Source of the DNA: a bacterium
GTDB lineage: Bacteria > UBA8248
Length of the DNA: 64,000 nucleotides
NCBI GenBank assembly: GCA_963692865.2
Contig: OY843592.1
Coordinates: forward strand, 1,184,001 to 1,248,000
Direction: 5' to 3'
Numbering within the stretch: position 1 is the first letter of the stretch; each line of letters begins with the position of its first letter. A program made the position numbers and the translations under genes. Below, in pieces: positions 1 through 64,000 of this stretch. The notes under the pieces were generated by a model that did not search any database, was not told where the DNA came from, and worked only from the letters and a program-made list of their open reading frames with translations.

Positions 1-550
1 CCATGTGGATTCCCACGCCGCCGCCCGCGCCCACCACGGCCACGTTCTCCATGGGGCGAACGCCCGCGTGGCGGATAACTTTATACGGCGTGGCCACGGC
101 GTCGCAGATGACGCTCACCTCGGCGGGGTGCGCCCGGTAGTCCAGCCCCTCGGGCAGGGGGATGAAGCTCCTGGCGGGCAGCTTGACGTATTCGGCGTAG
201 CCGCCGTCCATCCGGCGCCCGACCTGGCCTGCGAGATTCTCGCACAGGGTCTCGCGGTTCACGCGGCACCAGCGGCAGCGCCCGCAGGTGAGGTAGTAGT
301 ACGCCGTCACGGCGTCGCCTTCGGTGAGCCCCTCCACGCCCGCGCCCGCCTGGGTGATTACCGCTGTGATCTCGTGGCCTATCACGAGCGGGAAATTCCC
401 GCCCATGCGGCCCGTCCGGGTGTGTTCGATCGTGAGTCCCGCGCCGCAGGCCAGCACGCGCGCCACGGCCTCGCCCGGCCCCGCTGCGGGAATGGGTCTC
501 TCCTCCAGGACGAACGGAGCGCCCGCCTCCGCCAGTACCATCGCCTTCAT
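1..550 (-). CDS. Zinc-dependent alcohol dehydrogenase (MDR family); C-terminus runs off the window edge
   Basis: Manual translation (not in the ORF track): MKAMVLAEAGAPFVLEERPIP...ACG...IGHEI...CGRCRWC...LC...VVGAGGGVGIHM. Shows the GHE motif, structural Zn cysteines and a Rossmann glycine motif. GGGAG RBS upstream. Confidence 0.85.
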   Translation of the reverse strand, partial: MKAMVLAEAGAPFVLEERPIPAAGPGEAVARVLACGAGLTIEHTRTGRMGGNFPLVIGHEITAVITQAGAGVEGLTEGDAVTAYYYLTCGRCRWCRVNRETLCENLAGQVGRRMDGGYAEYVKLPARSFIPLPEGLDYRAHPAEVSVICDAVATPYKVIRHAGVRPMENVAVVGAGGGVGIHM

Positions 551-650
551 GTCGTCTCCCGCCATGTGTGGAGTGAAAGTGTTCCGGTGAGTTTAGTGCA
601 TCTCACCCGGATGGGGTATTGCGCGGGGAACGTAAACCGTTCCGGCTTCG

Positions 651-1640
651 CTAGTCGGTTCGGATGTCTTTCGCCCACTCGCGGTTGGCCGCGTACCACT
701 CCACCAGATGCGCGAGGCCCTCCGCGAGCCTCACGCGGGGCCGCCAGCCCAGGAGCCTCTCCGCCTTCTCGACGTTCGCCCACGTGGCATCGACGTCGGC
801 GGGGTTGCGTTCCTCGTAACGGATACGGGCTTTCTTCTCCGTGAGGGCCTCGATGCGGGCGATGGCCTCGTTCAGGACGACGGGCTCGTCCGAACCCAGG
901 TTGACGACCTCGTAAGAGAGCGGCCTGATGGCCGCGATCGTGCCCCTCGCGACGTCGTCCACGTAGGTGAAATCGCGCGACTGCGTTCCGTCTCCGTAGA
1001 CGATCACGGGCCTTCCCTCGGCTATCCACTGCGTGAAGCGGAACAGGCTCATGTCGGGCCGTCCGGCCGGGCCGTAGACGGTGAAGTAGCGCAGCACGCT
1101 CACGTCGATCCCGAACAGGTGGTGATAGGTGTGGCAGAGCGCCTCGGCCGCTTTCTTGGAAGCCGCGTAGGGCGAGAGCGGCCTGTCGCTCGGGGCGTCT
1201 TCTCGAAAAGGCGCGGGCGCCTCCGCCCCGTAGGCGCTCGAAGTGGAGGCGAGGACGAACTTCATGACGCCGAAATCCCTGCACAACTCCAGCAGGTTCA
1301 GCGCGCCCGTTACGTTCGTCTCGAAGTAGCCCCAGGGATTCTCGATGGATTGGCGCACTCCGGCTCGCGCGGCCAGGTTCAGGACGGCGTCGAAGGGCGG
1401 CGCATCGCCCGCGTTTTCCGCGAACAACGCGCGCAAAGGGTCGAGACGGGCGATGTCCATTTCATGAAAAACGAAACCGGGCCTCGCCTTCAGGCGCGCA
1501 AGACGGTAGCCCTTGAGGCGGACGTCGTAGGCGTCGTTCATCTCGTCGGCCCCCACGACGGCGTGGCCTTCATCCAAAAGGAATTCGCACACCCTGGAGG
1601 CGATGAAGCCCGCGGCGCCCGTGACGAGGTATCTGGCCAA
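651..1640 (-). CDS. NAD-dependent nucleotide-sugar epimerase (UDP-glucuronate 4-epimerase-like, extended SDR)
   Basis: TGAAGFIA, NLAARAGVRQS, YAASK, RYFTVYGPAGRPDM and RDFTYVDD motifs. Confidence 0.9.
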   Translation of the reverse strand: MARYLVTGAAGFIASRVCEFLLDEGHAVVGADEMNDAYDVRLKGYRLARLKARPGFVFHEMDIARLDPLRALFAENAGDAPPFDAVLNLAARAGVRQSIENPWGYFETNVTGALNLLELCRDFGVMKFVLASTSSAYGAEAPAPFREDAPSDRPLSPYAASKKAAEALCHTYHHLFGIDVSVLRYFTVYGPAGRPDMSLFRFTQWIAEGRPVIVYGDGTQSRDFTYVDDVARGTIAAIRPLSYEVVNLGSDEPVVLNEAIARIEALTEKKARIRYEERNPADVDATWANVEKAERLLGWRPRVRLAEGLAHLVEWYAANREWAKDIRTD

Positions 1641-1751
1641 AACGGATTTCTCCTTGCGACGAACTCGTTGACGGCGACGCCAAGGCTATCAGGGGCGGGC
1701 GGTTCAGGCAAAACGACCAGCGTAAATTCAGGTTTTCCGAAGAAGAAAACC

Positions 1752-1832
1752 CGACCCTCAAGGGGTTGTTGAAAAAGTCCACGGAAGGAGCGCACCGAAT
1801 TTCACTCCCCCCTTGAGGGGGTTGTTGAAAAA
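1752..1832. repeat. Two unpaired MITE left ends fused to fragments of the CTCCCCCCTTGAGGG repeat
   Basis: GGGGTTGTTGAAAAA at 1762 (after CCCTCAA) and at 1818 (after CTCCCCCCTTGAG); no clear matching right ends. Confidence 0.65.
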
Positions 1833-1864
1833 CCTGTCCCTATCGGGTCAACCACGTTTTATCC

Positions 1865-1928
1865 GTAGGGGCCGTTCGCGAACGGCCCTTCCCGGAGAAG
1901 AAACGGGCGCTTCACGAAGCGCCCCCTG
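1865..1928. repeat. GTAG-type REP doublet (REPIN-like)
   Basis: GTAGGGGCCGTTCGCGAACGGCCC followed by the inverted partner GGGCGCTTCACGAAGCGCCCC. Confidence 0.7.
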
Positions 1929-1971
1929 TCCTCATTGCCAGTAAGAGCGTCAGCGCCGCATCAAGGGATAG

Positions 1972-2087
1972 CCCTTCGATACGCCGCCTCCGGCGGCTAC
2001 TCAGGGTGAGGAAAACAAAAAACACCCTCATCCCGAGTAGGCCCGCAAGGGCCGTATCGAGAGCCTGCCCTGAGCCTGTCGAAGGGG
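1972..2087. repeat. Family-B palindromic repeat pair (CCTTCGATAC...CTACTCAGGGTGAGG / CCTCATCCYGAGTAG...GTATCGA)
   Basis: Inverted pair; the same family occurs at 35235-35347, 39792-39899 and 45707-45836. Confidence 0.8.
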
Positions 2088-2146
2088 ACGCGGGAAAACG
2101 GCCTTCCCGTCCCCCTTGTCGTGAACCCCCGAACCCCCCCTTGTCA

Positions 2147-2458
2147 GGGGCTGTTGAGAAAGTCCCGCAAAAGGAGCGTACTGAATTTCACTCCCCCCTT
2201 GAGGGTCGGGCTTCCCGAGGGGAGAGCCCGACGAAGAGGCCGAGTCCTTTGGACGAAGGCCGATTCGGTGGGGGGCAAATCTCGTTTTGCGCCATTCCGA
2301 ATAATACCCCCCACCAGTTCGCTTTCGGGCTTACGCCCTCAGCTCACTGACTCCCCCTCAAGGGGGGAGTGAATTTCCCCTCTACTTGTTCGACAATAGC
2401 CCTCAAGAGGTGAGTCAATTCATAAGCGCATGTCGATTGGGACTTTTTCAACAGCCCC
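2147..2458. mobile_element. MITE (non-autonomous IS derivative) carrying a family-A repeat; 5-bp TSD TGTCA
   Basis: TIRs GGGGCTGTTGAGAAAGTCCC / GGGACTTTTTCAACAGCCCC; TGTCA at 2142-2146 and 2459-2463; inserted into a CCCCCCTTGTCAG-type palindrome. Confidence 0.85.
2184..2376. repeat. Family-A long palindromic element (TTCACTCCCCCCTTGAGGG ... CCCTCAAGGGGGGAGTGAA)
   Basis: Terminal inverted repeats with internal hairpins; other copies at 36426-36611, 38756-38995, 39475-40149 (split) and 52715-52907. Confidence 0.85.
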
Positions 2459-2517
2459 TGTCAGAGGGGGGCTTTTTTCACCCCTCGCCGTGGGCATTGC
2501 TTTTACCCCCCTGACAA

Positions 2518-2710
2518 GGGGGTGTTGAAAAACCCCTCCTTGCTCGGATTGACCACCGCCGTCATTGTCGTTTCTATTGTAGGGGCCGCATATCATGCGG
2601 CCCGGCTTTTTCGCCTTCACAATACGGGTCGCATGATATGTCAGACATATATGTCCGACCTACGGGTAAAACGTGGTTGATCCGAGAGGGACAGGTTTTT
2701 CAACAACCCC
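2518..2710. mobile_element. MITE carrying a GTAG REP doublet; 5-bp TSD GACAA
   Basis: TIRs GGGGGTGTTGAAAAACC / GGTTTTTCAACAACCCC; GACAA at 2513-2517 and 2711-2715; the empty site rebuilds CCCCCCTGACAAGGGGGGACAGGGGGG. Confidence 0.85.
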
Positions 2711-2738
2711 GACAAGGGGGGACAGGGGGGTTGGTTTT

Positions 2739-2809
2739 GTAGGGACAGGTCCCCGTGCCTGTCCTGACGCGCCCTCCAATCAGGGACAACCACGGGGGGT
2801 TGTCCCTAC
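2739..2809. repeat. GTAG-type REP doublet
   Basis: GTAGGGACAGGTCCCCGTGCCTGTCC ... GGGACAACCACGGGGGGTTGTCCCTAC. Confidence 0.8.
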
Positions 2810-3013
2810 GATTCCTGAATCGAAGATATCCCGCACTCCGTTAAAACACGGCCCGTGCTTGAAATCCGCGGCGCAATCCGCAATGGTTGGTTTGATATGG
2901 GCGAACATATTCTCCATGCGGTTGGGGGAGTAGCCGCTTCATGTTTCTCGGGCCGTGTATGGACTTCGTGTCCAGCGAACCCGGTTCTTGTAAAGATTGA
3001 TTGAGAATCCGAG

Positions 3014-3943
3014 ATGGCGAACGTGTTGGTGACGGGAGGCGCGGGCTTCGTCGGCTCCCATGTGGCGGAGGCCTGCCTGGAGACGGGCGATTCCGTCTGG
3101 GTGGCGGATAATCTCGCTACGGGCCTGTTGGAGGACGTTCCCGCGGGCGCGGTTTTTTGCGAGGGCGACGTGGCCGACGCCGCGTTCATGCGCCGCGTGG
3201 CGGAAGAGGCGCGCCCCGGCGTCATCCACCATCTGGCGGCCCAGTCGAGCGTAACGCACAGTCTGGCCGACCCCGTGTTAGACGCGCAGGCGAACGTCCT
3301 GGGCACGCTGAGCGTTCTGGAGGCGGCCAGGAACATGGACGCGCCGCCCCGGGTCGTCTACGCCGCCACGGGCGGGGCGTGCTACGGGGATCCCGAAGAG
3401 GAGATTGTGGACGAGAGCTGTCCCCTCGCTCCCGCCTCCCACTACGGGATGAGCAAGGTGGCGGGCGAGCGGTATCTCGCCTTCTACGGGGAGCATTTCG
3501 GGCTGCCCGTCGCATCGCTGCGCCTCGCCAACGTCTACGGGCCGAGGCAGCGCGCGACGCTCGACGCGGGCGTGATATCCATATTCGCGGATAAGCTGAC
3601 GAAGGCCGAGCCCCTCACCCTCTACGGGCACGGACGCGCGGGGAGGGACTACGTCTATGTGAAGGACGTGGTCGAGGCATTCCTCATGGCGGGGAAGGGA
3701 GGCGTGGACGGCGGGGCCTACAACGTCGGCACCGGCGTCGTCACCGAGGTGGAGACGCTGCTCGAAGTTCTCTGCCGCCGGATGGGGAAAAACCCCGTGA
3801 GCATCGAGCGCGCGCCCCTGCGTCCGGGCGAGGTGTTCCGAATCGGCCTGGATGCGAGCGCGTTCCAAAGAGACGCTGGCTGGCGGCCCGGCTTCTCGCT
3901 CGAGGAGGGAATCGCCGCCTTCCTGGAATCGCTTGAGGTTTAA
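3014..3943 (+). CDS. NAD-dependent epimerase/dehydratase (UDP-glucose 4-epimerase-like)
   Basis: TGGAGFVGSH, HLAAQSSV, YGMSK, NVYGPRQ and RDYVYVKDV motifs. Confidence 0.9.
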   Translation: MANVLVTGGAGFVGSHVAEACLETGDSVWVADNLATGLLEDVPAGAVFCEGDVADAAFMRRVAEEARPGVIHHLAAQSSVTHSLADPVLDAQANVLGTLSVLEAARNMDAPPRVVYAATGGACYGDPEEEIVDESCPLAPASHYGMSKVAGERYLAFYGEHFGLPVASLRLANVYGPRQRATLDAGVISIFADKLTKAEPLTLYGHGRAGRDYVYVKDVVEAFLMAGKGGVDGGAYNVGTGVVTEVETLLEVLCRRMGKNPVSIERAPLRPGEVFRIGLDASAFQRDAGWRPGFSLEEGIAAFLESLEV

Positions 3944-4365
3944 GCCGGCAGGCGGCCGTAGACGCGCTCGGGCGTCACCAGCACGGCGACCGCGCCCTGG
4001 TCCACCATCGCCTGGTCGTATTCCTCCCAGTCGGGATGGTCCGAATCCCCGCAGGCGCGAAATACCTCGCGGAACATCACGCGCATTTCCTCTTTTTCGG
4101 TGTTCTCGTAGTCGAAGAGTCTGGCCTTGCCCTCCACGCACACCCATGTGCGCCAGTCGGGGGTGACGTAGAGCACCGTGCACCGGGGGTTCCGCCGCAG
4201 GTTCCCCAGCTTCACCGACCAGCCGCGCACGATGACGAACGCGGCGCAGTCCTCATACGCCCCGCAGACGATGACGCTCGATTGCGCCGTGCCGTCCGGC
4301 CTCAGGCTCGTGACCACCCCCTTGTGGTTTTTCTCCATAAACGGCCTTGCATCTTCGAAGTTCAT
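3940..4365 (-). CDS. PPOX-class (pyridoxamine 5'-phosphate oxidase-like) probable F420-dependent oxidoreductase
   Basis: TSLRPDGTAQSS...KLGNLRRNPRCTV...VEGKA...HPDWEEYDQAM...TPERVYG; start moved to ATG 4365 (GAGGT RBS). Confidence 0.8.
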   Translation of the reverse strand: MNFEDARPFMEKNHKGVVTSLRPDGTAQSSVIVCGAYEDCAAFVIVRGWSVKLGNLRRNPRCTVLYVTPDWRTWVCVEGKARLFDYENTEKEEMRVMFREVFRACGDSDHPDWEEYDQAMVDQGAVAVLVTPERVYGRLPA

Positions 4366-4447
4366 GAGATACCTCGCTAGGAATGAGAGAAACGGATGTT
4401 TTCGCCATTGTAGCAAAATTCACGGATGAACGACGCCATGAGGAGAG

Positions 4448-4981
4448 ATGCCGATGAGCCGTCTTGCGCCGCTTGAGCCCGAGAACATGCCGCCCCGTCA
4501 ACGAGATGCGTATGAGGAACTCATCGCCAACCAGCGCGGCGGCGTGCGCGGGCCTTTCGGCGTCTGGGTGCGAAGCCCCGGCCTCGTCATCGCCCTTCGC
4601 GGGCTGATGAAGTTTTATTACGAGGAAAGCGTCATCACCGAAGACATCCGCGAACTCGCCATCATCATCACCACGCGCCATATGGGGGCGACCTACGCCT
4701 TCTCCGCCCACGAGGCGCAGGCGCTCGACAGCGGCCTTACGCCCTCCCTCGTGGCCGCCGTGATGGCGCAGGAACAGCCTGTAGAAGGTACTCCGCTTGA
4801 GCTTTGCGTGTACAGGTATTGCACCGAGCTGCTCGAAACCAAAAAGGCGTCGGACGCCGCCTACCGGGAGGCGTTCTCCTTGCTCGGGGAGAAGGGCGTG
4901 GTCGACCTCACCGCCCTCGTAGGCTTCTATTCGGCCATCTCACTGACGCTGAACGCCTTCGAGATACCGCCCGTTACGTGA
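4448..4981 (+). CDS. Carboxymuconolactone decarboxylase (CMD/AhpD-like) family protein
   Basis: GPFGVWVRSP, RELAI, H..QAL..G and VVDLTALVGFY...LNAF pattern. Confidence 0.8.
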   Translation: MPMSRLAPLEPENMPPRQRDAYEELIANQRGGVRGPFGVWVRSPGLVIALRGLMKFYYEESVITEDIRELAIIITTRHMGATYAFSAHEAQALDSGLTPSLVAAVMAQEQPVEGTPLELCVYRYCTELLETKKASDAAYREAFSLLGEKGVVDLTALVGFYSAISLTLNAFEIPPVT

Positions 4982-5115
4982 GGGGGAGATTTAATTTTCT
5001 AGTACGAACCTTTATTATGAAAGTTCTGCCCACCTTTAAGTTGTCTTCGCCTATGCTTTCTAGACTTGCCGAATACGAAATTTAAAACTTAGATGACGAT
5101 AATAAAACGAAAGCA

Positions 5116-5124
5116 TGGTATAGT
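5116..5124 (+). promoter_or_regulatory. Extended -10 promoter (TGnTATAGT), probably giving a leaderless transcript
   Basis: TGGTATAGT ends 6 nt before ATG 5131; no Shine-Dalgarno in between. Confidence 0.45.
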
Positions 5125-5130
5125 TTTAGA

Positions 5131-6474
5131 ATGGTGAATAAAAGAACACATGAAATACGAGATCCCATCCATGTTTTCATCAGACTGGATTCTGATGAGA
5201 GGAAAATTCTTGATTCGCCCCCCTTTCAGCGGTTGCGCCATATCCATCAACTGGCTTTGACCTATCTTGTCTACCCGGGTGCAACCCACAAGAGGTTCGA
5301 GCATTCACTCGGCGTCATGGAGCTTGCAAGCAGGATTTATGATGTCGTGACGGAACCGGAGAATATTTATCAGGAGTCTGAATCCGTCAGGAACATGATT
5401 CCGAAGCATAGGGAGCTTGGGCATTTGAAATGGAGAAGGACGTTAAGGCTTGCGGCGTTATGCCATGACCTGGGCCATCTGCCGTTTTCCCATGCGTCCG
5501 AAGCATTGTTGCCGCAGGATTGGGATCATGAGCGCATGACGATGGAAATCATTTTGGGCGAAGAAATGGCAGGCATCTGGAAAGAAATAGACGTTCAGCC
5601 GGAGCATGTCGCGAAATTGGCGATTGGCCCTCAAAAATCGAAAGATTATATGAATGCCGATCTTGACGAATGGGAAAGTATTTTATCGGAAATCATCACG
5701 GGGGACGTGTTCGGCGCCGACAGGATGGATTATTTGCTGCGGGATTCCTATCACGCGGGGGTCGCCTACGGGAAATTCGATCATCACCGTTTGATTGACA
5801 CGATTAGGATATTGCCCAAGCAGGGAACGGATGATTCGCAAGAAACGGATATTTCGGAAGAGCCGCATCTGGGTGTCGAGGAAGGCGGATTGGAATCCGC
5901 CGAGGCATTGTTGCTTGCGCGATACTTCATGTTCTCACAAATATATTTTCACCCCGTTCGCCTTATATATGACGAGCATTTGTCGGATTTTTTGAAATCC
6001 TGGCTGGAGGGAGGGATGTTTCCGACGGATTGCCGAGGGCATTTGAAGCATACGGATAATGAAGTAATATCCGCCATGTTATCCATAGCCAAAGATAAGT
6101 CTCACCCCGCCCATTTGCATGCTGACCGAATAATTCATCGGCGGCATTTCAGAAGTATTTACAGGTCTACTGCGGAAGATAGAAAACTTTCAGGTTTCAA
6201 ACCTGGCAGGAAAATATATGAAGCTGCTTGCGAGATGTTCGGTGAGGAAAATGTGAAGCATATTGAAAGAACTCAAACGAGAAGAATCAATGATTTCCCG
6301 GTTCTCGTACAAAGGGCGAGAATTACGGGCGCGTTGAGCGAGAAAGAAACTTTCTCGGGGGTTCCGCTGGCGTCCTGTGGGCATGTTTTCATTTCATCCG
6401 AAATGAGAGGTCGAGCCGGTAACTGGCTCAGAGAAAATAGAGAGAAAATCCTTTCATCCGTTGAGGGGGGGTAG
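5131..6474 (+). CDS. HD-domain phosphohydrolase, SAMHD1/YwfO-like dNTP triphosphohydrolase
   Basis: IRDPIH, FQRLRHIHQL, YPGATHKRFEHSLG, LCHDLGHLPFSH, ADRMDYLLRD and RYFMFSQIYFH motifs; visibly AT-richer than the flanks. Confidence 0.9.
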   Translation: MVNKRTHEIRDPIHVFIRLDSDERKILDSPPFQRLRHIHQLALTYLVYPGATHKRFEHSLGVMELASRIYDVVTEPENIYQESESVRNMIPKHRELGHLKWRRTLRLAALCHDLGHLPFSHASEALLPQDWDHERMTMEIILGEEMAGIWKEIDVQPEHVAKLAIGPQKSKDYMNADLDEWESILSEIITGDVFGADRMDYLLRDSYHAGVAYGKFDHHRLIDTIRILPKQGTDDSQETDISEEPHLGVEEGGLESAEALLLARYFMFSQIYFHPVRLIYDEHLSDFLKSWLEGGMFPTDCRGHLKHTDNEVISAMLSIAKDKSHPAHLHADRIIHRRHFRSIYRSTAEDRKLSGFKPGRKIYEAACEMFGEENVKHIERTQTRRINDFPVLVQRARITGALSEKETFSGVPLASCGHVFISSEMRGRAGNWLRENREKILSSVEGG

Positions 6475-6479
6475 GAGAT

Positions 6480-7019
6480 ATGGAGCGATTGGAGAGAGCC
6501 GCTGTTTTGCTGTCTTTGGTTGAGAAACTAAAAGACGGAGACAGTTGGTGCGGGGAGACGCACGTCCAGAAGAGCACCTATTTTTTACAGAATTTATGGG
6601 GTGTCCCGCTGGACCTCGATTTCATTCTCTATAAGTATGGCCCCTTTTCTTTTGACCTGGGCGATGAAATATCCTGGATGCGGGCGAACGACGTTCTCAA
6701 ATTGCAGCCGCAGCGGCGTCCTTACGGACCGAAGATCGTGCCTGCTGAAAACGCGGAACTCTTGAAGAGAACGTATCCGAAACAAATGGAGCGGTATGCC
6801 GATGAGGTTCAAAAGGTCGCGGATGAATTCGCCTATATGGGCGTGGCGACCCTGGAGAGATACGCGACGGCGCATTACGTCTCGCAAAATTACGAAGAAG
6901 TGGGCGAAGGCGGGATCGCGGCGAAAATCGCCGAATTGAAGCCGCACATCAGCCATGTCCAGGCGGAGGAAGCCGTCGCGTTTGTTGCTCAGTTAAGAAG
7001 CGATTTGTCGGATTTGTGA
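6480..7019 (+). CDS. YwgA-like / Panacea (DUF4065/SocA)-like protein
   Basis: GETHVQKSTYFLQ...DFILYKYGPFSFDL resembles the LQK..Y...YGP.S motif of YwgA/Panacea proteins; starts 5 bp after the HD gene. Confidence 0.6.
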   Translation: MERLERAAVLLSLVEKLKDGDSWCGETHVQKSTYFLQNLWGVPLDLDFILYKYGPFSFDLGDEISWMRANDVLKLQPQRRPYGPKIVPAENAELLKRTYPKQMERYADEVQKVADEFAYMGVATLERYATAHYVSQNYEEVGEGGIAAKIAELKPHISHVQAEEAVAFVAQLRSDLSDL

Positions 7020-7096
7020 GTGATGCGCACTCGTCTTTTTTGACCAACAAGAATCCTTTTCTCTGCGATTAACATAAATGGCCAGCAGGCATGCCC

Positions 7097-8623
7097 TCAC
7101 TCCGGCGCCCGGCCGCTGCGCTGCGTCATGCCCAGCAGCCTTTCCCGGATTTCTCCGTTCCATGCGCCCTCGCGCATCCGCCAGACCCAGTTGCCCTGCG
7201 GGACGCCGGGGCGGTTCATGCGGCCCTCGTTGCCGAGACCCAGGACGTCCTGGGCGGGGATGACGGCGAGGGCGGCTTGGGACTTCATCGCCGCGCGGAT
7301 CATCGACCAGTGGATGTCCTCGGGTTCGCCGCCGAAGGTTCTGAGCGCCGTGGCGCGCGAGATGGCGAAGCCGGCGGGCGTCTCGTTGCGCAGAATCGGG
7401 TCCGCGCCGTGGAACCAGCCGAGAGCCGTGTCGTTGTCGTGCGTGCCGGTGTAGACCACCGCGTTCTCGGGAATGTTGTGGGGCAGATGGGGGTTGTCCG
7501 GGCTGCCGTCGAATGCGAACTGCAGGACGCGCATGCCGGGCAGGCCGAAGCGATCCCGCAGCGCGTGAACGTCGTTTCCCACCGAACCGAGATCCTCGGC
7601 GATGAGCGGCAGCGCGCCCAATTCCTCCTCCATGGCGCTGAAAAAGGCCTCCCCCGGCCCCTCGCGCCAGGCGCCGTCTTTGGGTGATTCGGCGCCCGCC
7701 GGGATCGCCCAGAAGCGCGCGAAGCCGATGAAATGATCGAGGCGCAAGGCGTCGAACCGTTCAACGTTCACGGCGAGGCGCATCTTCCACCAGACGAAAT
7801 TCTCCTCACGGTGCGCGGCCCAGTCGTAGAGGGGATTCCCCCAGTGCTGGCCATCCTGGTTGAAGTAATCGGGCGGCGCGCCCGCATAGGCGATCGGTCG
7901 GCGCGCCTCATCGAGTTCGAACAGGTGCGTCCGCGCCCATACGTCCGCCGAGTCATGGGCGACGTAGATGGGAATATCCCCGATGAGGCCGACTCCTTTC
8001 CCGGCGGCGTAGTCCTTGAGGGCGCGCCACTGGCGGTCGAAAAGAAACTGCTCGAAGCGCGTGTAGCGAACGTTTTTTTCGAACTCGGGATCATCGGGGT
8101 CATTGTGCCTTGCATCATCGGGCCATTCCCACCAGGGAGATCCGCCGAAGGCGCGCTTGAGCGCACGGAACCGCGCGTAATCGGTCAGCCAGCCGGCCTG
8201 GGCTTCGCAGAACCCGGAATACGCCGCGTCATTCGTCCCGCCGCCGTTAGAGAAGACCTCGAACGCCTCCGCGAGCAGCGATTCGTGTACCTGGAGCGTC
8301 TGGGCAGGCTCGATATCCCCATCGTCGGGCAGACGATGGTTCTCCAAATTTTCCGGGGAGAGCAGACCCTCTTCTACGAGCGCATCGAGCGATATCAGCA
8401 ACGGGTTTCCCGCAAAGGTGGATGAGGAAACGTAAGGCGAGCCCGTCTCGTCGGTGGGGCATACGGGCAGCATCTGCCACCAGCCCTGGCCGGAGGATGC
8501 GAGCAGATCGACGAACTCGAACGCTCCCGGCCCCAGATCGCCGAAGCCCGCCTCGCTCGGCAGCGAGGTGGGGTGGAGCAGGATGCCGCTCTTTCTGGCG
8601 TGAAGCGGATTCTCGGGGCTCAT
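7097..8623 (-). CDS. malQ: 4-alpha-glucanotransferase (amylomaltase, GH77)
   Basis: SGILLHPTSLP, WQMLP, GDIPIYV, QHWGNPLY, RLDHFIGF, IAEDLG, YTGTHDNDT and RMNRPG motifs. Confidence 0.95.
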   Translation of the reverse strand: MSPENPLHARKSGILLHPTSLPSEAGFGDLGPGAFEFVDLLASSGQGWWQMLPVCPTDETGSPYVSSSTFAGNPLLISLDALVEEGLLSPENLENHRLPDDGDIEPAQTLQVHESLLAEAFEVFSNGGGTNDAAYSGFCEAQAGWLTDYARFRALKRAFGGSPWWEWPDDARHNDPDDPEFEKNVRYTRFEQFLFDRQWRALKDYAAGKGVGLIGDIPIYVAHDSADVWARTHLFELDEARRPIAYAGAPPDYFNQDGQHWGNPLYDWAAHREENFVWWKMRLAVNVERFDALRLDHFIGFARFWAIPAGAESPKDGAWREGPGEAFFSAMEEELGALPLIAEDLGSVGNDVHALRDRFGLPGMRVLQFAFDGSPDNPHLPHNIPENAVVYTGTHDNDTALGWFHGADPILRNETPAGFAISRATALRTFGGEPEDIHWSMIRAAMKSQAALAVIPAQDVLGLGNEGRMNRPGVPQGNWVWRMREGAWNGEIRERLLGMTQRSGRAPE

Positions 8624-8744
8624 GTGCAAGGCTCATCCGTTCGAAAAGCGTTTCTCGCAGTCGCTTCATCTCGCGTCGGGCGCGTCGCTTGACTGATCAT
8701 ATCGCATGGGCGGGGCGTATGTTCAAGCTCCGCCGGGTCTTGGC

Positions 8745-9845
8745 CTAGTGTCCCTCCCCGAGGGGGAGCTTCACGGCGTCGCCTGTGCGGGCCGATTCCT
8801 CCATGGCGATGGTCACCTCGAGCGTCTGGCGCGCGTCTTCCGCCGTGGCGAGGTGGCAGGGGCGCCCCGTAGACAGGTGATCCAGCCAGCTCCTGGTTTC
8901 ATCGCCGATGGGGCCGTACATGGTGTCGAGCGCCCAGTCGCCGGACGACGTGCTGCCGAGAAAGACCATCGGCAAATTGTGGTCGGGCACATAGGCGTGC
9001 GGATAGCCCTTTTCGGTGTAGAGGATATTCTCCTTGTGGTCCTCATCGAAGAGCATCACCCCGTCCGTGCCGATGACTTCCAGGCGGATGCTCTGCCCCG
9101 CCGTCGGGTACTTCGCGGGAAGCGCGTAGCAGATGCCGAGGTTTACGGTGGCGCCGTCGGCGAAGGTGATGATCGCCCAGCTCACGTCGTCCACATTGGG
9201 ATAGCCCGCCTCCTTGAAGACGAAACCGCCTCCCCGGCATATCACCTCCACCGGCGGGTTTCCCTCCATGAACCAGCACATCATGTCGACCCAGTAGGTG
9301 AGCACGTCGAGAACAGGCGTGGCGTCCGCCGAGCGCTTGAGTATCTCGAACGCCTGCGCCCTGGTGTTGAACACGCGGCCCGTCGCGCCGATGAGCCTGC
9401 CCAGGCGGCCCTCCTTGATTTGTTCTTTCCCCAGGAAATAGCGCCGCTTGTAGCGCATGATGTAGCCCACCCGGAGGTCGGTCTCGTATCTTTCCGCCGC
9501 GCTCAAGAGCCGGTCGGCGTCCTCCAGCGTCATGGCGATGGGCTTTTCCACCAGCACGGGCTTGCCGAGCTCCAAAGCCTGAAGCACCGGCTCCACGTGG
9601 GCGAACTCCGAAGTCGAGACGATGACGGCGCCCACGTCGGGATGGGAGATGACCTCCTCGTTGCTCCCGGACGCCACCTGCGCGCCCACGCGTTCGCCCA
9701 GGGCCTTCGCGCGCTCGGGTTCGGCGTCCGAAATCGCCAGAAAGCGAACGGCGGGGTGCTGCGCCGCGAGGCGCGAGCGGTGCGCGCCGATTCTTCCGGC
9801 GCCCACGACGGCTACCCCGAGTTCTTTCCTGTCGAAAAGCGTCAA
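8745..9845 (-). CDS. Gfo/Idh/MocA family oxidoreductase
   Basis: VGAGRIG and VLVEKPIA motifs. Confidence 0.88.
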   Translation of the reverse strand: MTLFDRKELGVAVVGAGRIGAHRSRLAAQHPAVRFLAISDAEPERAKALGERVGAQVASGSNEEVISHPDVGAVIVSTSEFAHVEPVLQALELGKPVLVEKPIAMTLEDADRLLSAAERYETDLRVGYIMRYKRRYFLGKEQIKEGRLGRLIGATGRVFNTRAQAFEILKRSADATPVLDVLTYWVDMMCWFMEGNPPVEVICRGGGFVFKEAGYPNVDDVSWAIITFADGATVNLGICYALPAKYPTAGQSIRLEVIGTDGVMLFDEDHKENILYTEKGYPHAYVPDHNLPMVFLGSTSSGDWALDTMYGPIGDETRSWLDHLSTGRPCHLATAEDARQTLEVTIAMEESARTGDAVKLPLGEGH

Positions 9846-10000
9846 CGCGGGCCTCCTGCATGATGTCGGATGGAAACGGCGCGGACATTCTACGCCGCGC
9901 GTCAGCCGCCTTCAATCGGAATGCGGGTGGTAGGGCCTCGTTTGACTGTCCGGGAATTTTCTTGCGTCTTGCCGGAATCAGGATGGACGCGCCTCAAGCC

Positions 10001-11221
10001 TCAAAGAAGCAGGCGGTCGTCCATGCGCGAGCGCGTCAGCACCTCGTGCCCCTCTTCGGTGATGAGCACCGTCTCCTCGATGCGCACGCCGCCGCCACCG
10101 GGCACGTCGGGCACCCAGATGAGCGGCTCGATGGCGAACACCATCCCCGGCTCGAGATCCACTTCTTCGGAATCGGGGTCGGGTTCCCCGATGTAGGGAG
10201 GCTCGTTGGGCGATGTGCCCACCGCGTGGCCGATGCTGAGCGAAAACCAGTTTTTTCTCAAGCCGTACTTCTCGCCCGTCTCCCAGATTCGCTCGGCCAC
10301 CTGCTTGTTCGTGAAACCGGGGCGGGTGCGATCGAGTCCCAACTGCAGCGATTCATGTACGGCCGTGTAGATTTCCTTTTGCCGTTTCGAGGGTTTTCCG
10401 CAGATCATCGTTCGGGCCACGTCGCCGAAATATCCGTTCCACTGCGCGCCGATGTCGATGAACACCAGATCGCCGCTGCGGATGATCTTGTCGCTCGCGA
10501 AACGGTAGGGCGGCGACATGTGCTCTCCCGAGGCGACGAAGGGGGAGACCAGATGCGCCATTTCGCCACCGTAGTGATGGAGCACCTTCATCGCGTCCGC
10601 CGCCACGTCGCACTCGCGCTTTCCCGCCCGCACGCTGTCCATGGCCTCCTCGTTCACGGCGTCGGCGATCGCGCAGGCCTCGCGGATCATGTAGACCTCC
10701 TCGGGCATCTTGTGACGCCGCACCTTGTGCATGAACGAATCGCCGTTCACGAACTCCACGTCGCCCAGATGCTTCTGGTAGGCGCTGAACTGGATGAACG
10801 TCATCAGGTCCAGGCCCACCCGCTTGCCGATGAGGCCGAGGTCTTCAAAGAGGGGGCGCAGCGTCTCGCGGATCATCTTGTCCACGAGGGGCTGTTCCTC
10901 CATCTTCGCGAGGTGATGGAATTTCTCTATCCAGGGCATGTCGCGCGAGACGCGGGGTATCTCGCCCCCGTTGGTCATGATGTGGGCTCTCCCCTCCCTG
11001 GGGAGGATGACGGCGTTTCTCGTTCCCTCGCGGTGCGCCAGGAAAGAAGAGCGCATGCTCGTGAGGTAGCGCACGTTTTCGACCTTCCAGAGGAAAAGTG
11101 CGTCGATATCCGCCTCGGCCATCGCCTTTTGCGCCTTGTCCACGCGCTTTTGGCGGAGTGCGCCCACGTCGACGCGTTCCTCGTAGTCGACGTTGAATTG
11201 GCCCCGCGCGAATCCCGGCAT
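10001..11221 (-). CDS. M24 Xaa-Pro peptidase family protein with intact metal ligands
   Basis: Creatinase-type N-domain (NVRYLT) plus D-D-H-E-E ligands (FIDIG, GDVART, GHAVG, IEP, RIEETV); start set by GAGGAG RBS. Confidence 0.85.
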   Translation of the reverse strand: MPGFARGQFNVDYEERVDVGALRQKRVDKAQKAMAEADIDALFLWKVENVRYLTSMRSSFLAHREGTRNAVILPREGRAHIMTNGGEIPRVSRDMPWIEKFHHLAKMEEQPLVDKMIRETLRPLFEDLGLIGKRVGLDLMTFIQFSAYQKHLGDVEFVNGDSFMHKVRRHKMPEEVYMIREACAIADAVNEEAMDSVRAGKRECDVAADAMKVLHHYGGEMAHLVSPFVASGEHMSPPYRFASDKIIRSGDLVFIDIGAQWNGYFGDVARTMICGKPSKRQKEIYTAVHESLQLGLDRTRPGFTNKQVAERIWETGEKYGLRKNWFSLSIGHAVGTSPNEPPYIGEPDPDSEEVDLEPGMVFAIEPLIWVPDVPGGGGVRIEETVLITEEGHEVLTRSRMDDRLLL

Positions 11222-11316
11222 GAATTTCATCTCCTCAGGCGAGGACGCCCTCACGCGATTATCGAAAACCGCGCGCCGCGCCGCCCCGTATGTGCTGCAT
11301 GAAAAATGAAGTGTTA

Positions 11317-11697
11317 TTAAAGTTCTTCCACCAGTTCGATCACGACGTTATCGGGCGCGATGATGAAGGCAGTACGCGAACCCAGAACGCCGTCTCCCGG
11401 TTTTTTCGTGAAGACGACGCCCGCCTTCTCCAGGCGTTGGGCCACCTCGTCGATGCCTTCGACCTGGATTCCGAAATGGTGGAGGCCGCGCCCCACCTTC
11501 GCGGTGGAATCGTCCTCGTCGGCCCTTAAGCCGCGAATGCGGATCTCCACCTCCCCGAGCATCACGCTGATGTAGGGGGAGCCGCGGTATTCGATCTCCG
11601 GCGTGAACAACTCGCCGCCGAAGTGCTTGATGTAGAAATCCGCCGCCGCCTGCGGGTCCTTGGCGACGTGGTGCACGTGATGGGTTCGTGAGGCCAC
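11317..11697 (-). CDS. VOC/glyoxalase family protein
   Basis: HHVHH, AADFY, GLHHFGIQV and APDNVVIELVE motifs. Confidence 0.88.
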   Translation of the reverse strand: MASRTHHVHHVAKDPQAAADFYIKHFGGELFTPEIEYRGSPYISVMLGEVEIRIRGLRADEDDSTAKVGRGLHHFGIQVEGIDEVAQRLEKAGVVFTKKPGDGVLGSRTAFIIAPDNVVIELVEEL

Positions 11698-11726
11698 CCT
11701 CTTTTCCTCCCTTGTTCTCGATGGGT

Positions 11727-13004
11727 CTAGAGGCCGTCGCCGACGGCGACGTATGCGCCGCCGGGCACGGGGTTTTCATCCTCGCTTCGCGCGCCCCACT
11801 CGCCGGTGATGGCGTACATCGCGCGCACCTTCTTCATGTTGTTTCCGCCGTCGCTGGAGAAAAGCATGTTGTGCGTGTCGCGGAACCATTTCTCCAGGAA
11901 ATTCTCGCGCTGCACGCCCTCGCCCGCGTGAATCTCCATCGCCATCTTCGTCACGTCGCAGGAGATCTCGTGCGCGAAGGCGCTGGCGGTGAGCGTCATC
12001 GGCGGGTCGACGGGAATCTCGTGGCGCATGTCCTGGCGCCACGCCGCGTAGTGCACGTAGGCGCGCGCCGCCTGGATTTTCGTGTACATGTCGACGAGCT
12101 TGATGCCGACCGACTGGTGGTGCGCGATGGGGCGTCCGCTTTGTTTGCGGTTTTGCGCGAATTCGAGCGATTTCTCATACGCCGCGCGCGCCACGCCAAT
12201 CTGGCCCGCCGCGTTGATGAGGGCGTCGCCGCGCAGGTGGCGTCTGATGTAGGAAACGCCGCAGTTCTCGGGACCCAGGCGGTATTTCGCGGGGATTATC
12301 GCGTCCTCGAAAATGATCTCCGCGTTCTGGTTCAGGCGGTAGCCCATCTTGTTGTGCACCTTGCCCATCTTCACGCCGGGCGCGTCCATGGGCACCATGA
12401 GGAGGGAAGCCCCCTGCTCGACGCCCACGTCGGGGTTCGTGCGGACGAACGTGAACATGAGCCGCGCCCAGCCGACGTTCGAGATGAAGTGCTTCTTCCC
12501 GTTCACGATGTAGTTGTCGCCGTCGAGCACGGCGGTGGTCTGGTATCCGCCGTCCGCACCGTTGTAGGGGAGCTGGTTCTCGGAACCGGATATAGGCTCG
12601 GTCGTCGCCGTGCCGATGAGGAACGTGGGGTCGCTCACGTACTCGCGCATCCAGTAGTCCGCCAGTTCCGGGTCTCCCAGAAGCTCGCTCGCGAGAATGT
12701 GGGCGATCTTCGTGGAAGATAGCATGAACCCCGTGGCGCCCCTGTCGCCCCAGGAGATCTCCTCGCCCACGATGCAGTGCGTGAGCAGATCGTCCACGCC
12801 GCCGCCCCCGTATTCCTTGGGAATGCTCATCGTTCTGAGACCCGTCTTGTCGAGTTTTTCGAGAAGGTGGGGCATGTAGGCGCAATCGAGCGGGTCTTCC
12901 TGATGGTCCAGCTCCAGGCTGATGGGCCGGATTTCATCCCGCGCGAATTCATGCGCTATTCTCTGATATTCTTTTTGCTCATCGGTCATTCGGTAGTCGT
13001 ACAT
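11727..13004 (-). CDS. Acyl-CoA dehydrogenase family flavoprotein with Asp at the catalytic position
   Basis: IPKEYGG, TEPISGS, NGKKHFISN, KMG, RKQSGRPI and EIHAGEG motifs; C-terminal SDGGN instead of the usual YEGT. Confidence 0.88.
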   Translation of the reverse strand: MYDYRMTDEQKEYQRIAHEFARDEIRPISLELDHQEDPLDCAYMPHLLEKLDKTGLRTMSIPKEYGGGGVDDLLTHCIVGEEISWGDRGATGFMLSSTKIAHILASELLGDPELADYWMREYVSDPTFLIGTATTEPISGSENQLPYNGADGGYQTTAVLDGDNYIVNGKKHFISNVGWARLMFTFVRTNPDVGVEQGASLLMVPMDAPGVKMGKVHNKMGYRLNQNAEIIFEDAIIPAKYRLGPENCGVSYIRRHLRGDALINAAGQIGVARAAYEKSLEFAQNRKQSGRPIAHHQSVGIKLVDMYTKIQAARAYVHYAAWRQDMRHEIPVDPPMTLTASAFAHEISCDVTKMAMEIHAGEGVQRENFLEKWFRDTHNMLFSSDGGNNMKKVRAMYAITGEWGARSEDENPVPGGAYVAVGDGL

Positions 13005-13058
13005 CGGTCTCCTTCCTTCCAGTGATGGGCGGGTCTACCCCGCCGGAGCCATTCGCGC

Positions 13059-14090
13059 CTAGTCGACTTCTTCTAGCACCTCCGCCACTTCCACGGGCTC
13101 GCCGCGCTCCCATGAGCGCATGGCCGCCCACACGGCGCCCAGAACGTGGAGTCCTTCCGCGCCGCCCACCTCGGGCGGGCGGTTATCCCGGACGGCGCCT
13201 GCGAAATCCTTGAACTCTTCTATCAGGTAATCCTGCCTGGGGTATTCCTCATAAGGGATCTCTTCGCGCTTCTCCCCGTCTTTGCGCAGGATTTTGATGC
13301 CCTCCCATCTGTCGTGGTAGAGGTTCGCCTCATCCCCGTAGGCGTTCATGAAATAGGTGTAACGCCCGTTCGGCGTGCGCGGGCTGATGAAGCTCGTCCC
13401 CAGCGTGCCGAGCAGGCCGGATTCGAATTCGAACCACACGACGCTCACGTCGGGAATTTCCGATTTTGTCTTTATTTTGCTGAACGCCGCGGACGCGCGC
13501 TTTATCGGCCCGTAGAGATAGAGCAGGTTGTCCACCTGGTGTATGGCCACCTGGAGCAGCGGGCCGCCGGGGGAGCCTTCCGCGTACCATTGCCAGTTGT
13601 CCGGCGTGTAGTGAAGCCCCCGGTCGTTCGAGTAATTGGTCTCGGCCATCGCCAGGGTGCCGATGGTTCCCTCATCAAGCAGTTGTTTGAAGAGGCGATG
13701 GCCCCTGAGCCATCTCGAACTCGCGCCCACCGCCAGGGTGACGCCGGCGTCCTCACACGCGCGGATCATCTTCTTGGCATCCGGGATGGAGGCGGCGATC
13801 GGCTTGTCGACGAGCACGTGCTTCCCCTGCTCGGCGGCCGCCATGGCGAGTTCGGCGTGCTTGTTGTTGGGCGCCGCGATGACCACGGCGTCCACCTCGG
13901 GGTGGCGCACAACCGCCTCGTAGCTCTCCTCCTCCCCGCAGGAGAATTTTTCGGTGAATGCCCGGCGTTTTTCGGGCGTTCTGGTGAAGCACGTGGTGAT
14001 TTTCATCCCGGGCGTTCTTTCGATATAGGACGCCAGGGTGTTGCCCCAGCGGCCCAGCCCGACCACGGCCACCTTGAGTGGATCGCTCAT
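13059..14090 (-). CDS. Gfo/Idh/MocA family oxidoreductase
   Basis: VVGLGRWG, HVLVDKPIA and GGPLLQVAIHQVD motifs; start moved to ATG 14090 (GAGGAG RBS). Confidence 0.88.
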   Translation of the reverse strand: MSDPLKVAVVGLGRWGNTLASYIERTPGMKITTCFTRTPEKRRAFTEKFSCGEEESYEAVVRHPEVDAVVIAAPNNKHAELAMAAAEQGKHVLVDKPIAASIPDAKKMIRACEDAGVTLAVGASSRWLRGHRLFKQLLDEGTIGTLAMAETNYSNDRGLHYTPDNWQWYAEGSPGGPLLQVAIHQVDNLLYLYGPIKRASAAFSKIKTKSEIPDVSVVWFEFESGLLGTLGTSFISPRTPNGRYTYFMNAYGDEANLYHDRWEGIKILRKDGEKREEIPYEEYPRQDYLIEEFKDFAGAVRDNRPPEVGGAEGLHVLGAVWAAMRSWERGEPVEVAEVLEEVD

Positions 14091-14119
14091 CAAATTTCTC
14101 TCCTCATTCCGTAACGAAC

Positions 14120-15025
14120 TCACAACGATTTCAAACGCGGGTCCAGCACGTTTCTCAGCCAGTCGCCCACCAGGTTCGCTCCCAGAACCGTCACCGTAAT
14201 CGCCAGACCGGGCAGGGTGACGACCCACCAGGAGGTGTAGAGGTGCACCTTTCCGTCGCTGAGCAGACCGCCCCAGGTGGGCGTGGGCGGCGGCACGCCG
14301 AGGCCCAGAAAGCTCAGGCCCGCCTCGATGATGATCATCCGCCCCAGATAGAGCGACGCGATGATGATGACGGGCGCGAGGACGTTCGGGAGAATGTGGC
14401 GGACGATGATGCGGAGATGGCTACCGCCGATGCTCCGCGCCGCCTGGACGAACTCCTGCTCGCGCAGCGTGAGCACCTCGCCGCGCACGACGCGGGCGTA
14501 GATAACCCAGATGCGCATCGACATCACGAGTATCAACACGACCAAGCTCGGCCCGACGATGGCGATGGTCGCCAGCGCCAGAAGAATGAACGGGAACGAG
14601 AGCACCAGGTCCACGAGCCGCATGAGCAGAAAATCCACCTTCCCGCCGAAATAACCCGCCACCAGCCCCACGCAAAGACCGAAACATCCCGTGAGCAAAA
14701 CGGCGAAGAACCCCACCAGCAGGGAGATGCGCGCGCCGTAGATGAGCCTGCTCAGAAAATCCCGCCCCAGATGGTCCGTGCCGAGCAGATAGATTTGCCG
14801 GCCGTCCGACCACATGGGCGGCTTCAAGTTTCTGTCCAGCAGTTGCGCCTGGGGGTCCATGGGCGCGAGCAGCGGCGCGAAGACGGCCATCACCACCACG
14901 GATATCAGGATGACGCAGCCCAGGAGCGCCGATTTATCCTTCCACAGGGACGCCCATATCCTCGGGCGCTCGGGGAGTTCCTCGATCTCCACGGAATCCT
15001 GAAAGGTGAGCGCTTGTTCTCTCAT
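14120..15025 (-). CDS. Peptide/nickel ABC transporter permease (DppC/OppC type)
   Basis: LGTDHLGRD, GARISL, EFVQAARSIG, HILPN and EAGLSFLGLG motifs; ATG 15025 overlaps the upstream permease stop (ATGA). Confidence 0.92.
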   Translation of the reverse strand: MREQALTFQDSVEIEELPERPRIWASLWKDKSALLGCVILISVVVMAVFAPLLAPMDPQAQLLDRNLKPPMWSDGRQIYLLGTDHLGRDFLSRLIYGARISLLVGFFAVLLTGCFGLCVGLVAGYFGGKVDFLLMRLVDLVLSFPFILLALATIAIVGPSLVVLILVMSMRIWVIYARVVRGEVLTLREQEFVQAARSIGGSHLRIIVRHILPNVLAPVIIIASLYLGRMIIIEAGLSFLGLGVPPPTPTWGGLLSDGKVHLYTSWWVVTLPGLAITVTVLGANLVGDWLRNVLDPRLKSL

Positions 15026-15939
15026 TCGTACGATATCCGCGGATCGAGATAGGCGTAGACGAGGTCCACCGTCAGATTGATGAGCACGAACCCCGACGCC
15101 AGAAGAAACACGGCGGCCTGTACGATCGGGAAGTCGCGGTTCGCGATTGAATCGACCACCAGCCGCCCGACTCCAGGCCAGGCGAAAACGACCTCGATGA
15201 TCACGGTTCCGCCGAGGAGTATGCCCAAATCCAGACCCATGACGGTCACGATGGGAATCGAGGAGTTCTTCAGTGCATGAACCATGAGTACGATTTTTTC
15301 GCTCAGCCCCTTCGCCCGAGCCGTGGTGATGTAGTCCTGGCGCAGCACCTCGAGCATCTGGGAGCGCATGAGCCTCGCGAGCCGGGCGAGGTGATACGTG
15401 GAGGCGGCGAAAGCCGGCATGATGAAATGCTCCCATCCGCCGCGGCCGAAGGAGGGCAGAAGTCCCAGCGTCACGGAGAAGAACATGATGAACATGATCG
15501 CCAGCCAGAAATCGGGGACCGCCTGCATCAGCACCGTAATGCCCACGCAGCCCTTGTCGTAGGACGAGCCTTCCTTGAAGGCCGCCAGACAGCCGAAGGG
15601 AATCCCGATGAGCACGGCGAAGGCAAAGGCCCCGACCGCCATCTCTATCGTCGCCGGAAAATGTTCCAGAACGAGCCCCATGGCCGATTCGCCGTGTTCG
15701 GTGGATTCCCCGAAATTCCCCTGGAGAGCGTTCGAGAAAAACCGCCCGTACTGTACGTGGAGCGGCTGGTCGAAGCCCATGAGTTTTCTCAAGTGCTCGA
15801 TGTCTTCGTGGGTCGCATCGGTATCGAGCATCACCAGAACGGGGTCGCCCGTCATGTGGAGCAGGAGAAACACGATGATCATGACGCACTTGAGGAGGAC
15901 GATTGCCTGAATCAAGCGCTTGACGACATATCCGGCCAT
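15022..15939 (-). CDS. Peptide/nickel ABC transporter permease (DppB/OppB type)
   Basis: GDP, GNFGES, PATIE, DYITTARAKGL, EVVFAWPGVG and DPRI motifs. Confidence 0.93.
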   Translation of the reverse strand: MAGYVVKRLIQAIVLLKCVMIIVFLLLHMTGDPVLVMLDTDATHEDIEHLRKLMGFDQPLHVQYGRFFSNALQGNFGESTEHGESAMGLVLEHFPATIEMAVGAFAFAVLIGIPFGCLAAFKEGSSYDKGCVGITVLMQAVPDFWLAIMFIMFFSVTLGLLPSFGRGGWEHFIMPAFAASTYHLARLARLMRSQMLEVLRQDYITTARAKGLSEKIVLMVHALKNSSIPIVTVMGLDLGILLGGTVIIEVVFAWPGVGRLVVDSIANRDFPIVQAAVFLLASGFVLINLTVDLVYAYLDPRISYE

Positions 15940-15999
15940 AAAACCACCCAGCGACTAGGAACTGTCTTGTTTCAATACGAGGACGACATTCGTTTATCC

Positions 16000-16036
16000 G
16001 CCGGAGGGTCGCGCCCGGCGAAAACCACCCTCCGGC
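16000..16036. other. Intercistronic stem-loop between the binding-protein and permease genes
   Basis: GCCGGAGGGT...ACCCTCCGGC inverted repeat just downstream of the SBP stop. Confidence 0.45.
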
Positions 16037-16118
16037 AGGCGGCTTGCGAACGCCTCCGGCCGGGGCGGGTTCATGCCCGCGCCCGACCGGAGCTTCGCCT
16101 CGAACCAAAGATTTGTAT

Positions 16119-17633
16119 CTACTTCAAGCCGACCTCGGCGGCTATCAGTTTTCCGTCGGCGCGCGGTTTCCAGTCTATCTTCTTGTTTGCGCCGAAGATG
16201 CGGAAAGTCTGATACAGCGGAACGATCGGGACCTTCTCGTGACGCAGAACGCGGGCGATTTCCTGGTATTTCTTCTCCCGCGCCTTGTTATCCAGCGTCG
16301 AGCGCGCGTCGTTGATCATCGCGTCCACGGCCTTGTCGCGGAATCCGCCGTAGGCCGAGCGGCTGCTGATAGCGCCGGCGAACATGTGCTCTGCGCTGAA
16401 GGCCGTGTTCATCCGCGCCAGATAGTACAGGAACGGTTTTACGTTCTTCTTGTACTTGCCGAAGATGATCTTCTTCATCGCGCCCCATTCCATCACGCGG
16501 ACGTTCGCCTTGAGGCCGACCTTCGCCCACTGGCCGGCGATGCCCTCGAGCGCTTCCTTGCCCATCATGAAGCGTCCGCGGGGGATGTACACGTCGAAGG
16601 AGAATCCCTTCGCGAATCCGGCCTCGGCGAGCAGCTTCTTCGCCTGGGCGGGGTCGTAGGGATAGGGTTTGAGTTCGGGATTGAAGCCGAAGCTCGCGGG
16701 GCCCTGAATGATCGCCACCGATTTGGCGAAGCCCATCATCACGTTCTTGGTGATGGCTTCGCGGTTGATGGCGAGGTTCATCGCCCTGCGTACCCGCACG
16801 TCCATCCAGGGCGCGCCCTCTTTGATCACCATCAGGATGTAGTTGGTGCGCGGCGACTGCTTGGCGATGACGTCCGTTTTGCCGCTTGCCCGGACGCGGT
16901 CGCTCAAGGCCGGAGGCAGGTTGTCGATCACGTCCACGTCACCGGAGATGAGTGCTGAGACGCGCGTGGTGGACTCGGGGATGAACTTCACCACCGCCGT
17001 CTTCACCTTCGATTTTCTCCAGGCGTTGGGGTTCGCTTCGTAGATGACCTCCTGGCCCTTGCGCCATTTCTTCATCACGAAGGGCCCGCTGCCCACCGGG
17101 TTGCGGGAGAGATGTTTCTTGTCGTGTTTCTTGTAATACTCGGGCGGCACGATGAAGCCGTAGATCGCCAGAAACGGCGGGAGCATGGGGTCTGGTTTTT
17201 TCGTGTGAATCCGGACCGTGTGCTCATCGACCACTTCCAGCTTCGCCATGCTCTTGAAGTAGCGGTACTGCCTCGATTTCATCTTGGGGTCGAGAATCCG
17301 CTCGAAGCTGAACTTGACGGCAGCCGCGTTCACGGGATCGCCGTTGCTGAACTTGACCCCCTTCCTGAGCTTGAACTCCCACACCTTGGGGCTCACCATC
17401 TTGTAGCTTTCGGCGAGCTGGTGCGTCATGGAGCCGTCGGGAGCGCGCGCGAGCAGCGTCTCGAAGACGTTCGGGTGGTGCATCGAAATCGGCAGGGAAC
17501 TGAAGGTGTGGGGGTCGAACGTCGTCAGCGCGCCGGCCATCCCCAGCACGACCTTCCCCTTGGGCGCCGCTTTCGCTCCCGCGGGAAGCAGCAACAGCGA
17601 CAGTACGACCATCCAAAGCCAAAGCCTCTTCAT
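16119..17633 (-). CDS. ABC transporter substrate-binding protein, family 5 (DppA-like), with signal peptide
   Basis: MKRLWLWMVVLSLLLLPAGAKA signal; FETL, LAES, FKLRKGVKFSNG, PVGSGPF, RVRRAMNLAINR and YDPAQAKKLL motifs. Confidence 0.93.
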   Translation of the reverse strand: MKRLWLWMVVLSLLLLPAGAKAAPKGKVVLGMAGALTTFDPHTFSSLPISMHHPNVFETLLARAPDGSMTHQLAESYKMVSPKVWEFKLRKGVKFSNGDPVNAAAVKFSFERILDPKMKSRQYRYFKSMAKLEVVDEHTVRIHTKKPDPMLPPFLAIYGFIVPPEYYKKHDKKHLSRNPVGSGPFVMKKWRKGQEVIYEANPNAWRKSKVKTAVVKFIPESTTRVSALISGDVDVIDNLPPALSDRVRASGKTDVIAKQSPRTNYILMVIKEGAPWMDVRVRRAMNLAINREAITKNVMMGFAKSVAIIQGPASFGFNPELKPYPYDPAQAKKLLAEAGFAKGFSFDVYIPRGRFMMGKEALEGIAGQWAKVGLKANVRVMEWGAMKKIIFGKYKKNVKPFLYYLARMNTAFSAEHMFAGAISSRSAYGGFRDKAVDAMINDARSTLDNKAREKKYQEIARVLRHEKVPIVPLYQTFRIFGANKKIDWKPRADGKLIAAEVGLK

Positions 17634-17671
17634 CTCGTGTTCCTCCTTTTGGGTAAGAATCAACCAAGCCG

Positions 17672-18814
17672 TCAGAGACAAACCAGTTCGTCGGTGCTCG
17701 TGTTCAGCGGTTCGTAACCATCGTCCGTGACCAGATAGGTTTCACCCCAGAAAATCTGGCGGTTGGGGCCCAGGTTGAACATGGGGTGCGTCGTCACCAC
17801 CATGCCCGGCTGCAGCTCTCCCTCCGAGAGCGGCGTGATCATGTAATCGGTGAGGTCCAGGCCCGTCAGATGCACCAGGCCGTAAGGCCACACCTCGTAG
17901 CCGTGTTTTTCGAAAACGTCGTTCATCGCCGCGACCATGGCGACCATCGGTTCTCCCGGCTTCATGCGCTCCAGGGAGGCGTCGCGCGCCTCGCGCACCA
18001 CCTGATGGGCGTCGATAAGCCACTTTTCCGCCTCGCCCAGCGCCAGGACCCGCACGATCTGGTTCCAGTATCCACGAACGCGCGGGGAGATTTCCAGCAG
18101 CACGGCGTCACCCTGCCTGATGGGCCTGTCCGTCTGGGGGATGACGTAGCCCCAGGGCGCTTCGCCGCCGTTCGCCATGCTCGCGAGGCCCATCATGTTG
18201 AAGTTCTCCGTCCCGCCCTCGGGGATGATCACCCGATCCATCTCGGCGCGCATGTCGAGTTCCGTCACCCCTTCGCGAATGAAGCCGCACAGGTGATTCC
18301 ACACCTTATCACCGAGCCGGGCCGCGTGGCGCGACATTTCCACTTCTTCCTCACTTTGCACGAGGCGCAGCTTCCAGACGAGTTCGCCCGCTTCCACCCA
18401 TTCTTTCGCGTTCACCTGATCCAGAAGCTGCTGGTGCCAGGCCACGGGGATGATGGCGAGCGAGGAGATTCCGATTCTGGAGTTCGAGGAGGTGATTTCG
18501 TTCAGGTAGTTGCACGCCTGTTTCGGGACGGGGGTGAGCGCCTCGCAGCGCGTGTCGGCGATCCAGCCGTTTCGCAGGGATTCGATTCTCTGATTCTCCA
18601 CCCCCACGAACAGCACGGGTTCTCCCTCGCGCGGGAAGACCAGAATCTGCTGGCCGGAGAACGAGATGAAATTGCTGACGTAGGCCAGATTGCCCGTACG
18701 CGGCCCCTGGCGTCCGCTGTTGCCGTAGACGACGAGAACGTCCAGGCCCTCGCGCTCCATTTCCGCCCTGAGATTCGCGTGGCGGCGGTCACGCTCTTTG
18801 GTCGATAAACCCAA
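17672..18814 (-). CDS. M24-fold creatinase-like hydrolase with substituted metal ligands
   Basis: Creatinase N-domain (NLAYVSNF); LEISP, WNQIVR, VHLTG, THP and WGET replace the D-D-H-E-E set; TTG start with GGAGAGG RBS. Confidence 0.75.
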   Translation of the reverse strand: MGLSTKERDRRHANLRAEMEREGLDVLVVYGNSGRQGPRTGNLAYVSNFISFSGQQILVFPREGEPVLFVGVENQRIESLRNGWIADTRCEALTPVPKQACNYLNEITSSNSRIGISSLAIIPVAWHQQLLDQVNAKEWVEAGELVWKLRLVQSEEEVEMSRHAARLGDKVWNHLCGFIREGVTELDMRAEMDRVIIPEGGTENFNMMGLASMANGGEAPWGYVIPQTDRPIRQGDAVLLEISPRVRGYWNQIVRVLALGEAEKWLIDAHQVVREARDASLERMKPGEPMVAMVAAMNDVFEKHGYEVWPYGLVHLTGLDLTDYMITPLSEGELQPGMVVTTHPMFNLGPNRQIFWGETYLVTDDGYEPLNTSTDELVCL

Positions 18815-18841
18815 CTTTCCTCTCCTTCGCGTTGCGTACCG

Positions 18842-19594
18842 TTAAAAGATCACCTTACCGCCCGAGACGGCCATGTTCACGCCCGTCACGTAGGCGGCCT
18901 CTTCGCTGCAGAAAAACACCACGGCCCCCCCGACGTCCTCGGATCGCCCGAGGCGCTTCATCGGTATGGCGTCGATATACTCTCTTTGGTAGTCATCCGA
19001 GTGGAGGATGGGCCGCTCCGTTTCGGTGAGGCCCGGAGAGACCATGTTCACCGTGATGCCGTAAGGACCTGCCTCCACGGCCAGATTTTGCGAGAAATAG
19101 AGCAGTGCGGACTTGACGGCCCCGTAGGAGTTCGTGCGCGCGCGCTTCTCGCCCAGCACGGTGGACAAGACGTTGACGATGCGGCCCCAGCCCCGCTCCC
19201 GCATGCCCGGCAGCGCCGCCTGACAGCAGTGAAAAGCGCCCCTGAGCATCACTTGAATCTGCGGTTCGTAATCCTCCTCCCAACTCATCTCCATAAAGGC
19301 TCTGCCCTTCACCAATTGGCGCGCGTTGTTGACGAGAATGTCGACGCCGCCCATGCGCTTCCCGCATTCTTCGAACATGCGCGCCACGTCGTCCTGGCGG
19401 CTCACATCGGCCTGAACGCCGAACGCGCCGCCGCCTGCTTCCCGAATCGCGTTGGCCGTTTCGTGCGCCGCCGCCTCGCCCGCGTGGTAGTGCACGGCGA
19501 CCGTTGCGCCCTCTTTCGCCAGTGCGTGGGCGATGGCTTTGCCGATGCCGCGCGTAGCGCCGGTGACGAGCGCGGCGCGTCCTTCGAGCCTCAT
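18842..19594 (-). CDS. SDR family oxidoreductase (FabG-like)
   Basis: TGATRGIG, LVNNA, YGAVK and VNMVSPG motifs; alternative TTG start at 19609. Confidence 0.9.
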   Translation of the reverse strand: MRLEGRAALVTGATRGIGKAIAHALAKEGATVAVHYHAGEAAAHETANAIREAGGGAFGVQADVSRQDDVARMFEECGKRMGGVDILVNNARQLVKGRAFMEMSWEEDYEPQIQVMLRGAFHCCQAALPGMRERGWGRIVNVLSTVLGEKRARTNSYGAVKSALLYFSQNLAVEAGPYGITVNMVSPGLTETERPILHSDDYQREYIDAIPMKRLGRSEDVGGAVVFFCSEEAAYVTGVNMAVSGGKVIF

Positions 19595-19699
19595 GCGGAA
19601 CTCATCCAATTCGTGAGCGAAAAATCATGTATTCCCGATGCCGGTGAAAACAATTCCCGCCCCTGGCGACTTGTATGAAACGAGCAATTAAGTCTTGAA

Positions 19700-19725
19700 T
19701 AATGGTATTGTATTTAATACCATTA
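19700..19725. promoter_or_regulatory. Perfect palindromic operator candidate in the divergent promoter region
   Basis: TAATGGTATT-GTATTT-AATACCATTA (10-bp arms) between the catabolic operon and the GntR gene. Confidence 0.65.
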
Positions 19726-19848
19726 AGGTTCGCAAGCGTTAATTTCGCAAAGAGGACCATTTCCAACGAAGTTGCGATATGTGAAACTTCCGTCTTGCCC
19801 CAGACTCGAAACCCGTCGATATTCGAGGAGATGGAAAGCGAGGGAAAA

Positions 19849-20592
19849 ATGTTGGAGCTGAGCGCTGAAAAACCGTTTTCGAACGAATTCATCCCCTATT
19901 ACTACCAGATCGCGAATCTCCTGCGCGGCAAAATCGAAAGCGGAGAACTCTTCGCGGGCATGAAGCTCCCGAAGGAACTGGATCTTTCCAAGCACTTCGG
20001 CGTCAGCCGGGTCACACTGCGGCAAGCCCTCGCCATACTGGAGAAAGAAGGTCTCGTGACGCGCGAGCGCCGCAAGGGCACGTTCGTGAACCACGGGGGC
20101 GTGAAATCCAAAATGATTCCACTCACCGGCGTCGTATGGGAGGAGGACGCGGGCGGGGAGAACATGCGGGTCATATCGACGGAGGAGGTAGACGCATCGG
20201 CCATGCTCAAGAAATTCTTCGGCCTGGACGACGGGGAGAAGTTGAGCAGGGTCGAGCGTTTGAGGATGGTGGAGGAAACGCCCCTTTGCTACGTGATGAA
20301 CTATTTGCCCCGAGAGCTCGCGAAGGACATCCCGCAAGAAGACATCCGCACCCGCAGCATGCTCCACATCCTGAAGAGTCGGCTGAATATCCCGCTGGGC
20401 AAGATTCAGCAGACGTTCGAGGCGCGCATCGCCGAGAGCGACGTCGCGGCCCATCTTTCCATCGGCGTTCTGGCGCCGGTTTTGTACGTGGAAACCTTCG
20501 TGCGCAGCAAAAGCGGGGAACCCGTCGAATTCTCTCAAATCTATTACCGCGGAGATCAGCACCGGTACAGAGTGGAACTCGTGAGCGAGTAG
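19849..20592 (+). CDS. GntR family transcriptional regulator with UTRA domain (HutC subfamily)
   Basis: PYYYQIANLLR...LPKELDL..HFGVSRVTLRQAL...RRKGTFV wHTH; C-terminal GEPVEFSQIYYRGD UTRA motif. Confidence 0.92.
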   Translation: MLELSAEKPFSNEFIPYYYQIANLLRGKIESGELFAGMKLPKELDLSKHFGVSRVTLRQALAILEKEGLVTRERRKGTFVNHGGVKSKMIPLTGVVWEEDAGGENMRVISTEEVDASAMLKKFFGLDDGEKLSRVERLRMVEETPLCYVMNYLPRELAKDIPQEDIRTRSMLHILKSRLNIPLGKIQQTFEARIAESDVAAHLSIGVLAPVLYVETFVRSKSGEPVEFSQIYYRGDQHRYRVELVSE

Positions 20593-20649
20593 TCCCTCGC
20601 GTCTCGTGCTGCGCGCTTTTCCAAACTATCGCTGGATGGGAGGGGCAAG

Positions 20650-21561
20650 ATGCCCAAAAAGAAGAGTACGAAAAGAACCATCGGCTTCATCGGCCTGGGC
20701 CTCATGGGCCAGGCGTTTTCCAGGAATCTCATCGCAGACGGCCATCCCCTCGTCGGAACCGACGTGCTGTCGGGGGCGATGCGCAAGTTCAGGCGCCTGG
20801 GGGGAGAGGCCCTGGAATCGCCCCGCGCCGTGGCCGAAGCGGCGGATATCGTGTTCATCTCGGTTCCCAATTCGAAGATATCCCTTCAGACCGCGCGTGG
20901 GAAAAACGGCTATCTGGCCTGTGCGCCCGAATCCGCGCCGGAGGTCGTTCTCGACACGACGACTTCGGATCCGGAAGACTCGAAAAAACACGCCGAACTT
21001 TGCCGGAAGAAGGGAATACCCTATCTGGACGCCAGCGTGAGCGGCAACAGCGACCACGTGGCGAATCGGGAAGGCTTGTTTCTCGTGGGCGGGAACAGGA
21101 AAGCCTACGAGAAAGTGGCGCCGCTTTTGGAGACGATGCTCTCCGATCAGGTTTACTGCGGGCCGTCGGGCTCCGGCGCCGCGATGAAAGTGGTCGTGAA
21201 CTACATGACCTCCATGGGACGCTGCGTCATCGCCGAAGGCTTAAGGCTGGGGATGCGCAGCGGATTCGGGAAGGATTTTTTGTTCGACACGCTCAAGAGA
21301 AGCCGCGCGGGCGACTCGAGCGGGTTCCATGGCCACGGCGGCATCATGGTGCGGGGCCGCTTTCGCCGTCCCCGGAGCACCTTGAACGTCATCCGCAAGG
21401 ACATCGGGCTCGGCCTCAGGCTGGCCAGGAGGCACGGCGCCGTGACGCCCGTGGGCAACGCATGCGCGCCGCTGTACAGGGAAGGCGCGCGCGCAGGCAA
21501 TGGAGAGTTGGACAGCGCGGCCGTGTATCTCTCCTATCTGGATCGGGAGAACAAAAAATAG
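20650..21561 (+). CDS. Beta-hydroxyacid dehydrogenase family NAD(P)-dependent oxidoreductase
   Basis: IGFIGLGLMG, LDASVSG, catalytic MKVVVN and KDIGL motifs. Confidence 0.88.
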   Translation: MPKKKSTKRTIGFIGLGLMGQAFSRNLIADGHPLVGTDVLSGAMRKFRRLGGEALESPRAVAEAADIVFISVPNSKISLQTARGKNGYLACAPESAPEVVLDTTTSDPEDSKKHAELCRKKGIPYLDASVSGNSDHVANREGLFLVGGNRKAYEKVAPLLETMLSDQVYCGPSGSGAAMKVVVNYMTSMGRCVIAEGLRLGMRSGFGKDFLFDTLKRSRAGDSSGFHGHGGIMVRGRFRRPRSTLNVIRKDIGLGLRLARRHGAVTPVGNACAPLYREGARAGNGELDSAAVYLSYLDRENKK

Positions 21562-21638
21562 AACGGCTCGACCGGGCGTTCTCGACAGGTGAATGGAGCG
21601 CGCCCGCGATCGGACCGTCGTCGCTGCGCCCTTTCTGA

Positions 21639-22694
21639 ATGGATGAGGGGCGAGGCGCGGTATTTCAAGAACGGGGGTGGTCGTTGCCGGGTGAAGCGCA
21701 CGATTCAGCGGATAAAGAATCCACGCTCGTCGTGGTGGGCGACATGGAGGTCGACCGCCCGGAGCCCCGGAACACTTTCTCGAAGGTCGCCTCGTATCTG
21801 AAAGCGGCCGATCTGCGCTTCGGCGGCCTGGAAGCCTCGATGTCCCACCTGGGCGCCCCGGCCAGCGGGAAGATCGTGATGCGCCACAGCCCTGAGATGA
21901 TTCAGGGCTATCTCGAGGGCGGCTTCGACGCCTTGGCGTTCGCCAGCAACCATTGCATGGATTACGGGGTCGAGCCGTTCGTCGAGACGATGGCGTTGCT
22001 CGAGCGAAACGGAATCGCATATTCGGGCGCGGGCCGGAACATCCAGGAGGCGCGTACGCCCGCCGTCATCGAACGGGGGGGCGTGCGCTACGGGTTCCTG
22101 TCCTACGTGCTGGAACTCCCCCTGGGCTGGGGGGCGGGCCCTTCGAAGCCGGGCGTCGCGCCCATCCGGCAGGATGCGCTCTATGGCCCTCCCTACGTCA
22201 ACGAGGAGGATTTGGCGGCGATGATCGCCGACATGGAGCGCGCGCGGCCGAGGGTCGATTTTCTTCTGGCCTCGTTCCACTGGGGCGCGAGCCAGAGCCG
22301 CACGCTCACGCTTTCCCAGCAGGCGTCGGCGCGCGCGGCTGTCGAGGCGGGGGTGGACGTCGTCGTCGGCCACCATCCCCACATCGTGCAGGGGGTCGAG
22401 GTGTATCGCGGCAGGCCCGTTTTCTACGCGCTCGGCAATTTCGTGCTCGATCACGACCACCCGATGTTCCTGCCCACCGCGCGCGAGTCGATTTGCCTGA
22501 AGTTGACCCTGAGAGGCGGAGCGCTCGCCCGGGCGGCGGTATCGCCCGTCTTGATCGAAGCGGACGGCAGCCCCCGGATTCCGGGGCCCGAGGAGCCGAA
22601 ATCGGCGGAAATTCTGGGCAAACTCGTATCGCTCTCGGAAAAGCTGGGGACAAGGATCGAGGTTTCCGGGGGCGAGGGGGTGGTCGCGCTGTGA
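21639..22694 (+). CDS. CapA/PGA_cap family metallophosphatase
   Basis: VGDM, LEA, ASNHCMDYG, FHWG, GHHPH and YALGNF motifs. Confidence 0.88.
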   Translation: MDEGRGAVFQERGWSLPGEAHDSADKESTLVVVGDMEVDRPEPRNTFSKVASYLKAADLRFGGLEASMSHLGAPASGKIVMRHSPEMIQGYLEGGFDALAFASNHCMDYGVEPFVETMALLERNGIAYSGAGRNIQEARTPAVIERGGVRYGFLSYVLELPLGWGAGPSKPGVAPIRQDALYGPPYVNEEDLAAMIADMERARPRVDFLLASFHWGASQSRTLTLSQQASARAAVEAGVDVVVGHHPHIVQGVEVYRGRPVFYALGNFVLDHDHPMFLPTARESICLKLTLRGGALARAAVSPVLIEADGSPRIPGPEEPKSAEILGKLVSLSEKLGTRIEVSGGEGVVAL

Positions 22695-22743
22695 ACAGCC
22701 GGATTGCTTCCCTCATCGAGCGGCGAACCGCGGGAAATCCATC

Positions 22744-23487
22744 ATGGAGCTGAAGGATAAGATTTTCGTCATCACGGGCGCGGCCCGCGGCATCGGCGCG
22801 GAAGCCGCGCGCCGCTTTTCGGGTATGGGCGGAAACGTGGCGGCCCTGGACGTGGAGGAAGACGGCCTGCGAAGCCTCGAAGCGGAATCGGGCGGCGAAA
22901 TCTTGGGCGTGCGCGCGGACATCTCGAACCCGAAGGGCGTCGAGGACGCCTTCGACGCGGCGGCGGCGAGATTCGGCGGCGTGGACGTTCTGATCAACTG
23001 CGCCGTCATCCGGGGGAACGGCCCCCTGGCGGAGGTCGAGGAAGCCACGATCGACCTGGCGCTGGCCGTGGGCCTCAAGGGCGGCATCCTGTGCGCGAAG
23101 CGCGCGGCACAGGAGATGAAAAAACGCGGCGGCGGCGCCATCGTCAACATGTCGAGTTTCTACGCGCGCACGCCGGCGAAGGAGCGCGTGGTCTACGTCG
23201 CCGTGAAGGGGGGCGTCGAAGGTCTCACGCGCGCGCTGGCCGTCGAACTGGCGGATTCGAACATCCGCGTGAACGCCGTCGCGGCGGGGCCGGTGCTGAC
23301 GAGGCTCAGGGAATCCCAGGGGGAGGGCGACCCCGAAAACCTGGCGGAGCGCTACCGCAAATCCCCCATGGGCAGGTTCGGCCGGGTCGATGAGGTGCTC
23401 GACGCCATCGAGTATCTGGTGACGCCCCGCTCGTCCTTCATGACGGGCCAGGTTCTGGTGCTCGACGGCGGTTTGACCATCGTGTGA
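22744..23487 (+). CDS. SDR family oxidoreductase
   Basis: TGAARGIG, YVAVKGG, IRVNAVAAG and TGQVLVLDGG motifs. Confidence 0.9.
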   Translation: MELKDKIFVITGAARGIGAEAARRFSGMGGNVAALDVEEDGLRSLEAESGGEILGVRADISNPKGVEDAFDAAAARFGGVDVLINCAVIRGNGPLAEVEEATIDLALAVGLKGGILCAKRAAQEMKKRGGGAIVNMSSFYARTPAKERVVYVAVKGGVEGLTRALAVELADSNIRVNAVAAGPVLTRLRESQGEGDPENLAERYRKSPMGRFGRVDEVLDAIEYLVTPRSSFMTGQVLVLDGGLTIV

Positions 23488-23499
23488 TGTTTTTGGAAG

Positions 23500-23596
23500 T
23501 GGCGGGAACGCGTGGGAGTCGAACCCACCGACGAAGTGATTAGCCCCGTCCACTGGATTTGAAGTCCAGGCGGCACACCGGCGCCGATGCGCTCCC
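23500..23596 (-). tRNA. selC: tRNA-Sec (UCA anticodon)
   Basis: Minus strand reads GGGAGCGC...CTGGAC-TTCAA-ATCCAG...long variable arm...GTGGGTTCGACTCCCAC-GCGTTCCC-GCCA; 97 nt, 8-bp acceptor stem, TCA anticodon, encoded CCA. Confidence 0.95.
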
Positions 23597-23748
23597 ACCA
23601 GGAGAATACAACGGCGGGCGTGGCTGCGAAAGCGCCATTGGCATTTGGAGCGCCTCCAAGCCGCGAGGCGGGGGCCGCGCGGCTTGTACTGGGAGCAGGA
23701 ACGTCCTAAAAGGGAGCGGAATTCATCGCCATCATAGGAGACAGGAGA

Positions 23749-24645
23749 ATGTCGCAGCGCGTGGGTATCGTGGGCATGGGGCTGATGGGCCAGGCGTTCA
23801 TCAAGAACTTGCGCGAGACGGGCTTCGAGGTGCAGGGCTTCGACGTGGACCCCGCCCGCATGGACGATTTGCGCGAGAAGGGAGGCGAACCCGTCGAGAC
23901 GCCGGAAGCGGCGGCCAGCGGCGTGAACTTCGTCGTCACCTCCCTGCCCACCAGCGGCGTCGCGCGCGAGGCGGCTCTGGGCGCAAGCGGGGTCGCCGAG
24001 GGAGCGAAGGAGGGCCTCTACCTTCTCGATACGACGACCTCCCGTCCCGAGGATTCGGTCCGCCTCGCGGAGGATTTGGCCGGGCGGGGCATCCGCTTTC
24101 TCGATTCCGCCGTGAGCGGGACGAGCGCGATGGCGGTAGAGAAGGATCTGGTGGTCGTCGCGGGCGGCGAGGCGGAGGATTTCGACGCCTGCCGCGCCGT
24201 CTTCGCGGGCTTCAGCCGGGCGGCCTACCACATGGGGCCGGTGGGTTCGGGCGCGCGGACGAAACTCGTCATCAACATGATCCTGGCGGGCAACCGGCTC
24301 GCCCTGGCCGAGGGGCTGATGCTCGGGACGAAGGTGGGCCTCGAGATGGACACCCTGCTGGAGGTGCTCAAGGACGGCGCGTGCTTCTCCAAGACGATGA
24401 TCGACAAGGGCCCCAAGATGATCCGCGCGGACTACTCGAAGCAGGGCCAGGTGAAGACCTCGCTCAAGGATTCGCGCCTCATGCTGGAGCAGGGCCGCCT
24501 CCACGGCTCGCCCATGCTGCTGACGAACCTGTGGTCCCAGGTCGCGCAGATGGCCTACGAGCGGGGCTACGGCGAGGAGGACACCGTCGCCTTCTTCGAG
24601 GTGCTGCGCGAGATGGGCGGCCTGCCTTCGAGGATTGACCCGTGA
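23749..24645 (+). CDS. Beta-hydroxyacid dehydrogenase family NAD(P)-dependent oxidoreductase
   Basis: VGIVGMGLMG, LDSAVSG, TKLVIN and KDSRL motifs; paralogue of 20650-21561. Confidence 0.88.
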   Translation: MSQRVGIVGMGLMGQAFIKNLRETGFEVQGFDVDPARMDDLREKGGEPVETPEAAASGVNFVVTSLPTSGVAREAALGASGVAEGAKEGLYLLDTTTSRPEDSVRLAEDLAGRGIRFLDSAVSGTSAMAVEKDLVVVAGGEAEDFDACRAVFAGFSRAAYHMGPVGSGARTKLVINMILAGNRLALAEGLMLGTKVGLEMDTLLEVLKDGACFSKTMIDKGPKMIRADYSKQGQVKTSLKDSRLMLEQGRLHGSPMLLTNLWSQVAQMAYERGYGEEDTVAFFEVLREMGGLPSRIDP

Positions 24646-25158
24646 TGCGGGGCTGAGCCCTGTTGCGGGGAGTTGCGGGGAGATACGCTCAATTCGGCGC
24701 AAATGCGGGCAAATGCGCCGCTCGAAAATTTCTTTGACTCCGTATTTGAGTCGCCTGCGCTCAGGTTTGTATCCATAACCCTTGTATTACAATAACTTGC
24801 GCTGGTTTCCCGCACGCTTTTTTTATCGAAAAACATCGTGAATTTATCCAATTTTGTCGTATTTTTCACTAAATTTTATCCAAATTCCCGGCGCGGCCGT
24901 TCCCACGCGCCGCTTCCGGCTGATGCGTGTCGCCCCCGACCGGGGGGGAAAGGGCCGCTCCGACCGGGAAGGATGCGTTCGCCGTCTTCATTTTCGCCCC
25001 GACGCCCGATTCCATGAAAAAGCCTCCGCTCCATTCCGGCCGATACGGGAAAACCGTTTTCCCGCGCCGCGCGCACGATACCGCTGCCCGGGGTTTCGGG
25101 GCGTATCGCAATTGCGGGGAATTGCGGGGTCAAACGCGGTTGATGAATGAGCGTTTGC

Positions 25159-25301
25159 GACCGGGGAGGGATCGTTTCCGGTGCTTTTGGGATGCTTTGG
25201 GGTGAAAATTCAAGTCGTTGGGGTGAAATGAGCGGGGAATAAACCCAAAAACGGGAGAAATATGATTTCTTGTCCGTCTCCGGTGATTCATCTTTGGCGA
25301 T
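25159..25301. repeat. Diverged direct repeat, copy 1 (about 140 bp)
   Basis: GACCGGGGAGGGATCGTTT...GGGTGAAAATTCA...TCTCC.GTGATTCATCTTTG aligns with 27455-27583. Confidence 0.8.
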
Positions 25302-25432
25302 TCCCCCGATGCCTGATTCGCAGGCGGGAGAGGCGAACGGCGAACGGCGAACGGCGCAGCTTGGATATCGGCGGGTTGTTTCGTTCTAACTCTATGAGAT
25401 GGGTGAGGCTTTTTTTCGTTTCGGTTACTCGT

Positions 25433-26070
25433 TCATCCAGACTCCGGCGGATTGCCTAGGGATTCGAGACGCATTACCCACCTGTCGAATAGCGGGCATT
25501 CCGTGCGGATGGCGTCCAAGCCAGCTGCTGCGGCTATCAATGGCCCGTGAACTTTCTTGTTGTATCGGGGTATGAGTTGCCGTATTCGTTTGCTCGGAGC
25601 CGTCAGAGAGTTGTCGTTGATGTCTTCCGGGGTCTGGAACTTCTCCCGGATGCCCCGCAAATTCTCGATGGTTTCCGGCGTTACACCAAGCACCGGAATC
25701 ATCCGTTCAAATGCGTTCAGGTCGGAGAACAGGAGTCCTTCGAATTCATACTGTTGAACATAGGGAAATAACCGTGACTGAGCCCAGGGACGATTTATCT
25801 TCCTGTCGACTCCTTGATGGATGTGTCGCTCCAATACTTCAGATTCATCGATCCCTTATCGCGAAACCCGTAGAAGTCGACGAGCGAAGTCACGGCATCG
25901 TGGGAATGGAATAACAGAACCATTCGCTGTACGAGCCGATCTGTTGAAACATTACCTCTAAGCGAATGTGGTATCGGCTCGACTCCTTTTTCCCGCAAGT
26001 AGCCTGCGAGTACGCGCTTGACGAATTCTACTTCGGTATCTCCTTCGACGGATATGGCGACTCGGATCAA
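25433..26070 (-). pseudogene. DUF4276 family (TOPRIM-like) protein with a frameshift near 25842
   Basis: N-half IRVAISVEGDTE...TSLVDFYG and C-half PYVQQYEFEGLLFSD...PEDIND...APSKRI...IRTECPLF..W lie in different frames; one added base restores N-x-EVLERH; TTG start overlaps the ATPase stop. Confidence 0.8.
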
Positions 26071-27197
26071 GGCCGTCCTCCGATCAGGTTCGTTTGCCAT
26101 AGTTCGCCGGTAGTGAAGCTGTCATCCAGCCATGCTTGGTAATCGTCCGATTTGAGTTTACGGAATTTCGTTCGCCCGTCCTGCAATTCCAGCACGAAAA
26201 TCTCGTCGAGATCGAATTCATCGACGAGCAAGGGAGATTGCGTCGCCACGAAGATCTGTCTATCCACGGAGAGGCTCTTTATCATGCCGCCGACCAGGGA
26301 GACGGCCGCGGGGTGAAGCCCCAACTCGGGCTCGTCCAATAGCAGAATGTTGGGCAACATCCCGGATGGCAGATTGAGCAGTGTCGCCAGGGCGAAGAAG
26401 CGGAGCGATCCGTCGGAAGTCAAGTGCGCGCCGAAGGTCTTGTCCATTCCCTGGGCTTTCCATCGAAGCAAGACTTTTCCGTAGCTTTCCTCGATCTCGA
26501 AACGGTCGAATACCGGCAAAATCCGTCGAATCTGGTTGTTGATCCACTCGAATCGATTTATGTCCTCCCGCTCCAGGCGATGCAGAATGGCCGCCAGGTT
26601 GCCGCCGTGAGCGCGGAGGTAGTTGTTATCCTCCACGTCCCATCTTTTCTTGAAATTGGAATAGTTGGACGTGTCGTGAAATTGATAGACGGAACACTCG
26701 CGGAGCAGGTTCACAATCACTCGTGCGGTTGCAGGGTTGAAATCCTGAGGCTTGACGGCTTGCGCCGCCTCGACAATCTTGGCTTCTTCGTGCGTACCTC
26801 CCAAAGAGTACCATGGCGCCTCGCCAGTATGGTCATTTCCGTTGAATCGGAAGCACTCCTCGCTGAAATATAAGCTATCGGTATCCGCATGGGAGAGTTT
26901 GAATTGATAATCATTTCGGCCTTTGTCGGTCCGCATTCTGATTTCGGCCTCGATGCGAGAGGTAACGCGGTTGCCGCCGAAGAGTTGATCGTCGGCTCCT
27001 CCTTGAATTTTGACGAACTCGGCGAATCGCCGGGAGCGAAGCATCCAGCTTATCATCTCGAAGAAGCGGATGAAGTTGGATTTTCCCGAGCCGTTCGCGC
27101 CGATGAACACGGCGGCTTTGGGTATGTCGTTCACCTCGACGTTCGCCAAGGATCTGAACCCGCGGATATGCACGGATTCAATCGTCGTTCCGCTCAT
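26067..27197 (-). CDS. ABC-type ATPase (AAA_21/OLD-like) of a predicted defence system
   Basis: IRGFRS, Walker A GANGSGKS, signature SDGSLR, Walker B LLLDEPELGLHP and H-loop ATQSP. Confidence 0.9.
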   Translation of the reverse strand: MSGTTIESVHIRGFRSLANVEVNDIPKAAVFIGANGSGKSNFIRFFEMISWMLRSRRFAEFVKIQGGADDQLFGGNRVTSRIEAEIRMRTDKGRNDYQFKLSHADTDSLYFSEECFRFNGNDHTGEAPWYSLGGTHEEAKIVEAAQAVKPQDFNPATARVIVNLLRECSVYQFHDTSNYSNFKKRWDVEDNNYLRAHGGNLAAILHRLEREDINRFEWINNQIRRILPVFDRFEIEESYGKVLLRWKAQGMDKTFGAHLTSDGSLRFFALATLLNLPSGMLPNILLLDEPELGLHPAAVSLVGGMIKSLSVDRQIFVATQSPLLVDEFDLDEIFVLELQDGRTKFRKLKSDDYQAWLDDSFTTGELWQTNLIGGRP

Positions 27198-27416
27198 TGG
27201 CTGCAAATCCTCCTTTTCTAGCCCGGCATCCTAACGATTATAGCCTGCCGACGCCAGTGGTTATTCACGCCCGATATGAACGGAGCAAATGCGGAAGCGC
27301 CGGTTTTTCCGGTATGGGTGGTCGCCAACGCGCCCCTGCGCGCCTTCCCCGAGTTTTGGGATCGACCCTCAAAGGGGAGTATTTTTCGCCGACGACCGGA
27401 GAGGGATTTTGCTCTT

Positions 27417-27442
27417 GTAGGGGCGGACCCGCGTGTCCGCCC
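27417..27442. repeat. GTAG-type REP
   Basis: GTAGGGGCGGACCCGCGTGTCCGCCC; a family-A fragment lies nearby at 27364-27380. Confidence 0.75.
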
Positions 27443-27454
27443 GGCGTCGTTTCC

Positions 27455-27583
27455 GACCGGGGAGGGATCGTTTTCGGCGTTTTTGGATGCTTTCGGGTGA
27501 AAATTCACGTCGCTTGGGCGGATTAAGCGGCGATTCAGTCAAAAAATGAGAAAAATCATCTCCCGTGATTCATCTTTGCTGAT
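27455..27583. repeat. Diverged direct repeat, copy 2
   Basis: Aligns with 25159-25301 with substitutions and one gap. Confidence 0.8.
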
Positions 27584-27604
27584 GAGCGCACAAGCGTCGC
27601 CGCG

Positions 27605-28276
27605 TCACCCCGCCGCGAGCTTGGCGGCTTCGCGGATTGCTCTGGTCAGACGGCCCACGGTAGTCGAAGGGTTTCCGTATGGATTGCAGCCTTGTTCGCG
27701 GTTTTGAAGTTGTCTTTCGCCGCGTTCTTCGGCGTCTTCGACTCTGGCGAACATCTCGTCGCAGTCGGGCGTTTTCCCGGAATCCCTGTCATATTCCGGT
27801 CGCAGGGATTCTAAGATTTTCTGCATCTTGTGGCGGTTTTCTTCCCGGTCGTGGTCTGTTTCGTGCAGTATGAGCCAGAGTTCGAAACACGGGTTCGAGC
27901 GGCCGACGTTGACGCCGCCTCGTTCGCAAAGCGCCACCGCTTCGTCGAAGTGAGGATGTTCGTCCCGGTCGAACACGGCCCAGACCTGGTCGTTTTCCTC
28001 GAACGAATCTATTTTCCTGCGTCTGCGCCGAGCGATTCCCAATTCCCGGGCGTGCTCGACGGCTTTTTCCGCGATGGTGCGGGGAACGCCCAGATCACCT
28101 ACTGCTTCTATGGAAATGAGGGTGCCTCTGTAGGCGCGTTTGATCGCGTCGAAATAGGCGGGTTCCGTATTCTTGCCCTCGCAAAACAGGATGAAGCGCC
28201 GCTTCGGCTCCCGTCGATAGCGGGGACGCCTCAGGTTCGAGGTTGCGCGTCTGGCGGCCTTAGTTCGACGCGCCAA
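27605..28276 (-). CDS. RloB family protein (AbiLii-like, TOPRIM fold)
   Basis: ILFCEGKNTEPAYF, VWAVFDRD, SNPCFELWLILH and NPSTTV motifs. Confidence 0.9.
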   Translation of the reverse strand: MARRTKAARRATSNLRRPRYRREPKRRFILFCEGKNTEPAYFDAIKRAYRGTLISIEAVGDLGVPRTIAEKAVEHARELGIARRRRRKIDSFEENDQVWAVFDRDEHPHFDEAVALCERGGVNVGRSNPCFELWLILHETDHDREENRHKMQKILESLRPEYDRDSGKTPDCDEMFARVEDAEERGERQLQNREQGCNPYGNPSTTVGRLTRAIREAAKLAAG

Positions 28277-29528
28277 GAGTTGAACCAGGAGCCGTGAAGG
28301 TATCGATGAAGGGAACTCCGCCGTAGCGGCCCTGGAGATATCCTTTCTCGATGTTGTCGCCCTTGCGGGTTCGGATGTCGGTCAAGGGGTAGAGTCGGGT
28401 CGCGCCTTCGGCGTCTTTTTCAGTGAACCAGACCTCATCGCGCCGCAGTAGCGGCGAGGCCAGTAAATTGGTGTCGTGGGTCGTCGCTATGAGTTGCGCG
28501 CCTTTGGGGTTCGTCTCCCGCGAGCAGAATAATTGCATCACCGCCTCGGCGGCTTGCGTGTGCAGGCTGGCGTTCAGTTCGTCGATGAACAAGGGCGCGC
28601 CTTCGTCGAGCGCGCGAAATGCGAGATCGAGCACGATAAGCAGCCGCCGCGTTCCGGCGCTTTCTCTTTCCATATCCAGATAAAACGGCGCGTCGCCCCG
28701 CCCACGATGGGCGAGTTCGATAGTGGCCCACTTCGGTGGCTCGGGACCGCTTATCTTCTTAAGCAGCGCGAATGCCTCCTGCGGAATCCCCAGGTCTTTT
28801 TCCGAAAGTTCGGATTCACTTAGGCGGTAGTCAATAACTCCGGTATCAATTTTTCCAAGAAAATCGATCACCCGGCCATCCAGTTCTTTCCCGGTGAAAC
28901 GCTCTGAAACTTCTTCCTCGGAGGCGGCCATGTTCTGGTCGCCGCGAATCGAGCGAAAATACGAGAATACTTTTGAAATCTGTTCATGGCCGTTTTGAGC
29001 CGCTGCGGACACGAACAGGCTGTTGGGCCTCGTCAAACCGGCGATAACTCTGTTTTGTCCCCTCAACTCGCGTCCGAAACGAAATTCATCACCTGTGCGT
29101 TCGAACAACGTCTGCCGATAGGACTTTGGAAAGGCGTAAAGCCATTCAGACTCGAACGCAGAGTCTGACGCTTCGAAGCCGTAGTGATGCCGCACGCCGT
29201 CGATGAGGAAGTCGATATCGAAACGAGACGGCGACCGGGGGCTGTCCTCATCGAGCCTGAAAGGATGGCGCGGCACCTCCCCTCCTGGCTCCCCTTTAAT
29301 TTGAGACAGCAATACCATGCCGCACAAGGTCCCCATTGCGTTGACGAGGTTGCTCTTGCCCGACGCATTGGCCCCGTAGATCACTGCCGCCGGTAAAACC
29401 CGTCCACCAGACGCTGCGGCGCACTCGATAAGTCCTGCTTCTCGTCCTTTCAGCGAAGACGCCGAAAGCGACAATTCCTGATAATCGCGTATCGAGAGAT
29501 GGTTGGAGACGCCGAAGCGGAGCAACAT
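28260..29528 (-). CDS. RloA/AbiLi-like ABC ATPase (AAA_21)
   Basis: MLLRFGVSNHLSI, IYGANASGKSN, ESAGT, FIDELNASLH, QLIATTHD, RRDEVWFTEK and YLQGRYGGVP motifs; AGGAGG RBS before ATG 29528. Confidence 0.9.
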   Translation of the reverse strand: MLLRFGVSNHLSIRDYQELSLSASSLKGREAGLIECAAASGGRVLPAAVIYGANASGKSNLVNAMGTLCGMVLLSQIKGEPGGEVPRHPFRLDEDSPRSPSRFDIDFLIDGVRHHYGFEASDSAFESEWLYAFPKSYRQTLFERTGDEFRFGRELRGQNRVIAGLTRPNSLFVSAAAQNGHEQISKVFSYFRSIRGDQNMAASEEEVSERFTGKELDGRVIDFLGKIDTGVIDYRLSESELSEKDLGIPQEAFALLKKISGPEPPKWATIELAHRGRGDAPFYLDMERESAGTRRLLIVLDLAFRALDEGAPLFIDELNASLHTQAAEAVMQLFCSRETNPKGAQLIATTHDTNLLASPLLRRDEVWFTEKDAEGATRLYPLTDIRTRKGDNIEKGYLQGRYGGVPFIDTFTAPGSTLGASN

Positions 29529-29607
29529 ATAATTTCCTCCTTTTCTTGACATTAAATATGCCAAGAAAAAGTCTAATTTGCAGAAACATAACATTTTATC
29601 AAAATAA

Positions 29608-29626
29608 AATGCAACATCTTTGCATT
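29608..29626. promoter_or_regulatory. Palindrome upstream of the RloA-like gene
   Basis: AATGCAA-CATCT-TTGCATT in an AT-rich upstream region. Confidence 0.4.
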
Positions 29627-29734
29627 GAACCTGCTCCTGTGCGCCTTCTGCGCATTTCGGGCTTGCTTCTCAAGAGGAGGAGTATATGTTGACGATGGCC
29701 AAAGCAGGAGAGATTACGAGGGTGTCGAGTTTCC

Positions 29735-29756
29735 GTAGGGGCGGCTCGCGAGCCGC
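29735..29756. repeat. GTAG-type REP
   Basis: GTAGGGGCGGCTCGCGAGCCGC, just past the DUF4062 stop codon. Confidence 0.7.
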
Positions 29757-29761
29757 TTCCA

Positions 29762-30871
29762 CTATCGCTCAATGGGCACTACTTCTTTAGAAGGAATGGG
29801 ATAAGATTCTTCGTGACCGTCTTTCCGAATCGCCCGGAGTTCAGTCATCAACGCCTCTCCATAAGAGGTGAGCTTCCAGTAGTTTTCTGTATCTTTCAGG
29901 CTTCTGCTTTTTATGCTCTTGGTTATAAGTTTCAGAGCGTGTAACTGCACTTTGATCGTATTGAAGGCATTGTTATTAGCATTGAAATTATAGAGATATC
30001 GGCCAGAGACATTTGAGTTTTCTTGAAGTGATTCGATATTCACTTCTTTGGTCATTAGGTTCAATTCGTCCGTGAGTTCGGAATCGCTTGCTTCGTCAAT
30101 CATGTGTGGAGAAAGCCGAGCGAATATCTGCGACCAAGATGCAAGATACGATGCAGTAAAGGTGTCATAAAAACGGCTTATGGCTCTGATGGAGTCGTTG
30201 GGGTCTGAGTTGGATGACCGAAAAGTATATTTTATCTCGAATTCGTCGTCGCCTTGCGCCAGGTGTACAGTTTCTTGTGGAGGCGTGGTGCTTACTGTTT
30301 CGAGTTCTCGCTCCAGTTCATCTACTTTCTTCCTGAGTTCTAGGATTTCTTTGTTTGCATCTTGGGATGGCAAGAGATCCGCTTTCACCCAACCTGTCGC
30401 GGGGTTATTCTTTATGAGCTTGATAAGGCTACGACTTACGACGGAGCCAAGGTCCGCTGGAGTTTTCCAGTAGTTGACCATCTTTTTTTGAGCAAGACTA
30501 CGAAAATCGTCTAGTTTTTTCGTTTTTTCAGAGTCTTTTTCTGTGTTCTCGGCAGGAAGTTTTCCAGGTTCCTTGTGCAAAAATGCGATTACCGGTTTCT
30601 CCTGAGAAATTGCATATTCGTATTCCAACTGCGTAAAGCTCTTCCCCTCTTTGCCAATTGAGCCGTAACGCCCGGCGATGATCACGATATAATAGTCGCA
30701 ATCGTCGATAGCCCGCTTTATCAGAGTCCATTGATCATCGTCAGCAGCGGGAAACAGCTCCATGCCTGCCGGAATGCAGTCTAATTCCAATAACGCCTGC
30801 ATAACCTCTTGGCGCGCTTCGCGAAGGTCTGTATATGTCGAGCTTACGAATACTTGATAACGCTTATCCAT
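29762..30871 (-). CDS. DUF4062 (TIR/NDT-like) domain protein
   Basis: KRYQVFVSSTYTDL...AGMELFPA...IDDCDYYIVIIAGRYGS...SFTQLEYEYA...PATGWV, followed by a coiled coil; AT-rich. Confidence 0.88.
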   Translation of the reverse strand: MDKRYQVFVSSTYTDLREARQEVMQALLELDCIPAGMELFPAADDDQWTLIKRAIDDCDYYIVIIAGRYGSIGKEGKSFTQLEYEYAISQEKPVIAFLHKEPGKLPAENTEKDSEKTKKLDDFRSLAQKKMVNYWKTPADLGSVVSRSLIKLIKNNPATGWVKADLLPSQDANKEILELRKKVDELERELETVSTTPPQETVHLAQGDDEFEIKYTFRSSNSDPNDSIRAISRFYDTFTASYLASWSQIFARLSPHMIDEASDSELTDELNLMTKEVNIESLQENSNVSGRYLYNFNANNNAFNTIKVQLHALKLITKSIKSRSLKDTENYWKLTSYGEALMTELRAIRKDGHEESYPIPSKEVVPIER

Positions 30872-31086
30872 CGGCTATTCCTGTACTGGAATGAGATACG
30901 ATAGGATTGGCTCTGCTCAGAATACATGGCAGAGCAAACATATCCCGCGTTGAAAATCGAATCAAGACGAGTTCGCTCCTCGTTCGACTTTGCCCCCACT
31001 GGCGCGACTGTGGGCTTGCGCTATTGTTTTGCAGATTCTCCCTTAAGGGAGTATTGTTTACCAACAACCGAGGGGTGAGAGATTGT

Positions 31087-31111
31087 GTAGGGGCGGGCCC
31101 CTGTGCCCGCC
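31087..31111. repeat. GTAG-type REP
   Basis: GTAGGGGCGGGCCCCTGTGCCCGCC, matching the REP at 62793. Confidence 0.75.
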
Positions 31112-31125
31112 TGCGCGGTTCGCCT

Positions 31126-33990
31126 TTAATAAGGCTTCGTGCTTTTCCCGCCGTGGACGCTCGGCTCGGCGCACCACTGGCGGCGGATGACGTCGAACTC
31201 CTCCGCGACCTCCTTCGGAACGCCGAGCAACTCCACGAGCAGGGCCTCGTCGAGGGCCTTCCTGGCGGGATCGTGGTAGCTCTCGTTGGCGGGCAGGAAC
31301 TCCGCGTCTTGGAACCGCTCGAACAGGGCGTCGGCTTTCGCGAGCATCGCTTCGTCGAATCGCCGGGGATCGATTGAAGGGACTGACGGCAGGGCGGAAA
31401 TTGTTACTCTCGTCCGCCCGAGTTGCTGCCTGGTTCCCTCCCACCAATAGCCCATCAGCCCGAGCGTCGAGTTCAGCCACAGCAGGACGGGGATTTCGTG
31501 CGCCTCATCCTCCAGGACGAAGTTCGGCCAGGCCGTGCCGCCCAGGGCCTTCTCCGGCGTCAGGCAGGCCGCCAGACTTTGCGAGTTGATCTGGAAGTCG
31601 AGCGTCAGGTGGAGTCGGGACGCGAAGCGTTTCCAGGCGTCGGCCGCCTTGGCTTCGTATCCCTCCCGGACCACCAGTTCACAATCCTCCCGCACGACGA
31701 ACGAGCGCTCCCGCTCCGCGGCGTGGCGCCAGAGCGCGGGGTAGGTGGGGACCTGACCGGGGCGCAAGGGCGCCTGGTCGAACAGCCCCCTCGGAGGCGC
31801 TCCGGTAAGGTCCCGGTGAAGGAGTCCTCGATTTCCCAATGCGTCTAATATCGTAACGGGTATATCCGTCGTTTCGTTCCGTCTCGTCGCCAAAAATTCG
31901 CCGTCCGCAAGCGAGAGCATGAATCTGGCGAGGTCGGCTTCCGCCACGCCCGCGCAGCCGCAACTGAACCGCCCGGCGTTGATGTAGCTCCCGTTGCCGG
32001 CCTCGTTTCCGACGGCGATGCGTCCGGCGCCCGCCCGGCGGTCCGCCCCGGCCATGAACTTCGCCAGCTCGACGGCCTCGACGTGATGCGCCGGACGGCG
32101 CAGGAGATTGACGAACTGGAAGGTGGATTCCCGGTCTTTGTCGATCTTTTTGGTGGCGACGACCAGCACTTCCGCCATCCCGGTGTCGGCGGAAAAAGCC
32201 CGGTCGGTCGTCCCGTCGTTGGCGATGGTTACGATGGTTACGTCCTCGTAATGGGCCTCCAGCAGGCTCCGCGCGTTGCTCCACGATTCGCCCTGGGCGA
32301 AGGTGGCGGGCAGCACCAGCGCCAGGACGCCCCCCGGCTTCAGCTTGACGTGCGCCAGGTCGATGAAGTTCGACGCCAGCCCGGCGTTGCCGTGGCCGAC
32401 GGGCTGCGCGAGGCTCTTGCGGATTTGCTTCAGCCGCGAGCTCATGGCTTTCTGCTCGTCCTCGGAAGTGTTAAAGCCCGCAAAGGAGGGGATCGGGACT
32501 TCCGCCGTTTCGTGGTTGGTCGGGTTGGTGAAGGGCGGATTCATGATCACGACGTCGAACAACCCGTGCTCGACGCCGATCTTGTTTGTCTCCTCGTTCC
32601 TGCGGCCGGAGATTCTCTTCTCCCCCAGGCTGAGAAGGGGCGTGATGAACACCTGGTCGATGAGTTCCAGCGAGCCGACGTGGGGATGCGCGTTCTCGTC
32701 GTAGCCGTAGGGCATCGTGACGATTCTGGTGGTTCCGAACACGACGCCCGGGTGGGCGTTCGACAGGGTGGACGCCGCCAGGTGCGTGGCGGCGGGCATG
32801 ATGTCGAAGGCGTAGAGGGATTGCTCGACCATGGCGGAATGAACCTCGGCGTCGTCGCGTCCCGTTCGGCGGTAGCGGGCCAGAACGGCGTGGTAGAGCG
32901 CGCCGATGAGGGTTCCGGTTCCGCAGGCGAGATCGGCGACTCTCAAACCCTTCACCTCATCCGCGTTTGCCCAGTCCGTTTGCAGTCTGGCTACGGCGAG
33001 TTCGGCGAGCAGGGTGGCGGACACCGGCAGCGTGTAGAAGGTGGCGAGGAACTTCCTGTCGGCGATGAGCTTCTGGAACATGCGACCGGAAAGATCGTTC
33101 AGCCCCGTCGCGCCCATGTCCGCCAGTTCGGACGCTTTCCCGTAAAGCAGGTTCAGGATTCTGTTCGCCTGGATCGTGGAGATGTTCCTCAGCAAATCCG
33201 ACGCAATCTTGAAGATCGGCCAGTAGTTGACGTTGTTGATGATCCACAGCCAACAGTCGATGACTCTCGAATTGGTGAATCCGAACTCGCCCTTCAACGT
33301 TTCGTGTGAGGGTATTCCCTGTTGTCCCTCGATGCGGGTGTGAAACACGGCGGCGTTGGCGATGATGGCGGCCGCCATGCGGTTGGTCTGCTCGCCCGGC
33401 GACTGGTGCAGATGTTCGGCGATTCTTCGGTGTATGCTCTCGTCCGCCGTCTTCAGGATGTTGGCGGCCTGGGTGACGCCCAGTTCGAGAACGTCCGTGG
33501 TTCTTGATACGAGGGATTCGGACAGGCTCGCCGACTCCAGGCAGTTCGCCACGTTGTCGATATTTCCTTCAAGCCAGCCCGTCTCGGGCCACCTTTGGCT
33601 GCCCCCGCCTTTGGTTTCGGAATAAATACAATAGGTGAAATTCGCTTGCCTGACGGCGTCCTCGATTCCGCTTTGCGCGATGGTTCGCAGTTCGGACGGA
33701 ATCCGAAGCGCGATGGCGTTCTCTATCGTTCTGCCGTCGCTCGCCAGTTGCTCGCCCAGGCGGGAAACGGCGTCCTCCTCCACCGTGGCGGCGGGGGTGA
33801 ACTCCGTCTCGACCGCCACCGGCGAGGTTCCCGGAGGCGAGAGTATGATGTCGGGCTGTTTTCCCGCCGCGCCTTGCAGGACGTGGGTCTGTTCGACGCC
33901 CAGGGCGTCTTTCCAGAGCGGATGCTTACCGCGCAGCACGTCGCCGAACGCGAAATTGAAAGCCTGCTCCGTCGTGGACGCTCTTTCCAT
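31126..33990 (-). CDS. Type IIG-like restriction endonuclease / amino-methyltransferase fusion
   Basis: N-terminal QPDII...VETE nuclease-like motif, ATFYT, motif I DLACGTGTL, motif IV MNPPF, LKPGGVLALVLP and a C-terminal TRD-like region; start taken at ATG 33990. Confidence 0.75.
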   Translation of the reverse strand: MERASTTEQAFNFAFGDVLRGKHPLWKDALGVEQTHVLQGAAGKQPDIILSPPGTSPVAVETEFTPAATVEEDAVSRLGEQLASDGRTIENAIALRIPSELRTIAQSGIEDAVRQANFTYCIYSETKGGGSQRWPETGWLEGNIDNVANCLESASLSESLVSRTTDVLELGVTQAANILKTADESIHRRIAEHLHQSPGEQTNRMAAAIIANAAVFHTRIEGQQGIPSHETLKGEFGFTNSRVIDCWLWIINNVNYWPIFKIASDLLRNISTIQANRILNLLYGKASELADMGATGLNDLSGRMFQKLIADRKFLATFYTLPVSATLLAELAVARLQTDWANADEVKGLRVADLACGTGTLIGALYHAVLARYRRTGRDDAEVHSAMVEQSLYAFDIMPAATHLAASTLSNAHPGVVFGTTRIVTMPYGYDENAHPHVGSLELIDQVFITPLLSLGEKRISGRRNEETNKIGVEHGLFDVVIMNPPFTNPTNHETAEVPIPSFAGFNTSEDEQKAMSSRLKQIRKSLAQPVGHGNAGLASNFIDLAHVKLKPGGVLALVLPATFAQGESWSNARSLLEAHYEDVTIVTIANDGTTDRAFSADTGMAEVLVVATKKIDKDRESTFQFVNLLRRPAHHVEAVELAKFMAGADRRAGAGRIAVGNEAGNGSYINAGRFSCGCAGVAEADLARFMLSLADGEFLATRRNETTDIPVTILDALGNRGLLHRDLTGAPPRGLFDQAPLRPGQVPTYPALWRHAAERERSFVVREDCELVVREGYEAKAADAWKRFASRLHLTLDFQINSQSLAACLTPEKALGGTAWPNFVLEDEAHEIPVLLWLNSTLGLMGYWWEGTRQQLGRTRVTISALPSVPSIDPRRFDEAMLAKADALFERFQDAEFLPANESYHDPARKALDEALLVELLGVPKEVAEEFDVIRRQWCAEPSVHGGKSTKPY

Positions 33991-34292
33991 GCAGCGTAAT
34001 CTCCTTGGGTCCACCTGCGGGCGAGGCCGGGTTGGTTCATTTTCAGCAAAACCGGCAGCCGGATAATACCCTGTATCGGCCCGTAGCGTAAGACGCGCGC
34101 GGGCGGCGGCATGGCGATCGCCTTTATTCCTGAAAACGGATGATCCACGGCTCCGGGGCGGACGTGGGCGCATTCCCCTACTCGGGTCCCTCCCCCATCA
34201 CCCGCGGCGCGGTTCGGATTTTGACGAAGCCCTCCTCCGGCATCATACTATCGCCGGGGTGCCCTTTTTCCGTCTTGCCGCGGGGGTTTTTC

Positions 34293-35066
34293 ATGATCAC
34301 GCGATGGCCGAGCCGCTCGCGGCGGTTTTTCGCCGCCGCCTGCATTCTCCTGACGCTCTGCCTGGCGCGCCGGGCCGCGAACGCCGCCGAGGGGATATAC
34401 GCCGGAATCGCGGTCGAGCAGGCGAGCGTCCGCGTGGATTACGTCAAATCCGCCGGAATCGACGCGCCGCCGCCCTCCTACAGGGAGGCGGAAGACGACG
34501 CGCGGGACGCTATCCGCTCCCTCCGGGCGTTCGCGGGGTACCGCCTGCGGCTGCCCGGACGATTCTATCTTTCGGGCGAGGTCGAGGCCGCCATTTACCC
34601 CGAGGGGGGCGTATCGGGGTTTCTGGAGAAGGGAACCGGCGCGGGAGACCGCGACGTATGGCGCGGAGCTTGGACTTTCGAGAAGCGCAGCGGCGTCGGC
34701 TTCAACGTCAAGGCGGGGTACGCGCCCGAGTCCATGGATTTTCTGGGCGCGGGCCGCTCGCTCTACCTGCTCGCCGGAATGCGCCGGCTCGACGCGCGGG
34801 TCGAGGCGGCGCACGACAACGGGCAGGGGATATCGGGCGTCAGACGCGAGAACGTCGCAGCGACCCCGTGGCTGATCGGGGCCGGGGTGGAATTCGGAGG
34901 CGCGCGGGGCCGGTTCGACTTGCGGGTGAGCTACGCGCGCTACGATTTCGGTTTCGGCGGCGGCGGGGACGGCTCGGCCTTGAACAGACCGAGGCTCCGC
35001 TACGGGTTCGACGCTTCGGAATGGAGCGTTTCCCTGGGTTACGTCTGGTCGTTTTCAAGCGATTAG
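34293..35066 (+). CDS. Outer-membrane beta-barrel protein with signal peptide
   Basis: Signal ...LTLCLARRAANA|AEG; amphipathic strands FAGY, VKAGY, GAGVEF, LRVSY; terminal VSLGYVW. Confidence 0.7.
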   Translation: MITRWPSRSRRFFAAACILLTLCLARRAANAAEGIYAGIAVEQASVRVDYVKSAGIDAPPPSYREAEDDARDAIRSLRAFAGYRLRLPGRFYLSGEVEAAIYPEGGVSGFLEKGTGAGDRDVWRGAWTFEKRSGVGFNVKAGYAPESMDFLGAGRSLYLLAGMRRLDARVEAAHDNGQGISGVRRENVAATPWLIGAGVEFGGARGRFDLRVSYARYDFGFGGGGDGSALNRPRLRYGFDASEWSVSLGYVWSFSSD

Positions 35067-35169
35067 CGGCCCACCGGCCCGCGACGCCGCGAGCCGCCCC
35101 TGCGACGGCTTCTCCCTTTTCGCGGGTGAGCCGCAATCCCCTCTCAACCGGAGCAACCCCTCCCTCCTC

Positions 35170-35402
35170 GGGGTTGTTGGAAAAGTCCGATGCGGCGCCA
35201 TCCCCTCCTCGCCCTTCGCGGCCCGCCGCTCCGCCTCACCCTGAGTAGCGGCGAAGCCGCGTATCGAAGGGCGAAATTCGCGTCCCGCCGGCTGGATGCG
35301 TTCCCCCATCCTTCGATACGGCGCTTACGCGCCTACTCAGGATGAGGAAAGAGGCGTCGGCGGGTTGCGGGGGTCGAAGACGAGGGGTTTTTCAACAGCC
35401 CC
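35170..35402. mobile_element. MITE carrying a family-B repeat pair, inserted into the 3' end of the DUF523/DUF1722 gene
   Basis: TIRs GGGGTTGTTGGAAAA / TTTTTCAACAGCCCC; flanks TCCTC / GCCTC (4/5 match to a TSD). Confidence 0.75.
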
Positions 35403-36356
35403 GCCTCGGTCGGGATTGACCCCCAACACCCCCGGATAAGGCTCGAAAAGGGTCTGCGCTTCTAGATACTCGGAGCCGAAGCGCGCGGTCCAGTCTTCAA
35501 GCATATCGAGCGGCGCACCCAGCGGGATTCTCCCCTGCCGGTATGCTTCGAGCGCGTCGAGAAAGCGTCTTTTTTCTTCATTGGTGATTTTCTCCGATAG
35601 ATGCCCCATGGCGTGGGTTAAGGCGTTCACCCATGAGGCCTGGCCGGGCGTGCGGGCGAGGAGCCGCAAGAGCGCGCTTTCGTAAGCGGAGGCGACTTCG
35701 CTGAAGGCGCGTTTATCAAAGTTCGCGGCGACCCGCCCCATCTCGCGCATGGTCTCCTGATCAAATGCCAGGAACAGGAGCTTGTTCTCCGCGTGGTAGC
35801 GGGTGAGGCGTTCGGCGCGGCCTGATTCCCTGGCTTCGCGGAAGGCGGCGAGCGCGAAGATTCTGGTGAGGAAACCCGCGCGAACTTGCCTGTCGTTCAG
35901 ACCGGCCTCGTCTACGAACGCGAGGGCGCCGAACGCTTCGAGCGCGGCCCCGGCGAACAGGCCCGGCCCCTGGGCGATTTGCTCATCCGAGTCGGGAGCG
36001 GGGAATATCCTGGCGTCGGTGATGGCGCAGGAAGGGGATTTGGCTTTCAAGATAAAGCCGTCGACTTCTTCGAGATTCTCAAGAAACAATCTGGAAAAAG
36101 CGTTCATGTCCCGAGTCAGGTGTCTCTTCGTGCTGGGCTGATAGAGGCGTTTCCTCCCGCCTTGCAGGTGGATTCGTATCGGGTCCCTCGGCGTGCCGAG
36201 GCCGATCTCCACCTCGGGGCAGACGGGCCGGAAGCGCACGTGGGGTTTCAGGCGCTCGACGAAGGATGAGGAGATGCGCTCGCCGTTGTAGCGGCACGCC
36301 TCGAACTCCAGGCACTTGCTCACCACGACGACGGGTTTGGCGAACGCGCGGTTCAT
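35337..36356 (-). CDS. DUF523 (2-thiouracil desulfurase-like Fe-S domain) + DUF1722 (YbgA) fusion protein
   Basis: VVSKCL...CRYNG, VCPEVEIGLGTPR, FILKAKSPSC, YHAENK, NALTHAMGHL and YLEAQTLFEPYP motifs; start ATG 36356. Confidence 0.88.
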   Translation of the reverse strand: MNRAFAKPVVVVSKCLEFEACRYNGERISSSFVERLKPHVRFRPVCPEVEIGLGTPRDPIRIHLQGGRKRLYQPSTKRHLTRDMNAFSRLFLENLEEVDGFILKAKSPSCAITDARIFPAPDSDEQIAQGPGLFAGAALEAFGALAFVDEAGLNDRQVRAGFLTRIFALAAFREARESGRAERLTRYHAENKLLFLAFDQETMREMGRVAANFDKRAFSEVASAYESALLRLLARTPGQASWVNALTHAMGHLSEKITNEEKRRFLDALEAYRQGRIPLGAPLDMLEDWTARFGSEYLEAQTLFEPYPGVLGVNPDRGGAVEKPLVFDPRNPPTPLSSS

Positions 36357-36373
36357 TGCACCCCTCCCGAGGC

Positions 36374-36707
36374 GGGGTTGTTGAAAAAGTCCTCGGGAGC
36401 GATTTTTGCGTGCACGCTTTTGAAGTTCACTCCCCCCTTGAGGGTCGGGCATCCCGAGGGGAATGCCCGACGATGAAGCCGAGCGGTATTTGCGAAGGCT
36501 GAATCGGTGGGGGGTAAAATGCGTTTTATCGCCATTCCGAATTATACTCCCCACCGAATCGCTTTCGGGCTTACGCCCTCAGCTCTTCGACTCCCCCTCA
36601 AGGGGGGAGTGGTTGGTTGGCGCTCTGCAATGGAGGAGTAAAGTTTCCGCTCTCCCCGGTCGGCTACATACGCCGAATCACGAAATCATGGCTTTTTCAA
36701 CAGCCCC
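36374..36707. mobile_element. MITE carrying a family-A repeat
   Basis: TIRs GGGGTTGTTGAAAAAG / CTTTTTCAACAGCCCC; family A at 36426-36611; no TSD seen. Confidence 0.7.
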
Positions 36708-36766
36708 GGGATGATGGGCGCGGCGGCGATGCGCATCGTGGAATCCTGAGCGGCTAGCGGGCGCGC

Positions 36767-38548
36767 CTATTCGTAGTCATAAAATCCCTTGCCCGTCTTT
36801 CTGCCCAGCCAGCCCGCCGAGGTCATCCGGCGCAGGATGGGCGGGGCGTAGAACCGCGCCTCGCCCAGTTCTTCGGCCATCGAGTCGGCGACGAAGGTCT
36901 GCACGTCCGCGCCCACCAGGTCGATGAGCGTGAGCGGCCCCATCGGGTGGCCGAGTCCCATGCTGATGGCCTTGTCCATGCTCTCCCTGTCGGCGAGGCC
37001 CTCGTCGAACGCATGGGCGGCGTGGTTGAGATAGGGCACGAGCAGGCGGTTCACGAGGAATCCCGGCCTGTCCTTCACGGGAATGGGCGTCTTGCCGATG
37101 CGGCGGCAGAACGCGACGCCGAACTCGGTGATCTCGGGCGCCGTCTGGACGGCCTCGATCACCTCGACGAGCCGCATCGCGTAGGGCGGGTTGAAGAAGT
37201 GGAGGCCGACCACGCGCTCGGGGGCTTTCGTCTTCGCCGCCATGGCGGTGACCGAAAGGCACGAGGTGTTCGACGCGATGACGGCGCCTTCTTTCGCGAT
37301 CTCTCCCAGCTTTTCGAAGAGTTCGAGCTTGGCGTCGAGGTTCTCGACGATCACCTCGATGATGAGGTCGCAGTCCGCAAGCGCTCCCAGGTCGGTCGAG
37401 CCGCCGAGGCGCGCGAGCGTCGCCTCTTTTTGGGACTCGTCCATCTTCCCGCGCTTGACCGCGCCGTCCAGGTTCCTGCGAATGCGGGTGAGGCCCGCTT
37501 CCAAGGCTCCTGCGTTCACCTCGACGCCGGTTACGTCGAGTCCCGCGGTGATGCACACCTGCGCGATGCCCGACCCCATGGCGCCGAGACCGACCACGCC
37601 GACTTTTTGCACCGCGTCCGCGATGGGCTGTCCCCGGGAGAGGTCGCGCTCATTCGCGGCGTCTTCTTCGGGTTCCGCGACGCCGAACACGCCGGCGGAC
37701 TTGTAGGTGTAGAACCCTCGCCCCGTCTTCGCGCCCAAGGATCCTGCGTCTATCATGCGGTCCACCAGCGGCGGGGGGATGTAGCGCGGGTCCTTGAGTT
37801 GTTCGTACATCGAGAGCGAGACCGTGCGGTGGATGTCCAGCCCCTCGATGTCGAGCAGGCGCATGGGGCCCATCCGGTAGCCGAGGCCCAGCCGCACGCC
37901 CGCGTCCAGGTCCGCCGGGTTCGTGTAGCCCGATTCGATCAAGCGGATGCAGTCGTTCTGGAACGCCACGAGGAAGTAGTTGATCACGAAGCCGGGCCAG
38001 TCCTTGACCGTGACGGGCGTCTGCCCGACTTCCTCCAGAAAGGCCATGGTCGCGCTCGTGGTCTCATCGCTCGTGAGGAGGCCGGGGGCGACTTCCACGA
38101 GCCTGTTGAGCGCGGCGGGCAGGCAGAAATGCGCGCCGATGGTCTGGGCGGGCCGCCCCGACGCCGCCCCCATGTGGGAGATGGAGAGCGTGCTCGTGTT
38201 GGACGCGATGATGGCGCTTCCGTCCAGTACGGCGTTCAGGCTTTTGAGCAGCTTGTTCTTCTCCTCGCGGTCTTCGGTGATGGCCTCGATCACCAGGTCG
38301 CAATCCCCGAGTCCCGTGAGCGATTCGGCCCGGCTTATCCGGCCCAGCATCGCGTCCCTCTCCTCGGGCGAGGTCTTGCCCTTCGCCACGCCCGCGTCCA
38401 CGAACGAGCGCACCCGCGCCATGCCGGCCTCCATGGCCTCCGCGTTCGCCTCGAAGACGACCGTCTCCTTGCCGCCCCGGGCGCATACGATGGCGATGTT
38501 CGAACCCATCGTCCCCAGACCGGCGACGCCCACCCGTTTCACCTTCAT
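36767..38548 (-). CDS. Tandem double 3-hydroxyacyl-CoA (3-hydroxybutyryl-CoA) dehydrogenase
   Basis: Two complete units, each with GLGxMG, IEA/EV..E, IASNTS, HF, PGF..N, MGP and G.KTG.GFY.Y; start ATG 38548. Confidence 0.9.
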   Translation of the reverse strand: MKVKRVGVAGLGTMGSNIAIVCARGGKETVVFEANAEAMEAGMARVRSFVDAGVAKGKTSPEERDAMLGRISRAESLTGLGDCDLVIEAITEDREEKNKLLKSLNAVLDGSAIIASNTSTLSISHMGAASGRPAQTIGAHFCLPAALNRLVEVAPGLLTSDETTSATMAFLEEVGQTPVTVKDWPGFVINYFLVAFQNDCIRLIESGYTNPADLDAGVRLGLGYRMGPMRLLDIEGLDIHRTVSLSMYEQLKDPRYIPPPLVDRMIDAGSLGAKTGRGFYTYKSAGVFGVAEPEEDAANERDLSRGQPIADAVQKVGVVGLGAMGSGIAQVCITAGLDVTGVEVNAGALEAGLTRIRRNLDGAVKRGKMDESQKEATLARLGGSTDLGALADCDLIIEVIVENLDAKLELFEKLGEIAKEGAVIASNTSCLSVTAMAAKTKAPERVVGLHFFNPPYAMRLVEVIEAVQTAPEITEFGVAFCRRIGKTPIPVKDRPGFLVNRLLVPYLNHAAHAFDEGLADRESMDKAISMGLGHPMGPLTLIDLVGADVQTFVADSMAEELGEARFYAPPILRRMTSAGWLGRKTGKGFYDYE

Positions 38549-38737
38549 GGAATTCTCCCCTCGATTGCCATAGCCTTTCATGAGCGAGGCGCGTTTCCCC
38601 GCCTGGAATTTCGCAGTGTCGAACCGCATGTTCAGTATGAAAATTCTTCGAAGAGGGGCGCTCGCGCATCTTCAAAGTTTCCGTACGTGGGTCTCTTTGT
38701 AGGCTTCGCGCCGGATTCTTGTCAATCCGGCCTTGGG

Positions 38738-39013
38738 GGGGTTGTGGAAAAAGGCCACAGAAGGAGCGCACTGAATTTCACTCCCCCCTTGAGGGTCTGG
38801 CTTCCCGAGGGGAAAGCCAGACGATGAAGCCGAGCGGTTTGTGCGAAGGCTGAATCGGTGGGGGGACGATTCTAAATGAAAAACTCCCCCCACCGGTTCG
38901 GTTTCGGGAAAAAAACTTCCTCACCTCACCGTCGGTCTTCCCCGAGGGAGACCGACCCTCAAGGGGGGAGTGAAATTCAGTGCGCTCCTTCTGTGTACTT
39001 CCCCAACCACCCC
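38738..39013. mobile_element. Degenerate MITE carrying a family-A element with long perfect inverted arms
   Basis: Ends GGGGTTGTGGAAAAAG / CTTCCCCAACCACCCC; inner CACAGAAGGAGCGCACTGAATTTCACTCCCCCCTTGAGGGTC with its exact reverse complement at 38954-38995. Confidence 0.65.
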
Positions 39014-39051
39014 TTGCAAGTTCGCCGATCCGGTTTATGATTTTCCCCATC

Positions 39052-39414
39052 ATGAACATCTCGCGCGAGAAGCTGGAGCAACTGATAGAACAAGCCGCGC
39101 AGACGGGCGAACCCGTCTCGATGGAGGGGGAGGACCTCTCCTGGGCGGACCTGGGCGGGTGCGACCTCGCCGACGCCAACCTGAGGGGAGCGAGCCTGGT
39201 GCGCGCCAATCTCTCGGGCGCCGATCTATCGGGCGCGGACCTGCGCGAGGCGGATCTCAGGAACGCCGATCTGGAGGGCGCCGTCCTGCGCGACGCGAAC
39301 CTTTGCGACGCCGACGTCGCGGGGGCGAGCTTCCGGGATGCGGATTTGACGGGTGCTGAGGTCGATGGCGTGAACTTCGACGAGGCGATCATCGAGGACG
39401 CGCGTTTTCTCTAG
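39052..39414 (+). CDS. Pentapeptide repeat protein
   Basis: Continuous A(D/N)LXX repeats (EDLSW ADLGG CDLAD ANLRG ASLVR ANLSG ...). Confidence 0.9.
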   Translation: MNISREKLEQLIEQAAQTGEPVSMEGEDLSWADLGGCDLADANLRGASLVRANLSGADLSGADLREADLRNADLEGAVLRDANLCDADVAGASFRDADLTGAEVDGVNFDEAIIEDARFL

Positions 39415-39489
39415 GGGTTGTTGGCCCTGTTTGCGTGATTCGGCGCATGTAATCGACAGACGAGAGATAAGATGCACTCCCCCCTTGAG

Positions 39490-39999
39490 GGGGCCGTTGA
39501 AAAAGCTTCGTGGCAGGGCAAAGGCAACCCCCTTGAGGGGAAGACCTCATAAAGGCAACCCCCCTACCCCCCTTGTCAGGGCTGTTGAAAACCCTCGATG
39601 AGTGAGAGATTGTCGGTATTGCGTAGGGACAACCCTCCGTGGTTGTCCTCCATCGGACAGGCACGGAGGCCTGTCCCTACGGTCGCCATTCGAGGGGATG
39701 TGCAGGGGTCGCCCGATCGGGATTGACCCACCGCGCGGCATCGGGCTTGGCAGAACGCTTGACGCCCTCATCCCGCGCAAGCGCCCCAAGCCCTCATCCT
39801 GAGTAGGCGCGCAAGCGCCGTATCGAAGGATGGGGCGCATCTCTCCGGCGGACGCGCTTCGCCCTTCGATACGCCGCCTTCGGCGGCTACTCAGGGTGAA
39901 GCAGAGCGGCGGGTAGCTCGGGGGGTGGGAGGTATGACGTGCAAGTGCGGAGAATGCGCCGCGCGCATTTTCCCATTGACGGGCTTTTTCAACAGCCCC
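39490..39999. mobile_element. MITE inserted into a family-A element (TSD TTGAG), carrying family-C, REP-doublet and family-B repeats
   Basis: TIRs GGGGCCGTTGAAAAAGC / GCTTTTTCAACAGCCCC; TTGAG at 39485-39489 and 40000-40004; excision rebuilds CACTCCCCCCTTGAGGGTCCGG...; a further left end lies inside at 39579. Confidence 0.85.
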
Positions 40000-40004
40000 T
40001 TGAG

Positions 40005-40203
40005 GGTCCGGTCTCCCTCGGGGAAGACCGACGGTGAGGGGAGTTTTTCATTTGGAATCGTCCCCCCACCGATTCAGCCTTCGCACAAACCGCTCGGCTT
40101 CATCGTCTGGCTTTCCCCTCGGGAAGCCGGACCCTCAAGGGGGAGTGAACTTCAAGCGTGCGCGCAACCCGAAATTGTTTCCCGGAGATTTTTCAACAAC
40201 CCC
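40005..40203. repeat. Remainder of the family-A element plus a MITE right end
   Basis: Near-identical inverted copy of 38777-38890; TTTTTCAACAACCCC at 40189-40203. Confidence 0.75.
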
Positions 40204-40234
40204 CTTTGGGGGCGCGCGCTGGGTCCGGCCCCGC

Positions 40235-41413
40235 CTATTCCTCTCCGCGTAATATGATGGAGACCATCTCCCGCAGGCCGACCGCCTCCACGTTCTTCGC
40301 GACGGGGTGGCGCTCCTCGCCCGAATAGACGATGAAGGCGCGCTCGGGCTTCACGTCCTCGCAGGCGTGGTGGAAGCCCTTGCCGGGACCGGGGGAGAGG
40401 CCGCGTTTGATCTCGACCGCCCACGGACCCCGCCTCCCCGGGAGTTCGAGCACGAGGTCGATCTCCGCGCCCGCCAGGGTGCGGTAGAAGCTCGCCATGG
40501 TCCGGGGCGGGGCGACGGCGAGGAGGTTCTCGATGACGAAACCCTCCCAGCTCGGCCCCACGACCGGGTGGCCCGCGAGCGCGTCGTAATCCTCGACCCC
40601 GAGCAGGGCGTGGACGATGCCGCTGTCGCGCACGTACGTCTTGGGCGATTTGACCAGCCGCTTCTTGACGTTCGCGTGGAACGGGCGCAGGCGGCGGACG
40701 AGGAGCAGGTCGACCAGCAGGTCGATGTAGCCGGTCACCGTCGGGGCGCTGACCGCAAGCCCCGCGGCCAGCTTCGACGCGTTGAGCAGCGTGCCCTGCC
40801 CGTGGGCCAGCATGGTCCAGAACCGCTCCAGCGTCTCCGCCGGGATGCGCCGGCCGAACTGCGTCACGTCGCGCTCCAGGTAGGAGCGGATGAAATTCCG
40901 CCGGAAGGTCATGCTGTCGGCGTCGTCGTCGGCCAAAAAGCTGTCCGGGAAGCCGCCGCGCACCCACAGCTCCGTGGCGGCCCGCGCGTCGGGCGCGGCC
41001 TCGCTCACGTCGAGCGGGCCGAGTTCGACGTATTCGATCCGCCCGGCGAGGCTCTCCCCCGATTGGCGGAGCAGGTCGAGCGACGCCGATCCCAGCATCA
41101 GAAAGCGGCCCGTTCGCTTCCCCCGCCTGCGGCCCCGGTCGATCAGGCCGCGCAACTCCTGGAACAGCTCCGGGGCGCGGTGGATCTCGTCGAGGATGAC
41201 GAGGCGGTCCTCGTATTCGCCGAGATAGAGCGCGGGGTCGGCGAGTTTCTCCCGATCCGTGCGGGATTCCAGGTCGAGATAGATCGCGTCCGCGCTTTCG
41301 GCGATCTCGAGGGCCAGCGTCGTCTTGCCGACCTGGCGCGCGCCGAGCAGGGCGACGGAGGCCTGTCTGCCGAGCGCTTTCAGTATGTTTTGGTATGATC
41401 GTCTGTATATCAT
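40235..41413 (-). CDS. AAA+ ATPase (AAA_14) with DUF4143 and a C-terminal PD-(D/E)xK-like domain
   Basis: GARQVGKT, ILDEIH, LGSAS, ESLAGR, RGGFP, KSPKTYVRDSG, WEGFV and EIDLV...AVEIK motifs. Confidence 0.92.
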   Translation of the reverse strand: MIYRRSYQNILKALGRQASVALLGARQVGKTTLALEIAESADAIYLDLESRTDREKLADPALYLGEYEDRLVILDEIHRAPELFQELRGLIDRGRRRGKRTGRFLMLGSASLDLLRQSGESLAGRIEYVELGPLDVSEAAPDARAATELWVRGGFPDSFLADDDADSMTFRRNFIRSYLERDVTQFGRRIPAETLERFWTMLAHGQGTLLNASKLAAGLAVSAPTVTGYIDLLVDLLLVRRLRPFHANVKKRLVKSPKTYVRDSGIVHALLGVEDYDALAGHPVVGPSWEGFVIENLLAVAPPRTMASFYRTLAGAEIDLVLELPGRRGPWAVEIKRGLSPGPGKGFHHACEDVKPERAFIVYSGEERHPVAKNVEAVGLREMVSIILRGEE

Positions 41414-41708
41414 CCTTGTAAATTAAAACAAACACTTTTAATTTGCAAGGATAATCCAAATTTTTCTTGTAAATTAAAAGTCTAACTTTCATTTTACAAG
41501 GATAAACTTTCTTCTCCCGGCTCAGGGTGAGGCGGGAACGAGGCTCCGGAAGTCATCGGACCGGGGGATGGCGCCGGGTTTCAGGCCGGCGAAGTCGTGT
41601 GCGGGCGGATCCCCGCCTTGCCCGGATAGGACCTCTTCAGGACGATCCGGCGGGATATTTGCCAATTATCCTTGTAAATTAAAAGTCAGACTTTCAATTT
41701 ACAAGGAT
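41412..41708. repeat. Three copies of a 41-bp AT-rich palindrome upstream of the DUF4143 ATPase
   Basis: ATCCTTGTAAATTAAAA-N7-TTT(T/C)A(A/T)TT(T)RCAAGGAT at 41412-41452, 41463-41503 and 41668-41708. Confidence 0.9.
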
Positions 41709-41841
41709 AATGGCCTGATTTGCTGGTTTCTCGGACGCGCCGGGAGAGAAAACGGCGGCGCCACGAGGATGGAAGACGAAAGCGTTATGGTGAAACTGCG
41801 CGAGGGAACGGGCTCCGGCGTCCGTCCGGCTCCAGGGTTTT

Positions 41842-43443
41842 CTAGTCGAACACCGTGTCGTCGTAGTGCGCGGCGTCCACCACCGCCTCGATGACGGTCG
41901 GCCCCTCGGCGTCGAAGGCCTCCTTGAGCGCGCGCCCGAGTTCCTCCGGCGTTCGCGCGCCCACGGCGGGCACGCCGAAGTAGTGGGCGGGCGGCGCCTG
42001 GTATTCCTCCGCCTGGAGTTCGGTGCCGTAGCGGCCGTAATCGCGCCTGTCCTGCTTGACCTGGATGAGCGAGAGCCAGCGGTCGTCCAGCACGACGATG
42101 GGGATGGCGAGGCCCATCCTCTTGGCCACGGCCACCTCGCCGCACGTCATCTGGAAGCACCCGTCCCCGATGAGGGCGACGACGGGTTTATCCGGGTGTG
42201 CCAGTTTCGCGGCGATGGCCCCCGGCAGGCCGAAGCCCATCGAGGACCACCCGTTCGTGATGAGGAACGTGCGCGGGTCGTGCACGGTCCACTGGCTGGC
42301 TATCTGGTGCGTGTGCGCGCCCACGTCGAAGGAGAGGATTCCCTCCTTCGGCGTCGCCTCGCGCACCACGTCGATGGCCTCATGGGCCGCGAAGTGCGGA
42401 ACCGCAGGCCGCAGGGCCTTCTGGAATTTTTCCTTGTGGCGCAAGGCGGCGTCCGAGGGCCACTCGTAGCTGCCGGGCGTCATGTCGTTCATGCGCCTTA
42501 GAGAGGCGTCGAGGTCGCCCACCACCTCGTGCGCGATATCGACCGAAGCGTCCGCGTCCACCGGGTCGATGTCCACGCTTGCGAGGGGCGCGTCCTTGAT
42601 CCATTGCTCGTATTCCACCTCGACGACGTCGTAGCCGACCCCGAGGATCAGGTCCGCGCTTCTCAGGAACTCGCGCTGCACTTGGCGCTTGCCGCGTTCG
42701 ATGCACCCTATGGATAGCGGGTGGTCCTCGTCTATCATCCCCTTGGCCATGGTGGTCGTGGCGAAAGGAAGCTGGTGGCGGTCGATGAAGGCGCGCAGGA
42801 GGCCTGGGTTTTCCATCCGCATGGTCGTGGAGCCCAGAACGGCGACGGGCCGCTTTGCGCTTTGAAGCAAGGATTCGAGTTTGCCGAATGCGCTCTCGGG
42901 CGCCGGACGGTGGCGCTTTCCCTCGGGGATAGGCGGCGTATCCTCGGTGGCGGGCGCCAGCGATACGTCTTCGGGCAGGTCGAGATGGACGGGGCCGTGC
43001 GGCTCGCTCAAGGCGAGGCCCATCGCCTCTTCCAGCACGGAGGCGACGCGGCCTTTCCTGAGCGGGAGGCTCGCCTTGGAGATGGGCCGGTAGAGGGTGT
43101 GGTGGTCGATGTACATCTGGATGCGGCGCCCCAACTGGTGCGTGTGCAGGTTGCAGGTGAGGGCGATGAGCGGGGAGCGGTCCAGATAGGCGTTGCCCAC
43201 GCCGGTCGAGAGGTTGGTGGCGCCCGGCCCCAAGGTGGCGATGCAAAAGCCGGGCGCGCCCGTCAGGCGGCCCATCACGTCGGCGGCGAAGCTCGCGGAG
43301 CCCTCGTGCGCGGTGAGGACGAAGGTGATCCCCCCCTTGCGCATGGCCTCCAGCATGGGCAGCACGTTTCCGCTCGGGATGCCGAAGCAGTGCGTGACGC
43401 CCGCTTCCTTCATGGTCTTGACGATCAGGTCCGCGTTGTTCAT
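41842..43443 (-). CDS. Thiamine pyrophosphate-binding enzyme (acetolactate synthase large subunit-like)
   Basis: FGIPSG, HEGSA, TLGPGATN, GPVHLDLPED, SMGFGLP and GDGCF motifs. Confidence 0.9.
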   Translation of the reverse strand: MNNADLIVKTMKEAGVTHCFGIPSGNVLPMLEAMRKGGITFVLTAHEGSASFAADVMGRLTGAPGFCIATLGPGATNLSTGVGNAYLDRSPLIALTCNLHTHQLGRRIQMYIDHHTLYRPISKASLPLRKGRVASVLEEAMGLALSEPHGPVHLDLPEDVSLAPATEDTPPIPEGKRHRPAPESAFGKLESLLQSAKRPVAVLGSTTMRMENPGLLRAFIDRHQLPFATTTMAKGMIDEDHPLSIGCIERGKRQVQREFLRSADLILGVGYDVVEVEYEQWIKDAPLASVDIDPVDADASVDIAHEVVGDLDASLRRMNDMTPGSYEWPSDAALRHKEKFQKALRPAVPHFAAHEAIDVVREATPKEGILSFDVGAHTHQIASQWTVHDPRTFLITNGWSSMGFGLPGAIAAKLAHPDKPVVALIGDGCFQMTCGEVAVAKRMGLAIPIVVLDDRWLSLIQVKQDRRDYGRYGTELQAEEYQAPPAHYFGVPAVGARTPEELGRALKEAFDAEGPTVIEAVVDAAHYDDTVFD

Positions 43444-43458
43444 GGAAAATCTCCGGTA

Positions 43459-44502
43459 TCAGGATGACGAATGACGATAAATGTTGATGAGGTCCTTTAA
43501 CAAAGCCGCGGCCGCGCCGCGCGGGTCGCTCTTGCCGCCCACGACGGTGACGCGGTCCATCGTATCGCTCGTGTAGGTGATTCCCTTCTCCGCCCCGTCC
43601 ACGCCCGCCAGGGGGTGATCGGGCGGGAGAAGCTCGGGCGTGACGCGGGCCGAGACGCGCCCGGCCTCATCCCGCCTCGCGGCGCCCACCAGGCGCATGA
43701 TTTTGCCCTCTGCGCTCGCGCGCTGCACGTCGTCGAGAGTGATTCCGGCGATGCCCGTCCGCTCCACGTCTTCGGGCGTCAAGTCGGCATTCATGGAGAC
43801 GTTCGCGATGAGCGCGAGTTTGTTCGCCGTGTCGAAACCCTCCACGTCCAGCGTGGGGTCGGTCTCCGCGATGCCGAGCGCCTGCGCTTCGGCGAGCGCC
43901 TCCTCATAACTCTGGCCGTTTGTCCGCATGCGCGTGAGGATGAAATTCGTCGTCCCGTTCAGCACGCCCTCTATCCCGAGAATCTCTGCGCCCGCGAGAC
44001 AGGTCTCGGCCATGTCGATGGTCGGAAGGGCGGCGGCCGCGGCGGCGGATATTTTGAGGCTCAAATTTTTCTCCCGCGCCAGCCCGGTCAGTTCGCGCCA
44101 GGCGCGGATGAACGGCCCCTTGTTCGCGCTCACGACGTGGATGCCCCTCCCGAGCGCCTCACGGATGTGGCTCAAGGCGGGCTCGCCCGTGCGGATGTCG
44201 GTGGGCGTCGTCTCGATGAGTACGTCGGCCTGCGCCGAGCGGACGAGGTCGAGTCCTTGCCAGCTTGCCATAAGGTTCGGATGACCCGCGAAGCCGTCCT
44301 CTCGCTCGAAGGCGTCGGCGGTTTCTGCGGGGTCGAGTCCGCCGGGGCAATGCAGGCTTCCGTTCAACTCGCCCACGCCGACGAAGGCCGCTTCCAGGCC
44401 GTAAGCCGTCCGCATGTGTTCTGATTTTTCGTGGATGAGTCTCGCGAATTCGTGCCCCACGCGCCCGAACCCGCAAACGATCACTCTTGTTTTATCAGCC
44501 AA
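43459..44502 (-). CDS. hom: Homoserine dehydrogenase (short form, no ACT domain)
   Basis: GFGRVG, HVVSANKGP, EGVLNGTTNFIL and AETDPTLDVEGFDTANK motifs. Confidence 0.85.
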   Translation of the reverse strand: MADKTRVIVCGFGRVGHEFARLIHEKSEHMRTAYGLEAAFVGVGELNGSLHCPGGLDPAETADAFEREDGFAGHPNLMASWQGLDLVRSAQADVLIETTPTDIRTGEPALSHIREALGRGIHVVSANKGPFIRAWRELTGLAREKNLSLKISAAAAAALPTIDMAETCLAGAEILGIEGVLNGTTNFILTRMRTNGQSYEEALAEAQALGIAETDPTLDVEGFDTANKLALIANVSMNADLTPEDVERTGIAGITLDDVQRASAEGKIMRLVGAARRDEAGRVSARVTPELLPPDHPLAGVDGAEKGITYTSDTMDRVTVVGGKSDPRGAAAALLKDLINIYRHSSS

Positions 44503-44687
44503 GCGTCATCCTTTTCGGTTGTTGATGCGGGATGCTCGGAATTCCCGCCCCTTCATGCCACGCCGGGCGGCGGGCGGTCAACCGGGTGTTTTCACGCGCC
44601 TCGTTGCCGAGCGGATGAAACTATGAGAAACCTTTTGCTCGTTCATGAACATGCGCTTTCAGGATTCATCTCGCGAAAGGGGAGAAG

Positions 44688-45653
44688 ATGCCGGAACTGG
44701 AACTCACGGCGGCGTTCGGGGATTATGACCGCACCAACATTCTCAAGACGGGCGCGGTTCGCCCGGAGGGCGTGAACCTCAGGGTGCTCTCCCTGCCGCC
44801 CACCGAGATTTTCTTCCGCATGTGCAGATACCAGGAGTTCGATCTGTCCGAAATGTCGATGGGCGCGCACATGTTCCTGCTCGGGCAGGGGGAGAGCCCC
44901 TTCGTGGGGATGCCCGCCTTTCCGAGCCGCGTCTTCCGGCACTCGATGGTCTACGCCAACGCCGATGCGGGCGTCGATGCGGTGGCGGACCTGAACGGCA
45001 AGCGGGTCGCGATACGCGAATGGGGGATGACGGCGGTGGTGTGGATCGTCGGCATTCTCGCGGAAGAGTACGGCCTCGACGTAAGCTCGGTGGACTGGGT
45101 GGCGGCCATCGAGCCGCGCGTGCCGATTCCCATGCCGCCCGGCGCAAGTATCCGCTATATGAAGCAAGGCCGGACGGTATCGAACATGCTCGAATCGGGC
45201 GAGGTGGACGGCGCGCTGATCCACCAGGTGCCCGAGTGCTTCGCCAAGGGCTCACCAAGCGTCAAGCGCCTCTTCCCGGACTACAAGGCCGCCGAGACGG
45301 CGTATTACAAGCGAACGGGCGTCCACCCCATGATGCACTGCGTCGTGCTGCGCAAGGACGTTCACGAACGAACCCCCTGGGCGCTCGGGTCCATCTACCA
45401 GGCCATGTGCGAGGCGCGCGAGAAGACGATGGCGCTTCTGAGCGACAACGGCGCGCTCTCGGCCATGATTCCGTTTCTGCCATCGGTGATGGACGAGACG
45501 CGCGAGATATTCGGCGATGATTTCTGGCCCTACGGGGTGGAGGCGAACCGCGCGTCGCTGGAGAAGCTCCTCTCCTACGCCCACGCGCAGGGCCTCACGC
45601 CCGGCCTGCTCGAAGTGGAGGAGCTCTTCGGCGAGAGCGTGCGGAACACGTAA
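44688..45653 (+). CDS. 4,5-dihydroxyphthalate decarboxylase-like protein
   Basis: GDYDRT, EIFFRM, FDLSEMS, FPSRVFRHS, MTAVVW and DFWPYG motifs. Confidence 0.8.
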   Translation: MPELELTAAFGDYDRTNILKTGAVRPEGVNLRVLSLPPTEIFFRMCRYQEFDLSEMSMGAHMFLLGQGESPFVGMPAFPSRVFRHSMVYANADAGVDAVADLNGKRVAIREWGMTAVVWIVGILAEEYGLDVSSVDWVAAIEPRVPIPMPPGASIRYMKQGRTVSNMLESGEVDGALIHQVPECFAKGSPSVKRLFPDYKAAETAYYKRTGVHPMMHCVVLRKDVHERTPWALGSIYQAMCEAREKTMALLSDNGALSAMIPFLPSVMDETREIFGDDFWPYGVEANRASLEKLLSYAHAQGLTPGLLEVEELFGESVRNT

Positions 45654-45706
45654 GCCGGCGCCACGGCGAGGGCGCGTTCCCCTCGTCCTGCGCCGCCGCA
45701 TACCGG

Positions 45707-45886
45707 CCTCACCCCGAGTAGCGGCGAAGCCGCGTATCGAAGGGCCTGTCCTGAGCTTGCCGAAGGTTTGACCCTACCTCCTCGGTCGGGTCAAACCCTC
45801 GATACGGCGCGCAAGCGCGCCTACTCGGGATGAGGGGAGGGGTGTTTCGGTCTCGAACCCCCCAACCTCCCTCGTCAAGGGGGCTT
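45707..45886. repeat. Family-B repeat pair plus a family-C palindrome
   Basis: CCTCACCCCGAGTAGCGGCGAAGCCGCGTATCGAAGGG; CCCTCGATACGGCGCGCAAGCGCGCCTACTCGGGATGAGG; CCCCCAACCTCCCTCGTCAAGGGGGC. Confidence 0.75.
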
Positions 45887-46070
45887 TCCTTGATCGTCGC
45901 GCCCCCTTTTTGCGGGCTACGCCGCGCCTTGGCGGCGAATGTGTTGTCGTCATCGTCTTTCGCATCCGAAACTTGGAATCCCGCTGCCGGGTCATGTATA
46001 TAATTCCCATCATTTTTGGGTTTTGCTTCATACTTCCAAATCGCCCTCTCATGCGGATATGGAACTCCCC

Positions 46071-49000
46071 ATGGCGTCGGTCCCCAAAATTCTCGTAACC
46101 GCTCCCTTCCACCATCTGGAATCTTCGCTCGCCTCTCGCGTGCGCGGCTTGGACCGCGGAGACCCGTTGGCGCACAGGCGCGTGGTCGTCATCTCGAACC
46201 GGCTGCGCGACCACGTCCAGGGCGTGCTCGCGCGCGCGGGCGGCTTCGCCGGGGTGGAGGTTCTGGGCATGATCGACCTGGCGCGCGAGATTGCCGAGCC
46301 GCAGCGCGCGCGGGCGGGACTCACGCGGGTTCATCCGGCCATCGCCGAAATCCTGGCGGAAGAAGCGTTCGAGCGCGCGCGGGGGGAGTTCGCCTTTTAT
46401 CGTCCCGGTTCCAGAGGATACGGAGAGAGCCTCTGCGCGACGCTGACCGACCTGGCCGAGGCGAATCTCTCGCCCGATGCCCTGAGGGAGCTTTCCGCGG
46501 AAATCCCCGGTCCCGACGCGGCGCGGATAATAAGGGATTTGGCGCTTCTGGCCGAGCGTTTCCAGCACAAGATGCGGGCGCGGAAATACTACGACCGCTC
46601 CTTGATGTTCCTGACGGCTTGCGAACGGGCGGAAGACGAACCCCCGCGCGTTCCCACCATCTTCTACGGCTTCGCCGAGATGAACGCGCTCCAGCGCAGG
46701 CTGGCGGCGGCCGTCTGCCGCGAGGCGGAGGCGCAAGCCCTGGTTCCCGCGCAAACGGGCGCGCCCGCGTGCGCTCATGCGCGGCCCTTGCTCGACTGGT
46801 TCGAGCGGCAAGGTTTCCGCAGAGAAGAAGCCGGGCCGCTTGCGCCGAGGCCGCTCTCGTGCCTGGCCGCGGCGCTCTTCGCAGGCCACGAAGCCGGGCC
46901 TCTTGCGGCGGACGCCCTGCGCGTCGTGGCCGCGCCGACGAGGGGCCGGGAGGCGTGGGAGGCCTGCCGGGAGATGCTGCGGGCGCGGGAGGATTACGAG
47001 AGCGATGACGAGATATGCGTCCTGATGACCGAGCGGGGCGGCTACCAGGAATTGTTCGAGGAGACGCTCCACACCCTCGATATTTCCCGCCGGACGGAAG
47101 AGAGGAATCCCTTATCCGAAGCGCCCGCGGCGCGGTTGTTTCTCCTCATGCTCCGCCTGCCTGTGGAGGGCTACCCGCGCGCGGAGTTGATGCGTTTTCT
47201 GGGTGAGGGAGGCTTCAGCGGCTCGCCGGGGTTTAAGGAGTCGGCGCGGCGATACGGATTCGAGGAACTCGCCGCCGACCCCGTCCTTGCCTCCAGATGG
47301 GAGTTTTTCTCGCGGAGCCTGCCTTACCTGAGAGGCGCGGACGCCTGGCTCTCGGCGCTCGATGACGCTCTGGAGGTGATGGGAGGAGGGGATGAGGAAT
47401 TTCCCGCCGCGTATTCCCTCGCCATGGCGGCCTCCGATGTTTTCCGGTTGATAGAGAAAATTCCGGCTGAGGGGCCGCCCTCCTCGTTCGTTCAATCGGC
47501 TCTGGAGGTCTTCTCGGAGACGACGAGCGGTTTGTCTGATGCAGAATCCGTGAGGGATGTGGTCTCTTCCCTGGCGGAGTTGGACGCGATTGCCGGCGAG
47601 GTGACGCGAGAGGCGTTCCATGCGCTTTGCGAGCGGTTTTTCGAGAAAACCGACCTGGGGGGGAACGAACCGGATGGAGGTCATCTGGCGAGCCTCTCCT
47701 CCATCCAGGGCGCGCGCGGCCTTTCCTTCGACGCCGTCGTGCTCTCGGGCCTGGGCGAGGGCCTGTTTCCGCCCCAGGGCAGCGAAGACCCGCTCCTGCC
47801 CGATTCCGCCCGCGAGGCGCTGAACCGCGCCGCGAAAGAGAGTTTCCCGGATAGGGAGATAGAGCTTCCGCTCAAGAAATCCAGGGAGAGCGAGGCGCGG
47901 TTTCAGTTGTGGACGATCCTTCAATCGGCGCGGGAACGCCTCATCCTCACGGCGACGAGCGCCGAGGACGGCATGGGGAACGAGGCGGCTTCTTTCCCCA
48001 GCATGTTCCTGCATTATCTGGCGGACGCCCTGGGGGAAGCGAGAGACGGCGCGTGGGGTCTTTTCTCGGGAGCGCGCAGCCGCACCGCCGCCGCGTCGTT
48101 GGATGCGGAGGCGATGTCGAGGAATCCAGCCCACCTGCGCGAGTACGATCTGGCGCGCATGGCGGAGCAGGTTGGCCGGCCGGAGGCGGGGGGTCTCTCC
48201 TGCATGGGCGGTTTTCCGGGGTTTCTCCGCAGACGGGCCGCCCTGGACGAGCGATGGCGGCGGGATGTCTTGACGGCGTTCGACGGGATGCTCGCCGCCC
48301 CCGATTTGCGCGAGGTCATCCGGGAGAGGGTTCACTCGCGCGCATGGCCGCTCGGCGTCACCTCGGTGGAGGTTTTCTTCGGGTGTCCTTACCGCTTCGT
48401 CAATCAGCACTTACACCGCAGCATGAAAAAGCGCGGGGAGCCCCTCCCCCCTTTCGTCATGGACGGGAGGCTCAGGGGGCAATTGACGCACCGGATTCTC
48501 GAACTCTTCCACCTTTGGCTCCGGGAGGAGAACCGGCCGCTTCACGCGCTGGATGAGGCGGCCGCGCAGGATGCGCTCCGCGAAGCGATTCGAGAGGCGA
48601 TGCGCGAGGAGGAGGATATGGCCGAGTCGCCGCCCCTGCCCGCGCTGCCCTGGGCGTTGCTGGAAGACGCGCTCTACCGGCGCCTGCGGGGCTATCTGGA
48701 GTTGATGCGCGCGGACGGATCGGGCCGGCTCCCGGTGGGCGTGGAGGAGAGGTTCGGGGGCAGGGGTTCGGAGCCTTTGCGCATATCCCTGGAAGCGGGG
48801 GAACTCGCCCTCAGCGGGCGGTTGGACCTGCTCGATCGAAACGAGGCGGGGGAATACCGCGTCGTCGATTTCAAGACCGTGAGAAGGGCGGACAGGGTCC
48901 CGGCTCGGAACAAGGTTCTCGACGGCGGCGAGAGTCTTCAGCTTCAGCTCTACGCGCGGCATCTGCGCGCGCGCTCCGGCGCCTTGCCGGAGGACGCCCC

Positions 49001-49283
49001 GGTGAGCGGCGCATACGTCTACGTCACCGAAGAAGAGGGCGTCGTGGAAAGAGCGCGTTCGCGGGAGGACCTCGAAGGCCGCATGGCGGACGTGGACGCG
49101 CTTTTGGATTATTTCCTCGCCTCGGCCGGGGAGGGGCGTTTTTTCCCGACGCCTTCGGACAACGGCTGCCGGTATTGTGACTACAAGCTCCTCTGCGGAC
49201 CCGACAGGGCCGAGCGCGCCGCGCGAAAGGAGGGGGCGCAGGGGGTGAGCGAGCTTCTGGCGCTCAAGGAGAGGGCCGAATGA
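46071..49283 (+). CDS. addB: AddB/RexB-like helicase-nuclease subunit with Fe-S staple nuclease
   Basis: Degenerate helicase body (YGF, ARGLSF, EGLFP), CPYRF, GRLDLLD...VVDFKT, LQLQLY and CRYCDYKLLC motifs; start uncertain (46059 or 46071). Confidence 0.8.
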   Translation: MASVPKILVTAPFHHLESSLASRVRGLDRGDPLAHRRVVVISNRLRDHVQGVLARAGGFAGVEVLGMIDLAREIAEPQRARAGLTRVHPAIAEILAEEAFERARGEFAFYRPGSRGYGESLCATLTDLAEANLSPDALRELSAEIPGPDAARIIRDLALLAERFQHKMRARKYYDRSLMFLTACERAEDEPPRVPTIFYGFAEMNALQRRLAAAVCREAEAQALVPAQTGAPACAHARPLLDWFERQGFRREEAGPLAPRPLSCLAAALFAGHEAGPLAADALRVVAAPTRGREAWEACREMLRAREDYESDDEICVLMTERGGYQELFEETLHTLDISRRTEERNPLSEAPAARLFLLMLRLPVEGYPRAELMRFLGEGGFSGSPGFKESARRYGFEELAADPVLASRWEFFSRSLPYLRGADAWLSALDDALEVMGGGDEEFPAAYSLAMAASDVFRLIEKIPAEGPPSSFVQSALEVFSETTSGLSDAESVRDVVSSLAELDAIAGEVTREAFHALCERFFEKTDLGGNEPDGGHLASLSSIQGARGLSFDAVVLSGLGEGLFPPQGSEDPLLPDSAREALNRAAKESFPDREIELPLKKSRESEARFQLWTILQSARERLILTATSAEDGMGNEAASFPSMFLHYLADALGEARDGAWGLFSGARSRTAAASLDAEAMSRNPAHLREYDLARMAEQVGRPEAGGLSCMGGFPGFLRRRAALDERWRRDVLTAFDGMLAAPDLREVIRERVHSRAWPLGVTSVEVFFGCPYRFVNQHLHRSMKKRGEPLPPFVMDGRLRGQLTHRILELFHLWLREENRPLHALDEAAAQDALREAIREAMREEEDMAESPPLPALPWALLEDALYRRLRGYLELMRADGSGRLPVGVEERFGGRGSEPLRISLEAGELALSGRLDLLDRNEAGEYRVVDFKTVRRADRVPARNKVLDGGESLQLQLYARHLRARSGALPEDAPVSGAYVYVTEEEGVVERARSREDLEGRMADVDALLDYFLASAGEGRFFPTPSDNGCRYCDYKLLCGPDRAERAARKEGAQGVSELLALKERAE

Positions 49284-52200
49284 ACGCCCAGCCGCGAGAT
49301 CAGGCGCAGAGGGAGGAGGCCGCGACCTGGACGCGCGGCCCCGTTCTCGTCGAGGCGGGCGCGGGAACGGGCAAGACGACCCTGCTCGTGGAGAGGATCC
49401 TGCACCTGATTCGGGGCGAAGGCGCGCGTCTCGACGAGATAGCCGCCATCACCTTCACGCGCAAGGCGACGGCGGAGTTGAAAGCAAGGATTCGCCGCAG
49501 GATTCACGAGGCGGCCCGGGAGGAGCAAGACGCGGAAGCGGGAGCGCGGCTGCAGGATGCGCTGGAGAGCCTCGAATCCGCGCGCATCTCCACCATCCAC
49601 GGCTTCGCCTTGCGGATCCTGCGGGAGTTCTCCCTGGAGGCGGGGCTTCGGCCCGACATTGGGGACGTGGATGTAGTCGCGTACGAGGCGAGGCGCGACG
49701 CGGCCTGGCGCGACTGGCTTGCGGGGGCGCTGGACGGTGAAGACCCGCGGCTGCGCGATTTTCTCGAACTCGGCTTTCAGGCGGCCGATCTGGAGAAAAT
49801 CCGCGACGCCCTGCTCGCCCTGCCGGAGTTGAGGGCGCATTTCCCCCGCTCACGGGGCGCATCTCCCGATGAAGTGCGTGCGTCCATCAGAGAAGCGTTC
49901 GCCGCCTGGACGGATTTCGGGAATCGCCATTGCACGGATGAGACGGACAAGGCGTTTCAGCAACTCGGAGGAGCCGAAACCTGGCTGGAGGGACTCTCGG
50001 GGCTTTCGCAAACGGAACTGCTGCGCGAACTCTGGAATCCCGGCTTCAAGCTGAACAAGCGGACGGGTTCACTGGCGAATTGGGGCGATTCTACCGATGA
50101 GGGGAGAGAAAACCTCAAACGCTTTCGCAGTGAATATGAACGGTTCCTGCAAGAGGGCGCCGCGCTTATCGCCCATGAGATGCTCGCCGGTCTGGTTCCG
50201 CTCGTTCGGGACTTCGCCGGGTCCTTCGAGCGGGAAGCGCGCGAGGCGGGCCTGTTGTCGTATGACGACATGCTGTTCCTGGCGGCGAGGCTCGTCCGGG
50301 AGAACGTCTCCGTGCGGAGGAGAATCCGCGAGAGCGTCCGGCATTTCCTTGTCGATGAGTTCCAGGATACCGACCCCTTGCAGGTCGAGTTGATCTTCCT
50401 GCTCGCGGGAGCAGGAGACGCCGCCGACTGGCGCGAAATGCTGTTGGATGACGCCAAACTTTTCCTGGTGGGCGACCCCAAGCAGTCCATCTACCGCTTC
50501 CGCCGGGCGGACATCGCCATCTACCATGAAGTGAAGGAGAAAATCGAGGCTCTCCCGAATGGCCGCCTGCTGCATATCACGGAAAACTTCCGCAGCGCGC
50601 CCGGCGTGGTCGAGTTCGTGAACGGGGCGTTCTCGCGCGTCATCGCTCACGACTCGGAGAACCCCGACGTTCAGCCCGAATACGTCGAACTCGTTGCGCA
50701 TCGCGATGCCGCGGGCCCGGCCGTTTTCCTCATCAGGAAGAAAGAAGAGGGGGATGCGCCCGCCGAGGGCGGCAGGGTGAAAGAAGAAGACAGGCGCAAG
50801 GCCGAGGCCGCCCGCCTCGCCTCGGCGATTCGCGGGTTGGTGGAGAGGAAAGTAGAAATTACCGATAAAGAGGAGAACACGCGCCGCCCCGTCCATTACG
50901 GAGACGTGGCCGTGTTGTTCCGCGCGAGAACGGGCTACGCCTGGTTCGAGGACGCCTTTCGGGGCGCGGGCGTTCCGTTCGTAACCGACGGCGGGCGCGG
51001 GTTTTACGACAAGTTCGAGGTCGGCGCGGTCGTCTCGGTGCTGGCCACCGCGGCGCGGCCCGGCGACCCGCTCGCGCTGGCCGCCGCCCTGCGCTCTCCC
51101 TTGTACGGGTTCTCGGACGTGGATATCGCCCGCTGCTTCCTGAAAACGGGAGACCCGCCCGAGGAGTTGGGGGAGGCGATCCGGGAAATACATGAACTTC
51201 ACGAGGTGAAGAGAGATTCGAGCGCGCGCGCGGTTTTGGAGGAGATATACCGCCGCACAAGTGCGTTCGAGCTGTTCATGGCCTCATCGGGCGGGGAGCA
51301 GCGCGTCGCCAACCTGCAAAAGCTCCTGGACATGGCGCACGAGTTCGCCGGAGGCGGGAGACGGGGGGTGGACGCCTTCGCCGCGCATCTCGCGGCGCAG
51401 TACGAACGGGGGCGAGACGCCGGGGAGCCCGAGGCGTTTGTGGACGCCCATGAGGGCCGGGCGGTTCGGTTGATGAGCGTCCACCAGGCCAAGGGGCTGG
51501 AATTCCCCGTGGTCGCCCTCGCCGATTTGGAGGGAGGTAGCGGGCGGCATTCGGAGGCGTGGATTGCGAATCACAAAAAGGAAGACGAAGCGGTCGCCCT
51601 GCGCCTGGGTTCGAACCCCCGACTGCTCGAATCGGAAGGCTACGCGAGTGCGCTCGAACGCGAAAAAGAGTTCGGCGAAGCGGAGATAAAACGCCTTTGG
51701 TACGTGGCGGCGACGCGGGCGGAGGACTATCTGCTCTGGCCGGAGTCGGGCTTTCGCTTCCTGATGAGGGGCGCGGGTATGAGCGAAGAGGAGATGGGCG
51801 AAGTGATGCAGGCGGCCTCCGCTTCGGTCTTGGAGGTTTCGCCGGGCGAACCGGAACCTCCCGAACCCATCCTGCGCCTGGGGGACGAAGCGTTCCGTCC
51901 GGCGAACGGGGGTTCGGGGAGCGCCGCCGCGCGCCGCGCCGCCCAGGATGAGAAGCTCAAGCGCCTGAAAAAGCCCGTCGAAGCGCCGAAGCCGCTGGCC
52001 CCCAGCGGCCTCGTCGAAGGGTTCGACGGGGAGGAACCCCCGGCTTCGCCCGCGCCCTACGATGAGGATGCGCGCGAAGACCGGGAGGTTCACGCGGGCG
52101 GTGCGGCGTTCGGGAGTCTGGTTCATTCGATCCTCGCGCGGCTGGAGCCGCCGACGCCCGAGCGTCTGGAGAGTTTGAAAGAAGAGGGCGTCGCCTTCGC

Positions 52201-52621
52201 CCGCGCGCTCGGCTTGAATGAGGACGAAGATGACCTCGCCATGGAGTTGATTCGAAGCTCGATGGAGACGGGGGTGTTGGCGCGCGCGGCCTCGGCTTCT
52301 AAGCGTTGGCGGGAGCTTCCCTTCCTGTTCGAACTGGACGGGAGGGTGATACGGGGCGCCATCGATCTGGTGTTTGAAGAAGAGGGCAAGCTCGTGGTCG
52401 TGGACTTCAAGACGGACAGGGTCACCGAAGGTGAGGCGGAGGATAAGGCCTCGTTCTATGAGAACCAGGGAGCCGCCTACGTCATGGCGCTGGAGGCGGC
52501 GACCGGCCTCGAAGTCGGGGAACTGATGTTTTCCTTCCTGCGTCCGGGCGTCGATGTTTCCCGCCCCGTCGATGATGTGTTAAGAAAACGCCTACGAGAA
52601 GCCGTGGCGGGAGCGGAGTAG
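49280..52621 (+). CDS. addA: AddA/UvrD-like helicase-nuclease
   Basis: EAGAGTGKT, ITFT, STIHGF, VDEFQDT, VGDPKQSIYRFR, NFRS, HQAKGLEF, YVAATRA and GAIDLV...VDFKT motifs; ATGA overlap with addB. Confidence 0.9.
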   Translation: MNAQPRDQAQREEAATWTRGPVLVEAGAGTGKTTLLVERILHLIRGEGARLDEIAAITFTRKATAELKARIRRRIHEAAREEQDAEAGARLQDALESLESARISTIHGFALRILREFSLEAGLRPDIGDVDVVAYEARRDAAWRDWLAGALDGEDPRLRDFLELGFQAADLEKIRDALLALPELRAHFPRSRGASPDEVRASIREAFAAWTDFGNRHCTDETDKAFQQLGGAETWLEGLSGLSQTELLRELWNPGFKLNKRTGSLANWGDSTDEGRENLKRFRSEYERFLQEGAALIAHEMLAGLVPLVRDFAGSFEREAREAGLLSYDDMLFLAARLVRENVSVRRRIRESVRHFLVDEFQDTDPLQVELIFLLAGAGDAADWREMLLDDAKLFLVGDPKQSIYRFRRADIAIYHEVKEKIEALPNGRLLHITENFRSAPGVVEFVNGAFSRVIAHDSENPDVQPEYVELVAHRDAAGPAVFLIRKKEEGDAPAEGGRVKEEDRRKAEAARLASAIRGLVERKVEITDKEENTRRPVHYGDVAVLFRARTGYAWFEDAFRGAGVPFVTDGGRGFYDKFEVGAVVSVLATAARPGDPLALAAALRSPLYGFSDVDIARCFLKTGDPPEELGEAIREIHELHEVKRDSSARAVLEEIYRRTSAFELFMASSGGEQRVANLQKLLDMAHEFAGGGRRGVDAFAAHLAAQYERGRDAGEPEAFVDAHEGRAVRLMSVHQAKGLEFPVVALADLEGGSGRHSEAWIANHKKEDEAVALRLGSNPRLLESEGYASALEREKEFGEAEIKRLWYVAATRAEDYLLWPESGFRFLMRGAGMSEEEMGEVMQAASASVLEVSPGEPEPPEPILRLGDEAFRPANGGSGSAAARRAAQDEKLKRLKKPVEAPKPLAPSGLVEGFDGEEPPASPAPYDEDAREDREVHAGGAAFGSLVHSILARLEPPTPERLESLKEEGVAFARALGLNEDEDDLAMELIRSSMETGVLARAASASKRWRELPFLFELDGRVIRGAIDLVFEEEGKLVVVDFKTDRVTEGEAEDKASFYENQGAAYVMALEAATGLEVGELMFSFLRPGVDVSRPVDDVLRKRLREAVAGAE

Positions 52622-52658
52622 AGGCATTTACAAGGCTTCGCTCTGTTCTGCATGAATG

Positions 52659-53035
52659 GGGGTTGCCGAAAAACTCACGGGAAGGGATTTTGGGTTTCAC
52701 GCACGCTTTTGAGGTTCACTCCCCCCTTGAGGGGGTAAGGGCGCAAGCCCGCAAGCGAACCGGTGGGGGGTCAATCGCGACTGATGAAGGAGCGATTGCG
52801 CCTTTTAAGTCAAGCAGCCCCTCCTTGCTCAGTCGGGGCTGACCCCCCACGCATCAGCGTTCGCACAAGGCGCTCGGCTTCTGCTACTCCCCCTCAAGGG
52901 GGGAGTGGTTCTCTTCTCTCTCGTCGGTTAGCAATGCCGTTCAAGGGCGAAGCCTGCATCCGCGCCAGTGGAGGGTGAATTCCGACTGAGGAAGGAGGAA
53001 TTCTTCCGAGCGAACAGGGGTTTTTCAACAACCTC
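52659..53035. mobile_element. Degenerate MITE carrying a family-A variant
   Basis: GGGGTTGCCGAAAAAC / GTTTTTCAACAACCTC ends; family A at 52715-52907; no TSD. Confidence 0.6.
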
Positions 53036-53052
53036 ATATAGGAGGGATTGCC

Positions 53053-54171
53053 GTGAAGGTCGCATCCATCGAGGTATTCCGCGTCGATATGCCGATGCGG
53101 GATTTTTTCAGGAACGCGAACCACAACCACAACGTCCAGCCCGCGGTCGTCGTTCGGGCGACCTCGGACGACGGTTTCTCGGGAATCGGCGACGTCGAAC
53201 CCGTGGCGGGGTATTCGGGCCTGAGCCGCGACGACCTCGCGGACGCGGTGGAGCGGAAGCTCGCGCCCGCGCTCATCGGCGCGAACCCGAGAGCCTCGCG
53301 CGAAATCACGCGGAGGATGGACGAGGCCTGCGACGGTTTCGACGGCGGCAAGGGAGCGTTGTCCCTCGCCATGGCGGACCTCCATGCGAAGTACCTGGGC
53401 GTCCCGCTCTATGAGCTGCTGGGCGGGGCGGTGAAGAAGGAGGTGCGCTTCAACGCCTGGATCGGCATCAAGGCGCCCGATGAGGCGGGGCGCGAGGCGC
53501 GGGGCTTTTACGAGCGCGGCTGGCGCGCGTGCAAGGTGAAGGCGGGGGGAGACGTGGCTTCGGATGCGGCGCGTGTGCTGGCCGTGCGGGAATCGACGGG
53601 GGATGATTTCGAGATACGGATTGACGCGAACGAGTCCTACGGGCGCGTGGAGGACGCCGTCGCCCTCGCGCGCGAGGTGGAAGGAGCGGACATCGGGCAC
53701 TTCGAGCAGCCCGTTCCGAGAACCGACATCGAGGGGCTCGCCCGCGTGCGCCGCTCCATCGACATCCCCGTCATGGCGGACGAGTGCGTGTTCGGGCCGG
53801 AGAGCCTGCTCGAGATCATCCGGGCCGAGGCCGCCGATATCGTCAAGGTCAAGATCATGAAGCAAGGCGGCCCCCTCCGCGTGCGGGACATGGTCGGCAC
53901 GGCGGAGGCCGCCGGCATGAAGCTGGTCATCGGACACGGTTTCGGGCTGTCGCCCTACACGCTGGGCGAGATTCACGTGGCGGCGACCTCGAACGCCTTC
54001 CTGGCGGCGATAGAGTCCGTCGGCCCCGAGAAGATGCTCGACGACGTCGTGGACGCTCCGGTCGACATGAGCGCGGGGCGGCATACGATTTCCGACGCGC
54101 CTGGTCTGGGCGTCGTCCTCGATGACGACAAGCTCGAAAAATATCTGACGCGCGAAGCGGTCAAGGTGTGA
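53053..54171 (+). CDS. Enolase superfamily enzyme, muconate-lactonizing subgroup
   Basis: GVPLYELLGG, KVK, IDANE, FEQP, MADE, KIMKQGG, ESVGP and PGLG motifs. Confidence 0.88.
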   Translation: MKVASIEVFRVDMPMRDFFRNANHNHNVQPAVVVRATSDDGFSGIGDVEPVAGYSGLSRDDLADAVERKLAPALIGANPRASREITRRMDEACDGFDGGKGALSLAMADLHAKYLGVPLYELLGGAVKKEVRFNAWIGIKAPDEAGREARGFYERGWRACKVKAGGDVASDAARVLAVRESTGDDFEIRIDANESYGRVEDAVALAREVEGADIGHFEQPVPRTDIEGLARVRRSIDIPVMADECVFGPESLLEIIRAEAADIVKVKIMKQGGPLRVRDMVGTAEAAGMKLVIGHGFGLSPYTLGEIHVAATSNAFLAAIESVGPEKMLDDVVDAPVDMSAGRHTISDAPGLGVVLDDDKLEKYLTREAVKV

Positions 54172-54241
54172 AGGTCGGCGGTATGGGCGTCTGCGGTTTC
54201 CCCCGTGGCGCCTTTATGCGCCGGATTCAGGAGAAGACGCG

Positions 54242-55195
54242 TTGATCGTCGATATCTGCAGCTTCCTGCCCGTGGCGGAGTCCTACCGCGCCCGCCTCTT
54301 GGGCTGGGCCTCGATTCCCGGTTATTTGAAGATGTTCGCGAAGGGCCTGAGCGCTTTTTGCGGCGTGGAGGAGGCGGAGTTTCGCCGCAGGGCGGTGGGG
54401 ACGACGCGGGAAGAGATACACGGTTTCATCGAGGAGACATCGGCGAAGCTCGGGCGGCCCCTCGAAGCGTTCATATCGCTTCTGGATGCGGCGGGCTACG
54501 ACAAGGCGGTCGTCTTCAGCATCGACCAGGAGCGCACCACCGGCGTCTCGCCGCTCGACCCGAACGTCCTCGCCCGCGCGGTGGATTCGTATCCGGAGCG
54601 GATTCTGGCCTTTCAGGGCGTAGACCCCAACAAGGACGACGCGGCGGCCGCGCTTGAGGAGGGCGTGCGCGAGCTCGGCCTGCACGGGGCGTTCCTCGTT
54701 CCTTTTCTCCACCTCCTGCCCGCCGACGCGCCGGAGTACCGCCCCGTCTACCGAAAGTGCGTCGAACTGGACGTTCCCGTATGGATTCATACGTCGGTGA
54801 ACTGGGCGCCCGCGCATCCGATGGAGCTCGGCAGGCCCCTCGCGCTGGACTGCCTCTGCGGCGAAATGCCCGACCTCAAGGTAATCGCGGGCCACGGCGG
54901 CTGGCCCTGGGTGCCGGAGATGGTCGCCGCCGCCTGGCGGCACCCGAATCTCTACATCGACCCCTCCGGCCACCGGTGGAAGTATTTCACGACGCCGGGT
55001 TCGGGCTGGGAGATGCTCCTTCATTTCGGCAATTCCACCATACAGGACAAGATTCTGTTCGGAACCGACTGGCCGCTTCTGCCGATATCCTTAGGCGAAA
55101 TTATCGAGGAAGCGAGGAGCCTCCCCTTGAAGCCGCACGTCATGGATAAGTGGCTGGGCGGAAACGCGGCGCGCCTGCTGGGGCTGGACGGATGA
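54242..55195 (+). CDS. Amidohydrolase_2 family protein
   Basis: YPERI, VPVWIHT, AGHGGWPW, PNLYID, LFGTDWP and GGNAARL motifs; TTG start. Confidence 0.85.
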   Translation: MIVDICSFLPVAESYRARLLGWASIPGYLKMFAKGLSAFCGVEEAEFRRRAVGTTREEIHGFIEETSAKLGRPLEAFISLLDAAGYDKAVVFSIDQERTTGVSPLDPNVLARAVDSYPERILAFQGVDPNKDDAAAALEEGVRELGLHGAFLVPFLHLLPADAPEYRPVYRKCVELDVPVWIHTSVNWAPAHPMELGRPLALDCLCGEMPDLKVIAGHGGWPWVPEMVAAAWRHPNLYIDPSGHRWKYFTTPGSGWEMLLHFGNSTIQDKILFGTDWPLLPISLGEIIEEARSLPLKPHVMDKWLGGNAARLLGLDG

Positions 55196-56400
55196 GCGAG
55201 GAAAACCCGAACTGGCGTCCCGTCCTGGGGGCCGCCTGCTTCATCATCTTCGCCGTCTTCGGCTCGCTGGTCTCGACGAGCGGCCTCATCGGCTTCATCC
55301 GGGACGATCTGGACCTCTCCTTCGGCGCGGGCGGTTTTCTGCTCTCCGCGCCGTTTCCGCTGATAGCGTTTTTCGCGGTCGCGGGCGGCCGGCTGGTCGA
55401 CAGGCTGGGCGTTAAGAAGATGGTCCTGTGCGGTGTTTTCCTCACCCTGCTGGGAGGAGCCGTCCGCCTCTCGAGCGGAGGTTTCTGGCCGCTCGCTTCG
55501 GGAATCGCGCTCGTGGGCGCGGGCACGGGTCTGGTGTTTCCCGTCATGCCCAAGGTGGTGGGGACGATGGTTCCTCCCGAGCGCAACGCGTTCGGCTCCG
55601 CCGTCTACACGGCCTCCATCATCGCGGGCGCTGGCCTGGGCGTCGCGGCCTCGCACTATATGACGCCCGTCGCGGCGGTCTTGCCCGCCTCGTGGGGAGG
55701 GAGCGTCTGGCGCGGCGGCTATCTGGGCTGGGCGCTCGTCCTGGCCCTCGCGTTCGTCGTCTGGCGAAAGAATTCCGCCCCGGTCGCGGTGGATTTGGAA
55801 AGCGAATCCGCCTCGGCCGAAGGCGGCGCGGTGTACCGGCTCCTCGCCGTCTGGGGCGTCGGCGGCTCCTTGTTCGTCAACAACGTCGTCTTTTATACGA
55901 GTCTGGGCTGGCTGGCCACGGTTTTGATGACGAAGGGCTGGCCGCAGGCGAGCGCCGCGCTTATCGTTTCGAGTTTGCCTTTGCTCGGAATTTTTGCTTC
56001 CCTGAGCGCGCACAAAGTGGCGCCGGCCGTAGGCGGCGATCGGGTCATGATCGTTTTGTGCGGGGCGTTCACGGCCGCGGCGCTCGCCCTCATGCCGGCG
56101 GGAAACGCATGGGCCGCCGCGGCGGGAACCGCCGTTTTGGGTTTGACGACGAACTGCTGGTTCTTGTTCTGTCTGGCGTATCCCGCGCAATACGTGGAGA
56201 AGAGCCGGGTGGGCCAGGCGGGCGGCCTGATCATCGGCATGGGCTACCTGGGCGGTTTCGCCGGACCCTGGACGATTGGGGCGATGAGGGACTGGGCCGG
56301 CTCGTTCGGCCCGGGGTTTTACACCCTGGCGGTCGTCTCGCTCATCGGGATATCGTGCGCTCCGTTTTTCGGGCGATACGCCGAACAAGGCAGGGGGTAA
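55192..56400 (+). CDS. MFS transporter (CynX/NimT-like)
   Basis: About 12 hydrophobic segments, GRLVDRLG motif A and GYLGGFAGP; ATGA overlap with the amidohydrolase. Confidence 0.88.
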   Translation: MSEENPNWRPVLGAACFIIFAVFGSLVSTSGLIGFIRDDLDLSFGAGGFLLSAPFPLIAFFAVAGGRLVDRLGVKKMVLCGVFLTLLGGAVRLSSGGFWPLASGIALVGAGTGLVFPVMPKVVGTMVPPERNAFGSAVYTASIIAGAGLGVAASHYMTPVAAVLPASWGGSVWRGGYLGWALVLALAFVVWRKNSAPVAVDLESESASAEGGAVYRLLAVWGVGGSLFVNNVVFYTSLGWLATVLMTKGWPQASAALIVSSLPLLGIFASLSAHKVAPAVGGDRVMIVLCGAFTAAALALMPAGNAWAAAAGTAVLGLTTNCWFLFCLAYPAQYVEKSRVGQAGGLIIGMGYLGGFAGPWTIGAMRDWAGSFGPGFYTLAVVSLIGISCAPFFGRYAEQGRG

Positions 56401-56406
56401 GGTGTT

Positions 56407-57654
56407 TTGGATGTGAATTCACAGCGCTTGAAGCTGAGGCCCGTGGAGGCCGCTCCTGCGGAGCATCAGGGCCAGAGGATGTTGAGGCTCAGCGACCCGC
56501 TTCGCCTCAGCGAGGCGGTTCTTCTCGTTCCCATGGCGCTGGTTCCCGTGCTGAGCCTGCTCGACGGGCGCCACACCTTTGAAGACATCCGGCAGCAGTG
56601 CAGATCCCGCCACGGGATGGACGTTGCGGAAGAAAGCTACCGGGAGATGGCCTCCCGGCTCGAGGAGGCGCATTTCCTCGAAGGGGACGGCTTCGCCTCC
56701 TGGAGCGCGTCGCTCAGGGACGCCTACTTGAGCGAGCCGGTGCGCCCGGCTTTTCTGGCGGGCAAGAGCTACGACGCGGACCCGGCGCTCTTGCGCTCCC
56801 GCATCGATGGTTTTTTCACGGGTGATGAAGGGCCGGGGATGCCCGTGAAGGATTCCCCGGCTCCGGCGAAGCCGCTTCGGGGCGTGGTGGCCCCGCACAT
56901 CGATTTCCATCGCGGCGGCCCCGCCTTCGCGTGGGCGTACAAGTCAATCGCGGAACGGGCCGACGCCGATTTGTTCGTCGTTCTGGGAACGGTCCACGCA
57001 CCGACGAAGCGCGTCTATAACCTCACGGGCAAATCTTTCGAGACGCCGTTCGGAGTTTTGGAGGTGAGCACAGGATTCGTGGAGGATCTCTCGGGCCGGC
57101 TGGATGTGAACTCCTTCGAGGACGAGTTCGCGCATCGCGGCGAGCACTCCGTCGAGTTCCAGGCCGTTTTTCTGCAATATCTCTTTGCGGACGCTCAGCC
57201 GGTCCGGTTCGTCCCCGTCCTGGTGGGTTCGTTCCACCCGTTCGTCGCGGAGGGACGATCTCCAAAGGGCGACGCGCAGGTGGAGGCTTTCATAACCGCG
57301 CTGAGAGAAGCGATGGCGGCGCATAATCAAAACGGGGGAAAGGTCTGCCTCATCGCGAGCGTGGATTTCGCCCACGTCGGCCCCCGGTTCGGCGATCGGG
57401 ACCCCGTGGACGATGCGCGGCTGAAAGCGCTTGCCGAAGCGGACGGGAAATCCCTGGAGGCGGTGCGCCGGGGAGACGCGGAGGCGTTTTACTGGAGCGT
57501 GGCGGAGGACGGGGACGCGAGAAACGTGTGCGGCCTCGCGCCCGTCTACACCATGCTGCGCGTTCTGGATGGATGCGAGGGGGAGGTGCTCCGCTATTCC
57601 CAATGGCCGGACCCGGACGGGACGGTCACTTTTTCGAGCGTCGCTTTGACTTGA
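56407..57654 (+). CDS. MEMO1-family protein (AmmeMemoRadiSam protein B) with N-terminal extension
   Basis: VRPAFLAGKSY, VAPHID, ETPFG, EHSVEFQ, IASVDFAHVG and NVCG motifs. Confidence 0.88.
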   Translation: MDVNSQRLKLRPVEAAPAEHQGQRMLRLSDPLRLSEAVLLVPMALVPVLSLLDGRHTFEDIRQQCRSRHGMDVAEESYREMASRLEEAHFLEGDGFASWSASLRDAYLSEPVRPAFLAGKSYDADPALLRSRIDGFFTGDEGPGMPVKDSPAPAKPLRGVVAPHIDFHRGGPAFAWAYKSIAERADADLFVVLGTVHAPTKRVYNLTGKSFETPFGVLEVSTGFVEDLSGRLDVNSFEDEFAHRGEHSVEFQAVFLQYLFADAQPVRFVPVLVGSFHPFVAEGRSPKGDAQVEAFITALREAMAAHNQNGGKVCLIASVDFAHVGPRFGDRDPVDDARLKALAEADGKSLEAVRRGDAEAFYWSVAEDGDARNVCGLAPVYTMLRVLDGCEGEVLRYSQWPDPDGTVTFSSVALT

Positions 57655-57701
57655 AATGTCCTGGTTTCCATAAATCCTGAATCACAGAGGAGAGAGGATC
57701 G

Positions 57702-58691
57702 TTGCTTTACTTGAATGAATCCGACGTAAAGAGTCTCGTGAACATGTCAGACGTCATGGACGTGGTGGAGAAATGCTTCAAGGCCCAGGGGGAGGGGCGC
57801 GCGCCGAACCAGCCGAGGCGGCGGGTATTCGTCCCCAAGGGCGCGATGCACGTTATGTTCGGCGGTATGGTGGATGAGAACGAGGGCTATCTGGGTCTCA
57901 AGGCATACACCACGTTTCCGGGAATCGGCGTGCGGTTCATCTTCCTGTTGTGGGACGCGAACACGTCCGAGATGCTCTCGCTCATGGAGGCGAACGTGCA
58001 GGGGCAGATGCGCACGGGGGCGGCGAGCGGCGTGGCCGCGAAATACATGGCGCGGGAAGACGCTTCGGTGGCCGGGTTGATCGGCACGGGATGGCAGGCG
58101 AGGTCGCAGCTCGAAGCCCTCTGCTGCGCGCGCGACCTCAAGACGGTGAAGGTGCACAGCCGCCGCGCCGAGAAGCGGGAAAAATTCGTCGCCGCGATGC
58201 GGGACAGGGTGAGCGCCGAACTCGTCCCGGTGGAATCGGCGAGCGAGGCGGTGAGGGGCTCGCAGATCGTGTGCGCCATCACCACGGCGCGCGAACCGGT
58301 GTTCGACGGCAACGATCTGGAGCCGGGCGCGACGGTCATCGCGGCGGGTTCGAACCGCATCACGAACCGCGAGGTGGACGACGAGACTTTCCGCCGCGCG
58401 GCGAGGGGCAGAATCGTGACGGACAACCTCGAGGGCGCCGAATTCGAGAGCGGCGACCTGGTCGGCGCAATACGGGCGAACGTCATCCAGTGGGGCCAGG
58501 TGTCCGAGATCGGGCTGATAGCGGCGGGCATGATGCCCGGGCGCGCCTCCGATGAGGAGATCAACCTCTTCCTGAGCCAGGGCGTCGCGATTGAGGACGT
58601 GGCCCTGGGCGCGGAACTCTACCGGCGCGCGAAGGCGCAGGGCGTGGGCGCGGAACTCCCCGTGGAGGGGTTTTTCAAGAGGGCGACGTAG
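57702..58691 (+). CDS. Ornithine cyclodeaminase / mu-crystallin family protein
   Basis: RTGAASGVA, IGTGWQA, AAGSN, RE and SQGVAIED motifs. Confidence 0.9.
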   Translation: MLYLNESDVKSLVNMSDVMDVVEKCFKAQGEGRAPNQPRRRVFVPKGAMHVMFGGMVDENEGYLGLKAYTTFPGIGVRFIFLLWDANTSEMLSLMEANVQGQMRTGAASGVAAKYMAREDASVAGLIGTGWQARSQLEALCCARDLKTVKVHSRRAEKREKFVAAMRDRVSAELVPVESASEAVRGSQIVCAITTAREPVFDGNDLEPGATVIAAGSNRITNREVDDETFRRAARGRIVTDNLEGAEFESGDLVGAIRANVIQWGQVSEIGLIAAGMMPGRASDEEINLFLSQGVAIEDVALGAELYRRAKAQGVGAELPVEGFFKRAT

Positions 58692-58715
58692 GCTCTCTGG
58701 CGCACTGCCCTGATT

Positions 58716-59156
58716 GGGGCTGTTGAAAAAGTCCTTGCAGGTTAGTCGGGATCCCACCGTAGGGGCCGCATACCATGCGGCCCTGCCTTTTCGCCTTCAC
58801 AATACGGGTCGCATGATATGCGACCCCTACGGGTTCATTACGATTTGCGGGGTTTTGTAGAGGCAGGCGCTCCTGCGCCTGTCCGAGGCCTCCGTGTCTG
58901 TTCTGTATCGGACCGACGGGCGGACACACAGGTCCGCCCCTACGGGCGAATCCATCTCGCATCCATCGTAACGGAACCACACCGCCGTCATTCCGGCGCA
59001 TGCCGGAATCCAGGGGTTTTGTTTTTCACCTTGCGCCCGACGAATGCAAAGGAAGAAAATGCCGCCTTGTGAGCACGCTCACCGGCTCTGGATTCCGGCT
59101 TTCGCCGAAATGACGGCGGTGGTCAATCCGGGCAAAGAGGGGTTTTCAACAACCCC
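58716..59156. mobile_element. MITE carrying two REP doublets and a family-E repeat pair
   Basis: TIRs GGGGCTGTTGAAAA / TTTTCAACAACCCC; REP doublets at 58759-58830 and 58857-58943; GTCATTCCGGC...GCCGGAATCCA pair at 58985-59116; no TSD. Confidence 0.7.
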
Positions 59157-60037
59157 TAACCGCTGAGCCCGGCGGTTTTGTCAAAGAACTCGCGCACGGC
59201 GTTCTGGTCCACCTGGCCGAAGCCCATGGCGGAGGCGGCGATGAAGACCTGCCTCGCAAGCGCTGCGAACGGCGTCGGCGTCGTCGCGGCCTCGGCCATC
59301 TCGGAGATGAGCCGCAGGTCCTTGCGCATCAGGTCGACCCTGAAAAACGGCGTGTAGTCCCTGCTCGCCAGGGCGGCGCCCTTGATGGCCAGAATTTTCG
59401 GGATCGAGGCGCTTTTCAGGTAATCCATCATCTCGACGGGGTCGAGGCCCGAGCGTTCCCCAAGGGTGAGTCCTTCCGATACCACGGAGAGAAACACCGA
59501 GACGATCTGGTTGGCCACGAGCTTCATGTGCAGACCCGCGCCGTTCGGCCCGAAATGGTTGATGGACTCGGAGACGGCCTCCAGAACGTCGCGGTGCGCG
59601 TTCAGCGCCGCCTCGTCGCCTCCGACCATCACGTTGAGTTCCGCGCTGATGGCGCTGGGCTCGCTGCCGCTCACGGGCGTATCGAGGAAAATCGCGCCTT
59701 TTTCCGCCGCTTCCTTCGCGATGGCCTGGCTGCCGACCGGGGAGATGGTGGAGAAATCGAAACAGACGACGCCATCCTTGGATGCGAGCAGCGCGCCTTT
59801 TTCGCCCAGGTAGGTCTCGTGGACGTCCCCGGTTTCGGGCACGGACGAGCAGATGACTTCGGCCTCCGAAGCCGCCTCGGCGGGGGAGTCGAAGGTTTTC
59901 GCTCCCGCCTCCTCCGCCCGGGCGCGGGCCTCGGGCGCCGGGTCGTATCCGTGAACCACGAAACCCGCCTTGAGAAGATTGTTGGTCATGGCTCCGCCCA
60001 TGGTGCCGAGCCCCAGGTACGCGACGATTTTAGGCAC
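59156..60037 (-). CDS. Beta-hydroxyacid dehydrogenase family oxidoreductase (third paralogue)
   Basis: YLGLGTMG, LDTPVSG, MVGG, MKLVAN and MRKDL motifs; GTG start. Confidence 0.9.
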   Translation of the reverse strand: MPKIVAYLGLGTMGGAMTNNLLKAGFVVHGYDPAPEARARAEEAGAKTFDSPAEAASEAEVICSSVPETGDVHETYLGEKGALLASKDGVVCFDFSTISPVGSQAIAKEAAEKGAIFLDTPVSGSEPSAISAELNVMVGGDEAALNAHRDVLEAVSESINHFGPNGAGLHMKLVANQIVSVFLSVVSEGLTLGERSGLDPVEMMDYLKSASIPKILAIKGAALASRDYTPFFRVDLMRKDLRLISEMAEAATTPTPFAALARQVFIAASAMGFGQVDQNAVREFFDKTAGLSG

Positions 60038-60270
60038 TGTGCTCTCTCCTTCGGTGTCTGGATTTCCGGATGCGCGCGCCTGGTCGAAATACGATTCGGC
60101 GCCGTCCGCTTCTCGATGGTTTCGAAGGCGTGATTCTAGCGCATAAGAGATAAATGAAATACCTCCCGCGCCGCTTGCCTTTTTTCGCGGGCTTGGCTAT
60201 GGTTTCGCTTCTTTGGGCGCCCGGAAGGGCGGAGGCGCCCCGAGGCGTTGATTTTCGTTGAGGTTTCCAG

Positions 60271-60420
60271 ATGCGCGAGAACATTCAACTCGAATGCACG
60301 ACCTGCAAGAAGATGCGCTACACCAGCACCAAGAACAAGCGCAACACGCCGGATCGGCTCGAATTCAGGAAGTACTGCAAATTCTGCCGGAGCCACCAGC
60401 CGTTTCGGGAGACCAAATAG
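60271..60420 (+). CDS. rpmG: 50S ribosomal protein L33 (zinc-ribbon C+ form)
   Basis: Manual translation [49 protein letters not shown]; below the ORF-track size limit. Confidence 0.95.
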
Positions 60421-60681
60421 ATGAAGACCCACAAGAATACCGTGGCGCGCAAGCGTTGCGCGGTCACAGGCAAGAGCGTCATGTACGGCAACAACGTCTC
60501 GCACTCGCACAAGAAGACGAGGCGGCGCTTCGAGGCGAACCTCCACGTCAAACGCTTCTATCTGCCGGAAGAAAAGCGCTGGGTGAAGCTGCGCGTGTCG
60601 GCGAAGGGCCTCAAGATCATCGCCAAGCGCGGCGTCTCGAAGGTGATGGCCGACATCAGGAAGCGCGAGCGCGCCCTCTAG
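60421..60681 (+). CDS. rpmB: 50S ribosomal protein L28
   Basis: RCAVTGK...GNNVSHSHKKTRRRFEANL...VKLRVSAKGL; alternative GTG start at 60442. Confidence 0.95.
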   Translation: MKTHKNTVARKRCAVTGKSVMYGNNVSHSHKKTRRRFEANLHVKRFYLPEEKRWVKLRVSAKGLKIIAKRGVSKVMADIRKRERAL

Positions 60682-60717
60682 CAAACCCTGTTTCCGGATA
60701 CCTGCAGGTTTTCCCCG

Positions 60718-60765
60718 GCTCCGCCGGCGGGCGTTTTCTGCGTCTGCGGGGCGGAGCGGTTTTTG
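60718..60765 (+). terminator. Possible intrinsic terminator after rpmB
   Basis: GCTCCGCC...GGCGGAGC stem followed by GGTTTTT. Confidence 0.4.
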
Positions 60766-60843
60766 TGGGTGGCGGCTCCTCCCTCTTCGGTCGGAACCGG
60801 CTCCTCGGGAGCGCCACCGACAATACCATTCTGAATGGCGCCC

Positions 60844-61270
60844 GTAGGGGCCGCATAGTATGCGGCCCTCTACGTTTGATATGCGGGCCGCATGATATGT
60901 GTGGGACGACCCCGAAGAGGGGCTGCCACTACAAGAGGCAGTGCGGTTTTGTTCGTCATTCCGGCGAAAGCCGGAATCCATTTTCATCCACCGATAGAAC
61001 CGGCCACGCACCGTCATTCCCTCCGCGCGGATACCGCATTCAGGCGTTGCGCGGCAACGCAGTCGTAGCCGCTCCGCCCGGTGAAAAGTCAAAATGGATT
61101 CCGGCTTTCGCCGGAATGACGGCGGCTTTCCCGCATCGAGGGACTTTTTCAACAACCCCCATACATAAAGGGGGTTCCGTAGAGGCCGCATATCATGCGG
61201 CCCTGATTTTCGCCTCCGCAAGGCGGGTCGCATAATATGTGTGGGACAACCCCGATGAGGGGTTGTCACC
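60844..61270. repeat. Repeat mosaic: REP clusters, family-E inverted pair and a solo MITE right end
   Basis: GTAG REPs at 60844 and 61179; GTCATTCCGGCGAAAGCCGGAATCCATTTT (60955) with its inverse at 61092-61120; TTTTTCAACAACCCC at 61145-61159. Confidence 0.8.
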
Positions 61271-61305
61271 TCCAAACACCGGCCCCTCTCCGCCCGGAAC
61301 CGGCC

Positions 61306-62223
61306 CTACTTCAAGCGCCCGTAGACCGCGTTGTTTCGGAGGAATACGTTTTTCCCGGCGAAGTCGCGCGGCGTCTTGCCGTCCTCGTCGCTCGCCCCGG
61401 GGTTCGCGCCCGCGTCGATCAGGGCGTCGACGACGGCGGGCGTCTTGCAGAGCCAGGCCGCCAGGTGGAGCGGCGTCCAGCCGCCTCGCGCGTCGCGCGC
61501 GTGCAGTTCCGCTCCCGCTTCGAGCAGCACGCCCACGATGGTGGGCGAATCGCCCTGCGCCGCGAAGTGCAGGGCCGTGCGTCCGTATTTGTCGCTGATG
61601 TCGAGTTCCGCCCCGGCGGCGAGCAGCGCCTCCGTTTTTTCGGGCGTCGAGGCGTTCCGCGCCGCCGCGTGCAGGGGGGGAGCGCCGTTCCCGTCGCGGG
61701 CGTTCACGTTTGCGCCCGCCTCCGCCAGGGTTTTCACGACGCCCGGGATTTCGTTGAACGCCGCCGCGAGGTGCAGGGGCGCGCGCTGCTGTTCGTCGCG
61801 CGCGTCGACCGCCGCTCCGCCGCCGATCAGCGCCTCCACGACGGCGGGCCTCTCCCCCTGCGCCGCGAGGTGCAGAGGCGTGCGTCCGTACTTGTCCGTG
61901 GCGCCGGGGTCCGCGCCCGCGTCGAGAAGCTCCCGCACGGTTTCCGGCGCCGGAGCGTGCCGCGACGTCGCGTGCAGGGGCGTTGCGCCAGCGTCGTCCG
62001 GGGCGTTCACGTCCGCGCCCGCCCCCGCCAGGGCGGCCACGATGCCGGGCGTCTCGTTGAACGCCGCCGCGATGTGCATGGCCGTGCGGCCTTTCGCGTC
62101 GCGCGCGTTCGCGTCCGCGCCCCCGGCGAGCAGGGATTCCACTTCAGCCGCCGTCTCGGCGATGAGCGCCGCGCGGTGCAGGGGATTGACGCCCCCCTCG
62201 TCTGCCGGGTCCTTCACTTCCAT
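61306..62223 (-). CDS. Ankyrin repeat protein (8 full repeats plus a cap)
   Basis: Repeated G.TPLH.AA...LL.AGAD.NA.D consensus; GGAG RBS before ATG 62223. Confidence 0.93.
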   Translation of the reverse strand: MEVKDPADEGGVNPLHRAALIAETAAEVESLLAGGADANARDAKGRTAMHIAAAFNETPGIVAALAGAGADVNAPDDAGATPLHATSRHAPAPETVRELLDAGADPGATDKYGRTPLHLAAQGERPAVVEALIGGGAAVDARDEQQRAPLHLAAAFNEIPGVVKTLAEAGANVNARDGNGAPPLHAAARNASTPEKTEALLAAGAELDISDKYGRTALHFAAQGDSPTIVGVLLEAGAELHARDARGGWTPLHLAAWLCKTPAVVDALIDAGANPGASDEDGKTPRDFAGKNVFLRNNAVYGRLK

Positions 62224-62317
62224 CCTCATACTCCGGTGAAGCGCGCGCTTGTAATCATCCGTTCCGTGGAGGGATCGCATCCGGGGCCGTTTCCCCCTCC
62301 GCAAACGCGAGGGGCGC

Positions 62318-62914
62318 GTAGGGGTCGCATATCATGCGACCCGGCTTTTTTCGCCGCCCGGACGCGGGCCGCATGATATGTCGGACATATATGTCTGATC
62401 TGCAATCTCGTCGGCTTAAAAACCAACCCCCTACCCCCCTTGTCAGGGGTCAATTTCGAGCGATGAGCGAGAAATTGCGAACCGATGCGTTTCTCATCGA
62501 TGGCTTATGCAAACGCTCGTTCCTCACTCGCGTTTGACGCCTGACAAGGGGGGTAGGGGGGGTGCTTTTCCAGTCGAGAAGAGCGTCCCCTCCACCCCCT
62601 GAAAAAACCTGTTCCCGGGGTCGGGCGGACACACGGGTCCGCCCCTACAAAGCCCCGCACGTCGTTGTGGTCGTGAGCCTTATGTAGGTCGGACATATAT
62701 GTCCGACCTACCATGCGACCCGGCCTTTTCGCTCTCCGGCAACGGGCCGCATAATATGCGGCCCCTACCATCGAAACAACAAAATGGCGACCGTAGGGGC
62801 GGGCCCCTGTGCCCGCCCGTCGGTCATATTCATCCCGATACAGGACAGGCACGGAGGCCTGTCCCTACAGCGAACGATCTCGAAGGCGTGCCGGGGGACT
62901 TTCTCAACAACCCC
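62318..62914. repeat. Repeat mosaic: REP doublets, family-C inverted pair and a solo MITE right end
   Basis: REPs at 62318, 62623, 62684-62768 and 62793-62868; ACCCCCTACCCCCCTTGTCAGG / CCTGACAAGGGGGGTAGGGGGG; TTTCTCAACAACCCC at 62900-62914. Confidence 0.8.
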
Positions 62915-62941
62915 GAACAGGAAGGGTTCGCGCCGTTCTCC

Positions 62942-63718
62942 TTATTCCTCCTCCAGCATCTCCTTGTACTTCTCGTACGAGGGCGGAAACCCGCCCGAGT
63001 AGTTCAGCCAGTTCGTCACGGGATAGCGCGCCGCCCCCGCTTTATGAGTCGCTTCGAGACCCTCGAGGATCTCCCCTATCGCCGAGAAGGGAAACGAAAA
63101 CGCCATCTCGTGGTCCTGCACCTGCCCGAAAATCCTGTCCCCCGTGCAGGGCACGACCATCTGCGGCTCCCCCGTCGTGTGGGGGGCGATGGCCAGATCC
63201 GCGCAGTCGATTCTGCCGCGAAACGCGCTGTCGAGCGTCCCGCCGCGTTTCCAGAGCCACGCCTGCCCCAGCCGCATGATCTGCGCCCCGTTCCCGTAGA
63301 CGACGATCGAATCGGGCGTGAACGCCGCGCGGTGGAGCGGCGCGACGAGCACGCCCACGTATTTCCCCTCGGGAAGCCGGGGCACGCTCTCCTCGCTCAG
63401 GCGGCCGGCTTCGAGGTTCTCCGTATAGAGGTCGATGCACAGGTTGCCCTCGGTGTAGTGGGGCAGGCGCTTTTCGAGACCCAGCGCCATCGCGCCCAGC
63501 ACGCAGCTGCTGTCCTCGCGGCCCAGGGCGAGCGCCCACCCGTAGCGCCGCGCCATGGAGATCGCCTGGCAGGTCGTGAACTGATTCCCCAGGTGCTCCT
63601 TGGGACGCTTCGTCCTCGGGGGAACCTCCTCCCAGGATTCCAGGAACTTCACCGCCACGGGAAACGAGGCGAGGCGCAGGTATTGGTTCAGCTTCTTCTC
63701 GTATTCGGAATTGTCCAT
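62942..63718 (-). CDS. DUF169 family protein
   Basis: PVAVKF, CQAISMARRYG, SSCVLG, PDSIVVYGNGAQIMRL, CAD and PCTGDR motifs. Confidence 0.85.
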   Translation of the reverse strand: MDNSEYEKKLNQYLRLASFPVAVKFLESWEEVPPRTKRPKEHLGNQFTTCQAISMARRYGWALALGREDSSCVLGAMALGLEKRLPHYTEGNLCIDLYTENLEAGRLSEESVPRLPEGKYVGVLVAPLHRAAFTPDSIVVYGNGAQIMRLGQAWLWKRGGTLDSAFRGRIDCADLAIAPHTTGEPQMVVPCTGDRIFGQVQDHEMAFSFPFSAIGEILEGLEATHKAGAARYPVTNWLNYSGGFPPSYEKYKEMLEEE

Positions 63719-63909
63719 GCGGTTCCCCCGTTTCGCGTCGGGCGCGGTTCGTCTCGCCGCCGCCGGTTTGCTCCGCGCATGCGGCCATCATACCATCAAC
63801 GCGCGAGGCGGGCACGAAATAAAAAGACGCGCGCCGTGCGCCGCGTCCGTTTTTTCAGCTCTCCGTCCTTGCGGAGGTCGATAAAAAACCCTCCCAAAGA
63901 GCGCGCCGG

Positions 63910-64000
63910 ATTTCACTCCCCCTTGGGGGCTGTTGAAAAAGTTTTTCTCGCTCGGATTGACCACCGCCGTCATTCCGGCGAAAGCCGGAATCCATTTTCG
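63910..64000. mobile_element. Left end of a MITE inserted in a family-A arm, running off the window
   Basis: TTTCACTCCCCCTTG then GGGGCTGTTGAAAAAG...CGGATTGACCACCGCCGTCATT, a subterminal block shared with 2518-2567 and, inverted, 59110-59156. Confidence 0.7.

Follow-up and report, generated by a model that had tools for sequence, protein, structure and literature searches.

We conclude that the short elements bounded by inverted GGGG-initial ends in this DNA are very probably (about 0.9) non-autonomous miniature transposons (MITEs) of an IS1182-family insertion sequence (IS), moved in trans by the transposase of that IS. The stretch of DNA analysed here, referred to as the window, is 64 kb long (G000:C1:1184001-1248000) and comes from a 4.15 Mb assembly with 61% G+C. 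The end motif GGGGYTGTTGAAAAA, allowing at most one mismatch, matched 20 times in the window and never in 100 dinucleotide shuffles, so the repeats reported in the original prediction are real; allowing up to three mismatches gave 23 ends. That prediction also held that the window contains about 8 paired elements and 7 solo ends. Our count was six adjacent inverted pairs (+/-) at no more than one mismatch, a seventh pair with a degenerate left end, and eight unpaired ends, the pairs measuring 193-510 bp. Both elements at 2142-2715 start with GGGG(C/G)TGTTGA(A/G)AAA and finish with the reverse complement of the same sequence. The three target duplications that had been named, TGTCA, GACAA and TTGAG, are all exact. 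As had been claimed, removal of the element rebuilt a C-run/loop/G-run site in each of the three cases: ...AACCCCCCCT-TGTCA-GAGGGGGGC... for the 2147-2458 element (DNA folding -8.4 kcal/mol), ...TACCCCCCT-GACAA-GGGGGGAC... for the 2518-2710 element (-10.0 kcal/mol), and ...CACTCCCCCC-TTGAG-GGTCCGG... for the 39490-39999 element (-7.2 kcal/mol). The 2147-2458 element is also present in the strain-variant contig C4, which carries one end where C1 has two (1762, 1818). The elements, solo ends and related features are listed in Table 1.

Table 1. Elements, ends and duplications in the window, and related features elsewhere in the genome (positions are those of the window unless a contig is named).
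Feature	Position	Strand	Details
Repeat mosaic	1716-2837		encloses the 2147-2458 and 2518-2710 elements
Solo left end	1762-1776	+	flank CTCAA
Solo left end	1818-1832	+	preceded by CACTCCCCCC-TTGAG (family A half hairpin)
312-bp miniature element	2147-2458		ends GGGGCTGTTGAGAAAGTCCC ... GGGACTTTTTCAACAGCCCC; interior is a 'family A' inverted-repeat unit plus other repeats
Target duplication TGTCA of the 312-bp element	2142-2146 (left), 2459-2463 (right)		5 bp, exact
193-bp miniature element	2518-2710		interior is two GTAG-type REP-like hairpins; one of a 10-copy subfamily
Target duplication GACAA of the 193-bp element	2513-2517 (left), 2711-2715 (right)		5 bp, exact
233-bp element	35170-35402		flanks TCCTC/GCCTC (one mismatch); target in the 13-nt-loop hairpin family
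334-bp end pair	36374-36707		without target duplication (GAGGC / GGGAT)
Solo end	38738-38752	+	one mismatch
510-bp element	39490-39999		target in family A; extra degenerate end inside at 39578
Target duplication TTGAG of the 510-bp element	39485-39489 and 40000-40004		exact
Solo right end	40189-40203	-	
377-bp pair	52659-53035		left end degenerate; without duplication
441-bp pair	58716-59156		without duplication
Solo right end	61145-61159	-	
Solo right end	62900-62914	-	one mismatch
Solo left end	63926-63940	+	preceded by CACTCCC-CCTTG
Full-length IS, copy 1	G000:C1:1499149-1500662		1514 bp; outside the window
Full-length IS, copy 2	G000:C1:1724374-1725887		1514 bp; outside the window
2482-bp composite unit	C1:3136822-3139303		348-bp MITE / methylase gene pair / 155-bp MITE

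The same ends are abundant across the genome. We found 806 at no more than one mismatch and 1073 at no more than two, compared with 12 in a reversed-genome null. An alignment of 805 ends revealed about 19 conserved bases, GGGGYTGTTGAAAAASYCC, with no conservation further inward and with a C-rich tract located 6-12 bases outside the aligned ends. A plus end was closely followed by a minus end in 217 cases, and the reverse order occurred in 49. When the 5-bp flanks were tabulated genome-wide, as the original prediction had proposed, 54 of the 213 adjacent pairs shorter than 800 bp had a perfect 5-bp duplication and 22 more had one with a single mismatch; in a shuffled-partner null, perfect duplications averaged 4.8 and never exceeded 11. 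Other duplication lengths and offsets, tested genome-wide, gave no comparable signal beyond that implied by 5 bp. In 137 of the 213 pairs at least two of the five flanking positions differ. When nested partners were allowed, 97 elements (194 of the 806 ends) carried duplications that differ at no more than one base. Duplications exceed chance, but roughly half of the ends stand alone and most pairs lack an intact duplication. The shortest of the 213 pairs is 107 bp and the median over all 243 adjacent pairs is 274 bp. Two larger pairs, of 2209 and 2217 bp, have CTCAA/TTGAG duplications, pentamers that are too common among the flanks to be informative.

A full-length IS with the same ends had been anticipated, and two identical IS1182-type copies were indeed found. 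They show 0 differences over 1514 positions, and the other IS1182 matches in the genome are fragments only. The IS begins with GGGGCTGTTGAAAAACCCC and finishes with GGGGTTTTTCAACAGCCCC, its terminal inverted repeat is about 20 bp long, and it contains a single ORF of 480 aa and is flanked by perfect TTGAG/CTCAA duplications. The predicted transposase scored 345.5 bits against the NCBIfam model NF033551 (transpos_IS1182; cut-off 270), compared with 91.6 bits against the model of the next best family, IS5, which is under the IS5 cut-off. Pfam domains were detected at residues 69-142 (DUF772, PF05598), 218-317 (DDE_Tnp_1, PF01609) and 323-441 (DDE_Tnp_1_6, PF13751). Residues D161, D275 and E402/E407 are invariant across an alignment of eight proteins with identity down to 60%, and could constitute the catalytic DDE triad. 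IS1182-family elements are about 1.3-2 kb in size, with a single ORF and short terminal inverted repeats (ISfinder). By profile, domain layout and single-ORF size, all read from sequence, the 1514-bp IS belongs to this family.

Related IS are found in complete sister MAG genomes, at 76-82% amino acid identity and in several copies per genome. Ends could be placed in 41 of 44 sister loci, which measure about 1510-1529 bp and carry the same terminal repeat as the 1514-bp IS. A perfect 5-bp duplication was found in 17 of the 41, mostly CTCAA, TTGAG, TTGTC or GACAA between a C-run and a G-run. Alphaproteobacterial MAG copies with 59-60% identity still terminate in GGGGCTGTTGAAAAA. The ends of the MITEs, as given by the ~19-bp consensus of the 805 ends, are identical to those of the 1514-bp IS, and both duplicate 5 bp. 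No resemblance between MITE interiors and the IS was found beyond about 22 bp of the ends.

We then considered where the elements insert. We could group the 60 perfect-duplication sites into 19 target families. The family A hairpin (CACTCCCCCC-TTGAG-GG...) accounts for 16 sites. Another 16 lie in the hairpin CCCCCCT-GACA-AGGGGGG, together with 2 in a separately clustering TGTCA variant that includes the site of the 2147-2458 element. A further 11 sites come from a family whose stem is 6-9 bp and whose loop is 13 nt, the duplication being the middle five bases of the loop, and 15 targets are singletons. Requiring a contiguous stem of at least 4 bp, centred within one base of the duplication, we found one at 33 of the 60 sites and in 8 of the 19 families, compared with 12% of random positions (p ~0.001); the remaining 11 families have no such stem. 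In the singleton targets the left four bases are 57% C and the right four 53% G. Across the genome, 224 ends stop in the arms of C-run hairpins and 16 in those of one REP family, and three hairpin families with other stems, each with 134-191 intact copies, contain 0-3 ends apiece. Because hairpins with other stems hold 0-16 ends compared with 224 in C-run hairpins, we rejected the idea that any hairpin serves as a target. The predicted targeting of hairpin loops therefore stands for C-run/G-run hairpins but not for hairpins as such. We read these data as a preference of the transposase for a C-rich/N5/G-rich dyad, which C-run/G-run hairpins would ideally offer, and the preference could reflect DNA structure or C/G sequence.

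Evidence that the elements have moved comes from uninterrupted sites. We rebuilt the 60 perfect-duplication sites by joining their two flanks around a single duplication copy, and 42 of the 60 match uninterrupted paralogues, up to 96 times. The original prediction had proposed looking for empty sites in relatives, and clean ones were found for the 2482-bp unit described below and for a 184-bp copy at C1:182026-182209. In G000 the latter site reads CGCCCC CATGG, element, CATGG GCGGCG, and the element is absent from all eight of the sister genomes fetched, G034 and G008 reading CGCCCC GTGG(G) GCGGCG. For the 2147-2458 and 2518-2710 elements no single-element empty site was found in sister genomes. 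Four sister genomes, G002, G013, G018 and G016, lack the whole of 1716-2837 and have the two genes that flank it joined directly; the region measures about 1.1 kb here compared with less than 100 bp in sister species. Comparison of C1 with the 97-98% identical strain-variant contigs C2-C8 revealed no clean gain or loss of a MITE, and the differences near ends are rearranged. In four public short-read runs that cover the stretch, contigs break inside the repeats, the joints come from other repeat copies, and no usable empty allele was seen. Taken together, the window elements have the hallmarks of MITEs at the level of sequence: ends identical to those of an IS, a 5-bp duplication, a size too small for a transposase, multiple copies and, for the copy at C1:182026-182209, empty orthologous sites.

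The interiors of the elements differ and are made of other repeats, as had been claimed. Among the 213 pairs there are 148 interior types, the largest with 14, 10, 9, 7 and 6 members, and members of one type are found in different target repeats with different duplications. The 10-copy subfamily of 193 bp has a median pairwise identity of 98.4%, its copies lying in different targets. Outside any pair, 96% of interior bases recur, and 83% have at least five such similar copies. A seed-and-extend survey turned up numerous short palindromic families, each with 60-240 copies; several start with GTAGG and are REP-like. For nine palindromic families, 66-93% of copies are located no more than 300 bp from an IS1182-type end, a zone that makes up 10% of the contig, and 11-52% are located inside recognisable pairs, which make up 1.9%. 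We grouped the repeats into 877 islands, of which 445 contain an IS1182-type end and hold 75% of repeat bases; the remaining 432 are small and have no such end. The claim that this system builds intergenic mosaics is supported, but it may not be their only builder, since other repeats occur without an IS1182-type end in the 432 islands.

One unit carries genes (Table 1). Its cargo comprises a gene for a 371-aa N6_N4 DNA methylase and a convergent 224-aa ORF without a Pfam hit, and the duplication CTCAT is present at the outermost ends only. The corresponding sequence in all eight sister genomes fetched is ...GCGTTCTAGCC..C(C/T)TCAT CTGGCGCA..., which has a single pentamer and lacks the insert, and the methylase module is found at other, differing loci in G012, G034 and G008. 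With the outer duplication and the empty sites, we conclude that DNA between two ends does get moved, as had been proposed. With regard to the repeats in the small elements, movement of this unit fits either capture or later invasion as their origin.

Indeed, the variable interiors could be explained by later insertions of mobile repeats into one ancestral deletion derivative of the IS, rather than by captured cargo. Of the alternatives this one survives best, and we regard it as unlikely while still giving it some weight. It is in line with the many independent palindromic families and the six-copy IS110-family element in the genome, with the 432 of 877 repeat islands that lack an IS1182-type end, and with the nested ends found inside elements. 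Subfamilies with unrelated interiors, however, are each multi-copy in different targets, which argues that the interiors were present when the units moved. The 2482-bp unit also counts against later invasion, since its gene pair lies between complete MITEs with an outer duplication only and a clean empty site, as does the dissimilarity of MITE interiors to the IS beyond ~22 bp of the ends.

The content of one further site differs among genomes. In strain-variant contig C3, the position of C1:3350511-3350789 is occupied by an element whose ends are similar but whose interior is unalignable. In nine genomes of the genus the flanks are separated by five bases exactly, GTAAG or a variant of it, and six genomes or strains carry elements of 237-541 bp there. 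The fills are unrelated among G000-C1, G000-C3 and G031, and are partly related within G011/G012/G013. In a tree of the flanks, all filled alleles fall in one supported crown clade (92/98), interspersed with four empty alleles, and branching within the crown is unsupported. The site has no stem of at least 4 bp. The differing fills could stem from repeated hits on one pentamer, from in-place replacement or from allele exchange through recombination.

Under in-place replacement, incoming elements would take the place of a resident one, in an IS1272-like manner, and the ends would form a fixed docking site with exchangeable content. The distribution at this orthologous site, with nine empty genomes and six filled ones whose unrelated interiors include two strain variants of G000, would be expected in that case, and IS1272 is reported, in the cited portion of its description, to replace inverted repeats (PMC5678879). 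Nevertheless, we consider replacement quite unlikely, because this is a single site for which three or more independent hits or recombination of alleles explain the pattern equally well, and because elsewhere the arms of the target hairpin are kept and not replaced. A broader possibility is that the REP-like GTAG hairpins and the other palindromic families spread mainly as passengers of IS1182-type MITEs, so that one DDE transposase maintains nearly the whole intergenic repeat repertoire, perhaps with in-place swapping of resident elements, which would explain one site with unrelated interiors in six genomes. We hold this broader possibility to be rather doubtful.

We also asked which other transposases the genome encodes, using profiles of six Pfam families (Y1_Tnp, DDE_Tnp_1, rve, Transposase_20, OrfB_IS605 and DDE_Tnp_Tn3). 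These profiles recovered the IS1182 copies and an IS110-family element. Y1/RAYT (PF01797), rve, OrfB_IS605 and Tn3 (PF01526) transposases were not found in this genome, which is 97% complete, and the control genomes gave hits. A GTAG prefix marks RAYT-associated REPs, and the interiors do hold GTAG-prefixed REP-like hairpins, which would fit REP/REPIN-type elements moved on single-stranded DNA by a RAYT (Y1 HUH transposase). We rejected such an origin as very improbable, because PF01797 went undetected and because Y1 transposition is characterised neither by fixed 5-bp duplications nor by terminal inverted repeats that match a DDE IS exactly. Miniature elements derived from the Tn3 family (TIMEs), in which ends starting with GGGG and 5-bp duplications are likewise typical, are hardly credible and were also rejected, since PF01526 was not detected, conservation of the ends stops at ~19-22 bp, short of the ~38 bp of Tn3-type terminal repeats, and the genome holds an IS of the IS1182 family whose ends are exactly these.

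Movement in trans by the IS1182-type transposase leads to the following model. The 480-aa transposase would act on any two inverted ends and would cut the target with a stagger of 5 bp. Repeats of the C-run/loop/G-run type would supply the preferred dyad, and insertion would break the hairpin in its loop, which would thereby be duplicated. Since the ends read GGGG...CCCC, the order C-run, 5 bp, GGGG recurs at each junction. A junction composed of a right end, 5 bp and a left end was considered as a fresh target in its own right, which would give tandem arrays with a shared duplication, and was dropped, as the 5-bp spacing occurs in only 1 of 242 adjacent -/+ end pairs. Anything between two ends would travel, namely short palindromic repeats in the small copies and, once, the methylase gene pair. 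Nesting, loss of one end and recombination between copies would then produce solo ends, pairs without a duplication and lineage-specific intergenic mosaics; decay and rearrangement are assumed to account for the solo ends and for the pairs that lack a duplication.

Several parts of this model have precedents. In staphylococci, IS1272 and the composite TnSha1, both of the IS1182 family, are described in the cited portions of two reports as inserting into stem-loops and deleting them without a target duplication (PMC5678879; PMC4923244). As far as those portions go, the system described here shares with them an IS1182-family DDE transposase, inverted-repeat or hairpin targets with little common primary sequence, and the movement of passenger DNA bounded by an IS end on one side and an end-like repeat on the other. 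It differs in that its targets have a common C-run/G-run character, and in that the two arms of the hairpin survive and the duplication consists of exactly the 5 bp of the loop, which corresponds to 'pathway c' in the model legend of PMC5678879, where only the loop is duplicated. With both arms kept and 5 bp duplicated, we did not adopt stem-loop-replacing transposition of the IS1272 type for these elements. Palindrome targeting is attributed to some IS1182 members (Siguier et al. 2015, cited in both PMC5678879 and PMC4923244). ISPse1 of Paracoccus, from the same family, has 16-bp ends and a 4-bp duplication according to the cited part of PMC3281130. Family, single-ORF layout, short terminal repeats, a short duplication and palindromic targets are common to these elements, as they are described there, and to ours, which differs in its uncultured bacterial host, its 5-bp duplication and its MITE progeny of ~800-1000 ends per genome.

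Among other IS, IS1397 belongs to IS3. REP sequences are reported as targets of ISPpu9, ISPpu10, ISPa11, ISPsy8, ISRm22 and ISRm19 (Tobes and Pareja 2006, PMC1525189), and ISPpu9 has been placed in IS110 (PMC12288879). To the extent that the cited portions describe them, these IS resemble the present elements in landing in another family of intergenic palindromic repeats. Their mechanisms are different from that of a DDE IS1182 element, and here the GTAG REP-like hairpins are mostly cargo, the C-run/G-run hairpins being the preferred targets. In Acinetobacter, MITEs flank class 1 integrons, and MITE-297 flanks a 76-kb mer region, in the portion of PMC6382973 cited here. As in those composites, two miniature elements bracket passenger genes and are bounded as a composite transposon; unlike the cases described there, ours involves a chromosomal methylase gene pair, with a 5-bp duplication and empty sites in 8 of the 8 sister genomes fetched.

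Hairpin targeting by IS1182 elements, REP sequences as IS targets and MITE-flanked composites are therefore already published, and the present element is a very abundant further case. No description of this element was found in the literature examined for IS1182 MITEs and for the end sequence. Its added value is a large data set, a MITE composite that carries a methylase gene, and a single hot spot whose content is exchangeable. The proposed activity would supply a mechanism for the large lineage-specific intergenic repeat mosaics of these uncultured bacteria. The hundreds of insertions, many with empty sites, also form a natural data set for loop-duplicating, hairpin-directed IS1182 transposition, a mode that is only drawn as a model in the cited portions of the IS1272 literature. 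The methylase composite shows that genes can be relocated by miniature elements of this kind. Annotators would do well to mask these repeats as mobile DNA before calling regulatory RNAs or small ORFs in them.

The six copies of the IS110-family element in this genome are near-identical, and the family A inverted repeat brackets four or five of them. The favourite target of the MITEs is thus itself tied to another IS, and the IS110-family element could move some of the other repeats.

The assembly includes seven small contigs (C2-C8) that are alternative versions of segments of the main contig, C1, mostly 97-98% identical to it, with identity falling to about 90% in some stretches. The assembly is therefore a mixture of at least two strains. 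One 5-bp site (second row of the table) was unoccupied in nine sister genomes, and IS1182-type elements occupied it in six genomes or strains, among them C1 and C3, the two strain variants of the assembly. The interiors of these elements were unrelated among the filled alleles.

We also found a 2482-bp composite, in which two miniature elements bracket two convergent reading frames, one encoding an N6_N4 DNA methylase and the other, of 224 aa, lacking a Pfam match; these are possibly a restriction-modification pair. The composite has the 5-bp duplication CTCAT, and its insertion site was unoccupied in all eight sister genomes fetched. Three sister genomes carry the gene pair itself, at loci away from this site.

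Coordinates of the elements and sites (G000, source assembly; C1, main contig; C3, strain-variant contig)
Feature	Coordinates	Fetched locus	Relation to window
2482-bp composite, two miniature elements bracketing a gene pair	G000:C1:3136822-3139303	L081 1023-3504	outside
Site with unrelated IS1182-type fills	G000:C1:3350511-3350789; C3 about 9385-9655	L096, L097	
IS110-family copies	G000:C1 near 12430, 834657, 1780654, 1824463, 1958172, 3895871		outside
Two left ends, 56 bp apart	window 1762-1832 (C1)		within

The most frequent landing site of the miniature elements is the inverted repeat CACTCCCCCCTTGAGGG...CCCTCAAGGGGGGAGTG, which flanks four or five of the six copies in C1 of an IS110-family element (Transposase_20). 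These six copies are near-identical, and the left hairpin of one holds a 193-bp miniature element. Several families of GTAG-prefixed REP-like hairpins, with 37-165 copies apiece, occur across the whole genome, yet a search of the 97% complete assembly detected no Y1/RAYT transposase.

Contig C4, which partly covers window 1-47377, has one left end where C1 has two. The DNA separating the two C1 ends is a family A half-site in inverted orientation, suggesting that this arrangement arose by inversion or recombination between oppositely oriented copies. The intergenic region at window 1716-2837 is ~1.1 kb longer than its counterpart in four sister genomes, in which the flanking genes are directly joined. 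AAAAC is present at each border of the extra DNA, and this pair might be the duplication from an older, different insertion.
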